Program-made: the position numbers and the translations under genes | In this document: positions 1-64,000 of the stretch, piece after piece | Layout: each line of letters opens with the position of its first letter | Numbering within the stretch: position 1 is the stretch's first letter | Notes under the pieces: generated by a model | Told to the model about the DNA's origin: nothing | Databases searched by the model: none | What the model saw: only the letters and a program-made list of their open reading frames with translations | Source of the DNA: an uncultured archaeon | GTDB lineage: Archaea > Asgardarchaeota > Lokiarchaeia > Sigyniarchaeales > SOKP01 | DNA: 64,000 nt | NCBI GenBank assembly: GCA_964486045.1 | Contig: CAZALK010000005.1 | Coordinates: forward strand, 160,001 to 224,000 | Reading direction: 5' to 3'

Positions 1-325
1 TTTGGATTATAATTATGCTTTAATCTTAGATTTCAAGATTTATCAAATCTAAAATGATTTGTATTCATAATTTAAAGCTTTTATTTGTCATTTTATGAAT
101 TGAAGAAAAAAGTTACCAATTGATGTTAAAATTTACATGCTATTCGGGAAGTTTAGGTATTACTAAATAAGTTCACAAACCTATGATCTTCAAAGTTATA
201 AAATTCAAAATCAACGAATAGGTAGCATTAAAATTATTAGGAAACAAGACTATTATTTTTGTTAACGATCAAGAATTTATATAAAGCAAATATGTAATAT
301 TTAAAATTTAATTGGATGACTTTTA

Positions 326-2638
326 ATGGTGCAAGTATTAAACAAGACAATCATAAAGGGGATAATCCCACGTATTGAAAGGCTCAGGGAGGAATTTTTG
401 AATCTCAAACCTACGGCTTCAATTGAGAGGGCCCGTATTGAAACAAAAGTAATGAAGGAAACAGAAGGAGAGTCAGTGATCACCCGTAGAGCAAAAGTTT
501 TCGCTGCAACAGTAAGGGAGATGCCAATTTATATTTACCCCAATCAGCTGATTGTAGGATGTACAAGTGTCAGGCCACTCTGTACTAATGTTACACCCGC
601 GATCAATTTAGCGGCACTAAAAGTTGGGCATTCATACATTCTTGGAACGAGAGAAGATGCCCCCTTTCCGGAGCTTAGTGATGAGGATATGAAAGAGTGG
701 AAGGAACTTACACCTTACTGGACAGAACAAGGTAGAAAAGTGAATACGCATCACTTTGGTCATAACATCCATGATCATCAGAAGGTACTGAAGAAAGGCT
801 TTTTTGGAATAAAAGAAGAGGCTGAGGAAAGATTATCAAGGCTTGACCTTACTGAACCTGATGAAGCTGCAAAAGTACCCTTCCTAAAGGGTGTGATTAT
901 GGCAATGGAAGCTGCAGCCGAAATTGGGAAAAGATTTGCTTCCTTAGCAAGGAAATTAGCTGAAAAAGAAGAGGATAGTATAAGAAATGCCGAGTTACTG
1001 AAGATTGCCGAGGTTTGTGATCAAGTACCGGCACATCCAGCAAGAACATTCTATGAAGCATTACAATCTTACTACTTTTCTTACCTTTTATTGTTTTGGG
1101 AGGTAATACCCACCCTGGGTTTTAGTCAGGGTAGGATGGATCAATATCTATATCCATACTATAAACAGGACATAAGAGAAGGACGAATAACCAAAGAAGA
1201 AGCACAAGAGTTAATTGATTGTTACCTACTCGCGGGAAACTTCGAGAGAGATGTAAATCCTTCGGGAACGCCAATGACAGTTGGTGGTGTTAAAACTAAT
1301 GGACAGGATGCCACCAATGAACTCTCTTACATGTTTATAGAAAGTGTTATGCACACCAGGTTACCACTTCCTTGGCTTAGCGTGCTAGTTCATAATCAAA
1401 TGCCAGATGAATTGTTAATAAAAGCATGTCAACTCTGCACATTAGGGACCGGTCAGCCACAATTCGTCAATAGCGATGTTATAATATCCCAAGCTCTTGC
1501 TCGTGGTAGTATGGGTGGTCCAACGATAACACTGGAGGATGCTCGAAACGCTTCCCCACAGGGGTGCTTCGAACTGGTAATACCTGGTAAAGATTCTGGA
1601 TACTTTTACTTCCAAATGCCTAATCTTGCGGCCTGTATGGAGTATGTCATGACTAATGGGGTTCGTCGTATCGATAAAAGAAAATTTGGATTAGAGACAG
1701 GTGACCCAAGAAAATTCACATCATTTGAAGAGGTTCAGGAAGCTTTTCGTAAACAATTGGCTTGGATGAGAAGATACATTCAAAAATCTGGTAACATTGT
1801 GGAAAGAAAAATAATCGAATTTACCCCAACGGTTTATGAATCTGCTTTAATAGAAGGTTGTATTGAAAAGGGGATATGCAGGGAAGAAGGTGGAGTTCAT
1901 TACAATTTTAATAACGGAGGGGCAGTACTTGCATCAACAGATGCAGGAGATTCTTTGGCTGCAATCAAGAAGCTTGTATTTGATGAAAAAAAATTCACAA
2001 TGGCGGACTTATGTGATGCTCTTGATAAAAATTTTGAAGGATATGAGGAATTACAGCACATGTTACTAACCGCACCTAAGTTTGGAAATAATGATGACTA
2101 CGCTGACGAACAGGCGGCTTGGGTTTTACATCAGTGGATGATCGAATTCAACAAAGTAAAGAACCTGCGTGGAGGTCAAGGTTGCCCAGGAGGTTCCGTG
2201 ATGGGATCTTATGATCCACAAGGCAAGCTAGTTGGAGCCCTCCCCTCGGGAAGATTAGCTGGGGAACCGCTGGTAGATGCTTCCTCTCCTAGCCGTGGGA
2301 AAGATTTAAAGGGTCCAACAGCAGTAATAAATTCCATGGGAAAAATTGATCATGTTGAAATACTCGGTGGTATTACTTTTAATTTAAGAATAGATCCAGC
2401 GGTTTTTAAAGATGGAAATATGGAAAGAATGGCTGCCATGGTAAGATCATTTATCGATCAGAAGATTTTTCATATGCAAGTTAATGTAGTTTCTTCAGAC
2501 ACGTTGAGAGCTGCCCAGAAAGATCCCGAGAAATATCGAGACTTAGTTGTAAAGGTAGCTGGTTATAATGCTTTTTTCACGCAATTGACTGATTCTCTAC
2601 AGGATACCATCATTACCAGGACAGAACACAGACTATAG
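326..2638 (+). CDS. Glycyl radical enzyme (PFL-like family), substrate unknown
   Basis: 770 aa; SIERAR N-terminus, GRMDQYLYPYY, Cys loop PQGCFE, C-terminal glycyl motif VKVAGYNA. Confidence 0.92.
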   Translation: MVQVLNKTIIKGIIPRIERLREEFLNLKPTASIERARIETKVMKETEGESVITRRAKVFAATVREMPIYIYPNQLIVGCTSVRPLCTNVTPAINLAALKVGHSYILGTREDAPFPELSDEDMKEWKELTPYWTEQGRKVNTHHFGHNIHDHQKVLKKGFFGIKEEAEERLSRLDLTEPDEAAKVPFLKGVIMAMEAAAEIGKRFASLARKLAEKEEDSIRNAELLKIAEVCDQVPAHPARTFYEALQSYYFSYLLLFWEVIPTLGFSQGRMDQYLYPYYKQDIREGRITKEEAQELIDCYLLAGNFERDVNPSGTPMTVGGVKTNGQDATNELSYMFIESVMHTRLPLPWLSVLVHNQMPDELLIKACQLCTLGTGQPQFVNSDVIISQALARGSMGGPTITLEDARNASPQGCFELVIPGKDSGYFYFQMPNLAACMEYVMTNGVRRIDKRKFGLETGDPRKFTSFEEVQEAFRKQLAWMRRYIQKSGNIVERKIIEFTPTVYESALIEGCIEKGICREEGGVHYNFNNGGAVLASTDAGDSLAAIKKLVFDEKKFTMADLCDALDKNFEGYEELQHMLLTAPKFGNNDDYADEQAAWVLHQWMIEFNKVKNLRGGQGCPGGSVMGSYDPQGKLVGALPSGRLAGEPLVDASSPSRGKDLKGPTAVINSMGKIDHVEILGGITFNLRIDPAVFKDGNMERMAAMVRSFIDQKIFHMQVNVVSSDTLRAAQKDPEKYRDLVVKVAGYNAFFTQLTDSLQDTIITRTEHRL

Positions 2639-2736
2639 AAAAATGAAGATTTTATTATAAAATTCTGAAATTTTCCAAAATCACTTTCCTACTTATTCTT
2701 GGAAAGATATTTTACTTTTCAAAAAACGTATCGTTC

Positions 2737-4047
2737 TTATATTTCAAAATTAAAATGACCGTATGTACCACCACCACCGGGAGTATATTCAATTTCATTA
2801 TTTCTAAGTGCGTTAATTACTGAAGAGATAGTGGGATCAAATTCTTCAATCTTGCTAATTGGTATATCGATTAAAATCTCGAATTCTTTTCCAAGTTCTT
2901 TAATTAGTTTGTCATAGGCATTTAAAACCGTTTTACTCGTAGGACTTTTTATTCCTTTTACAGATCGGATAATATCTATAAGTGGTATGGCATCAACATA
3001 TTTTGGTCGATGATCTGGGTGTTTTGGTATTTCATGCGTAGAAATTTTTTCAATTCTTTCACTCACTCCTAATTTAACTTTGAAATTTTTATTCTTCTCA
3101 TCTTTACATGCCGGACAAACCATTTTATTCTTAGCAACTTGATTTATAAATTGTTTTCTCGCCGTATCAGGATCGTTAGAAAAATAATTTACAAAATCTT
3201 CTGATTTTGAATATTGGCTAAAAATAGAAATCCCGGTTTTATCAGTTTTCTTGAATATAACTCTTCTACGACATTTATTACAGAACATATTAAAGTATTT
3301 GCCTAGTTCCGGACTTAACCCTACGTTTAATATGATTCTTCTGCTGTCTTTTCTCATCAAAGCTAAAAATAATTCCTCAAAGGAGGGATTATCAAGATCC
3401 ACCTTATTAAATTCACGTCCTAGAGAGCGCGGGCTTTGTGAATGCGCGTCGCTATTACTCAAAAATGACACATTTTTTAAACTCCCTAATCTATCTGCTA
3501 AATCTGTATTAGCTGAAAGACCTAACTCTAAAAAATGTACTTCTTTTGCTGCGTCTTGGTAACAATCCTTGATTGTTTCAAATTTACCCTGACGAAAAAT
3601 CGCTTTAAAAGGCGTAAATGCATGTGCTGGACCAATAATTCCTCCTGAATCTGAAATTATATCAACCAATGCTGGAGGTGATAAGTTAACTCTAGGTCTT
3701 CCGCCCCATTCATCTAAAATATTTTTTGAATATGATTTTAATTTGTTTTGAATTTCTTTAACTGAATTGAAATCAGGAAATAAAACTAGATGATGAATAC
3801 TTTCTATATCCTCAATTTCAGTCTGAAGGATAAAAAAAACACCTTTATACGAAAAAGATCTATCATCTTCCTTTTTCAAATTACGTTCCATGTATTTAAA
3901 CCATTCTGGTTGCAGGATATCCCCAGTTCCAAGAATATTTAGACCTTTCTTTTTACAGGTCTCCAGCATTGTATCTAAATTCAATGATTTAGAGACTGCA
4001 ATAGAGTGGGGACTATGTATGTGGAGATCAGCGTTAAAAACATCCAT
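2737..4047 (-). CDS. PHP-domain endonuclease Q-like protein (TIGR00375 type)
   Basis: DLHIHS, PAHAFTP, NSDAHS motifs, CxxC...CxxC Zn finger, C-terminal PGGGGTYG. Confidence 0.85.
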   Translation of the reverse strand: MDVFNADLHIHSPHSIAVSKSLNLDTMLETCKKKGLNILGTGDILQPEWFKYMERNLKKEDDRSFSYKGVFFILQTEIEDIESIHHLVLFPDFNSVKEIQNKLKSYSKNILDEWGGRPRVNLSPPALVDIISDSGGIIGPAHAFTPFKAIFRQGKFETIKDCYQDAAKEVHFLELGLSANTDLADRLGSLKNVSFLSNSDAHSQSPRSLGREFNKVDLDNPSFEELFLALMRKDSRRIILNVGLSPELGKYFNMFCNKCRRRVIFKKTDKTGISIFSQYSKSEDFVNYFSNDPDTARKQFINQVAKNKMVCPACKDEKNKNFKVKLGVSERIEKISTHEIPKHPDHRPKYVDAIPLIDIIRSVKGIKSPTSKTVLNAYDKLIKELGKEFEILIDIPISKIEEFDPTISSVINALRNNEIEYTPGGGGTYGHFNFEI

Positions 4048-4106
4048 CAGTTATTAAAAACCTTACTTCAATAAAAAGATTTTAATAACGTGTTAATTAT
4101 TTGAAT

Positions 4107-5156
4107 TCAGCTTACGATTATCATCTTGTCTTTCGTTTGATCAGTCAATATAATTCTAAAATATTCTAATTCATTCTTGAAAACAACTTTTTCTAATTTA
4201 CCTTCTACTAAGACAGTGTTACCCTCCTTAACATGCTCACAGAAACGCGCTCGAAAAGAATTTATTTCTAAAATTGTCTTAGGATCGACATTTTTCATGG
4301 TTGATTTTCTATCCAGGATTTTTAAAACTTTAATTTTATAAGAGCAGGGTGTAAATATTGAATCTTTAGAGTCAGTAACTAAAACTTTAGCTTTAATTCT
4401 ACCATTATTTTTATATTGATACTCATAAAATGTTCCTTTCCAATCATTAGGGCTCTTAATGTACCTTATAAAAAAATTATGTCCATAGAATTTACCTTGA
4501 TGTAACTTTCCCCGTTCGGACTTCATAAACTCTTTAAAAGATATATCTGATCCTCCAACCCTCCAGTTATAATGAGACTTATATTCATCTAGATTGTACA
4601 TTCTAAATTGATTCTGTGCTTTAAATATACCTTTTAATTTTTCTTGAAATTTGATTGAAGTTTCTGTACCATAGATTATTATGTCAATATCTGAATCTTC
4701 TTTATTTAATCCTGACATAACTGAACCTGTAATTCCTATTGTGTTGATAGAAATATTTCCTTCATTTATAAATAATTCACATAAATCTAAAGAGTATTTT
4801 TCTGTAGAAGCGAGGTTTTTCTTTTCAATTAATTCCTTTAAACAATCTTGGGGTGTGTAAATTTTTTTAATATCATTATTATAAACCCCCTGTACCTTTA
4901 TATCAAGTTCTTTAGAGAAAAATAAGTATTCAGGATGAAATTTTCTTAATAGTGAATACCGCTCATCTAAATCATAAATTTTTTTATACTTAGTGCCATT
5001 TTTTCTCCGGTCTCCCTCGGGATGTGGATAAAACCTCAAAAAACAGATTTTTCTATCATTTGGGTGGAGTAACCCTTTAACATCAAAGATTAAGTTAGTT
5101 TTCTTAGTTTCAATATAATCCCCTTCAATTCCTTTGTTGAATTCCATGAATTTCAC
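4107..5156 (-). CDS. Archaeal predicted nucleotidyltransferase (COG1665-like)
   Basis: GITGS...SDIDIIIYG Pol-beta motif; FDVKGLLHP N-terminus. Confidence 0.75.
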   Translation of the reverse strand: MKFMEFNKGIEGDYIETKKTNLIFDVKGLLHPNDRKICFLRFYPHPEGDRRKNGTKYKKIYDLDERYSLLRKFHPEYLFFSKELDIKVQGVYNNDIKKIYTPQDCLKELIEKKNLASTEKYSLDLCELFINEGNISINTIGITGSVMSGLNKEDSDIDIIIYGTETSIKFQEKLKGIFKAQNQFRMYNLDEYKSHYNWRVGGSDISFKEFMKSERGKLHQGKFYGHNFFIRYIKSPNDWKGTFYEYQYKNNGRIKAKVLVTDSKDSIFTPCSYKIKVLKILDRKSTMKNVDPKTILEINSFRARFCEHVKEGNTVLVEGKLEKVVFKNELEYFRIILTDQTKDKMIIVS

Positions 5157-5175
5157 AGCAAAAATATTATGGGTA

Positions 5176-6312
5176 TTAATATTTTGAAGGAGTTTTTGAT
5201 TTTATTTTATGTTTTGGGATGGTCTTTGTTTTTCTTAATTCTTTTTCAAAATTTCTTTTTTCGGTTTGGAATCGTTGTTTGTCTTTCTCTAATTTTTCTC
5301 TCTCCCGTTTTATCATATTTTTATCACGACTTAAATCTGATTTCTCCCTTTCCAAGCGTTTGAGATCATTATTTAATCTTTGAAATTTTTCTTCTAATGG
5401 GGGAATTTTTCTAGATATAGAGTGGAATTTGTTTTCAGCTTTTGGAATTTTACTTTCTAATTCTTTCATTCTTGCTTCTTGTTGCCTTTTTTTGCTTCCC
5501 AGACTTTTTACATCATTTTCTACATTATTTCTATACTTTTTTAGATCTTCCTTCTTCTTTTCGACTTCACGAGCTTTGAGGTTTAAATTATCTTTTTGAT
5601 AACGTAATTTCTCTCTGTTTTCTTTAAGCTTTCTTTTTTCATCACTAATTCTGTTTCTGTCATCAACTAACTCTCTCTTTAGACTATTAACTTCTCTATT
5701 GAGATCGTCTCGTTTTTTTGTTAAATTTTTTATTTTGCTCCTTAAATCTCCTAACTTGTTCTCTAAATCTTCATTAGTCCTCTCAAGTGCGCTTTTTCTT
5801 CTCTCCATTCCCGGTAACTTAGTTTTTATCTCATTTAGTTGTTTTTCTGCATTCTGCTTCTCGGAATCTAATGAATTTTTTTGGTTTCCTAACTCTTCTC
5901 TCAAATTATCTAATTTTTTCTTAAACCTATCCAATTGAGCTTTCTTTTGATTTAATCCATCATTTTCTTTTCTTACCTTATCTTTTAATCGTTGCTCTCT
6001 TTCAATTAATTCTTTTTTCTGCAGCTCTATATCATTTTTGGCTTTTATCAGACTGTTCTGGATGATATCTCGCTTTTCACGAAGATTTTTTAATTCAAGT
6101 TCTTCATTTTTTCTTTTTTTTTCAAGATCTGCAATATTCTCTTTGTAATTTTCAATTTGGTTAAAGTGATTTTCCCATTCAATCTTTTCTTTATTTAATT
6201 TGATTCTTTCCTTCCTTATCTTTTTTAATAATTTCTTATCAATACTTATGTCTCCATAATCATCTGGGGTTTTTTCTTGTATTTGGTGTTTAGGGATAGG
6301 TTTATCATTCAT
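5176..6312 (-). CDS. Long coiled-coil protein
   Basis: 378 aa K/E/R/L-rich heptad pattern, no recognisable catalytic motif. Confidence 0.75.
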   Translation of the reverse strand: MNDKPIPKHQIQEKTPDDYGDISIDKKLLKKIRKERIKLNKEKIEWENHFNQIENYKENIADLEKKRKNEELELKNLREKRDIIQNSLIKAKNDIELQKKELIEREQRLKDKVRKENDGLNQKKAQLDRFKKKLDNLREELGNQKNSLDSEKQNAEKQLNEIKTKLPGMERRKSALERTNEDLENKLGDLRSKIKNLTKKRDDLNREVNSLKRELVDDRNRISDEKRKLKENREKLRYQKDNLNLKAREVEKKKEDLKKYRNNVENDVKSLGSKKRQQEARMKELESKIPKAENKFHSISRKIPPLEEKFQRLNNDLKRLEREKSDLSRDKNMIKREREKLEKDKQRFQTEKRNFEKELRKTKTIPKHKIKSKTPSKY

Positions 6313-6436
6313 ATTCTTTTAATCATTATCTCATTCTACTAATAAATCCATATTAATTCTAACTCTAAAGTGTTTGCAATTTAATTAAAATGGTTTAAAA
6401 TGACAAATTACATTTATTTAACCATATCAATAATGT

Positions 6437-6874
6437 CTAAAAAAAATCATGGATAAATTTTTCGATAATATATCTTGGATCTCTCCACCTTCTAATGTTT
6501 GCATTAGATGTTATAACTATAATTAAATCTAATTCTGGAATACAATTTAGATACTGCCCACCATATCCTGCAGCCATGAAACCATTGAAATCCTTATATC
6601 TTGTAATCCATACATGATATCCATATCCTTCACAATGATTTTGTAAAGATTCTATAATCCATTCTCTAGGAATTACTTGCTCATTGTTCCAAATTCCCTG
6701 ATTAAGATATAGATATCCAAATCTTGCTAAATCTCTTGGGCTTAACTTTAATCCATAACCACCAATATTGATGCCTTGAGGATCTTTCATCCATTTTATC
6801 TGATTTGATATCCCAATAGGTTTAAAAAGATACTTCTTAGCAAAATCTTGAGTACTTGTATTAATTATATTCAT
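6437..6874 (-). pseudogene. C-terminal fragment of a class C beta-lactamase-like serine hydrolase
   Basis: LFKPIGI, GGYGLKLSPRDLARFGYLYL, GYGGQ present; N-terminal SxxK half absent. Confidence 0.65.
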
Positions 6875-7099
6875 TTTTCCTCAATTAGTATGTAAAATTT
6901 CTTACTAAAAATTAATATTGGGATTTACAAATAATAAGCAAAAAATGTCCATTGGATTATTGATTTTCAAGTGAAGATTCCCTCTAGTTGGTAATTTTAT
7001 TTATATAGTTTAATTGACATTATTCTCATATAGTTATTTAACAAGAAGAATCAAGATCAAACGTAATATTTATGCATTTAAGTAAGTGGTGGGTGTTAA

Positions 7100-7519
7100 A
7101 TGGGATTTGATGATGAAATTGATGAAGATTTAGAATTTGACGAGGATTTGGAAGAAGATTTAGATGACAAGTCAAATGAATCCTTACCGAACATTCCAAC
7201 TAATGAGATTAATTCTAAAACTCCTGCTAGGAGAGGAATTCCAGAGGGAAAAAAGATTTCAGTATATTTTATGTCCACAATTGGTCCTGGAGAGAAAAAA
7301 CAAAAATTACTTGTTAATACGGGAAATTTTGTTGGAGAAATTAAAGAAACTGTAGCTAATCTATTTGCTCTAGATCCAGCAGATTTTTATTTGAGTTCTG
7401 GGGGGATTACAATGGATGATGATTCAGTCCTTTTTGATTATAATGTGGCTGATGGAGATGATGTACTACTCATTCCAGCTAGTATTGCTGGTAAAGTCTT
7501 TCAAATATTTTTAAAATAG
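7100..7519 (+). CDS. Ubiquitin-like protein, paralog of 12904-13239, with acidic N-tail and C-terminal extension after AG
   Basis: Aligns by eye to 12904 Ubl (YF-STIGPGEKK-KL, LSSGG, DYNVADGDDVLLIPASIAG). Confidence 0.8.
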   Translation: MGFDDEIDEDLEFDEDLEEDLDDKSNESLPNIPTNEINSKTPARRGIPEGKKISVYFMSTIGPGEKKQKLLVNTGNFVGEIKETVANLFALDPADFYLSSGGITMDDDSVLFDYNVADGDDVLLIPASIAGKVFQIFLK

Positions 7520-7528
7520 ACGCCTCTT

Positions 7529-8323
7529 TCAGTTTTTTTCTTTTCTAGAAGGAATTAGAGCAATTTCATCATCATCTTCAATATCGTAATCTTTTATTTG
7601 GGAGTTCTCTTTTAGTAATATACCTCCAGAAGACAAAACAAAATCTTGTTGGCTGTAATCAAACAATACCCCGACTTTTTTCTTCACTAAGCTGATTAAT
7701 TCTGTTGTATCGAGAATGATTAACTTAGTTATCTCGCCGGGTTCAACTAAAGATCTTATGTAAACGCGTATCTGGTCCTTTAGATTAATCGTTGTGTTCA
7801 GAGGTATATAGGATATCTCCTCATCAATTTTATCTCTGTTCTTAAGCATGTTTTCGATTAATTTTTTTCGCTCATTATCATCAAAATAGAGCATTTCTCT
7901 AATAAATAGTATTTTGTCTAGCTTTGACAAGACAAGTAAGTTTATTTTTCCTAATTCTTCCTCACTAAAAACTGAAAAAATATATTTATTAATTATTGGT
8001 ATATCCTCATAAGATTCATTTGAATCAAGATATTCTTCTATTGAAGGCAAAGCCTCAAGATATTCATCAATAATATTCTCTTCTATATCATGAATAGACT
8101 TGGGTTTTGGTGAATATTTCTTATCTCTTATTTTATCATGTGGATAACCTGCAGATTGGATAACAGTGTAGATTGTACTAGTAGAGAGAACTGCAACACT
8201 CCCGATTGTTAGAATAAGAAATAACGGGGTATTATTTATACCAAATAGGAAATAACTTATGTAAATTAAAATAAAAACAGCGTAAAGAATAATAACGCTT
8301 AATATTCTATATTTTTTCCTCAT
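7529..8323 (-). CDS. Membrane-anchored protein with C-terminal ubiquitin-like domain
   Basis: Two N-terminal hydrophobic helices; C-terminal VYIRSLVEPGE...LSSGG...DYDIEDDDEIALIP matches neighbouring Ubls. Confidence 0.75.
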   Translation of the reverse strand: MRKKYRILSVIILYAVFILIYISYFLFGINNTPLFLILTIGSVAVLSTSTIYTVIQSAGYPHDKIRDKKYSPKPKSIHDIEENIIDEYLEALPSIEEYLDSNESYEDIPIINKYIFSVFSEEELGKINLLVLSKLDKILFIREMLYFDDNERKKLIENMLKNRDKIDEEISYIPLNTTINLKDQIRVYIRSLVEPGEITKLIILDTTELISLVKKKVGVLFDYSQQDFVLSSGGILLKENSQIKDYDIEDDDEIALIPSRKEKN

Positions 8324-8407
8324 AGTTTTTTAATAAATCTGCTTCTAATTTTTAAATATTTGAATTAATTTTTAAATGAGATTGGCATGATAATGGAGTT
8401 TTAATAA

Positions 8408-9076
8408 TCAATCACCTAGTATTAACTTTCTAACCTTATTATACTTCTTAACATCTAATTTGAATAAAATTCTTTTTTTTTCTTTTTCAGTTTCTACTAA
8501 TTTCAGATTTTCTAGAATATTAAGGTATTTTTTAATAGTAGTATGATTCTTTTTAGTTCTATTAGCTATTTCAGTAATTCTTAAGGGTTTATCTTCTTTA
8601 ATCATAAATTTTATTATTTTTAGGACGATGTCCTTTTTCAAATAGTGATAGAACTTATCAAGTTTTGGATTGGAATCGAATTTAAAGAAAATCCTATGGT
8701 TATTGAGTTTTTTTGACCTGATGAATTCAAATTTTTCTAAACAAGAAAGGTGCCATAATGCTTGATTGCTTCCAATCTTTAGAGCTCTCATAATTTCATT
8801 AATGTTTGATGGGGTATTTTTAATGAAATTATAGATCTCATTCCTCGTAGGATTTTCAATGATATTATTTTTCATTAATTTAGTTCCAGGAATGATAATT
8901 CTTTTTTTTATGAGTTTCTTAATAATTTGTTCTATTTTGTTGCGGTTTAAGTCCGAAGTTTTTGCTCTATAAGCTACAAAATCGATTATATCGATAATCG
9001 AAAAGAATGTTTTTTTTGTCAAATATTCTTTTACTAATCCAAGAACAACAGAATCTAATTTCTCCAGGGAACTCAT
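8408..9076 (-). CDS. Double winged-helix (ArsR-like) transcriptional regulator
   Basis: ENPTRNEIYNFIK...WHLSCLEK and second HTH RITEIANRTKKNHTTIKKYL. Confidence 0.75.
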   Translation of the reverse strand: MSSLEKLDSVVLGLVKEYLTKKTFFSIIDIIDFVAYRAKTSDLNRNKIEQIIKKLIKKRIIIPGTKLMKNNIIENPTRNEIYNFIKNTPSNINEIMRALKIGSNQALWHLSCLEKFEFIRSKKLNNHRIFFKFDSNPKLDKFYHYLKKDIVLKIIKFMIKEDKPLRITEIANRTKKNHTTIKKYLNILENLKLVETEKEKKRILFKLDVKKYNKVRKLILGD

Positions 9077-9328
9077 AAGCCATATATTACTTTATGTTTT
9101 CATTTCATTGTCTTTATCTTGGAAAACTCTCTCTACAGCAATAAAATTAATATATATTAATAATTAATCCTCCAATTTATAATATCATTTCTTTTGCTCC
9201 TTACCATCTTCTTCTACATTGTTATACCAAATCTTATTTTTAAGAAATGTGTTACGTCTTATATTGAGAAATAGTAAAGGATAAGTTTAAGAAAACATTT
9301 ATAATTTTGAAGGAGGAATGCATCATTT

Positions 9329-11671
9329 TTGGTGTTTATAGAAGATCACTTAGATAAAAAGAAATTTGATCCAAAATTTCAAGCAAAACTTAAGCCAATC
9401 TTTCATAAGACAGTGGAGTTTTATATCTCAGTAGAATTACCTAAAGATGAGTCGAATAGATGGCCTATTAAGTTTTATTTAAAATTCCAAAATGATAATT
9501 TTTTTATTCCTCTGTCTGATCTGTGGATTTATGATGGCCTATTTAATGAGAAGTTTGTTAGTATTCTATTAGACAAAAAAGAGTTTCTAAATTTGCTCTT
9601 GGAGTCAATGAGAATAGCAATTAAAATTTTTCCTTCCTTACATCGCACTCTAAAGGATAATTACCCTCAAAATATTGAGATGAATTCTTCCGAAGTTTCT
9701 GAATTTCTTACTTATCCAATAGAGTTACTCAAAGATATTGGGTTTAAAGTTCAATATCCTGCCAAATTAAGATTAGCGCAGAAGAGGGGTTTATCTGCTA
9801 AATTACTGATCGGGTCCAAATCAAATAAAAGTAAATCTGATTTTAGTTTGGGATCTTTATTAGATTTCAGATGGGAATTTCTTCTTTTCGGAAAACCCGT
9901 ACGATTAGAGGAATTGAAAAGATTATTGAAATTGGATGATCCATTAATAAAATGGAGAGATAATAAGTGGATTTTCATTAACAAGGAAGATCTAGACTTT
10001 TTAAAGTGGATTTATAAAAATAATGGATTTTCTGGGAAGATTAAGGTAGCAGATATATTAAAATTTGAGTTAAGGGATAAATACACAAATTTACATCTGA
10101 GAAGAGATTATAAAATAAAATTTTTAGGAAATCTTCGGACAAAAATCAAACACATCAAGAAAAAGTTAGATTTTAAATTAATAGAGCAACCAAAAGATTT
10201 TGTGGGTGAACTAAGAGAATACCAGCAAATAGGATTTTCTTGGTTAGCGATGCTCTGTGATATTGGATTAGGAGTATGCTTAGGAGATGATATGGGGCTC
10301 GGTAAAACCATACAGACTCTAGCTTATCTCTCTTACAGACGAGAAAATTATTCTAATGAAAAAGGGAGCATTTTAATTGTGTGTCCTACATCATTATTAA
10401 CTAACTGGGAACATGAGATAAAGAAATTTTCCCCGAAATTCAAGGTTCTGAAATACTATGGATCGAGAAGAGGAAATCTCCGAGATAAAAGAGATACCTT
10501 TCTAATAGCTCACCAAATAATTTTAACTTCCTACGGAGTTGTAAGAAACGACATAGATTTCTTAAAAGATATAGAATTTAATGGAATTATAATTGATGAG
10601 TCTACAAATATTAAAAATTATAATTCTAAAAGAGCTAAATCCATTTACTTATTGAAGGGGGGTTTTAAAATCGCATTAAGTGGTACACCCATAGAGAATC
10701 ATCTCGAGGAATTATGGTCACTTTTTAATTTTCTAAATCCTGGATTACTAGCTTCTTTGAATGAGTTCAGGAAAACATTTGTAAATCCAATTCAAAATTA
10801 TCGAAATGCTGAAAAGATCAAGAAACTAAAAATTATTATAGATCCCTTTATCTTGAGACGATTAAAGACAGATAAAAAAGTAATTAAAGATTTACCGGAA
10901 AAAAATGAAATTATGATATATATCAATCTGTCTGACTCGCAAATAAGTCTATACAAAAAAATAGTAGATGAAATTCTTAAAGATATAAGAGAAAATTATA
11001 ATAGTGCAAGAAAACGAAATGGGCTTGTTCTTAAGCTTATAACTAAGTTAAAACAGCTATGTAATCACCCATTACAATATCTTAAAATTGAACCATCTAA
11101 ATACAATTTTAATGAAAACCTCAATGATTTTCTTGTTCAATCTCCTAAAATTGCAAGGATTTTTGATATTATAGAGAATATTCTTGAGAATGACCAAAAA
11201 GTTCTTATATTTTCACAATATAAAACGTTAGGTGATATCTTATTAATGGCTTTAACCACTAAATTTGGGAAAATAGTATCATTTTATCATGGTAGCTTGA
11301 ATCCCAAACAAAGAGATATGATTGTAAAGGATTTTCAATCAAGGAAAGAGGGAAATTCAAAAATTTTGATTGCTTCCATCAAAGCTGGTGGTTTTGGTTT
11401 AAATTTAACCCAAGGAACTACTGTTATACATGTAGATCGGTGGTGGAATCCTAGCACGGAGTCACAAGCCACTGATAGAGCTTATCGAATTGGTCAAGAT
11501 AAGAATGTAAATGTTTTTAAATTTATTGCTATTGGAACAATAGAAGAAAAGATTGATGCCCTGCTGGAAGAAAAAAGAAAGTTATCAAGGCAGATTATAA
11601 CTCCTACGTCTTCAATTATTTCAAAATTACCTATAGAAGAGATCGAAGACCTATTTTCCTTAATACACTGA
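9329..11671 (+). CDS. SNF2/SWI2-family helicase-like ATPase
   Basis: LREYQ, DDMGLGKT, DEST, SGTPIEN, WWNP, QATDRAYRIGQ motifs. Confidence 0.93.
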   Translation: MVFIEDHLDKKKFDPKFQAKLKPIFHKTVEFYISVELPKDESNRWPIKFYLKFQNDNFFIPLSDLWIYDGLFNEKFVSILLDKKEFLNLLLESMRIAIKIFPSLHRTLKDNYPQNIEMNSSEVSEFLTYPIELLKDIGFKVQYPAKLRLAQKRGLSAKLLIGSKSNKSKSDFSLGSLLDFRWEFLLFGKPVRLEELKRLLKLDDPLIKWRDNKWIFINKEDLDFLKWIYKNNGFSGKIKVADILKFELRDKYTNLHLRRDYKIKFLGNLRTKIKHIKKKLDFKLIEQPKDFVGELREYQQIGFSWLAMLCDIGLGVCLGDDMGLGKTIQTLAYLSYRRENYSNEKGSILIVCPTSLLTNWEHEIKKFSPKFKVLKYYGSRRGNLRDKRDTFLIAHQIILTSYGVVRNDIDFLKDIEFNGIIIDESTNIKNYNSKRAKSIYLLKGGFKIALSGTPIENHLEELWSLFNFLNPGLLASLNEFRKTFVNPIQNYRNAEKIKKLKIIIDPFILRRLKTDKKVIKDLPEKNEIMIYINLSDSQISLYKKIVDEILKDIRENYNSARKRNGLVLKLITKLKQLCNHPLQYLKIEPSKYNFNENLNDFLVQSPKIARIFDIIENILENDQKVLIFSQYKTLGDILLMALTTKFGKIVSFYHGSLNPKQRDMIVKDFQSRKEGNSKILIASIKAGGFGLNLTQGTTVIHVDRWWNPSTESQATDRAYRIGQDKNVNVFKFIAIGTIEEKIDALLEEKRKLSRQIITPTSSIISKLPIEEIEDLFSLIH

Positions 11672-11685
11672 TAAGTAGAATAATG

Positions 11686-12600
11686 TTAACTACTAGAAGG
11701 AGTCATATTTTCTGTTGTTTTAAGAGGAAAGTCTGGATTTAATTTCATTATATGTGCTATGTGAAAAACACCCCATGAACCACATAAATCGCAATCGACA
11801 TCATTCCCATAACAACAAAAAGGAATTTCAAACCCATTATCCCCTAAATAGATAGGGAGCATGATGTTCTTCAATGGGCAATTATTGGTTATTTGAAGTG
11901 CGGTTTGGGATAATAAAAGATTAAGTACTTTGCTATTATTAAGAACAAAGCGTGGGTATTTCTTTTTTAATTTAATTATTTCTTTAACTGCCGAATCCCT
12001 CTCTTTTAGTGATTTCCAGCCAAATTCAGATTTATCTTTTTTTTTTGGAACATAAAAAGTAAAGGTAATACCTCTTATTGGAGTTTCTTTGCGCAAGACG
12101 TTTATTAATTTTTCATAATTACCTTTCCCTATTTTAGAAACAGCACAATTACATTGAAGATCTCCTTTAAAATCGTCTGGTAAATTATCTAAATTACTTA
12201 TTACTCTGTTGAATACACCTGTTCCTCTTATATCATCATTAAGTTCTTCAGGACCATCTATTGAGATCGTCCATTTTGTGCTAGATCCTAAATTAATTAG
12301 TGGTAATGTTCCATTAGTGGCAATGACGTTTTGAGGAAACAATTTAACACCCTCCTTTAAAATATCTTTTCGGAGAAGAGGTTCTCCTCCCATCCAGAGC
12401 ATTCTGATTATTCCATAAATTCTTTGATAGTTTTTAATTTCTTCAATCATAACGTTTGTTGCCATTTCATTTTTCTCAGTGGGTGTATTAGGATTGCCTT
12501 CCCGAAAAACGAAACAATGCTTGCATTTTAAATTACATCTATTTGTAATATTCACCAAAGCTAATGGGAATCTTGGTGTTATATCTTTCATTGTATACAA
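11686..12600 (-). CDS. Radical SAM protein with C-terminal Cys cluster
   Basis: CNLKCKHC, GGEPLL, SIDG; C-terminal CC-x6-CxxC. Confidence 0.85.
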   Translation of the reverse strand: MYTMKDITPRFPLALVNITNRCNLKCKHCFVFREGNPNTPTEKNEMATNVMIEEIKNYQRIYGIIRMLWMGGEPLLRKDILKEGVKLFPQNVIATNGTLPLINLGSSTKWTISIDGPEELNDDIRGTGVFNRVISNLDNLPDDFKGDLQCNCAVSKIGKGNYEKLINVLRKETPIRGITFTFYVPKKKDKSEFGWKSLKERDSAVKEIIKLKKKYPRFVLNNSKVLNLLLSQTALQITNNCPLKNIMLPIYLGDNGFEIPFCCYGNDVDCDLCGSWGVFHIAHIMKLNPDFPLKTTENMTPSSS

Positions 12601-12903
12601 TTAATTAGATATTGAAATTATTAAAGATTTTACTTGACTGTTAACATTATTTATATTTAAAAAGAAAGAAAAGGATAAACAGAATGTCAATTTGGATACA
12701 AGGCACAAGAAAGTAATAATCAAGATCCTCAAAACTGAATTTTAATTTTCACCCTTTTATTCCTCTTTATTCTGGTATAAAAAGAGATTTTATCTTTCTA
12801 TATTTACTGCAATTTTATGCCAACGAAATTTATTAATAAAAATTTATCCGATTTTATTAAGAAGTAAAAAAAAATTAAAATAAAAAAATCGAAAGTGATA
12901 TGA

Positions 12904-13239
12904 ATGAGTTTTGAAGAAGAATTTGATGAGGATTTAGAATTAGAAGAGGTTCCAATGAAATCTAAGACACCTGCTTCGAAAAATCCTTCAGGAAGGAAGA
13001 AAACTGTATATTTTATTTCTACCATAGGACCCGGTGAAAAGAAAGAAAAATTAACTGTGAACGATGGTAACCGCGTTGAAGACATTAAACATACATTAGG
13101 AAATCTATATGGTCTTGATCCTGATGATTTTCACCTTAGTTCTGGTGGGAGAACGCTGAACGAGTCTGACAAATTATCGGACTATGATGTAAACGATGGG
13201 GATGATATTCTTATGATCCCTGCGAGTACAGCTGGGTAA
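12904..13239 (+). CDS. Ubiquitin-like modifier ending in -TAG (Thr-Ala-Gly), acidic N-terminal extension
   Basis: Beta-grasp-like pattern LSSGGRTLNESDKLSDYDVNDGD, C-terminal Gly, first gene before E1/E2/JAMM. Confidence 0.85.
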   Translation: MSFEEEFDEDLELEEVPMKSKTPASKNPSGRKKTVYFISTIGPGEKKEKLTVNDGNRVEDIKHTLGNLYGLDPDDFHLSSGGRTLNESDKLSDYDVNDGDDILMIPASTAG

Positions 13240-13270
13240 ACTTATATAATTTTCTTCATATTTTAATATG

Positions 13271-13306
13271 TGAGGGCATTAAGCCCTTCAATTTTTTTAT
13301 TTTTTT
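13271..13306 (+). terminator. Hairpin plus T-tract between Ubl and E1
   Basis: TGAGGGC-ATTAA-GCCCTTCA followed by TTTTTTTATTTTTTT. Confidence 0.5.
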
Positions 13307-13320
13307 AAAAACTATTAATC

Positions 13321-14553
13321 GTGATAATAATGGATAAGGATTCAGACTTTTTTGCTACTGGTTTATCAGTGGAAGAGAAAGATTTATACAATCGTCAATT
13401 CCGTCTTGAGGGTTGGTCTCAGAAATTGGTAAAAAATTCAAGAGTATTAATAGCTGGTGTAGGAGGTTTAGGGTGTGAAATTGCTAAAAATTTAGCCATG
13501 CTTGGTATCGGTCATTTAGATCTTGTTGATTTAGATATTATTGAGCATTCAAATTTGAATCGCCAAATTTTATTTGCAGGAGCGAAAATGGGGGAGCCAA
13601 AAGCGATTGTTGCAGCTAGAAAATTAGCAGAAATTAATCCTAATATTACTATTAAGGGATACCACACTTCTTTAGAGCGATTAGATCCGGCATTGTATCT
13701 CTCTGCCGATATTGTTATCGGTGGTCTTGATTCGATGAATGCACGTTTAAACCTAAATGCTCAATGTGTAAGATTTAGAAAGCCTTTGATAGATGGAGGG
13801 GTTTCTGGTTATCATGGTCATTTATATACAATTTTTCCTTATCAAAATGCTTGTTACGAATGCTACCCAATTCCTGAAAGGGAAACTGATAATATGGCTG
13901 CTTGTACGGTTGTTGGAGTGCCCAGAAAAAGGATTCACTGTGTGTTTAAGGGGCATCTAGCATTTTCTGAGAAGTTTGATAAAGATCCGAATCCAAAGAA
14001 TATAAATGATATTAAGTTTATTCAAAAGTTTGCGAATGAATTAGTAAATAAACATAATTTCTTACCAGAATATTCAAAAGATGATATTGTAAAAATAATA
14101 GATAGACACGATCCAGGAATAATAACAATTAATGCTGTAATTTCTGCATTACAGTCTCATGAAGCTATAAAAATTCTTCATTGGAACAATGGTCATAAAG
14201 GAATGGGTAAACCCATTAAAAGTTACTTGATTTTTAATGCAATTACAATGAAATTTTATCATATAGAAAAACAAAAAAACAAAAATTGTTCTCAATGCGG
14301 AAAAAAGGTTCGAAGAGTTTCGATCAAATTAAAATCTCGTTCACCATGCATAAATATTATTAATGTGCTAAAGAGAAATGGATTTAAATTAGATCCTGAT
14401 TTAGAGCCTGTTATAACGTTATTAGATTTTAATGATATACAGATGGTAGATTTAGATCAGAATCCAATCGAAAATGGATTAAGAAATTATGAATTAATGA
14501 CTGTAGCTGGCTTTAAAGAAGGGGAAATTTTTGTAACCTTAAAACTGACATGA
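13321..14553 (+). CDS. Ubiquitin-activating enzyme E1 (ThiF/UBA3-like); start may be ATG at 13330
   Basis: YNRQ, GVGGLG, DLDIIEHSNLNRQ, CYEC, catalytic-type ACTV, PRKRIHC, CSQC. Confidence 0.92.
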   Translation: MIIMDKDSDFFATGLSVEEKDLYNRQFRLEGWSQKLVKNSRVLIAGVGGLGCEIAKNLAMLGIGHLDLVDLDIIEHSNLNRQILFAGAKMGEPKAIVAARKLAEINPNITIKGYHTSLERLDPALYLSADIVIGGLDSMNARLNLNAQCVRFRKPLIDGGVSGYHGHLYTIFPYQNACYECYPIPERETDNMAACTVVGVPRKRIHCVFKGHLAFSEKFDKDPNPKNINDIKFIQKFANELVNKHNFLPEYSKDDIVKIIDRHDPGIITINAVISALQSHEAIKILHWNNGHKGMGKPIKSYLIFNAITMKFYHIEKQKNKNCSQCGKKVRRVSIKLKSRSPCINIINVLKRNGFKLDPDLEPVITLLDFNDIQMVDLDQNPIENGLRNYELMTVAGFKEGEIFVTLKLT

Positions 14554-14651
14554 ATTTTTAATCAAAAATTATTTTAAAAAACAAGGAAACAAAATTTAAT
14601 AAAATAAAATTTTTAATATAAAAATAGGAAAAATAAAAGGGGGATAAAATT

Positions 14652-15179
14652 ATGAGTATAAGAAGTAGTCGTATTTCACAAGATTTTGCGGGATTAAAAA
14701 AAATGTATAAAAATGGTGTTATTGTTCAATTAAAACCGTTTAATCCTAAAAAGAAAAGTATCGATCATTTGGCTATTACTATAAAGGGTCCTAAGGGTAC
14801 CGCATATGCAGGAGGAATTTATCGTTTAGAAATGAGATTTCCTTCTCAATATCCTAGACAACCACCATTTGTAAGAATGCACACTCCAATCTGGCATCCA
14901 AATTTTTGGCCAAAACCGAGTGAGTATAAAGGACAGAGAAATATTTGTTTAGAATTAGTCGATCCCTCCCTAATTGGAAGGAAGGGGGGATGGAGTCCAT
15001 CAAAAACAGCAGTAACAGTTGTTCAAGCAATAATTGCAATGTTAAACACCAGAGGGAAATATATCAATCCAACGGATGTGTTTAATAAAAAAGCAGCTAT
15101 AGAATTGATGAAAAGCCGAAAATTCTACGAGAAAAAGGTGAGAAATCTGTCTAAAAAATATGCAAATAAAAAATGGTGA
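14652..15179 (+). CDS. Ubiquitin-conjugating enzyme E2
   Basis: GPKGTAYAGG, FPSQYP..PP, WHPN, ICL catalytic Cys, WSP. Confidence 0.93.
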   Translation: MSIRSSRISQDFAGLKKMYKNGVIVQLKPFNPKKKSIDHLAITIKGPKGTAYAGGIYRLEMRFPSQYPRQPPFVRMHTPIWHPNFWPKPSEYKGQRNICLELVDPSLIGRKGGWSPSKTAVTVVQAIIAMLNTRGKYINPTDVFNKKAAIELMKSRKFYEKKVRNLSKKYANKKW

Positions 15180-15186
15180 GATCTAT

Positions 15187-15999
15187 ATGCAAGATGAAAA
15201 TTTATCCAACAATTCAATCCGAGAAGTAATAAAAAGAAAGATTAAAGAAAAAATAAAAGAGGAGCTATTAGAGGAGATTAGAGAAGAACTTAAATTAGAG
15301 GAAGAAGAATTAACTGAAGAAATTTCATCAATGATTACTAAAAAGAGCACTGCTAAACCAATTGTAAAACTTTCAAAAATACCTACGACTAAAATCACAG
15401 AGAAAAAAAATACTGGGACTTCATTGGAGGATGAAATTCAAAAAGAAATTTATATATCAGTAAAACCTATCCTTAAAGTAGCTAGTCATGCGCTAAAATA
15501 TGCTAATTCAAAGATTCCAAGAGAGAATTGGGTGGAAGTTATAGGACTTCTTGCAGGAAAAATAGGTAAAAAGGATATACTATACATTGAAGATGCTTAC
15601 CCGATGGGTCATGGAACAGCAGTATATGCTGAAATTAAGAATTATAAGAATTATGTAAGAGCTTTTGAGGATATTAAGAAGCAAGGACTATTCATTTGTG
15701 GATGGTATCACTCTCATCCATCCTACAATTGTTTTATGTCGAATGAAGACTTAGGAACACAGGCAAGGTATCAGAAACTCTGGGATAAGTCTGTCGCTCT
15801 TGTTATTGATCCTTATCAGATTAATGGCAAATCTACGGGATTTGAGATATATAGGGCAGATATTAAAAATAACACATGGTACCCTTTAGTATATGGGATT
15901 AAAGGATCATTAGATGTGCGTATGTTACCTGAAATATTGAAGTTTATGAATCCTATAATTGAAGGAAAGCCAGTATATCTTGAATATGATGAAGATTAA
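15187..15999 (+). CDS. JAMM/MPN+ isopeptidase (Rpn11/CSN5-like); start placed at second ATG
   Basis: EVIGLL, GWYHSHP-x5-S-x2-D, VIDP; GGTGA upstream of ATG 15187. Confidence 0.9.
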   Translation: MQDENLSNNSIREVIKRKIKEKIKEELLEEIREELKLEEEELTEEISSMITKKSTAKPIVKLSKIPTTKITEKKNTGTSLEDEIQKEIYISVKPILKVASHALKYANSKIPRENWVEVIGLLAGKIGKKDILYIEDAYPMGHGTAVYAEIKNYKNYVRAFEDIKKQGLFICGWYHSHPSYNCFMSNEDLGTQARYQKLWDKSVALVIDPYQINGKSTGFEIYRADIKNNTWYPLVYGIKGSLDVRMLPEILKFMNPIIEGKPVYLEYDED

Positions 16000-16027
16000 A
16001 ATATAAAAAAGGGATGAGTTTTTAACC

Positions 16028-17221
16028 ATGGTTAAAACTAAGACTGTTATAATAATACTAGGAATATTTTCGTTAATTGGATTAATTCATGGTATTGCAG
16101 CAGCTTCATTTAATGTTTTTATCACATGGCTACTAATTGGAATATGGTTGATTTTTTCTTTTAAAGTCTTTAAAAATATAAAACGTTATCGATCATTTAA
16201 TTCACCCTATAATACAGCGTTCTTTATAATCGGACCTCTTCTTGTTGGAATTTTCTATTCAATTTGGGGTTATTTTACAGGATTAATGGGAGAAAATTTA
16301 ATAGAAGGTGGTAACTTATACGTGAGCTTCTGGAGTTTAATATTTGGATCTCCCTATGTTGTTTGTGGTTCATTATCTTTATATCGTTGTTTTAAAAAAT
16401 ATACTGTCGTTTATTTTGGTACTAAATCAATTAAAGCTCGCACAATGGGTTATATTTTAAGTATTTCAGTTATATTATTCATCATTGTGTTCTGGGTAAG
16501 TTTTTATTCTGTAGTTGATTTCTATGAGTCTTTATTAATACCTCTACATTTTTCAATAGACCTCAATCTTCTGTTGCTGTTAATTAGCACGATAATAATA
16601 ATGATAGCATCAGGAGTATTAGGAGCTCGAAGTCATTTACCCCAATTAACTAGAGAATACATATCACAGCGTGTTAATAGATTAAATAATCTAACATCAC
16701 CTAAAAGTAGCAATACTCCTAGTAGAAATAGAGAGCGTATTCGTACAACAACTAGATCATCACTTTCTCCTACAACCAGAACTACCACAAAAACCTCCAG
16801 GTCTGTCTCACATTCTTCTAGATCAACACCTACATCACGTAGGCAAACTTTAAGTTCGAGAACCAAAAAAACAACTAAAACAGCAACAAGGAAGCCAAAT
16901 ACAATTGGTCAAAGTTCAATAAATTTGAGAAATCTAGCTATATATAAACCTAAAGCAGCAAATCTTTCAATAGAAGATTTTAAATGCATTTTTTGTTTTA
17001 AATTACCAGAATTCCCTAAAGATAATGGCAGAGGAATAGTTATATGCCCAAATTGTAGGTATCCCGCTCATGCAGATGAATTCAAAGATTGGCTTGATAG
17101 TTCTGGTCTTTGTTCTCGTTGCAATGCCCCAATACCGGCAAGTTATAAAAGAAATCCGAAAATAATTGCGGTTAAAAACTATCTAACGGCGTTTAAGGAT
17201 TACATAAGTAGAAATAAATGA
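16028..17221 (+). CDS. Multi-pass membrane protein with S/T/R-rich linker and C-terminal RING-like finger (candidate E3)
   Basis: About 6 TM segments; CIFC-x16-CPNC-x4-H-x6-W-x6-CSRC; last gene of Ub operon. Confidence 0.75.
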   Translation: MVKTKTVIIILGIFSLIGLIHGIAAASFNVFITWLLIGIWLIFSFKVFKNIKRYRSFNSPYNTAFFIIGPLLVGIFYSIWGYFTGLMGENLIEGGNLYVSFWSLIFGSPYVVCGSLSLYRCFKKYTVVYFGTKSIKARTMGYILSISVILFIIVFWVSFYSVVDFYESLLIPLHFSIDLNLLLLLISTIIIMIASGVLGARSHLPQLTREYISQRVNRLNNLTSPKSSNTPSRNRERIRTTTRSSLSPTTRTTTKTSRSVSHSSRSTPTSRRQTLSSRTKKTTKTATRKPNTIGQSSINLRNLAIYKPKAANLSIEDFKCIFCFKLPEFPKDNGRGIVICPNCRYPAHADEFKDWLDSSGLCSRCNAPIPASYKRNPKIIAVKNYLTAFKDYISRNK

Positions 17222-17281
17222 TTCAGAAAGAGTTTCTACAGACATCAATCTACATTTCTTTATTCTATGATAAAAAATAAA

Positions 17282-18238
17282 TTATTTTTGATGTACCGCG
17301 CTTTTTAATTCACCTAGTGTAATTTCAACTTCAGAAAATACATTATAAGGATGAATTGATTCATAGCTCTCGATAATGAATGTAATTTTCAAATTATTAT
17401 CTAAATTGGTAAAATCTCTTAAAACAAAGTTTTTTGCCATTTCTCTAATTACATCCTCGGCAAATAAGGGCTTTAAGTGAGCTGTTCTTACCAATTCAGC
17501 TTCATCTGGCCTCTTTAGAATTGACTGAATTTTTCCACTCATAGATTCTTCGATCACATTAATAATGTCTAACACATCAATTTTGTGAATCTCAAGGTCT
17601 TTCATTTCGACGATAATTGTTCCCTTTGAACGTTGATTATGTGAAGCGAAGGGAAGTAAATTAATCAATTTATTAATATCTTCTTGGGAGATTACAATAT
17701 CTTTCCTTGTTTTAATAACTTCTTCTGCGTATTCTTGTGACATTTCCTTTGCACAGGGACAGACCGTCATTCCAACTGCACTAGCTCCTATGAAGTAAGT
17801 AAAATCGATTTCTCCGTTTAATGACCGCTTTGCTTTAACGAGTGAATTAATTTCATATGATTTTTGAATATTTCTCTCATGATTTTCTCTTAATTGAACA
17901 ATTATTTTACCTTCTAATTTTACTTCAGCTTTTGAGGTATATGGATGGCGTTCCAGCAATTTTTTTACAATTCTATCCCCAACTAATTCAATTGTTGGAG
18001 TGGGTTTGTAAATTATTTCGTTTATAACTTCTTCTATTGTTTCTGAAGTTCTTGACATATGAACACCTCTTTGTTCGGCAGGAAGTCCAATATAAGCTGA
18101 AACCTTAGGGTAAAATGAATATTTTTTATTCATTTGAACGATTTCAACTTTTTTCTCCAACTCTACTACTCCTACCTTATCAATGGGGATACTTATTGCC
18201 GAATTAGAATCTTGTAGATCTTTTTTGAATTTATAAAT
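17282..18238 (-). CDS. mptA: GTP cyclohydrolase IV (MptA/FolE2 family); start extended to ATT at 18238
   Basis: RGVHMSR, GMTVCPCA, SHNQRS, KRPDE, ESIH; open frame upstream adds DLQ...IDKVGV. Confidence 0.85.
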   Translation of the reverse strand: MYKFKKDLQDSNSAISIPIDKVGVVELEKKVEIVQMNKKYSFYPKVSAYIGLPAEQRGVHMSRTSETIEEVINEIIYKPTPTIELVGDRIVKKLLERHPYTSKAEVKLEGKIIVQLRENHERNIQKSYEINSLVKAKRSLNGEIDFTYFIGASAVGMTVCPCAKEMSQEYAEEVIKTRKDIVISQEDINKLINLLPFASHNQRSKGTIIVEMKDLEIHKIDVLDIINVIEESMSGKIQSILKRPDEAELVRTAHLKPLFAEDVIREMAKNFVLRDFTNLDNNLKITFIIESYESIHPYNVFSEVEITLGELKSAVHQK

Positions 18239-18352
18239 CTAGTCTCACCAAAAGTCAGTGTTTTTTTTTTTATGGTCTATTCTTTAAAAAGATGAGATAA
18301 TAATAAAATTATATAACTTACTTTTATAAAAAACAATAACATCAAGATTATT

Positions 18353-19516
18353 ATGCCAAAGAAATCTTTGTTTAGTAAATATGCCTTAATAGGGGATAAT
18401 TTGGAGTTAAAACAAAATGTGAATTTTAATCTTACTCCAGAGGGAAAAATATTGAATCTTCTATATGATGATATGGATTCGGAAATAGATATTTCACCTA
18501 ATGATAGTAATTATTTGATGATTCCTGGATTCATCAATTCTCATATCCACATTGGAGACAGCTTTGCTAAAGAAAAAGGTTTCAACAAAAATTTAAGCGA
18601 GGTTGTTGAACCCCCTGATGGATTAAAGCATGAGTTACTTAGAAATGCAACAAGAGAAATGAAATTAATAGCAATAAAAAATGCAATATTAGAAATGTTA
18701 TCAAATGGAATAACTTGCTTTGTTGATTTTAGAGAAAGAGGATTAGAGGGTATTAACGTGTTAAAAGAAGCATTAAGCAACTCTCCTATTTTTTTTCTAA
18801 TTTTAGGTCGTTTTCGAGATTATGGTGATATTGAATCTATTTTTTCTCATTCGAATGGGATAGGATTGGTTAGTTATGATATCACAACACCGAAGATTAA
18901 AGAAGAATTAAAGATCAATAAAGAAAAATCTAAAAAGATAATAGCTTGTCATTGTGCAGAATTAGTTAGGGATGAATCTTTAATAAAGGAAATATGTGAG
19001 GATGATCTTGTTGATATTATTGTTCACGGAACTCAATTTACAAGAGAAGATTTAGAAGTAATTAAGAAAAAAAAGAAGGTTTTAATTCTCTGTCCTCGAT
19101 GTAATGGATATTTTGGAGTAGGATTTCCTCCTATTAATGAAATTTCAAAGTTGAAAATTCCCATTTCTTTAGGAACAGATAACTTGATGGCTAACAGCAC
19201 TGATTTATTTGAAGAAATGCGGTATCTCTACCGTATTTCAAGAGTATTAGATAATAAACAGTTGATTTCAGCAAAAGAATTGTTAAAAATGGTAACGGTT
19301 AATGCTGCTCGAAATTTTAAACTAGAAGAAGAAATCGGTTCTATATCCGAGAATAAATATGCAAATTTTTTTATGGTTAATTTAGATGAACCAAATTTAT
19401 ATACATCGAATTTAGATTATGAAACTTTGTTACCTTTAATTGTTCAACGATGTAATGCTTCAAATATTAAAAAAACCTACATAAAAGGAGAAATTGTCTT
19501 TGATAGGAGCTATTAA
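18353..19516 (+). CDS. Metal-dependent amidohydrolase/deaminase
   Basis: PGFINSHIHIGD, HCAE, LGTDN, TVNAA. Confidence 0.85.
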   Translation: MPKKSLFSKYALIGDNLELKQNVNFNLTPEGKILNLLYDDMDSEIDISPNDSNYLMIPGFINSHIHIGDSFAKEKGFNKNLSEVVEPPDGLKHELLRNATREMKLIAIKNAILEMLSNGITCFVDFRERGLEGINVLKEALSNSPIFFLILGRFRDYGDIESIFSHSNGIGLVSYDITTPKIKEELKINKEKSKKIIACHCAELVRDESLIKEICEDDLVDIIVHGTQFTREDLEVIKKKKKVLILCPRCNGYFGVGFPPINEISKLKIPISLGTDNLMANSTDLFEEMRYLYRISRVLDNKQLISAKELLKMVTVNAARNFKLEEEIGSISENKYANFFMVNLDEPNLYTSNLDYETLLPLIVQRCNASNIKKTYIKGEIVFDRSY

Positions 19517-20171
19517 ACCTTACGTTATTCTGAGTGCAGCAATGAGTATCGATGGAAAAATAGCTTCAAAAACAGGAGACCCTGAATTATCAGATGAAGA
19601 AGACTGGAAAGATGTTCATAAACTTAGAGCTCAAGTAGATGCTATAATGGTGGGGAAAGGAACAATTTTAAAAGACAATCCTAAGTTGCATATAAAATTT
19701 CATGAACATTCAGGATATTATAGGATTGTTGTAGATAGTAATCTTACCATTCCTATTGATTCCAATATCATTTCATTCCAACCCGAAACTTATCCAACTA
19801 TTATCTGTACAACTGAAAATGCCTCCCTTGACCAAATAAGGAAATATGAAGAAAAGGAGATTAAAGTCATACTTGCAGGAAAGGGTGAGAAAGTCGATTT
19901 AAGAAAATTAATGCCACTTCTAAAGACCCTTGAAATAGATACAATATTGTTAGAAGGTGGGGGGAATTTGAATTGGGGTTTTATAGAAAATGATTTAATT
20001 GATGAAATTAGGCTAACTGTTGCTCCTTGGATTGTAGGTGGGAAGGAAGCAACGAGTTTGGTGGAAGGAATTGGGTTCGATAAAATGGAGGACGCTCGAA
20101 AATTTAAGTTACTTGAAGTGAGAAGCAGAAATAATTATGTAGTTTTGAAATACAAAAGGAATTTGCGATGA
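19494..20171 (+). CDS. arfC: 2,5-diamino-6-ribosylamino-4(3H)-pyrimidinone 5'-phosphate reductase (RibD C-domain)
   Basis: AMSIDGKIA, DAIMVGKGTILKDNP, LEGGG. Confidence 0.85.
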   Translation: MSLIGAIKPYVILSAAMSIDGKIASKTGDPELSDEEDWKDVHKLRAQVDAIMVGKGTILKDNPKLHIKFHEHSGYYRIVVDSNLTIPIDSNIISFQPETYPTIICTTENASLDQIRKYEEKEIKVILAGKGEKVDLRKLMPLLKTLEIDTILLEGGGNLNWGFIENDLIDEIRLTVAPWIVGGKEATSLVEGIGFDKMEDARKFKLLEVRSRNNYVVLKYKRNLR

Positions 20172-21268
20172 GTCGAAGAGAAATTGAATCTTTAAAGAAT
20201 TTAACATTAAAAGAATTAAGAGGGAGGGCAAAAAATACCAAATCGCACTTACCTAATGATGAGCGATTTACAATTACTTACTCCAGAAATTTCACACTTT
20301 CATTATCTAATTATTGCCAAAATTTCTGTGGATATTGCTTTTACAATCATAGAATTCCGAAATTAAATGGAGAAGGAAGCATAATACTAATTAGTAATGA
20401 ACAAATGCAAGAAGCAATCCAAAAGGGTATTAGTCATAATTGCAAAGAGGCATTAATAATGTCTGGAGAAAATCCGGATAGTTTTGAGGAAGTTAAAGAT
20501 GAATTAGACAAAAGAGACTGTAGTGATTTTATTGAATATGTAAAAGATATCTCTACATATTTATTAAATTTCAACCTTTTACCTCATACAAATATAGGTG
20601 CGCTTACTTTTGACGAATTGAAACAATTAAAGAACTGTAATGCCAGCATGGGATTGATGCTTGAAAGTACTTGTATGGATCTAATTGAACTAGGGGGTGT
20701 ACATAGACAATCACCAGGTAAAATCCCTTCTATACGAATAGAACATATCAAAAATGCAGGAAAATTAAAAATTCCCTTTACTACAGGATTACTCTTAGGA
20801 ATTGGGGAAACAATTGAGGATAGAATAAAAGATTTATTTCTGATTAAAGAAATTCATGAAGTTTATGACCATATCCAAGAGGTTATAATACAAAATTTTG
20901 TTGATAAACCTGGAATTCCGTATAAACCTAGAACAAGCGTTACAACTGAAGACATCCTTAGAATTGTGGGGTTGGCGAAAATCATTTTTGAAAACGATAT
21001 AGCCATTCAAGTTCCACCCAATCTCATTGCGGGATTTGAGAAAGATTTTATTGAGATGGGTGTAGATGATTTTGGAGGAATCTCACCATTTACTGTAGAT
21101 TATATTAATCCTGAAAAAAATTGGCCCCAAATTAACGATTTAAAAGATATTTGTGATTCAAAAGGGTATATACTCAAAGAAAGGTTGCCAATTTATGATA
21201 AATATATACAAAAAAAGGGATTCTGTCCAGAAGATATTAAAAAGGTCATAGATAATATGAATTATTAA
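20168..21268 (+). CDS. cofG: FO synthase subunit CofG
   Basis: ITYSRN, CQNFCGYC, LPHTN, SMGLMLE, PFTTGLLLGIGE, QVPPNL. Confidence 0.92.
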   Translation: MSRREIESLKNLTLKELRGRAKNTKSHLPNDERFTITYSRNFTLSLSNYCQNFCGYCFYNHRIPKLNGEGSIILISNEQMQEAIQKGISHNCKEALIMSGENPDSFEEVKDELDKRDCSDFIEYVKDISTYLLNFNLLPHTNIGALTFDELKQLKNCNASMGLMLESTCMDLIELGGVHRQSPGKIPSIRIEHIKNAGKLKIPFTTGLLLGIGETIEDRIKDLFLIKEIHEVYDHIQEVIIQNFVDKPGIPYKPRTSVTTEDILRIVGLAKIIFENDIAIQVPPNLIAGFEKDFIEMGVDDFGGISPFTVDYINPEKNWPQINDLKDICDSKGYILKERLPIYDKYIQKKGFCPEDIKKVIDNMNY

Positions 21269-21288
21269 CCTTACAAATTGCTTGTTAA

Positions 21289-22404
21289 ATGTTAGAACAG
21301 ATAAACTCAGAGATAAATGTAATCTTAAAAAAATCATTAGAGAATGATGAAATATCAACTGAAGAAGCATTAAAATTGCTACAGGTTCATGGTAAAGAGT
21401 TTATTGCTTTACAATATGTAGCTAATCAAATTTGTTTTGAGAAAAAGAAAGATATTGTAACTTTTGTAATTAATAGGAATATCAACTTTACAAATGTGTG
21501 CTTTCAAGGATGCAAATTCTGTTCATTTAGTCTGCCAACTAATCATCAAGATGCATTTTTACTTTCAATGGAAAAAATTAGAGATAAAGTCACCGAGGCA
21601 AAAAAATTTGATTGTTCTGAGGTTTGCATTCAAGGAGGTATAAATCCTAAATTAAAATTCGATTACTATTTAGACATTCTCAAGACGGTTAAAGATGTAG
21701 ATAAAGATATTCATACTCATGCATTTTCCCCACAAGAAATCTATTTTATGTCAAAGTTGTATGACAGTTCAATAGAGAATACATTAAAAGAATTAAAAAA
21801 GGCAGGGTTAGATTCAATACCAGGAACAGCAGCCGAAATTTTGGTTGATGATGTCAGAAAAGTTGTATGCCCTAATAAAATTTCTACTCAACAATGGATA
21901 GATATTATCACTACATCACATAATTTAGGAATTCCAACTACTTCAACTATCATGTATGGTCATATCGAAACACTTAGAGATAGAATTAAACATTTAGAAG
22001 TTTTAAGAGAAATTCAAAAAAAAACAAATAGTTTTTCAGAGTTCGTGCTTTTACCTTTTGTTAAAGAAAATCCTATTTTATCCAGATTGGAAGACCATCC
22101 TTTAAATCCTAGTTATGGGATGGCTGATTTAAAATTATTTTGCGTATCTCGAATATTTTTGAATAATTATATTAATAATATTCAATGTTCATGGCCAAAA
22201 TTAGGGCCAAAATTCTCACAAGTCTCTTTAAATTATGGAGTAAACGATTTCGGCGGCACATTATTTGAAGAAAACATTTCTAGAAGTGCTGGAGCTGAGT
22301 TTGGTCAATTTCTATCTTCGGAAGAAATCGTAAAGATAATAAGAGCGGCTGGAAAGCGCCCTGCTCGAAGAGATACTTTGTATAATATAATAAAGTATTG
22401 TTAA
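21289..22404 (+). CDS. cofH: FO synthase subunit CofH
   Basis: NRNINFTNVCFQGCKFCSF, PGTAAEIL, TIMYGHIE, NDFGGT. Confidence 0.92.
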   Translation: MLEQINSEINVILKKSLENDEISTEEALKLLQVHGKEFIALQYVANQICFEKKKDIVTFVINRNINFTNVCFQGCKFCSFSLPTNHQDAFLLSMEKIRDKVTEAKKFDCSEVCIQGGINPKLKFDYYLDILKTVKDVDKDIHTHAFSPQEIYFMSKLYDSSIENTLKELKKAGLDSIPGTAAEILVDDVRKVVCPNKISTQQWIDIITTSHNLGIPTTSTIMYGHIETLRDRIKHLEVLREIQKKTNSFSEFVLLPFVKENPILSRLEDHPLNPSYGMADLKLFCVSRIFLNNYINNIQCSWPKLGPKFSQVSLNYGVNDFGGTLFEENISRSAGAEFGQFLSSEEIVKIIRAAGKRPARRDTLYNIIKYC

Positions 22405-22407
22405 AAA

Positions 22408-24273
22408 TTAAAGACCTTGTAGGTATTCTAAAACATAGCGTTGTGTTATTAGATCAGAATTAACCATACCCAAAACTTTTCCTTGTTGAACAACTGGCAT
22501 CGCAGAAATCTGATACTGCTCGAGTTCACGTACAATATCTAAAATGGAGAAATTTGGGGACACTGAAATAACTTCCTTAGTCATTATCTCTTCAAGGTTG
22601 GCAGCACCTACTCCTTCAGCAGTTGCTTTAGTTATGTCCCAGTCTGTTACAACCCCTACTAGTTTATCTTCAGAAATAACGGCAACTGTTCCGCTATTTT
22701 TTTCAATCATTAAAGCCGCAGCATCTTGTATACTTCGGTTAACATCAATTGTAGGTATTGGAATCATAATATCTTCTGCTGTCCATTCGCTTTCTTTAGC
22801 AGTTAAACGTTGGATACTGATACGCTCAGCTGCTGAGCATGGAAGCATATCAGGGTTTGATGCTAATAAATCGACTAATTCTATCATATTATGATGAATA
22901 ACATCCTCTCGATAATCTTTTCCAGCTCTTAACCTTTGCTTTGAAAGCTCAGCAAACTCTTCAAAATGATCCCCTAATAATTTTTCTACTTTTTTGCTAT
23001 CTCCTAACATTTCTTCAGGTATTTGTAAACGATCTGGAGATTTAATGATGTGTTCTTGAGCAGCAAAGATGACACCACCAGAATTAACTAAATAATCATT
23101 AGCAATCATGACTCCCCTTTCTCTGTATACAATTTGTTCCATTCTGGTTCGAGCCGCTTTTCTATTCGGATCAGGACTATATGTATTAGCACCTTCTACG
23201 ATTAAGGACCACTTACCCATGCGATCAACTGTTATTGAAGGGGATTCAGAAGGGCGTACTCCTAAATAATTAAATATAGGAGCTGCCGGAACCAAACAAA
23301 ATGCCTTCTCAAGAAGTAAATTATTCCGATTAGTTGAAAATTTAGTTGGATGTTTATATCCCTTAGAAAAAATCTCTTTCTGGAAGTAAATGTTAGTTAC
23401 TAAACGATTTTCTTGCCATAAACTAAAAAGATCTTCTGTTGGTAATCCAGATTCATTATACAAATAACCTTCTAAATCGCTTATACCAATAACTTTAGCC
23501 TCAGGGATTCTTTCCTTCAGAATGCGTGCTGCATGAGCACCAACCGCGCCAAATCCTTGAATCAAAATTTTAAGATCGGCTGTTTCCGGAATTTCTAAAT
23601 TGGCAAATTGTGAGAGTACTCTCAATCTTGGCATAATTTCTAGTAAAGTTTGTAGCGCAATTACAACACCCCCCGCTGCCGCTCCAAGTTCATCAATCCG
23701 ATTTCCGCCCATATCAGCCGGTTTAGATACGGCACTATCTAAGCCATTTTCTATTGCGATGGTTTTCATATCGGCATCATTTGTACCTACATCTGGCCCT
23801 GGTACATAAATATCTTTGTATCTATTAATTAAACGCGCAAAACCACGAATAATTTCATTATGATCCTCTGGTGAGAGATTTCGTTCAGCCACTATCCCAG
23901 CTTTCCCACCGCCGTATGGAAGATTAGCTGCTGCGTTTTTTAGAGTCATCCCTCGAGCTAAATTATGTATATCTGAAGGTAATATATCAGGTAGCATTCT
24001 AATTCCACCCATACTCGGTTTTCCCATACTCAAATTATCGACTATTAAATACCCACCAATTTCCAATGGTGATTCTTCATCCCATATACAAGCTACTAGA
24101 TGCGGACCTAATTTATCAGCAACTATTCGTAATCGAGATAATAAATGCTCATCCACATTACTGAACTCTAAATATACCTTCCCTTTATCCCTTTTAAGCC
24201 GAGTCTTAAGAGTAGCTTCCGGTAACCTCTCTTTCAAAAAAGTTTCCATTTTCTTTGGAATCATAATTTCCAA
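22408..24273 (-). CDS. Glu/Leu/Phe/Val dehydrogenase fused to C-terminal CBS pair
   Basis: GGIR, MTLK, GGGKAG, GPDVGT, QGFGAVG, EGAN, NSGGV; two CBS repeats. Confidence 0.88.
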   Translation of the reverse strand: MEIMIPKKMETFLKERLPEATLKTRLKRDKGKVYLEFSNVDEHLLSRLRIVADKLGPHLVACIWDEESPLEIGGYLIVDNLSMGKPSMGGIRMLPDILPSDIHNLARGMTLKNAAANLPYGGGKAGIVAERNLSPEDHNEIIRGFARLINRYKDIYVPGPDVGTNDADMKTIAIENGLDSAVSKPADMGGNRIDELGAAAGGVVIALQTLLEIMPRLRVLSQFANLEIPETADLKILIQGFGAVGAHAARILKERIPEAKVIGISDLEGYLYNESGLPTEDLFSLWQENRLVTNIYFQKEIFSKGYKHPTKFSTNRNNLLLEKAFCLVPAAPIFNYLGVRPSESPSITVDRMGKWSLIVEGANTYSPDPNRKAARTRMEQIVYRERGVMIANDYLVNSGGVIFAAQEHIIKSPDRLQIPEEMLGDSKKVEKLLGDHFEEFAELSKQRLRAGKDYREDVIHHNMIELVDLLASNPDMLPCSAAERISIQRLTAKESEWTAEDIMIPIPTIDVNRSIQDAAALMIEKNSGTVAVISEDKLVGVVTDWDITKATAEGVGAANLEEIMTKEVISVSPNFSILDIVRELEQYQISAMPVVQQGKVLGMVNSDLITQRYVLEYLQGL

Positions 24274-24419
24274 CCCTTTAAGATATAACTTAGCAATTTC
24301 TTTAAGATTTTATGATTAAATATGTTTTCACTTTTGTTAATTTTACATTAAGACAAATCTAATTTTTTTTATAGGTAAAACCATTTTAATAATTAATTTA
24401 ATTAATTTGAAAATTTGAA

Positions 24420-24752
24420 ATGGTACTATTTATGGCAATAATAAGTATAGCAATTCTTAACGTTAAAGAAGGTAAGATGGAAGAAGCTAAGGAAGTTTTA
24501 AAAAAACTCGTGCCAAATGTTAAAGAATCAGAGCCAGGAACATTAGAATATATCCCCCATACATTCAAATATAACCCAAATTCAATCATATTTTTTGAAA
24601 AGTATGAAGATGAGAGTGCAGCACAAGCACATGTGGCTAATTTACCTAAAAACATGGCCGAATTCGCTCCACTGTTAGATAGAGGAATAGTGACTCTCAC
24701 TATAATTAATGATGAACTAGCTTCCGTAAGAAACATAGAAAAAATAGTGTAA
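24420..24752 (+). CDS. ABM (antibiotic biosynthesis monooxygenase) domain protein
   Basis: EPGTLEY, FFEKYEDESAAQAH pattern. Confidence 0.75.
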   Translation: MVLFMAIISIAILNVKEGKMEEAKEVLKKLVPNVKESEPGTLEYIPHTFKYNPNSIIFFEKYEDESAAQAHVANLPKNMAEFAPLLDRGIVTLTIINDELASVRNIEKIV

Positions 24753-24769
24753 TTATTACTTTTTTTTAT

Positions 24770-26326
24770 TTATTCATCTTGAATATAAGGTTTTCCAAGA
24801 AGTAACGATATTTCAGCTTTCTTCAGCTCTCTTCCTAAGTAATTCAAATGATAAAAATCTTCTGTTAAATTCTGGTTAATTATTTCTTTACTAAGAGCTT
24901 CAGCATTCTCTCCAATATATGTATGGAGCAAGTTGTCTTCATTTGAATAAAAAAGAACAATAATTTTTCCTGCATTTTGATTTAGATAAATTCTAAAATA
25001 TCCACCATCATCTTTTATATAATCTTGGTCTAATGTATTTACAAATATCGCGTTAACTTCATTCACTTGAGGTGCTTTCTGGCTAATTTTACCTTTTGCC
25101 TTAAATACGGATAAGCCTTGATTGATTGGAGGTGTTTTTTTATTTTTAGCTAAATAGTTAAGTTTTATGCTATCTTTTAATTCTCTAACACCACCAAATA
25201 ATTTAGGGCTATGTTCAACAGTAAATAATATCCCTATATCTAGTTCTACAGCAATACTTGCAAGGAGTCCATTCACTCCCACTGAATCTATGTCCATCAA
25301 TTCTACAACATTTGAAATACCAAAAAAGAGAGGTAATTGATCATCTGGAGGAAGTTTTTTGTATAAGAAATAAGTTTCCAATGAATTACAAATACCAGGA
25401 GAAATTGGGGTTTCCAATAGAGGATCAGCAATTAATTTGGTAAATCCATGGTTTCTCAGTTTTTTTGTCAATATTTGTAATTTTTCAATACGGATTTCAG
25501 GATTTCTAGGAAATTTTCCCTCTCTGATATTTGTAGGGAGAATAACAATTGGAATGTCTTTGGGAATGTTAATAAACTCCTTATAATTTCCGATATCAAA
25601 GCTAAGAATCATATCAATATTCACATCTACGGCTGCTAGAATTTCAGAGGGATCCATAGAATCTATACTGAGTAAAATGTTAAACTTGTTCCTTAATATT
25701 TGGATGATTTCTTTGACTCTAAGGGGATTTGGCTTATTCGACACACAACCTATATCAATAATATCTGCTCCAGAATTAATATAATGGTGAGCTTTCTTTA
25801 TTATGCTTTTATCGCTTTTACTCGTACAATTTACTATTTCTGCTATAATTGGTGGGGGGAGATTTCTTCCTATAATTAATTTGGATTTTTCCTTATTAAT
25901 ATAAAAAGTATGTAGCCCTAGATTTTCCTTAGCAATCTCATATTGTTCTTGAACTATTTGATTGTATTGGGTTTCCCCTGAGCGTTGGAATAATTCATTT
26001 GCGGGTATAGTATTAGACAGATTTACTTTCTCTAGATTTTTTAACAATGGGGGGAGATCTGATGCGAATTCAGGTCCCTTCCGAATTCTAACAGAGAACT
26101 TTTCTTCTAAAGCAGTTGAATCCCATTGTACAAAACCAGGCAGTAAAACAAGATTGTAGTTAAACTTTGATTTAGTGTTAAGAATTGTTTCGGCTAGAGA
26201 TTCAGTTAAAAATGCAGATATTGAAATTGGAGCTTCTTCAACTTTAATAGTATGAGTTTTAACTGATTTTATTACTTTTTTTATAATTGGATAGCTTTGT
26301 TTCCCAGTAATGATAAGAATTTTAAT
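24770..26326 (-). CDS. Dihydropteroate synthase-like protein (methanopterin pathway); start extended to ATT at 26326
   Basis: GADIIDIG, SIDS, IADP, NVVELMDIDS, HLNYLGRELKKAE..YIQD; 93 extra open codons beginning IKILIITG. Confidence 0.82.
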   Translation of the reverse strand: MKILIITGKQSYPIIKKVIKSVKTHTIKVEEAPISISAFLTESLAETILNTKSKFNYNLVLLPGFVQWDSTALEEKFSVRIRKGPEFASDLPPLLKNLEKVNLSNTIPANELFQRSGETQYNQIVQEQYEIAKENLGLHTFYINKEKSKLIIGRNLPPPIIAEIVNCTSKSDKSIIKKAHHYINSGADIIDIGCVSNKPNPLRVKEIIQILRNKFNILLSIDSMDPSEILAAVDVNIDMILSFDIGNYKEFINIPKDIPIVILPTNIREGKFPRNPEIRIEKLQILTKKLRNHGFTKLIADPLLETPISPGICNSLETYFLYKKLPPDDQLPLFFGISNVVELMDIDSVGVNGLLASIAVELDIGILFTVEHSPKLFGGVRELKDSIKLNYLAKNKKTPPINQGLSVFKAKGKISQKAPQVNEVNAIFVNTLDQDYIKDDGGYFRIYLNQNAGKIIVLFYSNEDNLLHTYIGENAEALSKEIINQNLTEDFYHLNYLGRELKKAEISLLLGKPYIQDE

Positions 26327-27425
26327 CTAAATCACTCATCAATTTATCTTTATTAAATGGAATAAAAATATTATCTAAAATTGAACCTGATGCATGTTTG
26401 ATATCTAAATTATTTATTATTTGCTCAAATCTTCCCCCTAAAAGGCCGTTTGCTATAAAGGTTGCACCTTGAGCAGCACGTTTAGCTATTTGACTATAGG
26501 TTTTCATTATTCTAACAGGTGCAATATCTCTCAATCCTCTTTCGATCCTATCTTTGATATATCTAAGTTCTGCCCCTCTTCCCGCTAACAAAACCTCCTT
26601 AACTTTTTCCTTTTTTGAAAAAGAGGAGGAAATTCCAAAAACAGCTTTTTTAACACTCGATACATACGCTTTTAGAGCTGTTTTCACTTGCACGTCATTT
26701 TCTGCTAATAAAGTGATTTCCTTTAAACTTAAGTCAGAATATCCTGCAATCGAAGCAACCCCACCTTTATAAATATTTTCTTTATGGATTTTTTTTATTA
26801 AATATGCTAATTCACCGTCAAGACTTCCACAAGCCCTAAATCCCATAATATTTGAACCCCCTATTCCATCAATTATTTGTCCATTTTCAATTGCTAATAC
26901 CGCAGTAAAACCGTATCCAATTTCAACCATTATGAAATTTGTTTCCTCTGGCTTAATTTGATATGTTTCTATCTGATCTCTGATTCCCACAACGGCAGTA
27001 CATAATTTATCGGCAGTTCCCATATCAACCTTGTTAATTTTACGATAATTAGGAACAGTAGGAAGATGTTTAACACCGGGGACGATTACAGATTTAGTCG
27101 GTTCTGCTTTAATAAGCCTTAGAATTTCCCCGAGTCCTAGAAGTTTTTTCTGATCTTCTCTTTCAAATTTTAGCAAAGTAAAAAAAATATCTTTCTCAGT
27201 TAAATCTTTAACATCTTTTAATGGGAGACCAAAACCACTTGGGGCTACCATTAAATCAAGGTTTTTAATGGATCTAATTAGACTTATAACTTTTTGAGGT
27301 TCTTGAACTATTTCCTTAGAGGAAATTGAAGTATCCAAAATTATTTCATTTCCTTTTAAAGCAAAAAAGTCCCAGGACTTCGAGCCAGGATCTATACCTA
27401 AAGCAGATAATTCTCGCGTGGTCAC
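26322..27425 (-). CDS. DUF1464-family ASKHA-fold protein
   Basis: GIDPGSKSWD, APSGFG, KINKVDMGTADK, DGELAY. Confidence 0.8.
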   Translation of the reverse strand: MTTRELSALGIDPGSKSWDFFALKGNEIILDTSISSKEIVQEPQKVISLIRSIKNLDLMVAPSGFGLPLKDVKDLTEKDIFFTLLKFEREDQKKLLGLGEILRLIKAEPTKSVIVPGVKHLPTVPNYRKINKVDMGTADKLCTAVVGIRDQIETYQIKPEETNFIMVEIGYGFTAVLAIENGQIIDGIGGSNIMGFRACGSLDGELAYLIKKIHKENIYKGGVASIAGYSDLSLKEITLLAENDVQVKTALKAYVSSVKKAVFGISSSFSKKEKVKEVLLAGRGAELRYIKDRIERGLRDIAPVRIMKTYSQIAKRAAQGATFIANGLLGGRFEQIINNLDIKHASGSILDNIFIPFNKDKLMSDLD

Positions 27426-27618
27426 TTAAATCATATTGTTAACTAAATCTAAGAATAATATATGATTTTAGAAAATTTAATCAATAATAAGGATATTCAT
27501 TCTACTTTTAGATTTTAAGTTATAATTATTTAAATTTTCATGAATTTCTAATCTTAATTCAATAAAAAATAAATTAGAATACAGAAGTAAATTCAATTTA
27601 AAATTAGGAGTAAATATC

Positions 27619-28152
27619 ATGGCAGTAACAGTTTGGGTGTGCAAAATTTGTGGAGAAGCTTATATTTCGACAACCGATAAACCCGCAAGATGTCCATTCT
27701 GCGGCGTATACGAAAAATATCTAATAGATTCAAAAGATTACGATGACACTGGAGATTGGGATGTGGAATTAAATGACACTGATAAAGCTAATGCTGAAAA
27801 AGCTTTAGGAGTAGAGGTTTCTAATGCACTTTTTTATAAATGCTCTGCCAAAAAAGTTAAAGAAATCGATGGTAAGAAGCTATTTAAGATACTAGCTAAA
27901 GTTGAGAGTGAACATGCATCGGTGTGGAAGAAAATTCTAAAAGTGGATAAGATTAAATGGGAACCCGCAGAGACTTGTGAACCTGAATATAAAGCAGATT
28001 TAGAAGATTCTCATGCCAGAGAGGAGAGAGCAATAAAGTTTTATGCTGAGGCTGCTGCTGCTGCAAAGAACCCTCGTGTAAAAGAAATATTCCATGCTTT
28101 TGTCCAGGTTGAAACTGATCATTTACACTTATCTGAGGAAAGACTTAAATAA
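27619..28152 (+). CDS. Rubredoxin-ferritin-like (reverse rubrerythrin-type) protein
   Basis: WVCKICG...CPFCG then ExxH motifs (ESEH, ETDH). Confidence 0.85.
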   Translation: MAVTVWVCKICGEAYISTTDKPARCPFCGVYEKYLIDSKDYDDTGDWDVELNDTDKANAEKALGVEVSNALFYKCSAKKVKEIDGKKLFKILAKVESEHASVWKKILKVDKIKWEPAETCEPEYKADLEDSHAREERAIKFYAEAAAAAKNPRVKEIFHAFVQVETDHLHLSEERLK

Positions 28153-28224
28153 GCAGTAAAAGTCCACACATTTTTTTCACCAATTTTCATTCATTTAATA
28201 TCCAGTTTATCAGAGTAGATTTTA

Positions 28225-28752
28225 ATGCAAAAATCAGCCCTATTAATAATAGATGTACAAAATGGGTTATTTTCAATAAAAAACCTTCCTATCTACAATG
28301 CGGAATTATTAATTAAAAACATTAACAGCCTTATTAATAAAGCTCGAAATGCACAAGTTCTAATAATCTTTATTCAACATAATGAACCTAAAGGAAAACG
28401 ATTAGAAACTAACACAAAAAATTGGGAAATTCACCCAATGCTACAACAAAATGAAGCAGATATTAATATTCAGAAATTCCAATCTGATTCATTTCTCGAG
28501 ACAAACTTAGATGAAGAACTAAAAAAACACAAAATTTCAAAATTAGTAATTACAGGTTTGGCTACTCCTATGTGTGTTGATACTACTGTTAGGTCTGCTG
28601 TAAGCCATGGATATAAAGTTACTTTGATACAAGATACTCATAGCACGATAGATTCTGATATATTAAGGGCATCTCAAATTGTTGCTCACCATAATGATGT
28701 TTTAAGATTCTTTGCTGAGCTTAAAAAAGAAAATGAATTTAATTTTAATTAG
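28225..28752 (+). CDS. Isochorismatase/cysteine hydrolase
   Basis: LLIIDVQN, K..SDSF, TPMCVDTT. Confidence 0.88.
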   Translation: MQKSALLIIDVQNGLFSIKNLPIYNAELLIKNINSLINKARNAQVLIIFIQHNEPKGKRLETNTKNWEIHPMLQQNEADINIQKFQSDSFLETNLDEELKKHKISKLVITGLATPMCVDTTVRSAVSHGYKVTLIQDTHSTIDSDILRASQIVAHHNDVLRFFAELKKENEFNFN

Positions 28753-28778
28753 GCGAAAAGGTCTTTTATATTTAAATA

Positions 28779-29789
28779 ATGACAGAAATAATAGATTCTG
28801 TACGAGATTTTAAAGAAGAAGGTTTAATTTTTGAAATTCAGCGGTTTTCAACCGAGGATGGGCCCGGTATTAGAACTACTGTTTTTATGAAACATTGTCA
28901 TCTGAAATGCAAATGGTGTCATAACCCAGAATCTTTACTTAATAAACCTCAATTAGAATGGATCGGGCACAAATGCATAGGATGTAAAACTTGTATAGAA
29001 ACATGCAGCCAAGAAGCAATTTTTTTCGATGAAACAGGATTGATAATTAAGAGAAAAAAATGTACTAATTGCCGAGAATGTGTGGAGGAATGCCCATCAA
29101 CAGCATTAAATATGATTGGCAACTGGTGGAATTCTGAGGACCTTTTTTATGAAATAAATAAGGATAAAGTTTATTATTCTGAATCTGGTGGAGGAATTAC
29201 TATTTCAGGAGGTGAACCTACACTTCAACATCCCTTTATTCTGAAATTTTTAAAAAAGTGCAAAGAAAATGGCATCTCAACAGCTTTAGATACTTGCGGT
29301 TATGCTTCAGAAGAAGTCTATAAAAAATTGGTACCTTATATTGATTTGGTTTTGTTTGATATAAAAGAAATAGATAATAAGAAACATTGTGAATTTACTG
29401 GAGTGCCTAATATAAAAATTCTAGAAAATATCTCATGGATTGCTAAATATTTAAAAAATAATAATAAAAGAACGTGGATTCGGACCCCTATTATCCCTGG
29501 ATATACAGCAACTGAAGAAAATATTATGGGGATTGGAAAATTTATTGTTGATAAATTAAGAAATGTTCCCGAACGATGGGATTTATTAGCATTCAATAAT
29601 TTATGTACAACTAAATATGAACGCCTTGGGATTGACTGGCAGCTTAAAGACGAACTGTTGATGACAGGAGATCAAATTGAAGATTTATGTAGAGTTGCTA
29701 AAAACACTGGTATTAAAAATGTTCAGTGGTCAGGTCTTACTCGAAAGATTGACGATTCCCAAAAATTAAATAATAGCATCATTAAATAG
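28779..29789 (+). CDS. Glycyl-radical enzyme activating protein with 2x[4Fe-4S] insert
   Basis: DGPGIRTTVF, CHLKCKWCHNPES, two CxxCxxCxxxC, SGGEP. Confidence 0.92.
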   Translation: MTEIIDSVRDFKEEGLIFEIQRFSTEDGPGIRTTVFMKHCHLKCKWCHNPESLLNKPQLEWIGHKCIGCKTCIETCSQEAIFFDETGLIIKRKKCTNCRECVEECPSTALNMIGNWWNSEDLFYEINKDKVYYSESGGGITISGGEPTLQHPFILKFLKKCKENGISTALDTCGYASEEVYKKLVPYIDLVLFDIKEIDNKKHCEFTGVPNIKILENISWIAKYLKNNNKRTWIRTPIIPGYTATEENIMGIGKFIVDKLRNVPERWDLLAFNNLCTTKYERLGIDWQLKDELLMTGDQIEDLCRVAKNTGIKNVQWSGLTRKIDDSQKLNNSIIK

Positions 29790-29824
29790 TAATCTAGAAA
29801 GACTTCCTTTAAGAATGGTTTATT

Positions 29825-30562
29825 ATGGAAATCAATTATCAAGACATAGGTTTGATTAAAAATCAATTATACGAAGTCTTAGCAACCACTTTTACATTTA
29901 AGGATAATGAAATTATACCTAACACCTCATGTATGGGAGTAAGATTAATAGGTGATAGAGTAATTCAAATGACTCCTTATCCACTTACAAAAACTTTAAA
30001 GAATTTAAGAAAAAATGGGCTTATCATACTTAATTTTGTTGATAATATATATTTGTATGCATTAACCTCCTTGAAAGATCCAGATCCTCTTATTGATTTA
30101 AAACAATTCCCAGATGAATTTTATAATCACCATAAGATTATCTATAAAAAGGAAATTGAGCCGATTTTTAAAGATCTGAGTGATAATAAGCTATTATTAG
30201 TTCCCTATATAAAAAATGCTTGGGCATTTGCTCTTTGTAAAACTATTGAAGATAAACAAATTATCAAGAAAGATAGTCTAGGTGAATCAAAAATTGTTGA
30301 GTTTAAGTTGAAAATTTACTCATTAGTGAAAAATAGAGAATCTTTTAAACTTTTTAATAGAGCTGAAAATTTAACATTAGAAATCTTAATCTTAGCAACA
30401 CGCTTAAAGATTGCTAAAGAAAGAAATGATAAGCAGTTATGTAATAGAATTCATGGAAAAATATTAGATTATATCAAAGTTATTGAGAGATTTAGTAAAA
30501 ATTCAAAAGTTAAAAAATCCCTTCAATTAGTTAGTAAATATTTGAATACAATAAATTATTAA
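29825..30562 (+). CDS. DUF447-family protein
   Basis: YEVLATT..PN..MGV, KTLKNL, FNRA...LE..ILATR. Confidence 0.7.
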   Translation: MEINYQDIGLIKNQLYEVLATTFTFKDNEIIPNTSCMGVRLIGDRVIQMTPYPLTKTLKNLRKNGLIILNFVDNIYLYALTSLKDPDPLIDLKQFPDEFYNHHKIIYKKEIEPIFKDLSDNKLLLVPYIKNAWAFALCKTIEDKQIIKKDSLGESKIVEFKLKIYSLVKNRESFKLFNRAENLTLEILILATRLKIAKERNDKQLCNRIHGKILDYIKVIERFSKNSKVKKSLQLVSKYLNTINY

Positions 30563-30664
30563 ACTTCTTGAAGAACCACCATAGGGCTTTTAAATGGTAT
30601 TGTTTTCTTTTCTTTAATCTTTATACTGATATTTTTCGTCTTCATCATAAAATTTCTTACTGAG

Positions 30665-31060
30665 TTAATCAATAATGGTTATTTTTTCTATGAACATAAG
30701 GGGATATTGCATATCTTCAATCCAATCAATTTTAGCTAGCACTTCCACATCCTCATATTTAATTATTAATTCAGCTCGAATGATATTTCCCGTGATTTCG
30801 TCATAATCGAATGTTGTGGATTTATCTCCTACTATTTTATCTTTATCTAATTTAATTTTAACTGATTTGACAAAAGGCTGGCAACTAATTGCTGCTTCAA
30901 TTCCATTTTCTATAGAACTAATAATTTTTTCGTCTGAACTTATAGGAATTCCACACAAAATATGATAAAGAGTACCTAGTTTAATTCCTGTTTCAAAACA
31001 AGCTCTCTCTCTTAAGTTTAAACTCGATGAGAAATAGATCTTTTCATTTTTTCTTGACAT
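30665..31060 (-). CDS. mptD: Archaeal dihydroneopterin aldolase
   Basis: RERACFETGIKLGTLYH, QPFV, YPLM. Confidence 0.85.
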   Translation of the reverse strand: MSRKNEKIYFSSSLNLRERACFETGIKLGTLYHILCGIPISSDEKIISSIENGIEAAISCQPFVKSVKIKLDKDKIVGDKSTTFDYDEITGNIIRAELIIKYEDVEVLAKIDWIEDMQYPLMFIEKITIID

Positions 31061-31066
31061 AAAATA

Positions 31067-32086
31067 TCAGTCGAAATATTCAATTTTTGCTCCTGTATTA
31101 TTCGGTTTACAGATATAAATATGCCCTCCACCGTTCTTCCGATTTTTTTGCACTTCTTTTAGAATAGCTTCCACTTCTGAATCAGATTCTACAATCCCAA
31201 TAACGCTAGGACCAAATGAAGACATCCCATAAGCTTTTAATCCATATTCATCAAAAAATGTCAAAAGATTCTTAACAATTTCATTCTGAAGGTCAATTTC
31301 GATCTTTTTAAAGCCAATATTTTGAATTCTTTTCAACCCTTCCCCAAAACACTTTAAGTCATTCTTTATAATCCCTGGAATCATTTTCATTATAATTTGA
31401 TGAGAAACCTCATTTACTTCCTTTTGGGGAATTGGCGCGTAATTCTGAAAAACCCTAATTTCTTCATCCCCAAAAGCACCTTTTTTGACATCAGGAATTA
31501 CTAATAAAAATCTCCAATTTTCAGGGATGTTATGCCGAGAAATTGTTAATGCTGGATTCACTGAAGGGGAAGCAGATGAGGGTAAAAAAGTTTCTTTTTC
31601 TTTTCCAAACCCAAAGTCATGTCCACCATCTAATATAAAACCTCCTGTCTCAAAACCACTCCAACCAATCCCAGATGTACCTCCCCTATTTACCATTTGA
31701 GTCATTTGTTTTATAGATAAATGATTAATATTCTTCAATTTGGTTATCGCACTGATGATAGCTAAAGATAGTTGAGTTTTTGACCCTAGTCCTACGTGTG
31801 AGGGAAAGTATCTTTTAAGGTTGAAGTGGAAATTTTTATTACTAATATTAAATGTTTTAAATACTTTTGAAGCAATTTCATTGATTACTTCTATTGACTC
31901 TCTATAATATTTATGAGCTTCAATCTGAAACTCCTCAGCACTATTTGAAGCCTCAAACACGACGTTAGGCTGATCTAACATAAGACCTATACCGCCATCA
32001 ACTCGACCAGTATACCCATTTTCATCTATTAAAGAAAGGTGTATGCGACATGGGGTTGTAATTCTTAAGGATGTCATATTTTTCAA
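31067..32086 (-). CDS. mptG: Beta-ribofuranosylaminobenzene 5'-phosphate (RFAP) synthase, GHMP family
   Basis: TPCRIHLSLID, GRVDGGIG, HVGLGSKTQL, GGFILDGGH, MSSFGP. Confidence 0.9.
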   Translation of the reverse strand: MKNMTSLRITTPCRIHLSLIDENGYTGRVDGGIGLMLDQPNVVFEASNSAEEFQIEAHKYYRESIEVINEIASKVFKTFNISNKNFHFNLKRYFPSHVGLGSKTQLSLAIISAITKLKNINHLSIKQMTQMVNRGGTSGIGWSGFETGGFILDGGHDFGFGKEKETFLPSSASPSVNPALTISRHNIPENWRFLLVIPDVKKGAFGDEEIRVFQNYAPIPQKEVNEVSHQIIMKMIPGIIKNDLKCFGEGLKRIQNIGFKKIEIDLQNEIVKNLLTFFDEYGLKAYGMSSFGPSVIGIVESDSEVEAILKEVQKNRKNGGGHIYICKPNNTGAKIEYFD

Positions 32087-32298
32087 TTTAGAAGAGCAAT
32101 TTCAACTATGATTAAGAGTTTTTATAATAATTTAAATGTTTAATGTCTTCTAAACATAAATTTCTCAATAAATGGGAAATGTGTAGATTATTGACTCAAT
32201 TAAAAGCAAATAATCAGATTATTAATGATCAAAGAATTTTTCTTTTAGATTTTGCTATAAGATTTATTGCTAAAATTCGTAATAATAAGGTTGTTATA

Positions 32299-32811
32299 TT
32301 GAGTGATCTAGAAGGATTGACAAGGAATTTATTGAGTAAAGGATATACGGACCAACAAATTATTCAAAGATTGGTTCAGGAATATCATGACTTTAAAGAA
32401 ATTGAAGATGCTTCAGCAGTTAAGCTTGCGGAAGCTATCTTAGATGAGTGCAGAAAAAGTGATAAAAATCTAATAACTGACTCCGTTATCAAAGATATAT
32501 TAGATATAAATAAATCTGAAGTTACAGTAGGTAAGCAAGGTGTGGGATGTAGAGGTGCAGGAGATTTTTTTGTTCATAAATTAATCGCTGAATTGTCAGA
32601 AACAGGATCAAAAGCTTATTTAACTCCAGTTTCCTTAGATGATGCAGGAGCAGTCAATTTACTAGACATTAATGATAATATAAATTTATCAGGCTTAAAA
32701 GAAAATTTATTTATTGTCTCAAAAATGGAAGGAATTCATTCTCGATTAAGCGATTTTCCATTTATCTGTGGTTTTCATGTTACTCGAGCGTGTTTAAGGG
32801 ATTTACCTTAA
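32299..32811 (+). pseudogene. N-terminal fragment (170 aa) of PurM-like/AIR-synthase-related gene, intron-less paralog of 34799-36205
   Basis: TTG start SDLEGL aligns with 34799; GVGCRG.GDFFVH, EGIHSRLSDFPF.CGFHVTRA; stops after LRDLP. Confidence 0.8.
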
Positions 32812-32813
32812 AC
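32792..32813. repeat. 8-6-8 inverted repeat at the truncation point
   Basis: GTTTAAGG-GATTTA-CCTTAAAC, includes the TAA stop. Confidence 0.7.
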
Positions 32814-32877
32814 TTTATACTATTATAAATAATTAAAATAATGAAATTATTATTATTTACAGAAATTCTGAAATTTA

Positions 32878-32895
32878 ATACTGATACATCAGTAT
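32878..32895. promoter_or_regulatory. Palindrome, possible protein-binding site
   Basis: ATACTGAT-AC-ATCAGTAT. Confidence 0.35.
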
Positions 32896-32995
32896 CAACT
32901 GTAAAGCCCTTTAGATTTATTGATAACTCTACATCAGAATAAGTTCGAAAATTTCTAGAAAAAAGATAATATCTATAAATTTGATTTCCTTAATT

Positions 32996-33214
32996 TTAAC
33001 TTTTCTTTCTATTTATTAAATAATCAAGTATATTCTCAATTTCTTCATCTTCTTTAAAGTAGATAGGTTGATCTCTTAGAGCAGATCCAAAGATATTTTG
33101 TATAAATTGTCCAAATCTCAAATCTGGGGAATTTTGCCACAGTTTTTCTATTTTTTCTAATATTCTCTTTATCCTCTTAGGATCGCGGTCTTCACTCCAA
33201 AGTTCTATAATCAT
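32996..33214 (-). CDS. Small phage-type protein (RDPKRI...W...PDLRFGQ family)
   Basis: Motif recalled from small phage-associated proteins; a paralog lies adjacent. Confidence 0.6.
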   Translation of the reverse strand: MIIELWSEDRDPKRIKRILEKIEKLWQNSPDLRFGQFIQNIFGSALRDQPIYFKEDEEIENILDYLINRKKS

Positions 33215-33251
33215 GACCTCTTTTTCTTTACTGATTTAAATATGTTATTCT

Positions 33252-33365
33252 TTAACTCCCAAAAACAAAACTTAATAACAATTCTCCCAATCTTTGTTGA
33301 GGAAAATGGCTCCAAACCTCTTCTAATAATCGACATATCCTTTTAATTCTCTTCTTATCTCGCAT
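33252..33365 (-). pseudogene. Short or truncated paralog of 32996-33214
   Basis: Manual translation MRDKKRIKRICRLLEEVWSHFPQQRLGELLLSFVFGS*. Confidence 0.6.
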
Positions 33366-33556
33366 AGTATATCCAATCTTCTAAATAATTTAAAAAAAAA
33401 AGACCACATCGAATTATTAATTAAATCCTCACACTTTCATTTCTTTTTTTCAATAATCGGTTTTTTTATATCTAACAGAATCTTATGTTTAAAAAGATAT
33501 TAATTAAACAACCACAATTATGTAGATTATTCATAAAAAGGTTTTACAAATAACCC

Positions 33557-33785
33557 ATGAAATTAAAAAAACTATGGTTATTATATGAAATAATAGATAA
33601 GAACCCAGGATATACCATTGATGAATTGCAACAGAAGGTAAAGTGGACAAGAAAAAAAATCACAAGATAATGCTAAAAAATTAGTTAGAGACAAAATAGT
33701 GCTACAACCAAAATATTTTCCTACTCCATTCAAAGACTTAATTAATTGGGATGAAATAAAATATGCCAAAAAACCAATAGATTAA
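33557..33785 (+). pseudogene. Frameshifted small winged-helix protein
   Basis: MKLKKLWLLYEIIDKNPGYTIDELQQKVKWTRKKITR, then shifted frame AKKLVRDKIVLQPKYFPTPFKDLINWDEIKY; one extra base near 33660-33670. Confidence 0.5.
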
Positions 33786-34067
33786 ACAATTTCTTCCAAG
33801 TTAATCAAAAGAAGTCATTCATCAACTAAAAAATCGATAAATAGGATTTTCCATTGATAAATAGATTTTATCTTATCTGATTTAAGTAAAACTGTCGTCA
33901 TTGAAATTAACGAAGAATACTTTCTTAACCTTCGAATTTTCTTAATACTATTGATCTTTGGGTTTTACTATAAAATCATATTATTTAAAAAATAAGGAAG
34001 TAGATGTAAGGCTATAAAAAAATGAAAATATATTTTATTTGATTATTAATGGGCATACATAATAGTA

Positions 34068-34181
34068 TTATGGTCCTCCTCCATCCCCCCAATGGCCCAA
34101 TACCATGCTAGCCATAGGTATAAAGGAGGTAATGCCAACCAATACAAATAAAAGAACCTTATATAATTTAGTTAATTTCAT
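34068..34181 (-). CDS. Putative 37-aa membrane/secreted peptide
   Basis: MKLTKLYKVLLFVLVGITSFIPMASMVLGHWGDGGGP*: basic N-region, hydrophobic core, polar Gly-rich tail. Confidence 0.4.
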   Translation of the reverse strand: MKLTKLYKVLLFVLVGITSFIPMASMVLGHWGDGGGP

Positions 34182-34798
34182 ACTACTAACCTTGTTATAA
34201 AATGAAATGAATTTCCAGTGCTTTTACTGGTGTTATTATTTCTAAATACTTCTATTTAAACTGATATAATTTTCTTAATGAAGATTTTAATTAGATCAAA
34301 TTGCTCTGGAAGTAATGCGAAAATATTAATAAAATCCTTATTAGGTTTTTAATAAAAAAATTCTAGCTAACTGGATAAGTATTTTATATTTCATAAAAAG
34401 AATTTTCTCTACTTTCCATCAAGAAGTATTTTAATCGATAAAATAGAATTTTTCTAAAAAAAATATAGCAAGTTTTGAGGAATATAAGATTTTGTTGACT
34501 AAATACGTCTTTCTGATTTACAAAATTTTTGATTGTTCGGGATTTTGAATTGATTAATAGCTTAACTTATATTTTTTCATATCTTAGGTTAAATGGGCAT
34601 ATCTAAAATTTCGTTATATTATTCGTTCAAAATTATCAAATATATTTTGATTTGAGTAATATTCTTTTTAACTTATAGAAGTATAAGTAATAAAAGAGAC
34701 TTTTCCTTAAAAAAAATAGATTTGATGGGGTAATATATTTTATAATCTCTATATTTAATAAATTAATATAGAATGATTTACATGCAAAGGTTTTATTT

Positions 34799-36205
34799 TT
34801 GAGTGATTTAGAAGGATTGACTAGAAAGTTAATGGAAAAAGGTTTTAAAAAGGAAGAAATCATTGTAAGGCTTGTTAATGAATATATGGATTTTAAAGAC
34901 ATTGACCAAGAGTCCGCAACTCTTCTTGCTGCAGCAATTTATGAAGAATGTAAAAAGAGCGATATAATAACTGTTTCAGATCCCTTTATAAGAAATTTGT
35001 TAGATATTAATATGGCAAATGTAACTATTGGAAAACAAGGAGTGGGTTGTAGAGGATCAGGCGACTTTTTTGTTCATAAACTCGTTGCAGAGTTATCTGA
35101 AACAGAAATAAGGGCATATTTATCACCTAACTCCTTAGATGATGCTGGAGCTGTGAAGATTAGTGATATTGACGGATTTAAAACAGAAGATGATCTAATC
35201 ATTGTATCTAAAATGGAAGGAATTCATAGCCGCTTAAGTGACTTTCCATTCTTGTGTGGTTTTCACGTAAATTCATGTAATGCGTTTGTGTGAAGCGTAT
35301 CGAGAGCTGCACTACGAGATCTCTATGTTAAAGGCGCTAAGCCTATTTCAATAATGGTTGATGTACATCTAGGAGATGATGCAGACGTAGGTAAACTTTT
35401 TGATTTTATGGCAGGTATATCTTCTGTTTCAGAATTAGCAAATGTTCCAATAACAGCAGGTTCAACTTTGAGAATAGGTGGTGATATGGTTATAGGTAAT
35501 CGATTGGTAGGGGGTGTAAGTGCTGTAGGTATCTGTACCAACTTATTGGCTAGGAGAAATATTAAAATTGGTGATAAGATACTAATGACTGAGGGAGCTG
35601 GTGGAGGTACAATAACTACAACAGCGATCTATTCTGGGAATCACAATGTTGTCAAAGAAACAATGAATGTTAAGTTTCTTGAAGCTTGTGAAGTGTTATT
35701 AAATTCGGATTACCTAAAAGACATTAGTGCTATGTGTGATGTTACAAATGGAGGACTTCGAGGAGATCTCTATGAAATTAACTATGAAGCTAACTGTGGT
35801 ATGACAATATATGAAAATGAGGTAAAAAAACTTGTAAATCTAAACGTTTTAAATCTTTTAGAGAAAGTGCAAGTTGATTATTTAGGTGTTTCTCTTGATG
35901 CTCTCCTAATTTATTGTTCTGAATCTGCTTCAAAAAAAATTATTTCAGATTTAAAAAGAATAAGTATAAGATGTGCCGAGATTGGTTTCGTGAATGACTC
36001 AAAGGAAATATCCATGATATATTCCGATAAATCGAAAGAAAAAGTCCTTCCACGATTTCGAGAATCGGCATATACAAAAGTTAAACAAGTAATTGGTGAA
36101 GAAACTCCAGAATTGATTAAAGTAATGGAAAAGAAAATTGAAGTCGCAGCCAACGCTGCTTTAGAAAAGCGTAACAATATTATAAGAATTATCAAAAATC
36201 TTTGA
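34799..36205 (+). CDS. PurM-like/AIR-synthase-related protein, join(34799..35270,35301..36205), 458 aa after splicing
   Basis: Two track ORFs are in the same frame, separated only by a TGA inside a 30-nt insert; spliced product reads GFHVTRAALRDLYVKGAKP; GSTLRIGGDMV and DVTNGG motifs. Confidence 0.88.
35271..35300 (+). other. 30-nt bulge-helix-bulge (BHB) intron in mRNA
   Basis: Exon stem 35254-35264/35302-35312, central helix ACGU/GCGU, bulges AAA (35269-71) and AUC (35299-301), intron stem 35272-80/35286-94; contains in-frame UGA. Confidence 0.85.
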
Positions 36206-36207
36206 TC

Positions 36208-37077
36208 TTAAGTGAGTGTGAGAACTTCATTCATTGAGCCAGAACGAAATCCTTCTAAATCAATGGTTATATAGTTAAAACCAATTTCCTTGAATTTCTT
36301 TTTAATTAAGTTTAAATTCTCAGATTTAAATATATTTGGTAAATCAACCTGTAAAAGTTCAATACGAGCTAGACCATTCTCATGATGTCTTACTCTTAAT
36401 TGTGTTAGGTTAAAAGTTTTTTTCAAAAATCTCTCTCCTTCTCTTATGCGATATAATTTTTCTTCATTTATCTCTTGACCATATGGAACTCTTGAGGAAA
36501 AACATGCCATTGAAGGTTTTGAGTGAACAGATAAGTCAAAATATTTACAAATTTCCCGAATTTCTTGTTTGTTCATATTATATTCAACATATGGCGTGAA
36601 TATATCTAAATCTTTCAATGCTTGCATTCCAGGGCGGTAATCTAAGAGATCATCTGCATTTGATCCGTCTAAAATGGTTTCAAAGTTTCTTTCTTTCTTC
36701 ACTTTTATGATATCCTGATAAAGACCAGTTTTACATAAGTAACATCTATTTTCAGGATTACATTGAAATTCTTTGTCGTTTAAAGGATGACGCTCAATAA
36801 TCTCATGTGGGATATTGTGGGAGCTAGCAAATTTACTAGCTTCTTCAATTTCTTCATCAGGATAAAGGATAGATTTTTCGGTTAAAAGTAGAGTTTCTTT
36901 AGCATACCGGCTTGACAGATAAGCTAAAAGTGAACTATCAACTCCTCCAGAAAAAGCCACTAATACTTTTTTTCCACTTAAAAATGAAGTAATATCATTT
37001 AACTTCTTTTTTACAATGTTCGATAATTCCATAATATTTACGAATGCCTTAGATAAACTATGTAGATTATTTAACAA
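36208..37077 (-). CDS. larE: LarE-like ATP-dependent sulfur transferase (PP-loop); start probably ATG at 37032
   Basis: AFSGGVDS, RCYLCK, DYRPG, PSMACFSSR, RVRHH, GFRSGSMN. Confidence 0.85.
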   Translation of the reverse strand: MLNNLHSLSKAFVNIMELSNIVKKKLNDITSFLSGKKVLVAFSGGVDSSLLAYLSSRYAKETLLLTEKSILYPDEEIEEASKFASSHNIPHEIIERHPLNDKEFQCNPENRCYLCKTGLYQDIIKVKKERNFETILDGSNADDLLDYRPGMQALKDLDIFTPYVEYNMNKQEIREICKYFDLSVHSKPSMACFSSRVPYGQEINEEKLYRIREGERFLKKTFNLTQLRVRHHENGLARIELLQVDLPNIFKSENLNLIKKKFKEIGFNYITIDLEGFRSGSMNEVLTLT

Positions 37078-37137
37078 AATAAAAATTACGATTATATATT
37101 AAAAATTAATCTCGAATAAATTAAAGAGGTAAAATAA

Positions 37138-37941
37138 TTACCACTTAAAGCTTGGGTTGAAAAATAGGAGAGTGTTAAGCTTCTGTAATGTAATGAAAAC
37201 TATGACATAATACCAACTTAAGGCAGAAAAAAGCATTATCCATTCAAGAAACTGCCTTGTCAATGGTTCTGGGCTAATAAGAAATAATATTGTAGCAGTC
37301 GAAGGTCCTAATATCATGAAGTATCCAATGGGTTTTGGAAATAATTTTTTCTTTATGACAATCGCGAGGCCCGTGAAAAAAGCACCAAAAGCAAAACCAC
37401 CAAATGCTAATGTAGAGAAGAAATAGTGTATATCAAAGATGGAACGATCTTCACTAAAGACACCAACAAAGAACAATCCAAATATTCCTACTACAAGAAA
37501 GACTACACCTGTATAACCAAATATTCTTCTAAATTTATTTACATAATGGGTACGCTTCAAATTATCGATATTCTCAACCATAGTTGAACTATACAGCCGA
37601 TTTAAATTAAGTATTAAGGGTACTATAAAGACTGATGAAACAATGCAAGTTATATCGAGTATAAACGGTGCTGGAGTATATTTAATCGACCCTAAATCAC
37701 TGATGTAATTGAACCATATACTATATGGAAGGGGACCAAAATTTAATGCAACAATCAAACCTAAGATTAATCCGGGTAAAAAGGTTGCTAAACTAATGTA
37801 AATTGATATCTTAACAATTTTAGGATCGGTTATTTTGTCGTAAAATTTCCTACCGTTTTGCTTCATCTTTTTGAATTTCGGATTTACAAAAGCAACATAA
37901 AACTTATTAAATCGTTCCAAATAAGATACCTTTTCACTCAT
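37138..37941 (-). CDS. DUF998-like membrane protein
   Basis: YSIWFNYISDLG, GVFSED, H, LEW; about 6 TM. Confidence 0.7.
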   Translation of the reverse strand: MSEKVSYLERFNKFYVAFVNPKFKKMKQNGRKFYDKITDPKIVKISIYISLATFLPGLILGLIVALNFGPLPYSIWFNYISDLGSIKYTPAPFILDITCIVSSVFIVPLILNLNRLYSSTMVENIDNLKRTHYVNKFRRIFGYTGVVFLVVGIFGLFFVGVFSEDRSIFDIHYFFSTLAFGGFAFGAFFTGLAIVIKKKLFPKPIGYFMILGPSTATILFLISPEPLTRQFLEWIMLFSALSWYYVIVFITLQKLNTLLFFNPSFKW

Positions 37942-38124
37942 TTTATTCCCTCAAATTAGTTAATTTAATCTCCCATTCGTATTAAAGTTATTTTAACTCC
38001 GAAATTGAATTCAATATATTCTTAACCCGTTTTCTTATCTATTTCATATATTTTATATTTATATTTCTATCTTTTTTATCAAATTACGTTTAAAATGGAC
38101 AGATTTTAAAAATACAAAGATTTA

Positions 38125-38142
38125 TATACTATTCATAGTATA
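38125..38142. promoter_or_regulatory. Palindromic operator upstream of PadR gene
   Basis: TATACTAT-TC-ATAGTATA overlapping TATA-like TTTATATA. Confidence 0.5.
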
Positions 38143-38207
38143 GTATTCATAAGATAATATAAAATAAATACTATATAAAACAAAAATTAGCAAATGAAAA
38201 AGAGGAG

Positions 38208-38765
38208 TTGATAACAATTATCAAACGTGTAAAGGAATTAGGTTCTGATGCATTAATCGCTTCAAAAAAATTTAGAGATTATGTTGAAAAGCAAGAAACT
38301 GAGATTAATAGAGGAATTAGCTCGCTTTGTATATTATCAACAATTATGCAGTCTGAAGAAAAGGAACTACATGGATACAAAATTTTAAAAGATCTTACAG
38401 AAAAGACAAATGAGATGTTAGTTATCGAGGAAGGAACGCTTTACCCAATATTACGAAAATTAGAACAAGATAATATTATTACATCGAGAAGAGAAGAATC
38501 TGGAAGGAAAAGGAAATTTTATAGCATGACTAATCATGGAAAACAAGTCCTTAATCACCTAGTAGGATTTTATTCGAAATTGACAGAGGCTATCGCGCCT
38601 TTATTTGATGTAAAGGTTGATTTAAAGCAAGAAAAATATTTTTATTGTCCAATGTGTGCCAACAAATTTGAGATTTCATCAATCTCTGAAGAGTTGAAAT
38701 TTTGTACGATTTGTGGGTTTAATATTGAACAAGAATTAGAAAAACGAGGTTTAAGAAATGAATGA
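38208..38765 (+). CDS. PadR-family regulator with C-terminal zinc ribbon
   Basis: LHGYKI, EGTLYPILRKLE, RKFYSMT; CPMC...CTICG. Confidence 0.88.
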   Translation: MITIIKRVKELGSDALIASKKFRDYVEKQETEINRGISSLCILSTIMQSEEKELHGYKILKDLTEKTNEMLVIEEGTLYPILRKLEQDNIITSRREESGRKRKFYSMTNHGKQVLNHLVGFYSKLTEAIAPLFDVKVDLKQEKYFYCPMCANKFEISSISEELKFCTICGFNIEQELEKRGLRNE

Positions 38766-39786
38766 AAACGAAATGAATAATATGATTAAAGAATATTTAA
38801 AGAATGTAAAAGATAAACTCCCCGAATGGCTAAAAGACAAAAAAGAACATGAAGAGATATTGGCTGAACTTGAAGACCATATTTGGAGTAAGGCAGAAGA
38901 ATTATCGCAAAACAGTCAACCCAGTTTAGATTCAGTTCAAATGGCAATTGAGCATATGGGAACACCAGAAAGCATTGGTAAAGAATACAAACGTCGTGGA
39001 ACCCCAAAAGTTTACATCACTGAGGAATTGTGGCCATATTACAAAAAAGCTATAGGTGGAGTGTTTTCATTAATATTCGTCATTGTTGTAATAATCCAGG
39101 TCGTAAATTTGATATTCGGAAACTTTGATTCATTTTGGGATGGAGTAATGGGTTTTCAGATTGGATTACTTATAGCTTTTGCAGTGTTAACCATTATTTT
39201 TGTGGCTCTAAGCCTTGAGGGCTATTTTCCGGAAGATTTCATGTCTGCAAAATCGTTAGATAAGATGAAAGACGAGAAAGGTATAACAGAAGAAAAGGAA
39301 CGACCTTCAAAACCTTTCATAAAGCCAGTAGGAGAAATTATAGGAGGATTGTTTGGTCTTATCATCGGAGTGCTATTCATTGTACAACCTTTTCCATTTT
39401 TAACGGCTATTATTGACGCAGAGTTTCTTTTATTCCTTCAATTTGCTGGTGCTTTTATGTTGGCAGAAGGAATTATAGATTTAATCCGAGGACTAATAGG
39501 AAATAGACAGCTAAGAATTCATCAAATGATTCATGGTATTCTTATTGTTGTAAAACTTTCTTCAATTTCTGTAGTAATTTTGATGATGAATCGACCAGAA
39601 ATATTTCCAATATTGATTACGAATACCCCAGGGGGTCCACTTATTAATATTGGAATTGTTCCCGGTTTCTATAATATTTTTAGAGCAATAGCAGGTCTTG
39701 TAATAGCTGCAGTCGCACTTAGCACAATTGAAGATTTCTATAGAATATACAAGGCAGAAAAATATCTAAACTTAGAAAATAATTAA
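38758..39786 (+). CDS. PadR-associated membrane protein (HAAS-type N-terminal domain)
   Basis: EYL..V...LP...EILAELEDH...MGTPE then TM helices; overlaps PadR stop. Confidence 0.75.
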   Translation: MNENEMNNMIKEYLKNVKDKLPEWLKDKKEHEEILAELEDHIWSKAEELSQNSQPSLDSVQMAIEHMGTPESIGKEYKRRGTPKVYITEELWPYYKKAIGGVFSLIFVIVVIIQVVNLIFGNFDSFWDGVMGFQIGLLIAFAVLTIIFVALSLEGYFPEDFMSAKSLDKMKDEKGITEEKERPSKPFIKPVGEIIGGLFGLIIGVLFIVQPFPFLTAIIDAEFLLFLQFAGAFMLAEGIIDLIRGLIGNRQLRIHQMIHGILIVVKLSSISVVILMMNRPEIFPILITNTPGGPLINIGIVPGFYNIFRAIAGLVIAAVALSTIEDFYRIYKAEKYLNLENN

Positions 39787-39917
39787 TTATTTTTTTTTTT
39801 ACTTTTTTTATTGTTAATGAGTGATTTGAAATTTGGGACTAGTGAGGGTTACTAACCTTTTTAAGCAAATTACATTTACCATTATTATGCTATTTTCAAA
39901 AAAAGAGGAGTTGATGT

Positions 39918-41372
39918 ATGGGGCTTAAAACACGGAACGATTATTTGATAAAAATTAGAAAGATGCGCCCAAATATTTATAAGTTTGGTGAATTGATTGA
40001 GGATCTTACCACACATCACGCTACAATGAGAGTAATTGAAAGTCATGCCATGAACTATGATGCCTCTCACGATCAAAAGCTTGAAAAGATATATACAACA
40101 AATTCAAGTTTAACAGGAGAAAAAATATATCGGTGGAATTCGTTAATTCAAAATTCTGAAGATCTTATCACTAATATGAAATTAAAACGTCAGAATTTTC
40201 GGCGGACTGGCTCATGTACAGGAGCTGTTTGTGTTGGGTGGAACGCACAGAATGTGATGTGGGCAATTACTCAAGAAATGGATAAAGAATACGGCTCAAA
40301 TTTCCAGGAAAGGTTAAAAAAGTGGATTATTCATGCTCAAAACGAAGGTTTGACAGTAGCAGGAGCTTTAACTGATGCGAAAGGTGATAGGAGCTTAAAA
40401 CCTTCAAAACAACCAAACTTGGATGCAAATCTAAGAATTGCAAAAGTTCTAGATAATGGAATAATAATTCGTGGAGCTAAATTAATGATAGCGGGTACAG
40501 CTGCTTCCCAAGAAATATTTCTTCTTCCTGGAGCGATTTACAAAGAGTCTGACAAAGATTACGCATTAGCTTGCGTTTTACCAAGAGATACAGAAGGCTT
40601 AACAATAATTGAAGCAACCCGTCCTAGTGATCAGCGGGATTTAGATGATAATTCAGGCTTTGAAGTACCTAACACTGGTCCAACTCAAGGTCTTTTATTT
40701 TTTGAAGATGTATTTGTACCTATTGATCGAGTTTTTATGTGTGGAGAATATAAATATACTTCTAAGCTCATTCAATATTTCACAGCCAATTATCGGGCCT
40801 GTATTGGAGCTTGTGTTTCTGGGCAAGGAGATGTAATGATTGGAGCTTCAGTTTTAATGGCTCGAGCCAATGGTTTATCTTCAAAGACCTTTATGAACAA
40901 ACTAGTTGATATGTCAATAAACAATCAAATTAATTACGGTTTAGGTGCAGGAGCCTGTGCTATGGGAACAAAACATGCTTCTGGTGCATTTTTTGCTGAT
41001 CCCTTAACTGCTCATACAAATAAGGTTATGGTCGCAAAATTACCTTATGAGACTAAAAGGCTTACACAAGAAATTGGTGGGGGAATTGTAGAAACGGGAT
41101 GTATGCCGTCTTATAAAGATTTTAATGGGGCAGAATATAGCGATATGGTCCGAAAATACTATAAAGCAGGTAATTGCTCTCCAGAAACTCGATATAAAAT
41201 TGCGAGACTATCGGAATGGCTTACCATTGGTGGCGGTGTACCTGGTTGTATGCATGGAGGAGGTTCTCCTGATGGGGCTAGATTAGTTGTTAGGTTCAAT
41301 ACGCCTTTTGATGAGTATGTGGATTATGCTAGAAAAATCATGAATATTGAAGAAGACGTTCCTGAACCTTAA
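39918..41372 (+). CDS. 4-hydroxybutyryl-CoA dehydratase / HpaB family flavoprotein
   Basis: GALTDAKGDRS, IRGAK, FEDVFVP.DRVFMCGE, MHGGGSP. Confidence 0.85.
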   Translation: MGLKTRNDYLIKIRKMRPNIYKFGELIEDLTTHHATMRVIESHAMNYDASHDQKLEKIYTTNSSLTGEKIYRWNSLIQNSEDLITNMKLKRQNFRRTGSCTGAVCVGWNAQNVMWAITQEMDKEYGSNFQERLKKWIIHAQNEGLTVAGALTDAKGDRSLKPSKQPNLDANLRIAKVLDNGIIIRGAKLMIAGTAASQEIFLLPGAIYKESDKDYALACVLPRDTEGLTIIEATRPSDQRDLDDNSGFEVPNTGPTQGLLFFEDVFVPIDRVFMCGEYKYTSKLIQYFTANYRACIGACVSGQGDVMIGASVLMARANGLSSKTFMNKLVDMSINNQINYGLGAGACAMGTKHASGAFFADPLTAHTNKVMVAKLPYETKRLTQEIGGGIVETGCMPSYKDFNGAEYSDMVRKYYKAGNCSPETRYKIARLSEWLTIGGGVPGCMHGGGSPDGARLVVRFNTPFDEYVDYARKIMNIEEDVPEP

Positions 41373-41498
41373 AAACCAAGTACCCCTTTAATGCCGATCA
41401 TTCAGTTAACAGAAATCCAGTTAATCATAAACTATATTGAGGTTTACTAATTAATAAAAGTATTTGAATGTCTAGTCAAAAAATTTTTACTACAATTT

Positions 41499-42917
41499 AT
41501 GGGAAATAAAATAGAATCTCTAAAGGAAAGTCTTCATCGAAGGTCATTTGGAGTTCATTTAACTTCGAGTGATATATTCTTGAAGTTTATCTTTCCTATA
41601 ATAAAAGAAAAATTATGGGACTATAGATGGATTGATCTATATGCCGGAGAAGGAAATTTGATCTTACCCATCCTGGATTCAATCCCCCCCGAAGATAGGG
41701 TGCGTTTTTTTAAAAACCACATTTACTTATCTGATATACAAGAGGAGATGCTGGAAAAATGTATTAAAAAAGCGGAGGTTTATGGTATTCCTAATGAAGT
41801 AGCTTCTAGTAATATAAATCTACGAGATAATCTTGGAAGTTTTCCTGATTTTTTAAGAAATAGCCAACATCCGGTATTCCATATAACAAATCCACCATAC
41901 CTCTACCTAGGATATATTAGAAAACATAATGAAACTCAAAAATATTTAAAACTTTTTGAAGGAAGGAATGAGGGATATCAAGATTTATATCAAATCGCAA
42001 TGATAAACGATTTAAAAAATGATGTTGACGACCTCATATATATTATCCCTTCGAATTTTTTGTTTGGTGCTTCTGTTTCTAATAAGTTCCGCAAAGATTT
42101 CTTAAAATTTTATAAAATTAATCAAATGATAATATTCGAGACGAAGATATTCGAGTTTACAGGAACAAACATCTGTATTGGTTTTTTTGAAAAGAAAAGA
42201 ATCCCTAAATCAGAGATTGCAAAATTTTATGGTGTTAAATTTAAAAAGCAAAATGAAGAAATAAAAAAAACATATATTCTTAAACCAAAATATAAATATC
42301 GTGCTGGTTCTGAATTCAACGAATTCCTTGAAGAAAGTCGAGTAAATACCCGATTGAATATTAACTATTATTTATTAAAGAAAGAATTAATGAATAATAA
42401 AGGAACTAATAAATTAAGTGTGATAGATGCTAATAACTATAAAAATAGTAGTTATAATAGATTAAACATTCGAGTAAATGATAATTTAAAGAGCAAAATA
42501 GAATCTAATATATTATATGTTCGAACAGTTGATACTGGTTCAATAGATGGCAGAGTTGGATTAGGAATAATTACAGAAGATTTTAATGTTAATGGTATAT
42601 ATGTATCTGGAAATACATACAGAACTCATCCTATCCAAATATTTTTTGAACCTGAAATATCGCATAATAAGCAAATATTGTTGAAAAATTATTTCAATTT
42701 ATTATTAGAATCGTTTAGGAAAAAGTTAGATAGTGAGTTTCTCACAACCTATAAATATTCTAAAGCGGAGTATACGAGAAAGTATCTTGGGTTAACTCAG
42801 GTCAGAAAACTAATACAAACTTTCCCGTATAAAAAGTTGAATCAAAATTTTATAGAAAAATTGATTAAATATATTGATAAAAAAGACTTAGAGAGATTAA
42901 AAGAATTATTTTCTTAA
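41499..42917 (+). CDS. Amino (N6A/N4C) DNA methyltransferase, orphan
   Basis: DLYAGEG motif I, TNPPY motif IV, YIIPSNFL. Confidence 0.8.
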   Translation: MGNKIESLKESLHRRSFGVHLTSSDIFLKFIFPIIKEKLWDYRWIDLYAGEGNLILPILDSIPPEDRVRFFKNHIYLSDIQEEMLEKCIKKAEVYGIPNEVASSNINLRDNLGSFPDFLRNSQHPVFHITNPPYLYLGYIRKHNETQKYLKLFEGRNEGYQDLYQIAMINDLKNDVDDLIYIIPSNFLFGASVSNKFRKDFLKFYKINQMIIFETKIFEFTGTNICIGFFEKKRIPKSEIAKFYGVKFKKQNEEIKKTYILKPKYKYRAGSEFNEFLEESRVNTRLNINYYLLKKELMNNKGTNKLSVIDANNYKNSSYNRLNIRVNDNLKSKIESNILYVRTVDTGSIDGRVGLGIITEDFNVNGIYVSGNTYRTHPIQIFFEPEISHNKQILLKNYFNLLLESFRKKLDSEFLTTYKYSKAEYTRKYLGLTQVRKLIQTFPYKKLNQNFIEKLIKYIDKKDLERLKELFS

Positions 42918-43789
42918 AAACTTAAACTTGCGAGTAAGAATGTAAGTAACCCAAGAAAAGCCCCGATTTTTAGAAGTAAACTCACTTTTTTAAAATCTTT
43001 ATTTACAAGATTACGTCCTAGCATTAATATTATCGCAAATATAACTACAGCTAAACCAAAAACCATTGAAATTAAAAAAAGTAATTGGTTTATCACAGTA
43101 AAATATGGTAAAATATAGAAAACCACGGCTACAACTGCAAATATCATAGATATCATTGTTGATTTTTTTATTCCAATCCGTATAGCCAGTGTTTTGACAC
43201 CCTCTTCTTTATCTCCTTCAACATCTTGGCATCCTTTAATAACTTCTCGAGAAAGAAGAAGGAAGAATGATGTTAAGAAGAAATAATATATATATGGAGG
43301 TATTCCTGAATTATTTAAAATAGCTCCGTAGATTAGTCCAATAGAAAATGATATCCCCACAATTATATTTCCGATAAATCCACTTTTTTTTCCCCAAGCA
43401 GCGTATAGCCACCCTATAAAAGCCATAAAAACAACTATAATAATATTTAGATATCCAATATTAAACAAAAGACTATGGAGGGTTGATAGAATAATCCCAA
43501 TTAAAATAGTCGTTATCCATAAAATCTTTGCTTGACTTAAAGTTATTGAACCTCGGGGAATTGGCCTTTCTGGACGATTAATTTTATCAATTTCTACATC
43601 ATAATAATCATTTATAACCATTGAAGAACCGGCAATAAAAAAATAGGTAAGAACACCAAAAATTATATTAAAAATAAATGTTAATAAATCAACCCCTATT
43701 CGAGTATTCAAAATTCCAATAATAACCGTTAAACCTCCCATTAAATCATTAATGGGACGTAGTATTTCAATAGCATCAGTAAATTTCAT
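42914..43789 (-). CDS. Digeranylgeranylglyceryl phosphate synthase (UbiA family)
   Basis: NDYYDVEIDKINRPERPIPRG, REVIKG.QDVEGD. Confidence 0.9.
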   Translation of the reverse strand: MKFTDAIEILRPINDLMGGLTVIIGILNTRIGVDLLTFIFNIIFGVLTYFFIAGSSMVINDYYDVEIDKINRPERPIPRGSITLSQAKILWITTILIGIILSTLHSLLFNIGYLNIIIVVFMAFIGWLYAAWGKKSGFIGNIIVGISFSIGLIYGAILNNSGIPPYIYYFFLTSFFLLLSREVIKGCQDVEGDKEEGVKTLAIRIGIKKSTMISMIFAVVAVVFYILPYFTVINQLLFLISMVFGLAVVIFAIILMLGRNLVNKDFKKVSLLLKIGAFLGLLTFLLASLSF

Positions 43790-43812
43790 AGTCAGTATCC
43801 ACGCAAAATATT

Positions 43813-44676
43813 TTACAATTCAGAAAAATTTTTCTTCTGGATTTTTCCAGCTTTTTTAATTTCTTCAATTATTAATGTCAAAGAAGTTCCATTATCTTTT
43901 AGAATATAATTTTCGAGAAAAGTACCCATAACTATAATATCTGCTCCTGCTTCTACAAAAGCTCTTGCATCCTCTTTATTTTCGACACCACCCCCAGCAA
44001 TTATTGGAATATTTAGGATTCGTGAACATGTTGCTATATGCTCCGTAGGAATCTTTTCACTACCTGATCCTGCTTCTAAATAGACCATTTTAAATCCATA
44101 CATTTCAGCAGCTAGAGCATATGCAGTTGTTAATTTAGGTTTGTTTCTCGGCAAGAGTTTCGCATTTCCTACCCACCCTGCGCTTGCTCCTGGTTCAATT
44201 ATTAAATACGCCATTGAAATATATTCTAAATTAATGCTTTTTATTGTAAAAGAGGCGAGAGCTTGTTGACCAACAATAAAGTAAGGATCTGAAGAATTCA
44301 ATAGTGACATAAACAAAATAGCATCGGCATGGTGAGAAATATTACTTGCTCCACCGGGAAAAATAATTACTGGCACATTTACTTTGCTTTTTACAGCTAA
44401 AACAGTTTTATCTACAAATCCTTGATTAAAGACAGTACTTCCGCCAATTAGTATCGCATCTGTACCTGCACCTTCAGCGAATTTAGCCATTTTTGCAGCT
44501 TTGTCTGGACTTTGTCTCATTGGATCTGGATCAATTAAAGAGAAATGTAAAGCACCTTCTCTATTTAATTTTTTAATGATATATTCATAGGTACTTTTTT
44601 CAATATACTCATCAATCACCATATCAACCATATTTTCCACCTTTAATTCAAATTCCTTTTTTTTTAGAATTGACAA
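43813..44676 (-). CDS. Geranylgeranylglyceryl phosphate synthase
   Basis: HFSLIDPD, IGGS, FMSLLNS, YLEAGSG, GGG. Confidence 0.92.
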   Translation of the reverse strand: MSILKKKEFELKVENMVDMVIDEYIEKSTYEYIIKKLNREGALHFSLIDPDPMRQSPDKAAKMAKFAEGAGTDAILIGGSTVFNQGFVDKTVLAVKSKVNVPVIIFPGGASNISHHADAILFMSLLNSSDPYFIVGQQALASFTIKSINLEYISMAYLIIEPGASAGWVGNAKLLPRNKPKLTTAYALAAEMYGFKMVYLEAGSGSEKIPTEHIATCSRILNIPIIAGGGVENKEDARAFVEAGADIIVMGTFLENYILKDNGTSLTLIIEEIKKAGKIQKKNFSEL

Positions 44677-46045
44677 TCATTTTTCTAATTTTATCATAAA
44701 TTCCTATAACTTTTTCCTTCCATTCGGGAAATGTATCTAATCTATCAGGAAAATTTCTATAGAGTTTGGAAATTTCGTTCATTTTTATTCTGAGAAAATT
44801 TAAATCTAATAGTAAATTTGGGCGGGAAATTCCTTTAATTGCCTTTACTGCCATATTAACTAATGATAAGTTTAATCCCCCTTTAGAAGACATTTCTATA
44901 ATTTCCTCTCCACTTAATAAATCACGCTCTAAGCCAAAATTTAAATCATCATTAGAAAGGGTTTGAAGGACAATTCTTAATAAGTCTAATGCAGCAAATT
45001 CTGCACCAAAACCAGTCATTACACGATGATTGTAACCCCACAACTCATTGATTGAATAATCACTCTTTTCAATAGCGTTTGTTGCTGAATTTGCGGCATA
45101 GAATCCTGCTCTCATTGAAGCATCAATCCCACCACCATGGAGTGGATTCACTTGACAAGCTGAATCCCCTATAAGTATAATTCCATTATCAGCACAAGAC
45201 CATAATGGCCTTCGAACAGGAACAACTCCCCCACCCGAAGACAATATTTTATATTTTGAAGTTTTAATATATTCTTGAAAAACATTTTTGGTGTATAGTT
45301 CTTTTACTTTTCCTTTAAACTTCATAAAAGCTCCTAACCCAATATTTACTGAAGATTCATTCTTTGGAAAGTACCAGATATACCCTCCTGGAGCTTTTTC
45401 TTGATCAAGTATAATTGAAATATACTCGGGATCTTGTACCTCAAGATCATTAGGGGAAAATTCCACAATCTCTCGATAGCATAAGATGCTATCTTCTCTT
45501 GAAAGATTTTTTTCGATTAATGAACTTTTTACTTGTTTTCGTAAAGGAGAATAAAATCCGCTTCCGTCAATTACTATTTTAGCTTTAAAATTCGTTTTTT
45601 CCCCATTTTCTAATTTAACTTTTAATCCTGCAACAGTCCCATTTTCATAAATTAAATCCAATGCCATAGTTTTATCTAAAAACTGTTTTATGCCCACATC
45701 AACAGCTTCGTTAAGTAATCGCTGGCCAAATTCTAATCTATTAACGATATAACCAGCTTGCTTAGGATCAATTAAAGTAAGGCATTTCTTAAGATTTGGG
45801 GAGTACAATTTTGCACCCTTAATATGACATGATAATTCTGTTTCTCTTGGAGGGTTAATCTTTAAAAGCCCGAAAATTTCATTTCCTACAGCATCACCGC
45901 AGATTTTATTACCAATTTGATCTCTTGGTTTACTGTCTATTAAACATACATCTAAACCTTTTTTTGCTGCGAATCTCGCAGCAGTGGCACCTCCAGTACC
46001 TGCTCCTACGACAATGATATCAAAGGACTGCTTAATGTTTTCCAT
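44648..46045 (-). CDS. Geranylgeranyl reductase family flavoprotein
   Basis: GAGTGG, KICGD, PGGYIWYFPK, GD..QVNPLHGGGI; within lipid cluster. Confidence 0.88.
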   Translation of the reverse strand: MENIKQSFDIIVVGAGTGGATAARFAAKKGLDVCLIDSKPRDQIGNKICGDAVGNEIFGLLKINPPRETELSCHIKGAKLYSPNLKKCLTLIDPKQAGYIVNRLEFGQRLLNEAVDVGIKQFLDKTMALDLIYENGTVAGLKVKLENGEKTNFKAKIVIDGSGFYSPLRKQVKSSLIEKNLSREDSILCYREIVEFSPNDLEVQDPEYISIILDQEKAPGGYIWYFPKNESSVNIGLGAFMKFKGKVKELYTKNVFQEYIKTSKYKILSSGGGVVPVRRPLWSCADNGIILIGDSACQVNPLHGGGIDASMRAGFYAANSATNAIEKSDYSINELWGYNHRVMTGFGAEFAALDLLRIVLQTLSNDDLNFGLERDLLSGEEIIEMSSKGGLNLSLVNMAVKAIKGISRPNLLLDLNFLRIKMNEISKLYRNFPDRLDTFPEWKEKVIGIYDKIRKMIVNSKKKGI

Positions 46046-46113
46046 GATAACTGATTATAATTGTGTATTAAATTTGTTGGTGTTTTTTTTTGGGTTTAAT
46101 AAATTAAAATTGA

Positions 46114-46905
46114 TTACATTAATGCTAGAAGATATATTATAAAAGTACTACCAATCGGAACAGTTAAATCATCATATGTACTTGGGGAAATTAATTCAAT
46201 TATGGTTGCACTTCCACTAGTAATTAATGAATAGATTAAAATCGTTACAAATGATAATGTTTCTTGGACAGGAATTAGGAACCCAAACAGAAAAAATAAG
46301 AGAAAACATATTAGACTCGCCGTTATGAAAAATGTCAAAGAACCCTCTAATGTTCTTCTTGAATTCGTCCAAGGTAAACTTATATTAATTTTTCCCCAAC
46401 TTTTGCCTATTATTGAAGCTAAAGTATCTGAAACAATCATTATTAAAATCCCCGCGATTGGAAAATAAAAATTTTCAGGGGCGACAAGCCCAAAAATAAA
46501 AACTAGTAATGTAATTGAAAGACAGTAAAAAAAGGGACCTTGAAGAAAGGCTCGCTTTAATCCTTCTTCTTGTTCTTCTGATATTGCATTATATAAATCT
46601 TTTAGTGGCTTAACCTTAGATTCTTTAGAACTAAAGTATACGAAAAGAGTAAGAGTACTCGCGATAATGCTTGGCCACAATGGCCAGAAATAAAAGGGGG
46701 AACTTAGAATTGATAGTCCAGCAGATAAATGTATAGCTTTTCGTGCTGTAAATTTAGAAATTTTTTCTTTCTTATATAAAATTAAAGGAATAAAAATGGT
46801 CAAAATGACATAAAAGTATGTAATTCCAACAATTCCGAGGTCAGAGATAATCTTATTCATATTATTAAACCAAAGAATTATTCGTGCCTTAAAGACTTTT
46901 TTCAC
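46114..46905 (-). CDS. Dolichol/phytol kinase-like (SEC59/CTP-dependent) membrane protein
   Basis: RKAIH, SDTLASIIG..WG, RTLEGS, DDLTVP. Confidence 0.8.
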   Translation of the reverse strand: MKKVFKARIILWFNNMNKIISDLGIVGITYFYVILTIFIPLILYKKEKISKFTARKAIHLSAGLSILSSPFYFWPLWPSIIASTLTLFVYFSSKESKVKPLKDLYNAISEEQEEGLKRAFLQGPFFYCLSITLLVFIFGLVAPENFYFPIAGILIMIVSDTLASIIGKSWGKINISLPWTNSRRTLEGSLTFFITASLICFLLFFLFGFLIPVQETLSFVTILIYSLITSGSATIIELISPSTYDDLTVPIGSTFIIYLLALM

Positions 46906-46956
46906 ATTCCTTTACTTGATTATAACGAATAATATGATCAAGAGTATGAATATTCA

Positions 46957-47184
46957 TTATAGGGATAAAGAAGGAACTTCATTATTCTTCCATTTCCTAA
47001 CAACGGGATCTTTCCACCAATGTTTGGGAAGGTTTTCATAAACACCATATTTTTCTAACCCACTATTAAACGCGTTAATATTTGATTCAGGGGCTTGAAT
47101 GTGATCTGTTTGAGGGTAAAAGTAAGCACCGAACCCACCTCCACGAGTTCCTAGATTGCGAACCATATGCCAGACTTCTCGTTC
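46957..47184 (-). pseudogene. C-terminal remnant of a UroD/MtaA-like TIM-barrel protein
   Basis: EREVWHMVRNLGTRGGGF...APESNINAF; no upstream body. Confidence 0.45.
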
Positions 47185-47292
47185 ACATTTGATATAATCG
47201 ACTATAATTAATTTAATACATTAAATAAAAAACATTATTATTGAATATCAAATTTCAACTCAAAAGAAGTAAATTAATTATAGATTCTATAT

Positions 47293-49992
47293 ATGAAAGA
47301 AAAAGATAATATTGGAGAAACTATGACAAAAAAAGTATTTGGTTCGGGATATTTTGGTGAATGGGTTGAGGATGAATTTGGATTGCCTGCCTATCATTAT
47401 ACTTGTGATCAAATTAATGATCCTAAAGCAATAACACCTATGAATGAAATTTGGCGTTCAAAAACAGACCATATTCATCTAGTTGGAAATGATCGCTTGG
47501 CGGGGGTGGCTTCAAACTATGGGTATATTCAAGTTCGTCAAGATGAAGGAAGTCCTAAATTTCTTAATGAATATGATCCAAAACATGGTCATTATGCGGG
47601 AGGTTTTGGTTATCTAATTGATGGTAAAAATTTCCTTAATACATTCTATCCTGGGAATGGAGATAATTTTGATAGAATATTTGGGATTGGGTATTATAGA
47701 AAAAAAGTTTCTGGTATGGGTTTAAGCGCTGATCAAATTGTTTTTGCTCCTTATGGGGATGATCCAATTTTGATATCTCAAATAACAATTACAAATAGTA
47801 GAAATAAAGCAGTTAATCTACGATGGGTTGAGTATTGGGGATGTCAGATGTATCAATTTTCACCTGACGCATATCTTGTTGCTTTACAAAGCAAGAACGT
47901 GTCTCTTACAAGAGAATATAGATATCAATTCAGTAATAAATTTATTCATGATTTTCAAATGTTAAAGGAGGATATAGGGTTTTTAGAAACAAAATATTTT
48001 AAAAATCAAAGAGAGGAAAAACAAGAGTCTACATTAAAAGCAGTAATGAAAGATATGAATCCTCCGAAAACATTTCTTGTATCACTAGATGCTAATGCGG
48101 ATGGCTTAAGTACTAAAGCATCTAGTTTTTTCGGGATAGGAGGAGTAACATCCCCAGAGAGATTAATTGAACCTTTGAACTCAATTAATAACGAAGACGG
48201 TATTGAAAATGGGATGCTATTGGAACGAAAAATCTACTTAAATCCTAATGAGAGCCAGACTATTTATTTTGCATATGGATATATTACTCCTGAATTTAAT
48301 ATTGAGACACTGATCAATAAGTATACCCAAAATTTTTCTGACCTTTGGGAAACTTCCTGTGAAAAATGGAAAGAAAATCGCATTTCATTAGAACTACCAG
48401 AGGAATCATGGGTAAATCGAGAATTATTATGGCATAACTATTATTTACGTGGATGTATGACTTATGATAGCTATTTCCAGGAGCACATTCTCTCACAAGG
48501 TCAGGTATATCAGTATATCATTGGTTTTCAAGGAGCTCTACGTGATCCGTTGCAACACGCCTTACCATTTATATATTGCGAGCCAAAAATAGTGAAAGAA
48601 ATAATAAAGTATGTATTAAAGACTACACTACCAGATGGTGAAATACCATATGGAATTGCAGGTAGTGGTATGATATTACCGGCTCCTTATAAACCATCTG
48701 ATCAACAGATGTGGCTTTTATGGTTAGTAAGTGAATATGTACTTGTAACAAGAGATATAAAATTCTTAGATGAAGAATTACCTTGTTATCCCGTTTACGG
48801 CCCAAAAGTTCAAATCAAAAAGGTAAAGGATTTTTTATTGATATGTTATGATTATTTAACTGAAAATATTGGTACTGGGGAACACTCGCTTCAACGTATA
48901 TTTAACGGTGATTGGAATGATGGTGTTATATTAGGCCATTTTCCTAAAGAGACTCACGAAGATATTATAAGAAATGGTGAAAGTGTGTTAAATGCCGCAA
49001 TGGCATCCTATACACTCAAGATTTTCGGGGAATTATTAAGATATATTGGAGATTATGATAATTCAAGAAAAGCACTGGAATATGCTGATACCCAAATGAA
49101 AGCTGTGAAAGCCCAATGGATGGGAAAATGGTTTAAACGTGCCTGGCTTACAAAAGATATTGGTTGGAAAGGAATAGATCAACTTTGGCTTGAGCCTCAA
49201 CCTTGGGCAATTATTGGAGGTGCAGCTGATATAGAACAATCAAAAATCTTAGTAAAGTCGATAGACAAGTTAGTGCGCCAACCTTCTAAAATTGGAGCTA
49301 GACTTTTAAGTAAAGGGATGGAAGCAATAGAACGAGAGTTAGGGATGAGAGTAAACGGAGGGATATGGCCATCCATAAATGGAACGTTAATCTGGGCTTT
49401 ATCCTTAATAGATAATGAAATGGCATGGGAAGAGTGGAAGAAAAATTCTCTTGCTTATCATGCTGAGAATTACCCCGAAGTTTGGTATGGAATCTGGAGT
49501 GGTCCTGATGTTTATAATTCAAGTCTTTCTGAATTTCCTGGTCAAACTCATTTTACTAAAGAATTAATTAGTTGGAAAAAGAAAAAAGATGAACCAATTT
49601 TTGATGATACTCTGGGAGTGAATTGGACGGATTTTCCGGTAATGGATCTTCATCCTCATGCTTGGCCTTTATATAATACACTACACTTTATCGGTGCAAA
49701 ATTCACGGTTGAAGGCGTAGAATTAACACCAGTTCTACCGAAAGATGAGTATGAATTTTCATCACCGATATTGGGATTAAAAAAATCTAAGCATGAATAT
49801 TCAGGTTGGTATTCACCATTAGTTGAAGGTACTTGGAAGATAACATTGAAGCTTAATCCTGTAGAAATCGGGAAAATAAGATCTTTGGAACTAAATGGCA
49901 AAAAAGAAGAATTTGTGATTGACGGTGATAAAATCATTTGGAAAGGAAGAAGTGAAATAAACAATCCTTTAAGCTGGAAAATTGATATGTAA
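47293..49992 (+). CDS. GH94-like glycoside phosphorylase / six-hairpin glycosidase
   Basis: RDPLQ, GDWNDG, GESV, NGGIWP motifs; 899 aa. Confidence 0.78.
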   Translation: MKEKDNIGETMTKKVFGSGYFGEWVEDEFGLPAYHYTCDQINDPKAITPMNEIWRSKTDHIHLVGNDRLAGVASNYGYIQVRQDEGSPKFLNEYDPKHGHYAGGFGYLIDGKNFLNTFYPGNGDNFDRIFGIGYYRKKVSGMGLSADQIVFAPYGDDPILISQITITNSRNKAVNLRWVEYWGCQMYQFSPDAYLVALQSKNVSLTREYRYQFSNKFIHDFQMLKEDIGFLETKYFKNQREEKQESTLKAVMKDMNPPKTFLVSLDANADGLSTKASSFFGIGGVTSPERLIEPLNSINNEDGIENGMLLERKIYLNPNESQTIYFAYGYITPEFNIETLINKYTQNFSDLWETSCEKWKENRISLELPEESWVNRELLWHNYYLRGCMTYDSYFQEHILSQGQVYQYIIGFQGALRDPLQHALPFIYCEPKIVKEIIKYVLKTTLPDGEIPYGIAGSGMILPAPYKPSDQQMWLLWLVSEYVLVTRDIKFLDEELPCYPVYGPKVQIKKVKDFLLICYDYLTENIGTGEHSLQRIFNGDWNDGVILGHFPKETHEDIIRNGESVLNAAMASYTLKIFGELLRYIGDYDNSRKALEYADTQMKAVKAQWMGKWFKRAWLTKDIGWKGIDQLWLEPQPWAIIGGAADIEQSKILVKSIDKLVRQPSKIGARLLSKGMEAIERELGMRVNGGIWPSINGTLIWALSLIDNEMAWEEWKKNSLAYHAENYPEVWYGIWSGPDVYNSSLSEFPGQTHFTKELISWKKKKDEPIFDDTLGVNWTDFPVMDLHPHAWPLYNTLHFIGAKFTVEGVELTPVLPKDEYEFSSPILGLKKSKHEYSGWYSPLVEGTWKITLKLNPVEIGKIRSLELNGKKEEFVIDGDKIIWKGRSEINNPLSWKIDM

Positions 49993-50224
49993 CTTAATAA
50001 ATATTATGGTATAATGATATAATGGATTCAATCTAGAAAGTTACATTTTTGCAGATTTTCTTTATTCTTAATTCTAGCTGTTTTTTACAGTATAGAACAA
50101 AATCTTATTTTATCAGTATTTTAACTCTTAATGAATTGAAATAAAGTTTTCACCAAAAACCAAAAAAAAAAAATAAATAATAAAATAAATCTATTTGAAA
50201 AAATTACTTATTCAAATTAATCTA

Positions 50225-50650
50225 TTATTCTAAGAGATCGGCACCAAGTTCTGTAGCGAGTCCTTGAATCTCTCCATAAGCAATTGCATCCTGGAGATTT
50301 CCTTCAATGACAAGATCTCCGGACATATATGCGCTGGTACCATCAACCTCTCCTGAAGTAATGCCAGCGAATGTAGCTTGTGATGCTTTCATAGTAACAG
50401 TTGCGCCATCATTTTCTCCTTCACCATAATCTACAGAACCTTCACCGAATTTAGTCCAAAATTTATAATCTATATCAGTTACCACAATTTGGACAAGAAT
50501 TGTATCAATATCTTCCAGTTCTTCTTTAAATTCCTCATTTTCAGCTGCAAGTTGTTTAGCGAATTCATAAATTTTTAAGGCATCAGAAGGTTGGCTTTGG
50601 CCTTTTTCCCTCAATGTCTTTAATTCCTTAATCAAATTTTCGTCAACCAT
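50225..50650 (-). CDS. SCP2 sterol-binding domain protein (copy 1), start at ATG 50650
   Basis: AYMSGDLVIEGNLQDA; start aligned to paralog. Confidence 0.88.
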   Translation of the reverse strand: MVDENLIKELKTLREKGQSQPSDALKIYEFAKQLAAENEEFKEELEDIDTILVQIVVTDIDYKFWTKFGEGSVDYGEGENDGATVTMKASQATFAGITSGEVDGTSAYMSGDLVIEGNLQDAIAYGEIQGLATELGADLLE

Positions 50651-51122
50651 TTTAATTATCAACCTATTTTTTTTTAAAACCAAAAAAAAATTTATAGTTA
50701 AAATATGCAATGTCATTTACTTTTAAAGTTTTATTTTAATTCTAAGATCTAGGTATAATAACAAGATTAACATTTGAGCAATTTTATAAATTATCTCATC
50801 TCAAGCAATAACCGTTGTTATAAGTCTTCCCACCCAAACTCTCATAGCACTTGATAACCCGGAGAACCAATTAAAATGGCCTATTGAGTACCAATAAAGA
50901 TCAGAATTACTCGAGCCAAAAGCTAAAACTCCGTTTGGTTAATGTGAGTTAATTTTCCACTTATCCACTAGATTATCTAATTTATGCCATTAAATTCTAA
51001 AATCGTTAAAATAACTAATCTTAAAAGATTAAATACAGAATTTCCTTAACTTTAAATATGATTTTAATAGAATAAATTAAAAAAAAAGTAAATTATAAAA
51101 TATATTTCAGTTGAGAAAATTC

Positions 51123-51548
51123 TTATTTAAGAAGATCTGCACCTAATTCCATGGCGAATGAAAGGATTTCCCCATATGCGATAGCATCCTGTAGGTTCCC
51201 TTCAATGACAAGATCTCCTGACATATATGCACTTGTAGAATCAATTTCTTGTGAACTCAATCCAGCCCAAGTTGCTTGATTTGCCTTCATAGTGACACTC
51301 GCTTCATCACTTGGTCCTTCACCGTAATTTACTGCTCCTTCACCAAATTTTACCCAAAATTTATAATCTATATCTGTTATTTCTTGCTGGACAACTATTG
51401 TATCAATATCTTCAAGTTCTTCCTTTAATTCTTCATTTTCGGCACCGAGTTGCTTAATGAATTCATACAATTTAAGAGCATCAGAGGGGTTGGTTGAAGT
51501 CTTCCCTCTCGATTCTTTTATTTCTTTTATTAAATTTGCGTCAACCAT
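51123..51548 (-). CDS. SCP2 sterol-binding domain protein (copy 2)
   Basis: Close paralog of copy 1, same length and motif. Confidence 0.88.
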   Translation of the reverse strand: MVDANLIKEIKESRGKTSTNPSDALKLYEFIKQLGAENEELKEELEDIDTIVVQQEITDIDYKFWVKFGEGAVNYGEGPSDEASVTMKANQATWAGLSSQEIDSTSAYMSGDLVIEGNLQDAIAYGEILSFAMELGADLLK

Positions 51549-51690
51549 TTTAATTATCAGTTTATTTTTTTTTAACTGTAAAAATATTTAGTTATAGAAT
51601 GCAATGTCATTTACTTTTAAAATTTTATTTTATATCAAACAAATCGGTATAATAAACAAGATTAACATATGAGTAATTCTATTAATAATC

Positions 51691-52899
51691 TCATCTCAAA
51701 CAACAATCTTTGTATTTTATTTTGCTTCCACATGGGCAAAGTGCATTACGACCAATTTTTTTTACTTTTATTTGAAATTTTGAGTCAATTTTTGAATTAT
51801 TTTTGATTTTTTCTGCTAGAACTTTAAATCGAGGCAAATTGTTAACGTAAAATTTTCTCCATCCTTTGCATAATACACTTAAAGCTTTTGAGGACTCTAT
51901 GAGATTGTACCGATGTTTTTGACAGTCTCCATGACATAAATTAATGAATGGACAAGAAAGGCACCTGTTATTGGACTTAACTTTAAGACTACCGAAGTTT
52001 TGATACATTGCTGAATTTAAGAAATCATTCCAGCCTTGCGTTCTTACATTCCCTAACAACAGGCCTTTTTGAACAAAGAAATCGCATGGATAAACGTTAC
52101 CATTATATTCTACCACGAAATATTGACAACAATTATTTCCCATATAACAAACGCTATAGGTTCCAGATACCAAAAAATTCAAGATAGAATCAAATAATCG
52201 AATTGAGACCTTGTTAATGTCTTCTTTTATCCAATGTTCAAATAATTCACAAAGAAAATCCCCCCAATCTTCTCCCGTGATAGAAAATGGTTTAAGTTTA
52301 CCATTTTCACCAAATTCAACACAAGGAATATACTGATGATAGAGAAAATCTTTTTCTTTTAAATAGTGGTATATCTCACTTGCTCTCATTACGGTTTTAT
52401 TATTAATTAGAGTAAGAATGTTAAATTCAACATTATGTTTCTTTAAGTGACTTATTCCACGTAATACTTGGGAATGAGTGGGTTTAAAACCTCTTGTTTT
52501 TCTATAAAAATCATGTAGATGTTCTGGTCCATCAAGGCTAACACCAAGAAGAAATTTATATTCAGCAAAAAATTCAGCCATTTCATTGGTAATAAGAGTT
52601 CCATTTGTCTGCAACCCATTACTTATGACCGCATTAGGAGGAGCGTATTTTGTCTGAAGTTCTACTGCTTTTTTAAAAAATTTCAAACCCATTATGGTTG
52701 GTTCTCCACCCTGCCACCCAAAAGCATAATTATTGTCTTGATTAGTCTGCATGTAGCCAGATATCATACTTTCTAATATGTCTTCTGACATTCTAGGGTG
52801 ATTTTCTACGATCTTTAAGTGATCAATATAAAAACAATATTGACATCTAAGATTACAATCAGCAGAGGCAGGTTTGATTAGTAATGAAAAGGGTGTCAT
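51691..52899 (-). CDS. Anaerobic sulfatase maturase (radical SAM/SPASM) with SEC-C tail
   Basis: CNLRCQYC, WQGGEP, SPASM Cys, GRNALCPCGSKIKYKDCC. Confidence 0.92.
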   Translation of the reverse strand: MTPFSLLIKPASADCNLRCQYCFYIDHLKIVENHPRMSEDILESMISGYMQTNQDNNYAFGWQGGEPTIMGLKFFKKAVELQTKYAPPNAVISNGLQTNGTLITNEMAEFFAEYKFLLGVSLDGPEHLHDFYRKTRGFKPTHSQVLRGISHLKKHNVEFNILTLINNKTVMRASEIYHYLKEKDFLYHQYIPCVEFGENGKLKPFSITGEDWGDFLCELFEHWIKEDINKVSIRLFDSILNFLVSGTYSVCYMGNNCCQYFVVEYNGNVYPCDFFVQKGLLLGNVRTQGWNDFLNSAMYQNFGSLKVKSNNRCLSCPFINLCHGDCQKHRYNLIESSKALSVLCKGWRKFYVNNLPRFKVLAEKIKNNSKIDSKFQIKVKKIGRNALCPCGSKIKYKDCCLR

Positions 52900-52939
52900 T
52901 TTAATAATAATTTATTTTCATCATCATAACTATAAACAC

Positions 52940-54712
52940 TCATTTTGCTTTTCTTTTAACTAATTCCGGAAGATTTCTAAAATATCCTTGAAATCTTTTT
53001 GGAATATATTGATTAAAAGATTCGGCAATGAACTTTTCATCTATTTTAAAAATTTTCTTGCTTTTTATTATTCTTTCTACTTCTAGAACCCATGAATCTC
53101 GTATTGGTAAAGGAATATAATTTAAACAGAGATAAAACATACTTTTTCCCTTATTTTTCCATATTATTTCGGTTTCACCAATTATATCATTTATATCTGC
53201 TCGATCTTCCCTCAATAAACAGTGCTTACTTAATATTTGATTGTCAATGGGTATTCCTAGACGTTCATATTGCTCAATTGGAGCATCATTTTTTTTCATT
53301 TCTTTAATCATTAACTTTATCATCCTTTTCTCAATTTCGGGATCAAAGATTGGATGTTCTTGATTCGGATCGTTTTGTAGGTCAAATAGGAAACTACCAT
53401 ATATAAATGGGTTTATCCAAGCTCTTGAGTTAAATCGCATTGTCTTACATCCTTTTGTAAAATCAAAAGGATCAGCCAAATTAACGGTTTTTATTTGATT
53501 AAGAGATAAAAATCCACGCATTACTGTTGGTATGAGAGTGTAATTATAAAGGGGTTTGTTCATCGGATTTACAGGACTTCTCATATATACGTATCGTCCG
53601 TCTGTTATATTTACATGAGCACCATGTACACCAAAGAGTGCTGTGTCCCTCACTTTGACATCTGTATCAACTGTTTCTTTTAAAATATTACCTTGCATAT
53701 CTTTTGGACGTTTAACATTAAAAAATTCTAGTATAGTCGGTGCAAAGTCAGTCGTTTGTACGAGAGCATTTCGATTTTCATTCCGTTTTCCTGATCTTGG
53801 ATCCCATATAAATAACGGTATCTGGGCAATTTCATTATAAACGGGTTGTATCATTTTTCCCCACCAATCTTTTTCACTTAATAGAAATCCATGATCGGTT
53901 GAAACAATCAGCAAGGTGTCCTTCCACATATTATTTTTATCCATGAAATCTAATATTTTGCCAAGGTAATTATCACACATGCTCACAGAAGCAGCATATT
54001 GTTTTCGACAGTGTTCTATTTCTTCAGGAGATTCAGTTACTACTGAATAATTCGGCCAATCAAAATGAGGTCCATCATAATCATCTCTATATAAATCTTT
54101 ATATTTTTGCGGTACAAAAAAGGGTTCATGAGGATCAAACGTTTCCAAGTGTAAGAACCAGTTATCTTCCATATGATTTTTTTCAAGAAACTCTAATCCT
54201 AATCTAAAAGTTTTTGCTTGAGGCATGTCTTCTTCTTTTTGCATATATTTTCTATTAACCCAATCTTGGCGCCAATGTTCATTACCCGTTCGCATATTCC
54301 TAATATGTTTAGGTATTTCTGGATCTTTTACTTCACCTTTCCAAGCATCTCCCTCATGTCCGCGAACAATCTCCCATGAAGTATACCTATTATGGTAAGT
54401 TCCACCTCCATCTTCCCAGTAGTGATAATGATCACTAACAAGATGAGAATAAACCCCATTTCTTTTTAAAATTTCAGGCATAGAATCATCAAATGGTTCC
54501 AAGGATCCCCAACTTCTGTGTAGAAAATTATATCTCCCTGTGTGTAATTCCCGTCTTGCAGGCATACACGGAAGACTTCCAACATAATGGTTATCAAAAA
54601 ATACAGTTTTTTCCGCAAGTCTTTTAAAATTTGGAGCATGAACCCAATCATATTCTAAAAACCTTTTATTCAGAGTATCAAAAAGAATCAGAATTGCCTT
54701 CATTTTTTCCAC
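52940..54712 (-). CDS. Cys-type sulfatase
   Basis: CMPAR (CxPxR), FDPHEP, TDHG. Confidence 0.9.
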   Translation of the reverse strand: MEKMKAILILFDTLNKRFLEYDWVHAPNFKRLAEKTVFFDNHYVGSLPCMPARRELHTGRYNFLHRSWGSLEPFDDSMPEILKRNGVYSHLVSDHYHYWEDGGGTYHNRYTSWEIVRGHEGDAWKGEVKDPEIPKHIRNMRTGNEHWRQDWVNRKYMQKEEDMPQAKTFRLGLEFLEKNHMEDNWFLHLETFDPHEPFFVPQKYKDLYRDDYDGPHFDWPNYSVVTESPEEIEHCRKQYAASVSMCDNYLGKILDFMDKNNMWKDTLLIVSTDHGFLLSEKDWWGKMIQPVYNEIAQIPLFIWDPRSGKRNENRNALVQTTDFAPTILEFFNVKRPKDMQGNILKETVDTDVKVRDTALFGVHGAHVNITDGRYVYMRSPVNPMNKPLYNYTLIPTVMRGFLSLNQIKTVNLADPFDFTKGCKTMRFNSRAWINPFIYGSFLFDLQNDPNQEHPIFDPEIEKRMIKLMIKEMKKNDAPIEQYERLGIPIDNQILSKHCLLREDRADINDIIGETEIIWKNKGKSMFYLCLNYIPLPIRDSWVLEVERIIKSKKIFKIDEKFIAESFNQYIPKRFQGYFRNLPELVKRKAK

Positions 54713-54761
54713 TAAAATTATTTATATTGAAGAACTTTTAATTAAATTTATTTAATCTCTA

Positions 54762-55571
54762 TTGGTAATTATAGTTATCTGTAGTATAGATAAATTTTTG
54801 ATGACCTTAATGTTTTCACATGGTATTGTTAGAGCCCCTTCAAAAAATTTTCATGATGGTTTAACTACTTCTAATTTAGGAAAACCATATTATACTAAAG
54901 CAATTAAGCAGCATTCGAATTATGTCAATGCATTAAAAAAATGCGGAATAGATATAATAACATTAAAAGCTGATGAAAGATTTCCAGATTCAACATTTGT
55001 GGAAGATGCTGCTGTTGTCAATGAAGATATAGCAGTTATAACTAACCTAGGGGCACCAAGCAGGAGAGGAGAAGAAGGAGATGTAAAAAACGTTTTAGAG
55101 AACTATTACAACAATGTAGAGTCAATTGAAAATCCTGGGACATTAGAAGGCGGAGATGTCTTAAGAATAGAGAATGAATATTTTATTGGGCTATCGTCGA
55201 GAACAAATAAGGAAGGCGCGAAACAATTTGAAAATATATTAAAAAAGTACGGATACTCATGTATGTTAATCCCATTAACAAAATTTCTTCATCTCAAAAC
55301 AGGAGTGGCTTATATTGGGGACAATAATTTGATTGTATCAGGAGAATTAAGTGGTAATCCTATTTTCAATGATTACAATCTCATAAAAGTTGAAGAAGAA
55401 GAAAAATATGCTTCTAACTGTATAAGAGTCAATAATTATGTGCTAATTGCTGAAGGATTTAAAAAGTTTAAAGATACTATTATGAGTTTAGGATACAAAA
55501 CCCTTGAAATAGATATGTCAGAATTTAAAAAGATGGATGGTGGGCTTTCATGTCTATCATTAAGATTTTAA
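54762..55571 (+). CDS. Dimethylargininase/amidinotransferase family; real start probably ATG near 54800-54810
   Basis: FPDSTFVED, LEGGDV, LHLKT, DGGLSCLS. Confidence 0.9.
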   Translation: MVIIVICSIDKFLMTLMFSHGIVRAPSKNFHDGLTTSNLGKPYYTKAIKQHSNYVNALKKCGIDIITLKADERFPDSTFVEDAAVVNEDIAVITNLGAPSRRGEEGDVKNVLENYYNNVESIENPGTLEGGDVLRIENEYFIGLSSRTNKEGAKQFENILKKYGYSCMLIPLTKFLHLKTGVAYIGDNNLIVSGELSGNPIFNDYNLIKVEEEEKYASNCIRVNNYVLIAEGFKKFKDTIMSLGYKTLEIDMSEFKKMDGGLSCLSLRF

Positions 55572-55637
55572 GTTTGATTTCTATCAAAATAAAAGAACTG
55601 AAAGTGTTGATTAGGAATAGAATTCAATAATAAAGAA

Positions 55638-57161
55638 TTGGGAGTTGTTCTTACACCTCCAAAAACAGCAGAATATATTATATCCCGATTAGGACAAATC
55701 AAAGAAGAACAGAAGATTTTGGATCCATGTGTAGGTCCTGGAATGTTTGTAACAAAATTACTAGAATCAGGTATTGATAACAGTCAAATTTATTCCTTCG
55801 ATATTAATAATAATTATAAATTTGAAATTGAGAAGCTTGGAATTTCCTTTAAAAAGCAAGACACACTTTTAACTTTATATCCTGATTCTTATAATGAATT
55901 TGATATTATTCTAGGCAATCCACCATACCTAAATAAAGCAAGTGCATACGTAAAAAAAAATAAAACTAAGCTAAGAAATATTTATGGAAAAATAAATTCT
56001 CATGAAACTTATTCAATGTTTATAGTAAATAGCATTTGGAGATTAAAAGAGGGGGGAAAATTAGGATTTATAACCAGTGATTCATTTTTAACTCTAAGCA
56101 CCCATAAAAAGCTAAGGAGATTTATCCTTAATAACTGCCTCATTAATGAAATTCTTCTTGCACCTAAGGGATTGTTTTCAAATCAAAAAGTAAGCACAAG
56201 TCCTGTTATTTTGATTTTAACGAAATATACAGGTCATAAGAATAAAATAACTAGAGAAAATAATATAATGAGAATTATTCCTCGTGTAAATAGTGAAGAT
56301 GATTATAAATCACCGAAAGAGATTAATGAATTAAAGCAAGTGAGATATAGATCTTTCCCATTTAACATATTTTATATCGATGTTGAAAAAGAAGTTATAG
56401 AATTATTTGAAAAATCCCCTAAGTTAGAAGAATTTGTTAAGGGATTTATTGGAATGCATACCCATAATAATAGAAAATATATTGGTGCTGTTGAAGGTAC
56501 AGATTTGGCAGAGATTTTTACCAAGCGAAATAAGAGCATACATAATCTAGATAATAAATATAAGATCGTTAAAAATAAGGATTTAGAGGCTCATAAGTGG
56601 AAATCTTATTTAAAGCGAGGTGGTGCGGATCTGTATTATAGACCAATAATGGAAGCCTTAGATTGGAGTGAAAAGTCAATAGAAGTGTATGATATTCCAA
56701 AAAGCGTTCCTTTTGAAGAAGAAGGATTGGTAATAAGTGGAGTTAGTTCTAGATTAGCAGCGCGTTATATGCCAAGAGAATGTTATTGGGATTCTAATAA
56801 AGCAATTGGATTTATAATTATCAAAAAATCTGTTTCTATTTATTATGTATTGGGTTTATTGAATAGTTCTTTATACAACTACCTAGCTAAGGGGATTATT
56901 AATAATACGTTTAGTATACAAATTTCAGGAATCCATGCTTTGCCATTTATTACCCCCGATAAAGAAACTAAGGAAATAATTGAACTTCAAGTTGATAAAA
57001 TAATTAAAAATAAACGAAATAACCTTCAATTTGATTTCCATAAAGAGCAAAGGGTAATTGATGATACAATTTTCAATCTTTATGCCAAAAAATTCAATTT
57101 TTCCATGAAACTTAAAAAAAAACTAGATGAAAAGTTTTCTACATATAGAAAAGAGATTTAA
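55638..57161 (+). CDS. Eco57I/TaqI-like N6-adenine DNA methyltransferase, orphan
   Basis: TPP, LDPCVGPG, GNPPY, LKEGGKLGFI, LGLLNS C-terminal TRD. Confidence 0.85.
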   Translation: MGVVLTPPKTAEYIISRLGQIKEEQKILDPCVGPGMFVTKLLESGIDNSQIYSFDINNNYKFEIEKLGISFKKQDTLLTLYPDSYNEFDIILGNPPYLNKASAYVKKNKTKLRNIYGKINSHETYSMFIVNSIWRLKEGGKLGFITSDSFLTLSTHKKLRRFILNNCLINEILLAPKGLFSNQKVSTSPVILILTKYTGHKNKITRENNIMRIIPRVNSEDDYKSPKEINELKQVRYRSFPFNIFYIDVEKEVIELFEKSPKLEEFVKGFIGMHTHNNRKYIGAVEGTDLAEIFTKRNKSIHNLDNKYKIVKNKDLEAHKWKSYLKRGGADLYYRPIMEALDWSEKSIEVYDIPKSVPFEEEGLVISGVSSRLAARYMPRECYWDSNKAIGFIIIKKSVSIYYVLGLLNSSLYNYLAKGIINNTFSIQISGIHALPFITPDKETKEIIELQVDKIIKNKRNNLQFDFHKEQRVIDDTIFNLYAKKFNFSMKLKKKLDEKFSTYRKEI

Positions 57162-57315
57162 AAATTTATATTCAATTTTCACTCAAATTTAATTGGTTTT
57201 TATCAGAGGATAAATTAGTACTTTTATCGTATTTAAGACTAGAAAATGAATTATTAACAAAATTGAAAAGCATTATACCAAAAGAAATAATAAAAACATA
57301 ACAAAATGATGTTAT

Positions 57316-58350
57316 ATGGTTATTGAGACAAACATAACTAAAATGTTTGGGATTAAACATCCTATAATTGGAGCTCCAATGGGCCCTTTTTATACTACTG
57401 ATTTAACTATTGCAGTTTCAGAAGCCGGTGGTTTAGGGGTATTAAGCCATACTAACTTATTTGGAGGGAGTCCAATCGAGGAAATGAAAAATCATATGTT
57501 AAAAGTGGTAGAACATACCGATAAACCATTTGGTTTCAATGTTAGGACAGCCCGGATGCAACCAGACGCACCTACTCTTTGTAGAAAAATACCGAAATTT
57601 ATAATGGATAATCCTAAAATAAAGGAACAATGTAAATATGTAATTACAAGCGCAGGTTCACCTAAAATGATGAAATCAAGAAGTTTCCAGAGATTAAAGG
57701 AGAGTGGTTCGGATATTAAGCATTTTCATGTCGCTCCAGCATTATGGCTTGCAGATAAATGTATGGCAGCTGAAGTTGATGGGATGGTAATAACTGGAAG
57801 CGAAGGAGGTGGTCATCAATCATATGAAAAGGTTAGCACGTTAGTTTTACTTCAACAAGTAGTAGAGAAATACCCAGATGTTCCTATTATTGCTTGTGGA
57901 GGATTCGCTACTGGTCAAGGACTAGCCGCAGCTTTGGCTATGGGCGCTGGAGCAGTAGCAATGGGTTCGAGATTTATCGCATCAAAAGAAAGTGAATTTC
58001 ACGAAAATTATAAAAATATCGTCCCTCCTGCTAAAGCTCAAGATACTGTTCTAGTAACTGGATTTTTCGGACCTATTAGATTGTGGAAAAATAAATATGC
58101 TTCATCTCATGGCCTAGTTGCTAGTAAAGAGGAAAAAATCGCAATAGAGGTCGCTTTAACTGCTGATGAAATGATGAATCAACTAAAAAAAGGTGAACTT
58201 GCTTATGAAGGAAATATTGAAGATGGTAGTATTCTATTAGGTCAGAGTATAGGAATTATTAACAAAATTGAAAGTGTAAAAGATATTATCAATACGATTG
58301 TCTCAAATGCAGAGGATTCTCTAAAAGGCGCTTGTACCCAAATTAAATAA
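57316..58350 (+). CDS. Nitronate monooxygenase/FabK-like flavin oxidoreductase
   Basis: HPIIGAPM, AVSEAGGLG, EGGGH, MGSRF, GQS. Confidence 0.88.
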   Translation: MVIETNITKMFGIKHPIIGAPMGPFYTTDLTIAVSEAGGLGVLSHTNLFGGSPIEEMKNHMLKVVEHTDKPFGFNVRTARMQPDAPTLCRKIPKFIMDNPKIKEQCKYVITSAGSPKMMKSRSFQRLKESGSDIKHFHVAPALWLADKCMAAEVDGMVITGSEGGGHQSYEKVSTLVLLQQVVEKYPDVPIIACGGFATGQGLAAALAMGAGAVAMGSRFIASKESEFHENYKNIVPPAKAQDTVLVTGFFGPIRLWKNKYASSHGLVASKEEKIAIEVALTADEMMNQLKKGELAYEGNIEDGSILLGQSIGIINKIESVKDIINTIVSNAEDSLKGACTQIK

Positions 58351-58511
58351 CAAAATTTTAAAAAACTTCTCGCTGATCAATGAATTTTTTTAATTTTTCC
58401 TTTTTCTTATCTTGAAATTATTTGAAAAAGTTTGAAAATTCAATATGCCCCTACGATTTATAAATTAAACACCAAGAGATAGAATTAAAAACTATCCATA
58501 AAAATTGTGAA

Positions 58512-59840
58512 ATGTCTCCTTCCATTCTAACCAAGATTCGTGTTTTAGGGGAAAATTCAAAATATGATATTTGTGCAAGTACCGCTTCCAGTCGTAGCAC
58601 TAAATATCCAAAACTTTTTGGGGATTCAAAAAAATGGATAGGAGCTACAGAAAGTGCCGGGATTTGCCATAGTTATACTCCTGATGGTAGATGCATGAGC
58701 CTTTTCAAAACCCTTTATACAAACAAATGCATTTATAATTGTAAATATTGTTTTTCTCAATCTTGTAAGAAAAAGATGAGCTTCACACCAGAAGAATATG
58801 CTCGTACATTTATGAAGCTTTATACTATGAATACTGTAGAAGGTGTATTCATATCATCTGGAGTTTGTGGGAGTGCCGATAAAACAACAGAGGACATGTT
58901 AGAAGCGATACGACTTTTAAGATTCAAGTATAATTTCCAAGGTTATGTACATTTCAAGTGTTTACCTGGTGTAAGCAAATATCTGCTCAAAGAAGCAATA
59001 ACTTTATCAGATCGTATCTCAATCAATACGGAAGCCTCTACTAAGGATTATCTAGCTGAAATTGCAGATCAAAAAGATTTTAATAATGATATTCTAACTC
59101 GTCAACACTGGTTAAAGCAAATTCGTATTAAACATAATGATGAAACCCTTAAAATATTGAGGGATTTGCAACAAGACGAAAAATTAGACTATCAAGAAAA
59201 AATGATTAAAGATAGAAGAGAAAATGGGTATAAGAAATTTCGATGGGACGGAGCACCAATTCTTAATAGTGGACAAACAACTCAGTTTGTGGTAGGGGCT
59301 GCCGAAAGTGAAACTGATTATGATTTACTTAAAAGGATTGATTGGGGATATCGAGAAATTGATTTAAGGCGTGCTTATTTTTCATCTTTCATTCCGATTG
59401 AAGGTACACCTTTAGCAGGTAAGCAGGCTGCCTCACTAGCAAGAGAGCATCGGTTATATCAAACAGATTGGCTACTGAGGATATATCATTATAAATTGAA
59501 AGATATAGAAGATGTGATTACCGAGGAAGGTAATTTACCACAAGGAGATCCGAAAATTCATTTAGCTAGGCAATATTTTAAAGATCATAGTTTAGTAGAT
59601 CCAAATCAAGCATCCTATCATGAATTATTGCGAGTTCCTGGAATTGGTCCTATTTCAGCGAAGAGGATAATAAACTTACGAGCAAAAAAATTTATTTTTA
59701 AGCATCGTGAGAATTTAAAGAATGTTGGTGTAGTATTAAAACGAGCTGATCCCTTTCTTCAAATAAATGGGCAAAATCAAACAACGCTTCATGATTTTAT
59801 TAATAATGACAATCTAACAATTGAAGGTGAAATCAAATGA
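58512..59840 (+). CDS. Putative DNA modification/repair radical SAM protein with HhH (TIGR03916-like)
   Basis: GICHSYTPDGRC.SLFK, CIYNCKYC, REHRLYQ.DWL, LLRVPGIGP. Confidence 0.88.
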   Translation: MSPSILTKIRVLGENSKYDICASTASSRSTKYPKLFGDSKKWIGATESAGICHSYTPDGRCMSLFKTLYTNKCIYNCKYCFSQSCKKKMSFTPEEYARTFMKLYTMNTVEGVFISSGVCGSADKTTEDMLEAIRLLRFKYNFQGYVHFKCLPGVSKYLLKEAITLSDRISINTEASTKDYLAEIADQKDFNNDILTRQHWLKQIRIKHNDETLKILRDLQQDEKLDYQEKMIKDRRENGYKKFRWDGAPILNSGQTTQFVVGAAESETDYDLLKRIDWGYREIDLRRAYFSSFIPIEGTPLAGKQAASLAREHRLYQTDWLLRIYHYKLKDIEDVITEEGNLPQGDPKIHLARQYFKDHSLVDPNQASYHELLRVPGIGPISAKRIINLRAKKFIFKHRENLKNVGVVLKRADPFLQINGQNQTTLHDFINNDNLTIEGEIK

Positions 59841-60499
59841 CCAGGAGTGGAAATAAGCAAGATCCGTTAGAAGTTGTAGGTTGTGCCAAAGGATATTCAC
59901 ATGAAGAATTAATTAAAAATCTACCACGTCATTGTAAATCAACTCCTGGTCTAATAGAACAGATAAAGAAAATACCTGAAGTAGTTTTTCGCAATTCAGG
60001 TACACTTTTTGCTAAAAAAGTAAATAAAATGATGCGGGAAGTTAATACTGAAACTTATCGTGCGAATCAATTTACACGGACAGAAATAAATAACCATGGT
60101 GTACTATTTGGGGTCGTTTTGCTCAAACATCAGGTTATAGATCTAGTTCTTGATTATTTCCACAAAAGATTTCCAGAATCGATAATATGTCTATACAATG
60201 AACACACGAAAAAAACAACTTCTATGGATGAAAAAAGAAAGATATTGGTTTCTAAATCTTCTTTAAATAAAGTTGTGGAGAAAGTTAGTGAAAATCGTCC
60301 CATTGTTCCCTTTTTTGAAGATATAAACTTCACCAGTGAACAGATCTTTGAAACTCTTTACAAATCACAGTTTATTCCTGAGCGAGAAAACAAAGATTTT
60401 TTTAAAAAAATGATACCAGACAAATGTTTTGAATTACCAGGGATGAAAGGTGGAGTGGAAAAACGTTTTCGAAATAAAGATATTAGTGACTTTCTTTAA
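59837..60499 (+). CDS. DUF4130-like partner protein
   Basis: ATGA-coupled to the radical SAM; EV..E.YR...F.R, HKRFP, Y.SQFIPEREN pattern. Confidence 0.65.
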   Translation: MTRSGNKQDPLEVVGCAKGYSHEELIKNLPRHCKSTPGLIEQIKKIPEVVFRNSGTLFAKKVNKMMREVNTETYRANQFTRTEINNHGVLFGVVLLKHQVIDLVLDYFHKRFPESIICLYNEHTKKTTSMDEKRKILVSKSSLNKVVEKVSENRPIVPFFEDINFTSEQIFETLYKSQFIPERENKDFFKKMIPDKCFELPGMKGGVEKRFRNKDISDFL

Positions 60500-60501
60500 G
60501 G

Positions 60502-61293
60502 TTATATTATCTTAGCAAACAAATCTTTAGCAGTCTTATAGGCGTCGTTCTCGTTATTCAGGAATAGGAGATTTTCACCAATTAAGTTAATTCTACTGAT
60601 TTCTTCACTATTTGATACAAAACCTAAAAGTTTTACATTCTTTTCATTAATATTAGCAACTTCTTTTTTTAATATTTCTCTTACATTTTCTGGAAACCGA
60701 TTTCCCAATATCCAAATATTTTCAAACAATAAATCTACCTCTTTAGTTAATTCTATAATCCGTTTCATCGTGTGAATACCCATTTTGCTAGGATCAGTTA
60801 CAATAACTAAATCTGTGACATTTCGACCGGTTTTTCGGGAAAAGTATTCTAACCCTGCAGGTGCATCTATAAATGTCACATCATAATTTTTGGAGAGAAT
60901 GTCAATTACTCGCTTTAAGGTGTTATTTACACTACAGTAACATCCTTCACCTTCGCTACGCCCCATTTCAAGGATATCGAATTCATCCATTTCGAGCAAG
61001 GCACTGAAAACTTCAGACTCAATAACTTGATCTTTTGAGACATCTAGGGGTATTTGGCGTTTCTGTATTTTATTTTTGAGAACTGTCATTTTTCCGCCAA
61101 TTGTTTCTTTAAAGTTTATTTCTTTTCCAATTATATCTCCTATATTTGCATCGGGATCGGCATCAATTACGAGGATATCGAGTTTTTCATATTTTTCAAG
61201 GAGATACTTTAACATTAAAACCAGGAGAGTAGATTTTCCGACACCACCTTTACCAGAAAATGAAATTATTTTTTTCATGAAGATCCACTTCAT
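60502..61293 (-). CDS. cooC: CooC/AcsF-type Ni-insertion ATPase
   Basis: SGKGGVGKS, DADPD, EGCYC, AGLE. Confidence 0.82.
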   Translation of the reverse strand: MKWIFMKKIISFSGKGGVGKSTLLVLMLKYLLEKYEKLDILVIDADPDANIGDIIGKEINFKETIGGKMTVLKNKIQKRQIPLDVSKDQVIESEVFSALLEMDEFDILEMGRSEGEGCYCSVNNTLKRVIDILSKNYDVTFIDAPAGLEYFSRKTGRNVTDLVIVTDPSKMGIHTMKRIIELTKEVDLLFENIWILGNRFPENVREILKKEVANINEKNVKLLGFVSNSEEISRINLIGENLLFLNNENDAYKTAKDLFAKII

Positions 61294-61512
61294 ATTTGTA
61301 TTTAATCTAATTTATGATAATTGATTTAAAGTTAAAAATTTGCTATAAATATTTTAAAATGGGAAAGTTTATTCTAGTAAGAATTAAAAGCTTCATTCAT
61401 AGAGAAACTAATAAATAATAGAAAAGTAGAGAGAAATTATGATAATAATAGATATTAAGAATAACGAGATGAACAATTGCATATGATTTTTAGTATTAGG
61501 GGTGATTAAAGC

Positions 61513-62181
61513 TTGAAAAATGCAATAAATGATATTAAGGGAATTATCTTTGATTTTGACTATACATTAGCAGATTCTTCAAAAGGTGTTGTAGAGTGTG
61601 TAAATTATGCATTGAAAAAGTTAAAGTTCTCAGAAATCCCCGATGAGGAAATTAAAAGGACTATTGGTCTTACACTTGACCAAACTTTTATAACATTAGC
61701 GGGAAGACAACAATTAGATAAAACCGACCAATTTAAATGTTTTTTCGTTGAAAAGGCAGATGAAATTATGACAGATAATACTAAACTTTTTACAGAAACA
61801 CCCCGCGTCATCAGATTATTACATAATAATGGTATTAAATTAGGGATCGTATCTACGAAATTTCGATATAGAATAACAAAAATTTTAGAGAGGGAAGCTC
61901 TTTTAGATTATTTCGAAGTTGTAATAGGTGGAGAAGATGTTTTGATCCTTAAACCGGATCCAATTGGTTTATTGGAAGTGATAAAAAAATTAAATTTATC
62001 TGTTTCACAAACTATCTACATAGGAGATAGCATAACTGATGCTGAGACTGCACGGAGAGCAGGAATATATTTTATAGCAGTACTTACTGGTGTTACATTG
62101 CGAGACGATTTTGAAAACTATCCAGCTACTCAGTTTCTTAAAGATATCTCTGAAATCCCTAGATTATTAAATATTGTATGA
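61513..62181 (+). CDS. HAD-family phosphatase (phosphoglycolate phosphatase-like)
   Basis: FDFDYTLADS, STK, KPDP, IGDS..D. Confidence 0.88.
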   Translation: MKNAINDIKGIIFDFDYTLADSSKGVVECVNYALKKLKFSEIPDEEIKRTIGLTLDQTFITLAGRQQLDKTDQFKCFFVEKADEIMTDNTKLFTETPRVIRLLHNNGIKLGIVSTKFRYRITKILEREALLDYFEVVIGGEDVLILKPDPIGLLEVIKKLNLSVSQTIYIGDSITDAETARRAGIYFIAVLTGVTLRDDFENYPATQFLKDISEIPRLLNIV

Positions 62182-62270
62182 AAATTTTCACCTAAATGTC
62201 GCTGTTTTAGAGTTGGTAATTAAAAGTATAAAATAGAAATTATAACGTCGGTTTGAGGGTATAAGTTTAA

Positions 62271-63128
62271 TTATCTCCTTTGATTTGGGCGTCTTTGATC
62301 TGATCGCCTTTGATCTGGTCGCCTTTGATCTTGACGATAAACTGGTACAATTTTAGAAGTGAATTCTTCAAGGGAGTAGGGAAATTCCTCCTCGCTCGCA
62401 ATTTTCCCTAATTCGAGCATAATTTGTCTAGCTAAGAACCAAAATGCTAAACCTAAGGCTTTTTTACCACGATTGTTTGCTGGAATTGCGAGATCTATTC
62501 CTGTAAGAGTATCATCAGTGTCAAAAAGGGATGCTACGGGGATTCTTGCTAATTTAGCTTCTTGCAGAATAACTTTATCTGCATGTGGATCGACTATTAC
62601 TACGACACTAGCATCTTTTATATAAGTATCTATAAGTGGGTTGGTTAAGCTCCCAGGAATAAATCTAGTGGTAATTGCTTTACATCCTATAACCTCACAG
62701 AATTTTTTCACTGGTTCTTTTCCGTATCTTCTAACTGAAGTTACAATGACCCTATCGCTTCCTTCCTCTATGTACTTACTCAAGAATTTAGCCGCAATTT
62801 GTAATCTCTCATCAGTTTTGGTCAAGTCAATAACATATAATCCATAATTAGTTTGTCGATATATAAATTTTCGAGCATCTCCGGTCAATAACTTTGTGCC
62901 GATATGTATACCACAACTTAAGTAGAGCTGCTTCCGTTCCTCGTCTTTATCAACTAATATTTCTTGAGTTCCTAATTCTGTTTCAATATCTTCCGTATCT
63001 AATAAATCGAGTTCTTCTTCTAAATCTAAATCTTCTTCGAAATCAATTTCTAAATTTTCCTCAAAGTCTTCAATGGATTCCTCTTTATTTTCACTTTTTT
63101 CACCAGTTTTTTCCTTCTTTTTAGCCAA
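62271..63128 (-). CDS. rps2: 30S ribosomal protein uS2, with acidic N-tail and DQRR repeats
   Basis: GIHIGT, RFIPGSLTNP, DTD, IPANNRG. Confidence 0.95.
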   Translation of the reverse strand: MAKKKEKTGEKSENKEESIEDFEENLEIDFEEDLDLEEELDLLDTEDIETELGTQEILVDKDEERKQLYLSCGIHIGTKLLTGDARKFIYRQTNYGLYVIDLTKTDERLQIAAKFLSKYIEEGSDRVIVTSVRRYGKEPVKKFCEVIGCKAITTRFIPGSLTNPLIDTYIKDASVVVIVDPHADKVILQEAKLARIPVASLFDTDDTLTGIDLAIPANNRGKKALGLAFWFLARQIMLELGKIASEEEFPYSLEEFTSKIVPVYRQDQRRPDQRRSDQRRPNQRR

Positions 63129-63347
63129 AATAATAGCCTTGTTTGTTTTATTCTTTTAAAATTTCTATTAATATTCGAAAGAAATGAATATTTGATTAAA
63201 TAAGACATAGCTTTAATATTTTATTGAGGGTTTCACACTAATTAAAACAGATCTAAAGTATTAATATAGCAAAAATGATTTTAATTATTAATATAATTTA
63301 TCATTCATAATCAATTATAATAAATTGTTTTTATACAGGTTGGCATA

Positions 63348-63836
63348 ATGGCTTCTTACCGATTTATTTTTGGAATACTAGTAGGGATAATTTTAAGTTT
63401 TTTGACCGTGTTTTTTTTCAATATGGAAAGTATCTTTAGTATTATAGAAACTACTGCAACATCTAATTTGTGGAAGGCTGTCGCGTTATTACTTGGAGCA
63501 AACTTTAAATTTGATATTGTAGCTTTTTTTTCTGGATCATTTACTGTGGCAGGGTTTTTTGCAGCTCAACTTCTCGCGTGGCTTTTTATCGGTTATATTA
63601 GTGGAACAATAGCAAAAGGAACACGAAGAGGTCTAATTGCAGGTTTATTAGTCGTTGTTATGGACATATTGTTGTGGGTTATTTTAAACATAGTATCTGG
63701 TGAGGATTTAATGGCATTATTCCAAGGTGTTCAATTATCTGAAACTTTGGGGGGAATAATAAGCGCACTCTTAGGAGCTTTTATAGGAGGCTTATTTGGT
63801 GGATTAATCAGTGGACCTTACGAAGAATTCTACTAG
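63348..63836 (+). CDS. Four-TM membrane protein of unknown function
   Basis: Hydrophobic Gly-rich helices. Confidence 0.7.
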   Translation: MASYRFIFGILVGIILSFLTVFFFNMESIFSIIETTATSNLWKAVALLLGANFKFDIVAFFSGSFTVAGFFAAQLLAWLFIGYISGTIAKGTRRGLIAGLLVVVMDILLWVILNIVSGEDLMALFQGVQLSETLGGIISALLGAFIGGLFGGLISGPYEEFY

Positions 63837-64000
63837 GATTCTCTCATTACTACTCAAATTTTTTACGATATTTATAAATTTTTAGTCAAATTTACCATTT
63901 CTTTAATGATTAGGTTTAATTGATTTATTAATTTCTAATAATAGCTATCACCTATTTGAATTGATCATAAAGATAATGGTTAAAAAAGGAGAAATTTTAC

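Follow-up and report, generated by a model that had tools for sequence, protein, structure and literature searches.

A predicted bulge-helix-bulge intron within the coding sequence of an AIR-synthase-related gene of Lokiarchaeia

The window analysed here is a stretch of 64,000 nucleotides from an archaeon whose placement in an Asgard-like lineage, first proposed from the sequence alone, agrees with the names borne by close homologs. At its centre of interest lies an AIR-synthase-related (PurM-like) gene (Table 1). The two open reading frames called here, 34799-35293 and 35354-36205, had been claimed to be one broken frame; they do share a single frame, and the TGA at 35291-35293 is the only stop between them. 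The encoded protein belongs to the PurM/AIR-synthase-related superfamily, as both of its domains pass Pfam gathering scores: AIRS (PF00586) with 29.1 bits, above the cut-off of 24, and AIRS_C (PF02769) with 48.2 bits, above 23.1. HypE and PurL are the nearest solved relatives (E about 1e-6), and none of the equivalog models fits the protein. Its N-terminal 157 residues, encoded by exon 1, can be aligned to homologs of 460 aa. The gene adjoins mptG. About 2 kb upstream, a truncated member of the same family matches residues 1-159 of the full-length product at 64% identity and reads FHVTRACLRDLP before its stop codon. The original prediction had used this paralog (cited at 32299) to argue that the insert is an addition to the gene; full-length orthologs without the insert bear this out, but the paralog itself is a poor comparator because the fragment ends 6 codons beyond the site.

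All elements of the bulge-helix-bulge (BHB) fold that had been proposed for the insert and its flanks, namely the helices, bulges, intron stem and loop, are present at the positions given in Table 1. Archaeal splicing endonuclease had been expected to cut between the second and third nucleotides of each bulge, which matches the rule stated for the cbf5 intron (PMC2738675), and excision of 35271-35300 accordingly places CAC GTA ACG AGA GCT (HVTRA) in frame, as the sequence confirms. A single-sequence fold of the region has a minimum free energy of -20.5 kcal/mol with a modest z of -1.9 relative to shuffles, and this structure pairs the central part unlike the BHB fold. The BHB motif is not significant from one sequence alone; it is significant across 30 orthologous copies.

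Table 1. Features of the interrupted gene, its predicted intron and related loci (positions are those of the window unless a contig is named)
Feature	Position	Strand	Remarks
AIR-synthase-related (PurM-like) gene	34799-36205	+	frame interrupted solely by TGA within the 30-nt insert
Exon 1	34799-35270	+	TTG start; 3' end CAC GTA A (His-Val and Thr base 1)
Exon 2	35301-36205	+	opens with CG of the Thr codon; rest of AIRS N domain and AIRS_C; TGA stop 36203-36205
Predicted 30-nt BHB intron	35271-35300	+	5' bulge nt 3, 9-bp hairpin with 5-nt loop, 3' strand of central helix, first 2 nt of 3' bulge
Outer (exon) helix h, 5' strand	35254-35264	+	11 bp with 35302-35312, several G-U
Outer (exon) helix h, 3' strand	35302-35312	+	partner of 35254-35264
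Central helix H, 5' strand ACGU	35265-35268	+	4 bp with GCGU 35295-35298
Central helix H, 3' strand GCGU	35295-35298	+	partner of ACGU 35265-35268
5' bulge AAA	35269-35271	+	predicted cut between 35270 and 35271
3' bulge AUC	35299-35301	+	predicted cut between 35300 and 35301
Intron hairpin h'	35272-35294	+	9-bp stem 35272-80/35286-94, 5-nt loop 35281-85
In-frame TGA	35291-35293	+	in 3' arm of intron hairpin; unspliced translation ends after 164 aa
Truncated N-terminal copy, same family	32143-32811	+	intron-less; ends 6 codons past intron site
EndA-domain gene (PF01974)	C7:36595		one of two EndA-domain genes (102 and 67 bits)
EndA-domain gene (PF01974)	C10:137165		the other of the two
RtcB gene (PF01139)	C1:512216		557 bits
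Insert in RNA polymerase A'	C13:44101-44130		30 nt, stop-bearing; same cut rule restores GHFGH/IELARP
Insert in EF-2	C13:92018-92047		30 nt, stop-bearing; same cut rule restores AH/IDHGKTT

The same insert occupies the same codon in 30 sequences, comprising 28 species genomes and 2 metagenome contigs. The 28 intron-bearing species representatives fall in genera g1, g2, g6, g7, g11 and g12 of one Lokiarchaeia family (f1); in the search of 400 genomes of the phylum, no other family covered yielded such an insert. It measures 30 nt in 22 of the 30 copies and 29 nt in the remaining 8; its first in-frame stop is TGA in 21 copies and TAA in 8, and one copy has none. The 5' bulge is 3 nt long throughout (AAN in 29/30, UAA in 1/30), and the 3' bulge is AUC in 27 copies, AAC in 2 and AGC in 1. 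Excision of the segment delimited by the BHB motif produces an open frame of 458-468 aa containing GFHVTRA in all 28 complete copies, those with 29-nt inserts included. Two copies cut by contig ends (397 and 374 aa) also have open frames, and GFHVTRA is visible in one of them; the motif is near-invariant in intronless homologs. The homologous insert sequence common to six genera points to an old intron. About 90% of homologs lack it, and it appears to have been precisely lost several times, a direction of change that is read from intron-sequence homology and not from a tree. The gene tree, on which one gain plus losses would be weighed against several gains, is unrooted.

An alignment of orthologs across Lokiarchaeia had been named as a check on the BHB assignment, and the 30 sequences carry covarying BHB pairs. 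Unguided folding of the alignment with RNAalifold yields the hBHBh' structure, with an 11-bp exon helix, a 4-bp central helix, two 3-nt bulges and a 9-bp intron hairpin. In this structure 96.1% of cells are paired and 8 pairs (26 cells) have changed on both sides, which 0 of 500 shuffles attain, although the shuffle statistics overstate independence because the copies compared are relatives of one another. Controls with a shifted register have 30-53% of cells paired, and slid registers show 2-5 pairs changed on both sides. In the outer helix, 97% of cells are paired and the terminal pair has changed from G-C to A-U in 6 sequences. The central helix is paired in 98% of cells, with one compensatory C-G to U-A change (in copy L004) and an A-G mismatch at one end in two copies, and the intron hairpin is paired in 94% of cells, with both-side changes in 6 of its 9 pairs. 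Variation in the exon helix is mostly one-sided (G-U wobble) and at synonymous sites, and five exon pairs are invariant, so that the pairing signal there is partly confounded with coding conservation. Comparison with genes that lack the insert bears on the same helix: 10.7 of the 11 outer-helix pairs can form on average in intron-bearing genes, compared with 4.5 of 11, the chance level, in 15 intronless orthologs. Codon usage at the junction differs in the same way. The Thr codon is ACG in 30/30 intron-bearing genes and in 0/15 intronless ones, and the Arg codon is AGR in 30/30 of the former whereas 14/15 of the latter use CGN. The RNA motif would seem to dictate the choice of codon, and even of amino acid, in the flanking exons.

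On these grounds, 35271-35300 very probably is an archaeal BHB (hBHBh') intron within the AIR-synthase-related coding sequence, with cleavage, ligation and circularization expected to take place in vivo. Under an alternative reading, the insert would be translated, with the TGA decoded as selenocysteine (or Trp) and 10 extra residues forming a surface loop. Lokiarchaeia use selenocysteine, the TGA sits at the same position in 21 copies, and two metagenomic copies have been gene-called only with TGA read as Trp. The first in-frame stop is, however, TAA in 8 copies, and the eight 29-nt inserts shift the frame, so that readthrough cannot rescue those genes; these two classes of copies effectively refute the selenoprotein reading. 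Moreover, base pairing within the insert is conserved while its amino-acid sequence is not, homologs lack the whole insert and so have no Cys or other residue there, and the gene's own terminator is TGA. We regard translation of the insert as extremely unlikely. For the 29-nt variants, splicing would be obligatory, and more generally the sequences indicate that full-length protein would be obtainable only after mRNA splicing.

The interruption could also mark a broken gene, either a pseudogene or a pair of polypeptides (164 aa, and 283 aa from the ATG at 35354) with the hairpin serving another role. A standard gene caller does see two ORFs, and the truncated copy upstream (32143-32811) is of similar length to the first of them. 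Both halves nevertheless remain open across 30 lineages of six genera, conserved at 73-81% identity, and the break comes midway through the Pfam AIRS N domain. By codon position, the 21 codons that follow the junction vary at 9, 2 and 20 sites, so this frame is translated there; between the intron stop and these codons there is no start codon. The 17 codons from the intron to the first ATG are likewise under clear in-frame purifying selection with no start possible, and the downstream Met is wholly missing in two copies, where Leu replaces it. Nor does the genome contain a second full-length copy, its sole further match being weak (24% identity). A broken gene is thus very unlikely on this evidence.

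We also weighed whether the insert might stem from faulty assembly or sequencing, or be a strain-level insertion that most cells lack. The genome, presumably metagenome-derived, comprises 45 contigs, and its contamination is estimated at 7.8%. Against an artefact, Logan contigs of two runs carry the insert with 0 differences, two other studies contain variant copies of it, no DNA joint in four DNA runs skips it, and it is present in 28 independently assembled species genomes. The original prediction would have fallen had the insert proved spurious; instead it is real in independent DNA contigs, none of which lacks it, and we assign an artefact a vanishingly small probability. The readings by selenocysteine, code-4 readthrough, pseudogene, split gene and artefact were each rejected on evidence specific to them.

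Programmed translational bypassing, of which ribosome hopping in phage T4 gene 60 is an example, would leave the mRNA unspliced: the ribosome would detach at GUA 35266-68 and land at GUA 35296-98, skipping 30 or 29 nt to give ...HVSRA.... Identical GTA triplets do stand at both boundaries in 26 of the 30 copies, the gap contains a stop codon and a hairpin, and a hop would also correct the frame of the 29-nt copies. Four of the 30 copies, however, have unlike triplets (GTA/ATA, GTT/GTA and, twice, GTA/GGA) with their frames intact, and the GTA repeat can be understood as a by-product of the pseudo-symmetric BHB, because both of its strands read NNGU and then A. Bypassing gives no account of the covarying 11-bp exon-exon helix that is confined to intron-bearing genes, or of the exact 4-bp/3-nt geometry, and its product would carry Ser where homologs show a near-invariant Thr. 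Bypassing is not known to occur in archaea. We give this reading only a slim chance.

The evidence supports processing of the BHB intron by the tRNA-splicing machinery, in view of geometry, covariation, frame restoration and the constraint on exon codons; the enzymes are encoded as well, as two EndA-domain proteins and one RtcB. In the pre-mRNA, 11 exon nucleotides from each side would pair, an adjoining 4-bp helix would be set between two 3-nt bulges on opposite strands, and a 9-bp hairpin would close the intron. A heteromeric splicing endonuclease formed by the two EndA paralogs would then cut each bulge between nucleotides 2 and 3, and RtcB would ligate the exons, creating the Thr codon A/CG and an open frame of 458 codons with the predicted junction ...TTTCACGTAA/CGAGAGCT..., the 30-nt intron probably being released as a circle. 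Unspliced mRNA would be translated up to the intron TGA, giving a 164-aa fragment that ends within the PurM N domain. The proposal that this mRNA is spliced by the tRNA machinery is therefore upheld as an inference, through 28/28 frame restorations, covariation and the two EndA genes plus RtcB. A look-up of sequencing runs for this gene returned no RNA run, which speaks neither for nor against splicing. The further suggestion that splicing controls expression of the enzyme stands only insofar as full-length protein would require splicing.

The closest precedent is the cbf5 pre-mRNA of Crenarchaeota, which contains a BHB intron that is cut between bulge nucleotides 2 and 3 by a heteromeric EndA (Watanabe 2002; Yoshinari 2006; Yokobori 2009, PMC2738675). 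Both are short EndA-type introns in a coding sequence with the same predicted cut, both occur in hosts with heteromeric EndA, and both have a patchy spread, which implies that the intron was gained and then precisely lost more than once. The BHBs of most cbf5 introns are unconventional; the intron described here conforms fully to the canonical hBHBh' form, and its exon helix measures 11 bp. Splicing of cbf5 is backed by cDNA and by in vitro work, and that of the AIR-synthase intron is predicted from sequence. It does not belong to the cbf5 intron family proper, in which the intron lies at the catalytic Asp codon of cbf5, since its host gene is PurM-like and its lineage Asgard (Lokiarchaeia) instead of crenarchaeal. 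As judged by these features, it is a predicted mRNA BHB intron of the cbf5 type. In the cbf5 gene of the present genome, no internal stop was found in the TruB_N region.

Archaeal tRNA introns share the hBHBh' motif (Marck and Grosjean 2003) and are presumably processed by the same enzymes, and tRNA introns are very abundant in Asgard genomes (PMC11291895; bioRxiv 10.64898/2026.10.13.758758); in the present genome, ARAGORN finds introns in 20 of 31 tRNA genes. The ligated exons would hold a stem and a 7-nt loop resembling an anticodon arm, although the substrate here is an mRNA. Another mRNA substrate of EndA is HVO_1309 of Haloferax volcanii, where circRNA-seq and cleavage in vitro established a 46-nt BHB intron (PMC7714728); that intron lies in the 5' UTR, an untranslated leader, and leaves the frame uninterrupted. 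The predicted process works much like a eukaryotic one. In HAC1/XBP1 mRNA, stem-loops delimit a short intron (26 nt in XBP1), Ire1 cuts there, tRNA ligase or RtcB joins the exons, and the frame of the product is changed. This is a likeness by analogy and not membership, as HAC1/XBP1 splicing uses Ire1 and not EndA, has another motif and is regulated by stress.

In the literature that could be searched, splicing of archaeal coding sequences by tRNA endonuclease rests on a single gene, cbf5 of Crenarchaeota, to which the Haloferax 5'-UTR intron adds a non-coding case, as PMC7714728 states outright, and the Asgard intron literature searched (PMC11291895; bioRxiv 10.64898/2026.10.13.758758) concerns tRNA genes only. 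The AIR-synthase intron would add a textbook-perfect BHB, conserved long enough for covariation, in an Asgard gene for a metabolic enzyme. The finding also matters in practice: gene-calling programs divide this gene or translate it wrongly, and two entries in databases are available solely as TGA=W translations. Because the gene lies beside mptG and is miscalled, reconstructions of lokiarchaeial metabolism, perhaps of the methanopterin pathway, could mistakenly list it as missing.

Two further protein genes of the genome, those for RNA polymerase A' and EF-2, carry stop-bearing 30-nt inserts whose removal under the same cut rule restores the sequences given in Table 1. The RNA polymerase A' insert recurs in 9 species. 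About 9 further candidate RNA polymerase A' matches begin only near profile position 73. Since RNA polymerase A' and EF-2 are each encoded by the single detected copy of an essential gene, the lineage must, if these copies are expressed, remove inserts from mRNA. On balance, we lean towards the AIR-synthase intron belonging to a population of EndA-type introns of about 30 nt scattered in protein genes of this family, RNA polymerase A' and EF-2 among them. Were this so, splicing of mRNA by protein enzymes would be routine in close archaeal relatives of eukaryotes, and ribosomes would have to be kept away from transcripts that are still unspliced. Taken with the inserts in RNA polymerase A' and EF-2, the intron would offer a testable entry to the question of whether mRNA splicing, and with it a degree of separation between transcription and translation, is older than eukaryotes.

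A genome-wide scan for BHB motifs in split coding sequences had also been proposed, and its outcome was divided. Under strict criteria that combined a BHB with ORF restoration (outer helix of at least 6 bp, at least 70 codons on each side), the AIR-synthase intron is by far the top match, with 11 outer and 9 inner pairs. Looser criteria return 223 matches compared with a random expectation of 201, and a length of 30 nt does not stand out among them. The RNA polymerase A' intron emerged only after the outer-helix requirement was dropped, and the EF-2 insert, found through a domain search, was missed by all scans. As the looser matches lie at random level and introns with weak outer helices are missed, such scans cannot count the mRNA introns of the genome. 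Within the window, further candidates occur, for example at 46910 on the + strand (L = 31).

The PurM-like gene at 34799-36205 on the + strand forms one 468-codon reading frame whose sole interruption is the TGA at 35291-35293. Of the 120 closest database proteins, 24 (70-79% identity, 458-474 aa) were aligned with the read-through product of the gene: the motif GFH-VTRA ran uninterrupted in 22 of the 24, and the window gene carried 10 extra codons in place of the Thr. Two metagenomic proteins (contig L004, gene 319-1743; contig L005, gene 127-1503) are likewise longer by 10 residues at this site, and the underlying DNA shows 30 extra nucleotides whose TGA is placed as in the window. Their public entries exist only as TGA=Trp translations by the gene caller and contain 10 spurious intron-derived residues; most of the remaining copies with the intron have presumably been entered as two separate ORFs. 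Across 400 genomes of the phylum, a six-frame search recovered the gene from 156, among which internal stops or split matches were confined to the host's own Lokiarchaeia family and, within it, to six genera: g1 (10 species, including this one), g12 (8), g11 (4), g6 (3), g2 (2) and g7 (1). All interrupted copies and the two metagenome contigs, 30 insert-bearing sequences together, were compared with 15 fetched intronless copies, the best-scoring ones only. The insert measures 30 nt in 22 sequences and 29 nt in 8; seven of the shorter form fall in a g6 and g11 clade that also holds two intronless g11 copies, and one occurs independently in g1. Because 29-nt inserts shift the frame, the protein search had split these eight genes into two matches. 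An assembly artefact is ruled out by the presence of the insert in 28 species genomes, with no DNA joint skipping it in contigs from four DNA runs.

In crenarchaeal cbf5, the pseudouridine synthase gene with a known bulge-helix-bulge (BHB) mRNA intron, cleavage falls between bulge residues 2 and 3 (PMC2738675). Applied to the window, this rule removes 35271-35300, and across the 30 sequences it leaves all 28 complete copies with an open frame of 458-468 aa; the two copies truncated at a contig end come to 397 and 374 aa. The original prediction that this excision restores the Thr of the paralogue holds throughout, as GFHVTRA spans the junction in every complete copy. One cut rule thus mends both in-frame (30-nt) and frame-shifting (29-nt) versions, and no other single argument favours cleavage of the RNA at exactly 35270/71 and 35300/01 as strongly; we infer cleavage, ligation and circularisation of the intron RNA. 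Readthrough of the insert with Sec or Trp is ruled out by the 29-nt copies and by copies with TAA. Ribosomal bypassing, a hop from border GTA to border GTA on an unspliced mRNA, is the only rival that also mends the 29-nt copies, since 26 of 30 copies have GTA at each border. Against it, the match is broken in four copies, the repeat itself follows from the symmetry of the BHB motif, and the hop would place Ser where homologues carry Thr. Left unspliced, the mRNA has an in-frame stop within or just past the insert in 29 of 30 copies, which may be selected or a mere consequence of the UUC/GAA base of the hairpin.

Folded alone, the window sequence is unimpressive (z = -1.9), and the case for splicing rests on comparison across copies. 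RNAalifold, run on the alignment of 30 sites with no structural hint, returned an 11-bp exon-exon helix stacked straight onto a 4-bp helix, three unpaired nucleotides on either strand 3' of the latter, and, within the insert, a hairpin of 9 bp capped by a 5-nt loop. The predicted consensus is the strict hBHBh' motif (outer exon helix, central helix and intron hairpin), so that the fold first proposed from one sequence was recovered unaided. Pairing in this structure extends to 96.1% of 713 cells, a level matched by none of 500 column shuffles; shifting the 3' partners by 1-3 columns lowers it to 30-53%. The alignment of orthologues suggested at the outset also bore out covariation, with both-sided changes at 8 of 24 pairs (26 cells). 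The intron hairpin is the most variable element (6 of its 9 pairs are compensated). One C-G to U-A swap occurs in the central helix, and six sequences have A-U for G-C at the terminal exon pair, which costs the protein an Ala to Thr change. In the 29-nt copies the nucleotide lost comes from either the loop or the 3' arm of the hairpin, giving a one-base bulge in the hairpin with the BHB core intact.

In the predicted spliced message, the 11 + 11 exon nucleotides of the 30 intron-bearing genes form on average 10.7 of 11 possible pairs; the 15 best-scoring intronless orthologues form 4.5 of 11, chance for the base composition; bypassing leaves this exon-exon helix without explanation. Codon choice differs likewise. 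The Thr codon is ACG in 30/30 genes with the intron and 0/15 without, Arg is AGA or AGG in 30/30 as against CGN in 14/15, and the residue preceding Cys is mostly Leu (TTG/TTA) as against Ile in 14/15. These differences argue that selection acts on exon RNA structure only where an intron is present to remove. The gene itself appears to be alive and read through the junction. Variable sites over the next 21 codons number 9, 2 and 20 at codon positions 1, 2 and 3, which, with no second full-length copy in the genome, makes a pseudogene very unlikely. A two-piece enzyme is made very unlikely by the same in-frame constraint and by Leu, in two copies, at the Met of the window where a split gene would have to start.

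In an unrooted maximum-likelihood tree of the 45 proteins (30 insert-bearing and the 15 best-scoring intronless), most sequences cluster with their own genus, and genes with and without the intron are intermixed. Well-supported branches force at least five changes in intron presence, and seven is most parsimonious. Since the inserts are homologous in sequence as well as position (30-site alignment), the simplest reading would be that the intron was gained once, long ago, and later lost precisely several times, the same history as that proposed for the cbf5 intron.

Pfam AIRS (29.1 bits) and AIRS_C (48.2 bits) match the downstream part of the gene, none of the NCBIfam equivalog models for ThiL, SelD, HypE and PurL reached its cut-off, and the closest solved structures are HypE and PurL (E ~1e-6). 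On these matches we class the predicted protein as an uncharacterised PurM superfamily member with an additional N-terminal region. Its MptG and LarE-type neighbours (Table) hint at a role in methanopterin or another cofactor pathway. The only other matches in the genome are the fragment listed below and a distant relative (24% identity). The fragment has a 50-residue N-terminal extension and stops 6 codons past the intron site; the next ~2 kb are AT-rich and contain no long ORFs. Judged by eye, the fragment is closer to intronless orthologues of other species (P0003 group) than to its intron-bearing neighbour (64% identity), and it could be a remnant of allele replacement.

Table. Neighbouring genes and further candidate inserts; C1, C7 and C13 are contigs of the genome that contains the window.
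Feature	Position	Strand	Description
Beta-RFAP synthase (MptG)	30665-32086	-	343 bits; flanks intron-bearing gene
Truncated intron-less copy, same family	32143-32811	+	N-terminal 170 residues
LarE-type PP-loop sulfur transferase	36208-37077	-	268 bits; convergent with intron-bearing gene, other flank
31-nt candidate	46910-46950	+	4-bp central helix, 8-bp hairpin, 4-bp outer helix
RNA polymerase A' insert	C13:44101-44130 (site C13:44095-44131)		30 nt, in-frame TAA; outside window
EF-2 insert	C13:92018-92047 (site C13:92012-92048)		30 nt, three TAA, within P-loop codons; outside window
27-nt stop-bearing insert	C7:54803	+	4-bp helix/3-nt bulge geometry; removal restores ...NDKCAAGTGRFLE...; outside window
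30-nt stop-bearing insert	C1:759265	+	CCUU/GGGG helix, 9-bp hairpin; outside window

The genome (99% complete, 7.8% contamination) encodes two EndA-domain proteins, in open frames of ~200 codons, and one RtcB, the ligase. Two EndA-domain genes match what a heteromeric (alpha-beta)2 splicing endonuclease would require, and Asgard archaea have been assigned an (alpha-beta)2 EndA with an L1 loop (PMC5829648); published work also links mRNA introns to heteromeric EndA. ARAGORN called only 31 tRNA genes, 20 with introns. Its calls include many implausible anticodons (Pyl, Stop), suggesting that tRNA genes here are heavily and non-canonically interrupted, as described for other Asgard archaea. In the literature searched, BHB introns in coding sequence are reported only for cbf5. 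Other cases were merely predicted as of 2009 (PMC2738675), and a 2020 paper names cbf5 as the sole mRNA example before a Haloferax 5'-UTR intron (PMC7714728), so that the precedent cited in the original prediction stands; the same literature contained no report for the PurM-like family or for Asgard archaea, and the Asgard intron papers in it concern tRNA genes alone (PMC11291895; bioRxiv 10.64898/2026.10.13.758758). As a predicted BHB mRNA intron, the PurM-like case is well supported by comparison.

Genome-wide BHB scans did not separate further introns from noise. Of the similar inserts tabulated here, those in RNA polymerase A' (GGAC/GUCU central helix, almost no outer helix) and EF-2 (GCGC/GCGU, no good outer helix) have 3-nt bulges and hairpins of 8-9 bp, 9 bp in the former, and the cut rule restores CMGHFGH/IELARP and ITAH/IDHGKTT, respectively (slash, junction). 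Across the family, 9 species share the RNA polymerase A' insert, each with a +30-nt stop-bearing match; in about 9 further species the match begins only near profile position 73. Both genes are expected to be essential, and one copy of each was detected; provided that these single copies are expressed, the lineage must be able to excise such inserts from mRNA. The insert at C1:759265 is flanked by long open frames (123 + 201 codons; junction ...GGHTIYSEWPL/IGGEASGF...), and removal of the 31-nt candidate in the window would join short ones (43 + 31 codons). The motif restored at C7:54803 looks like that of the ATPase of BcrAD/BadFG-type activators.
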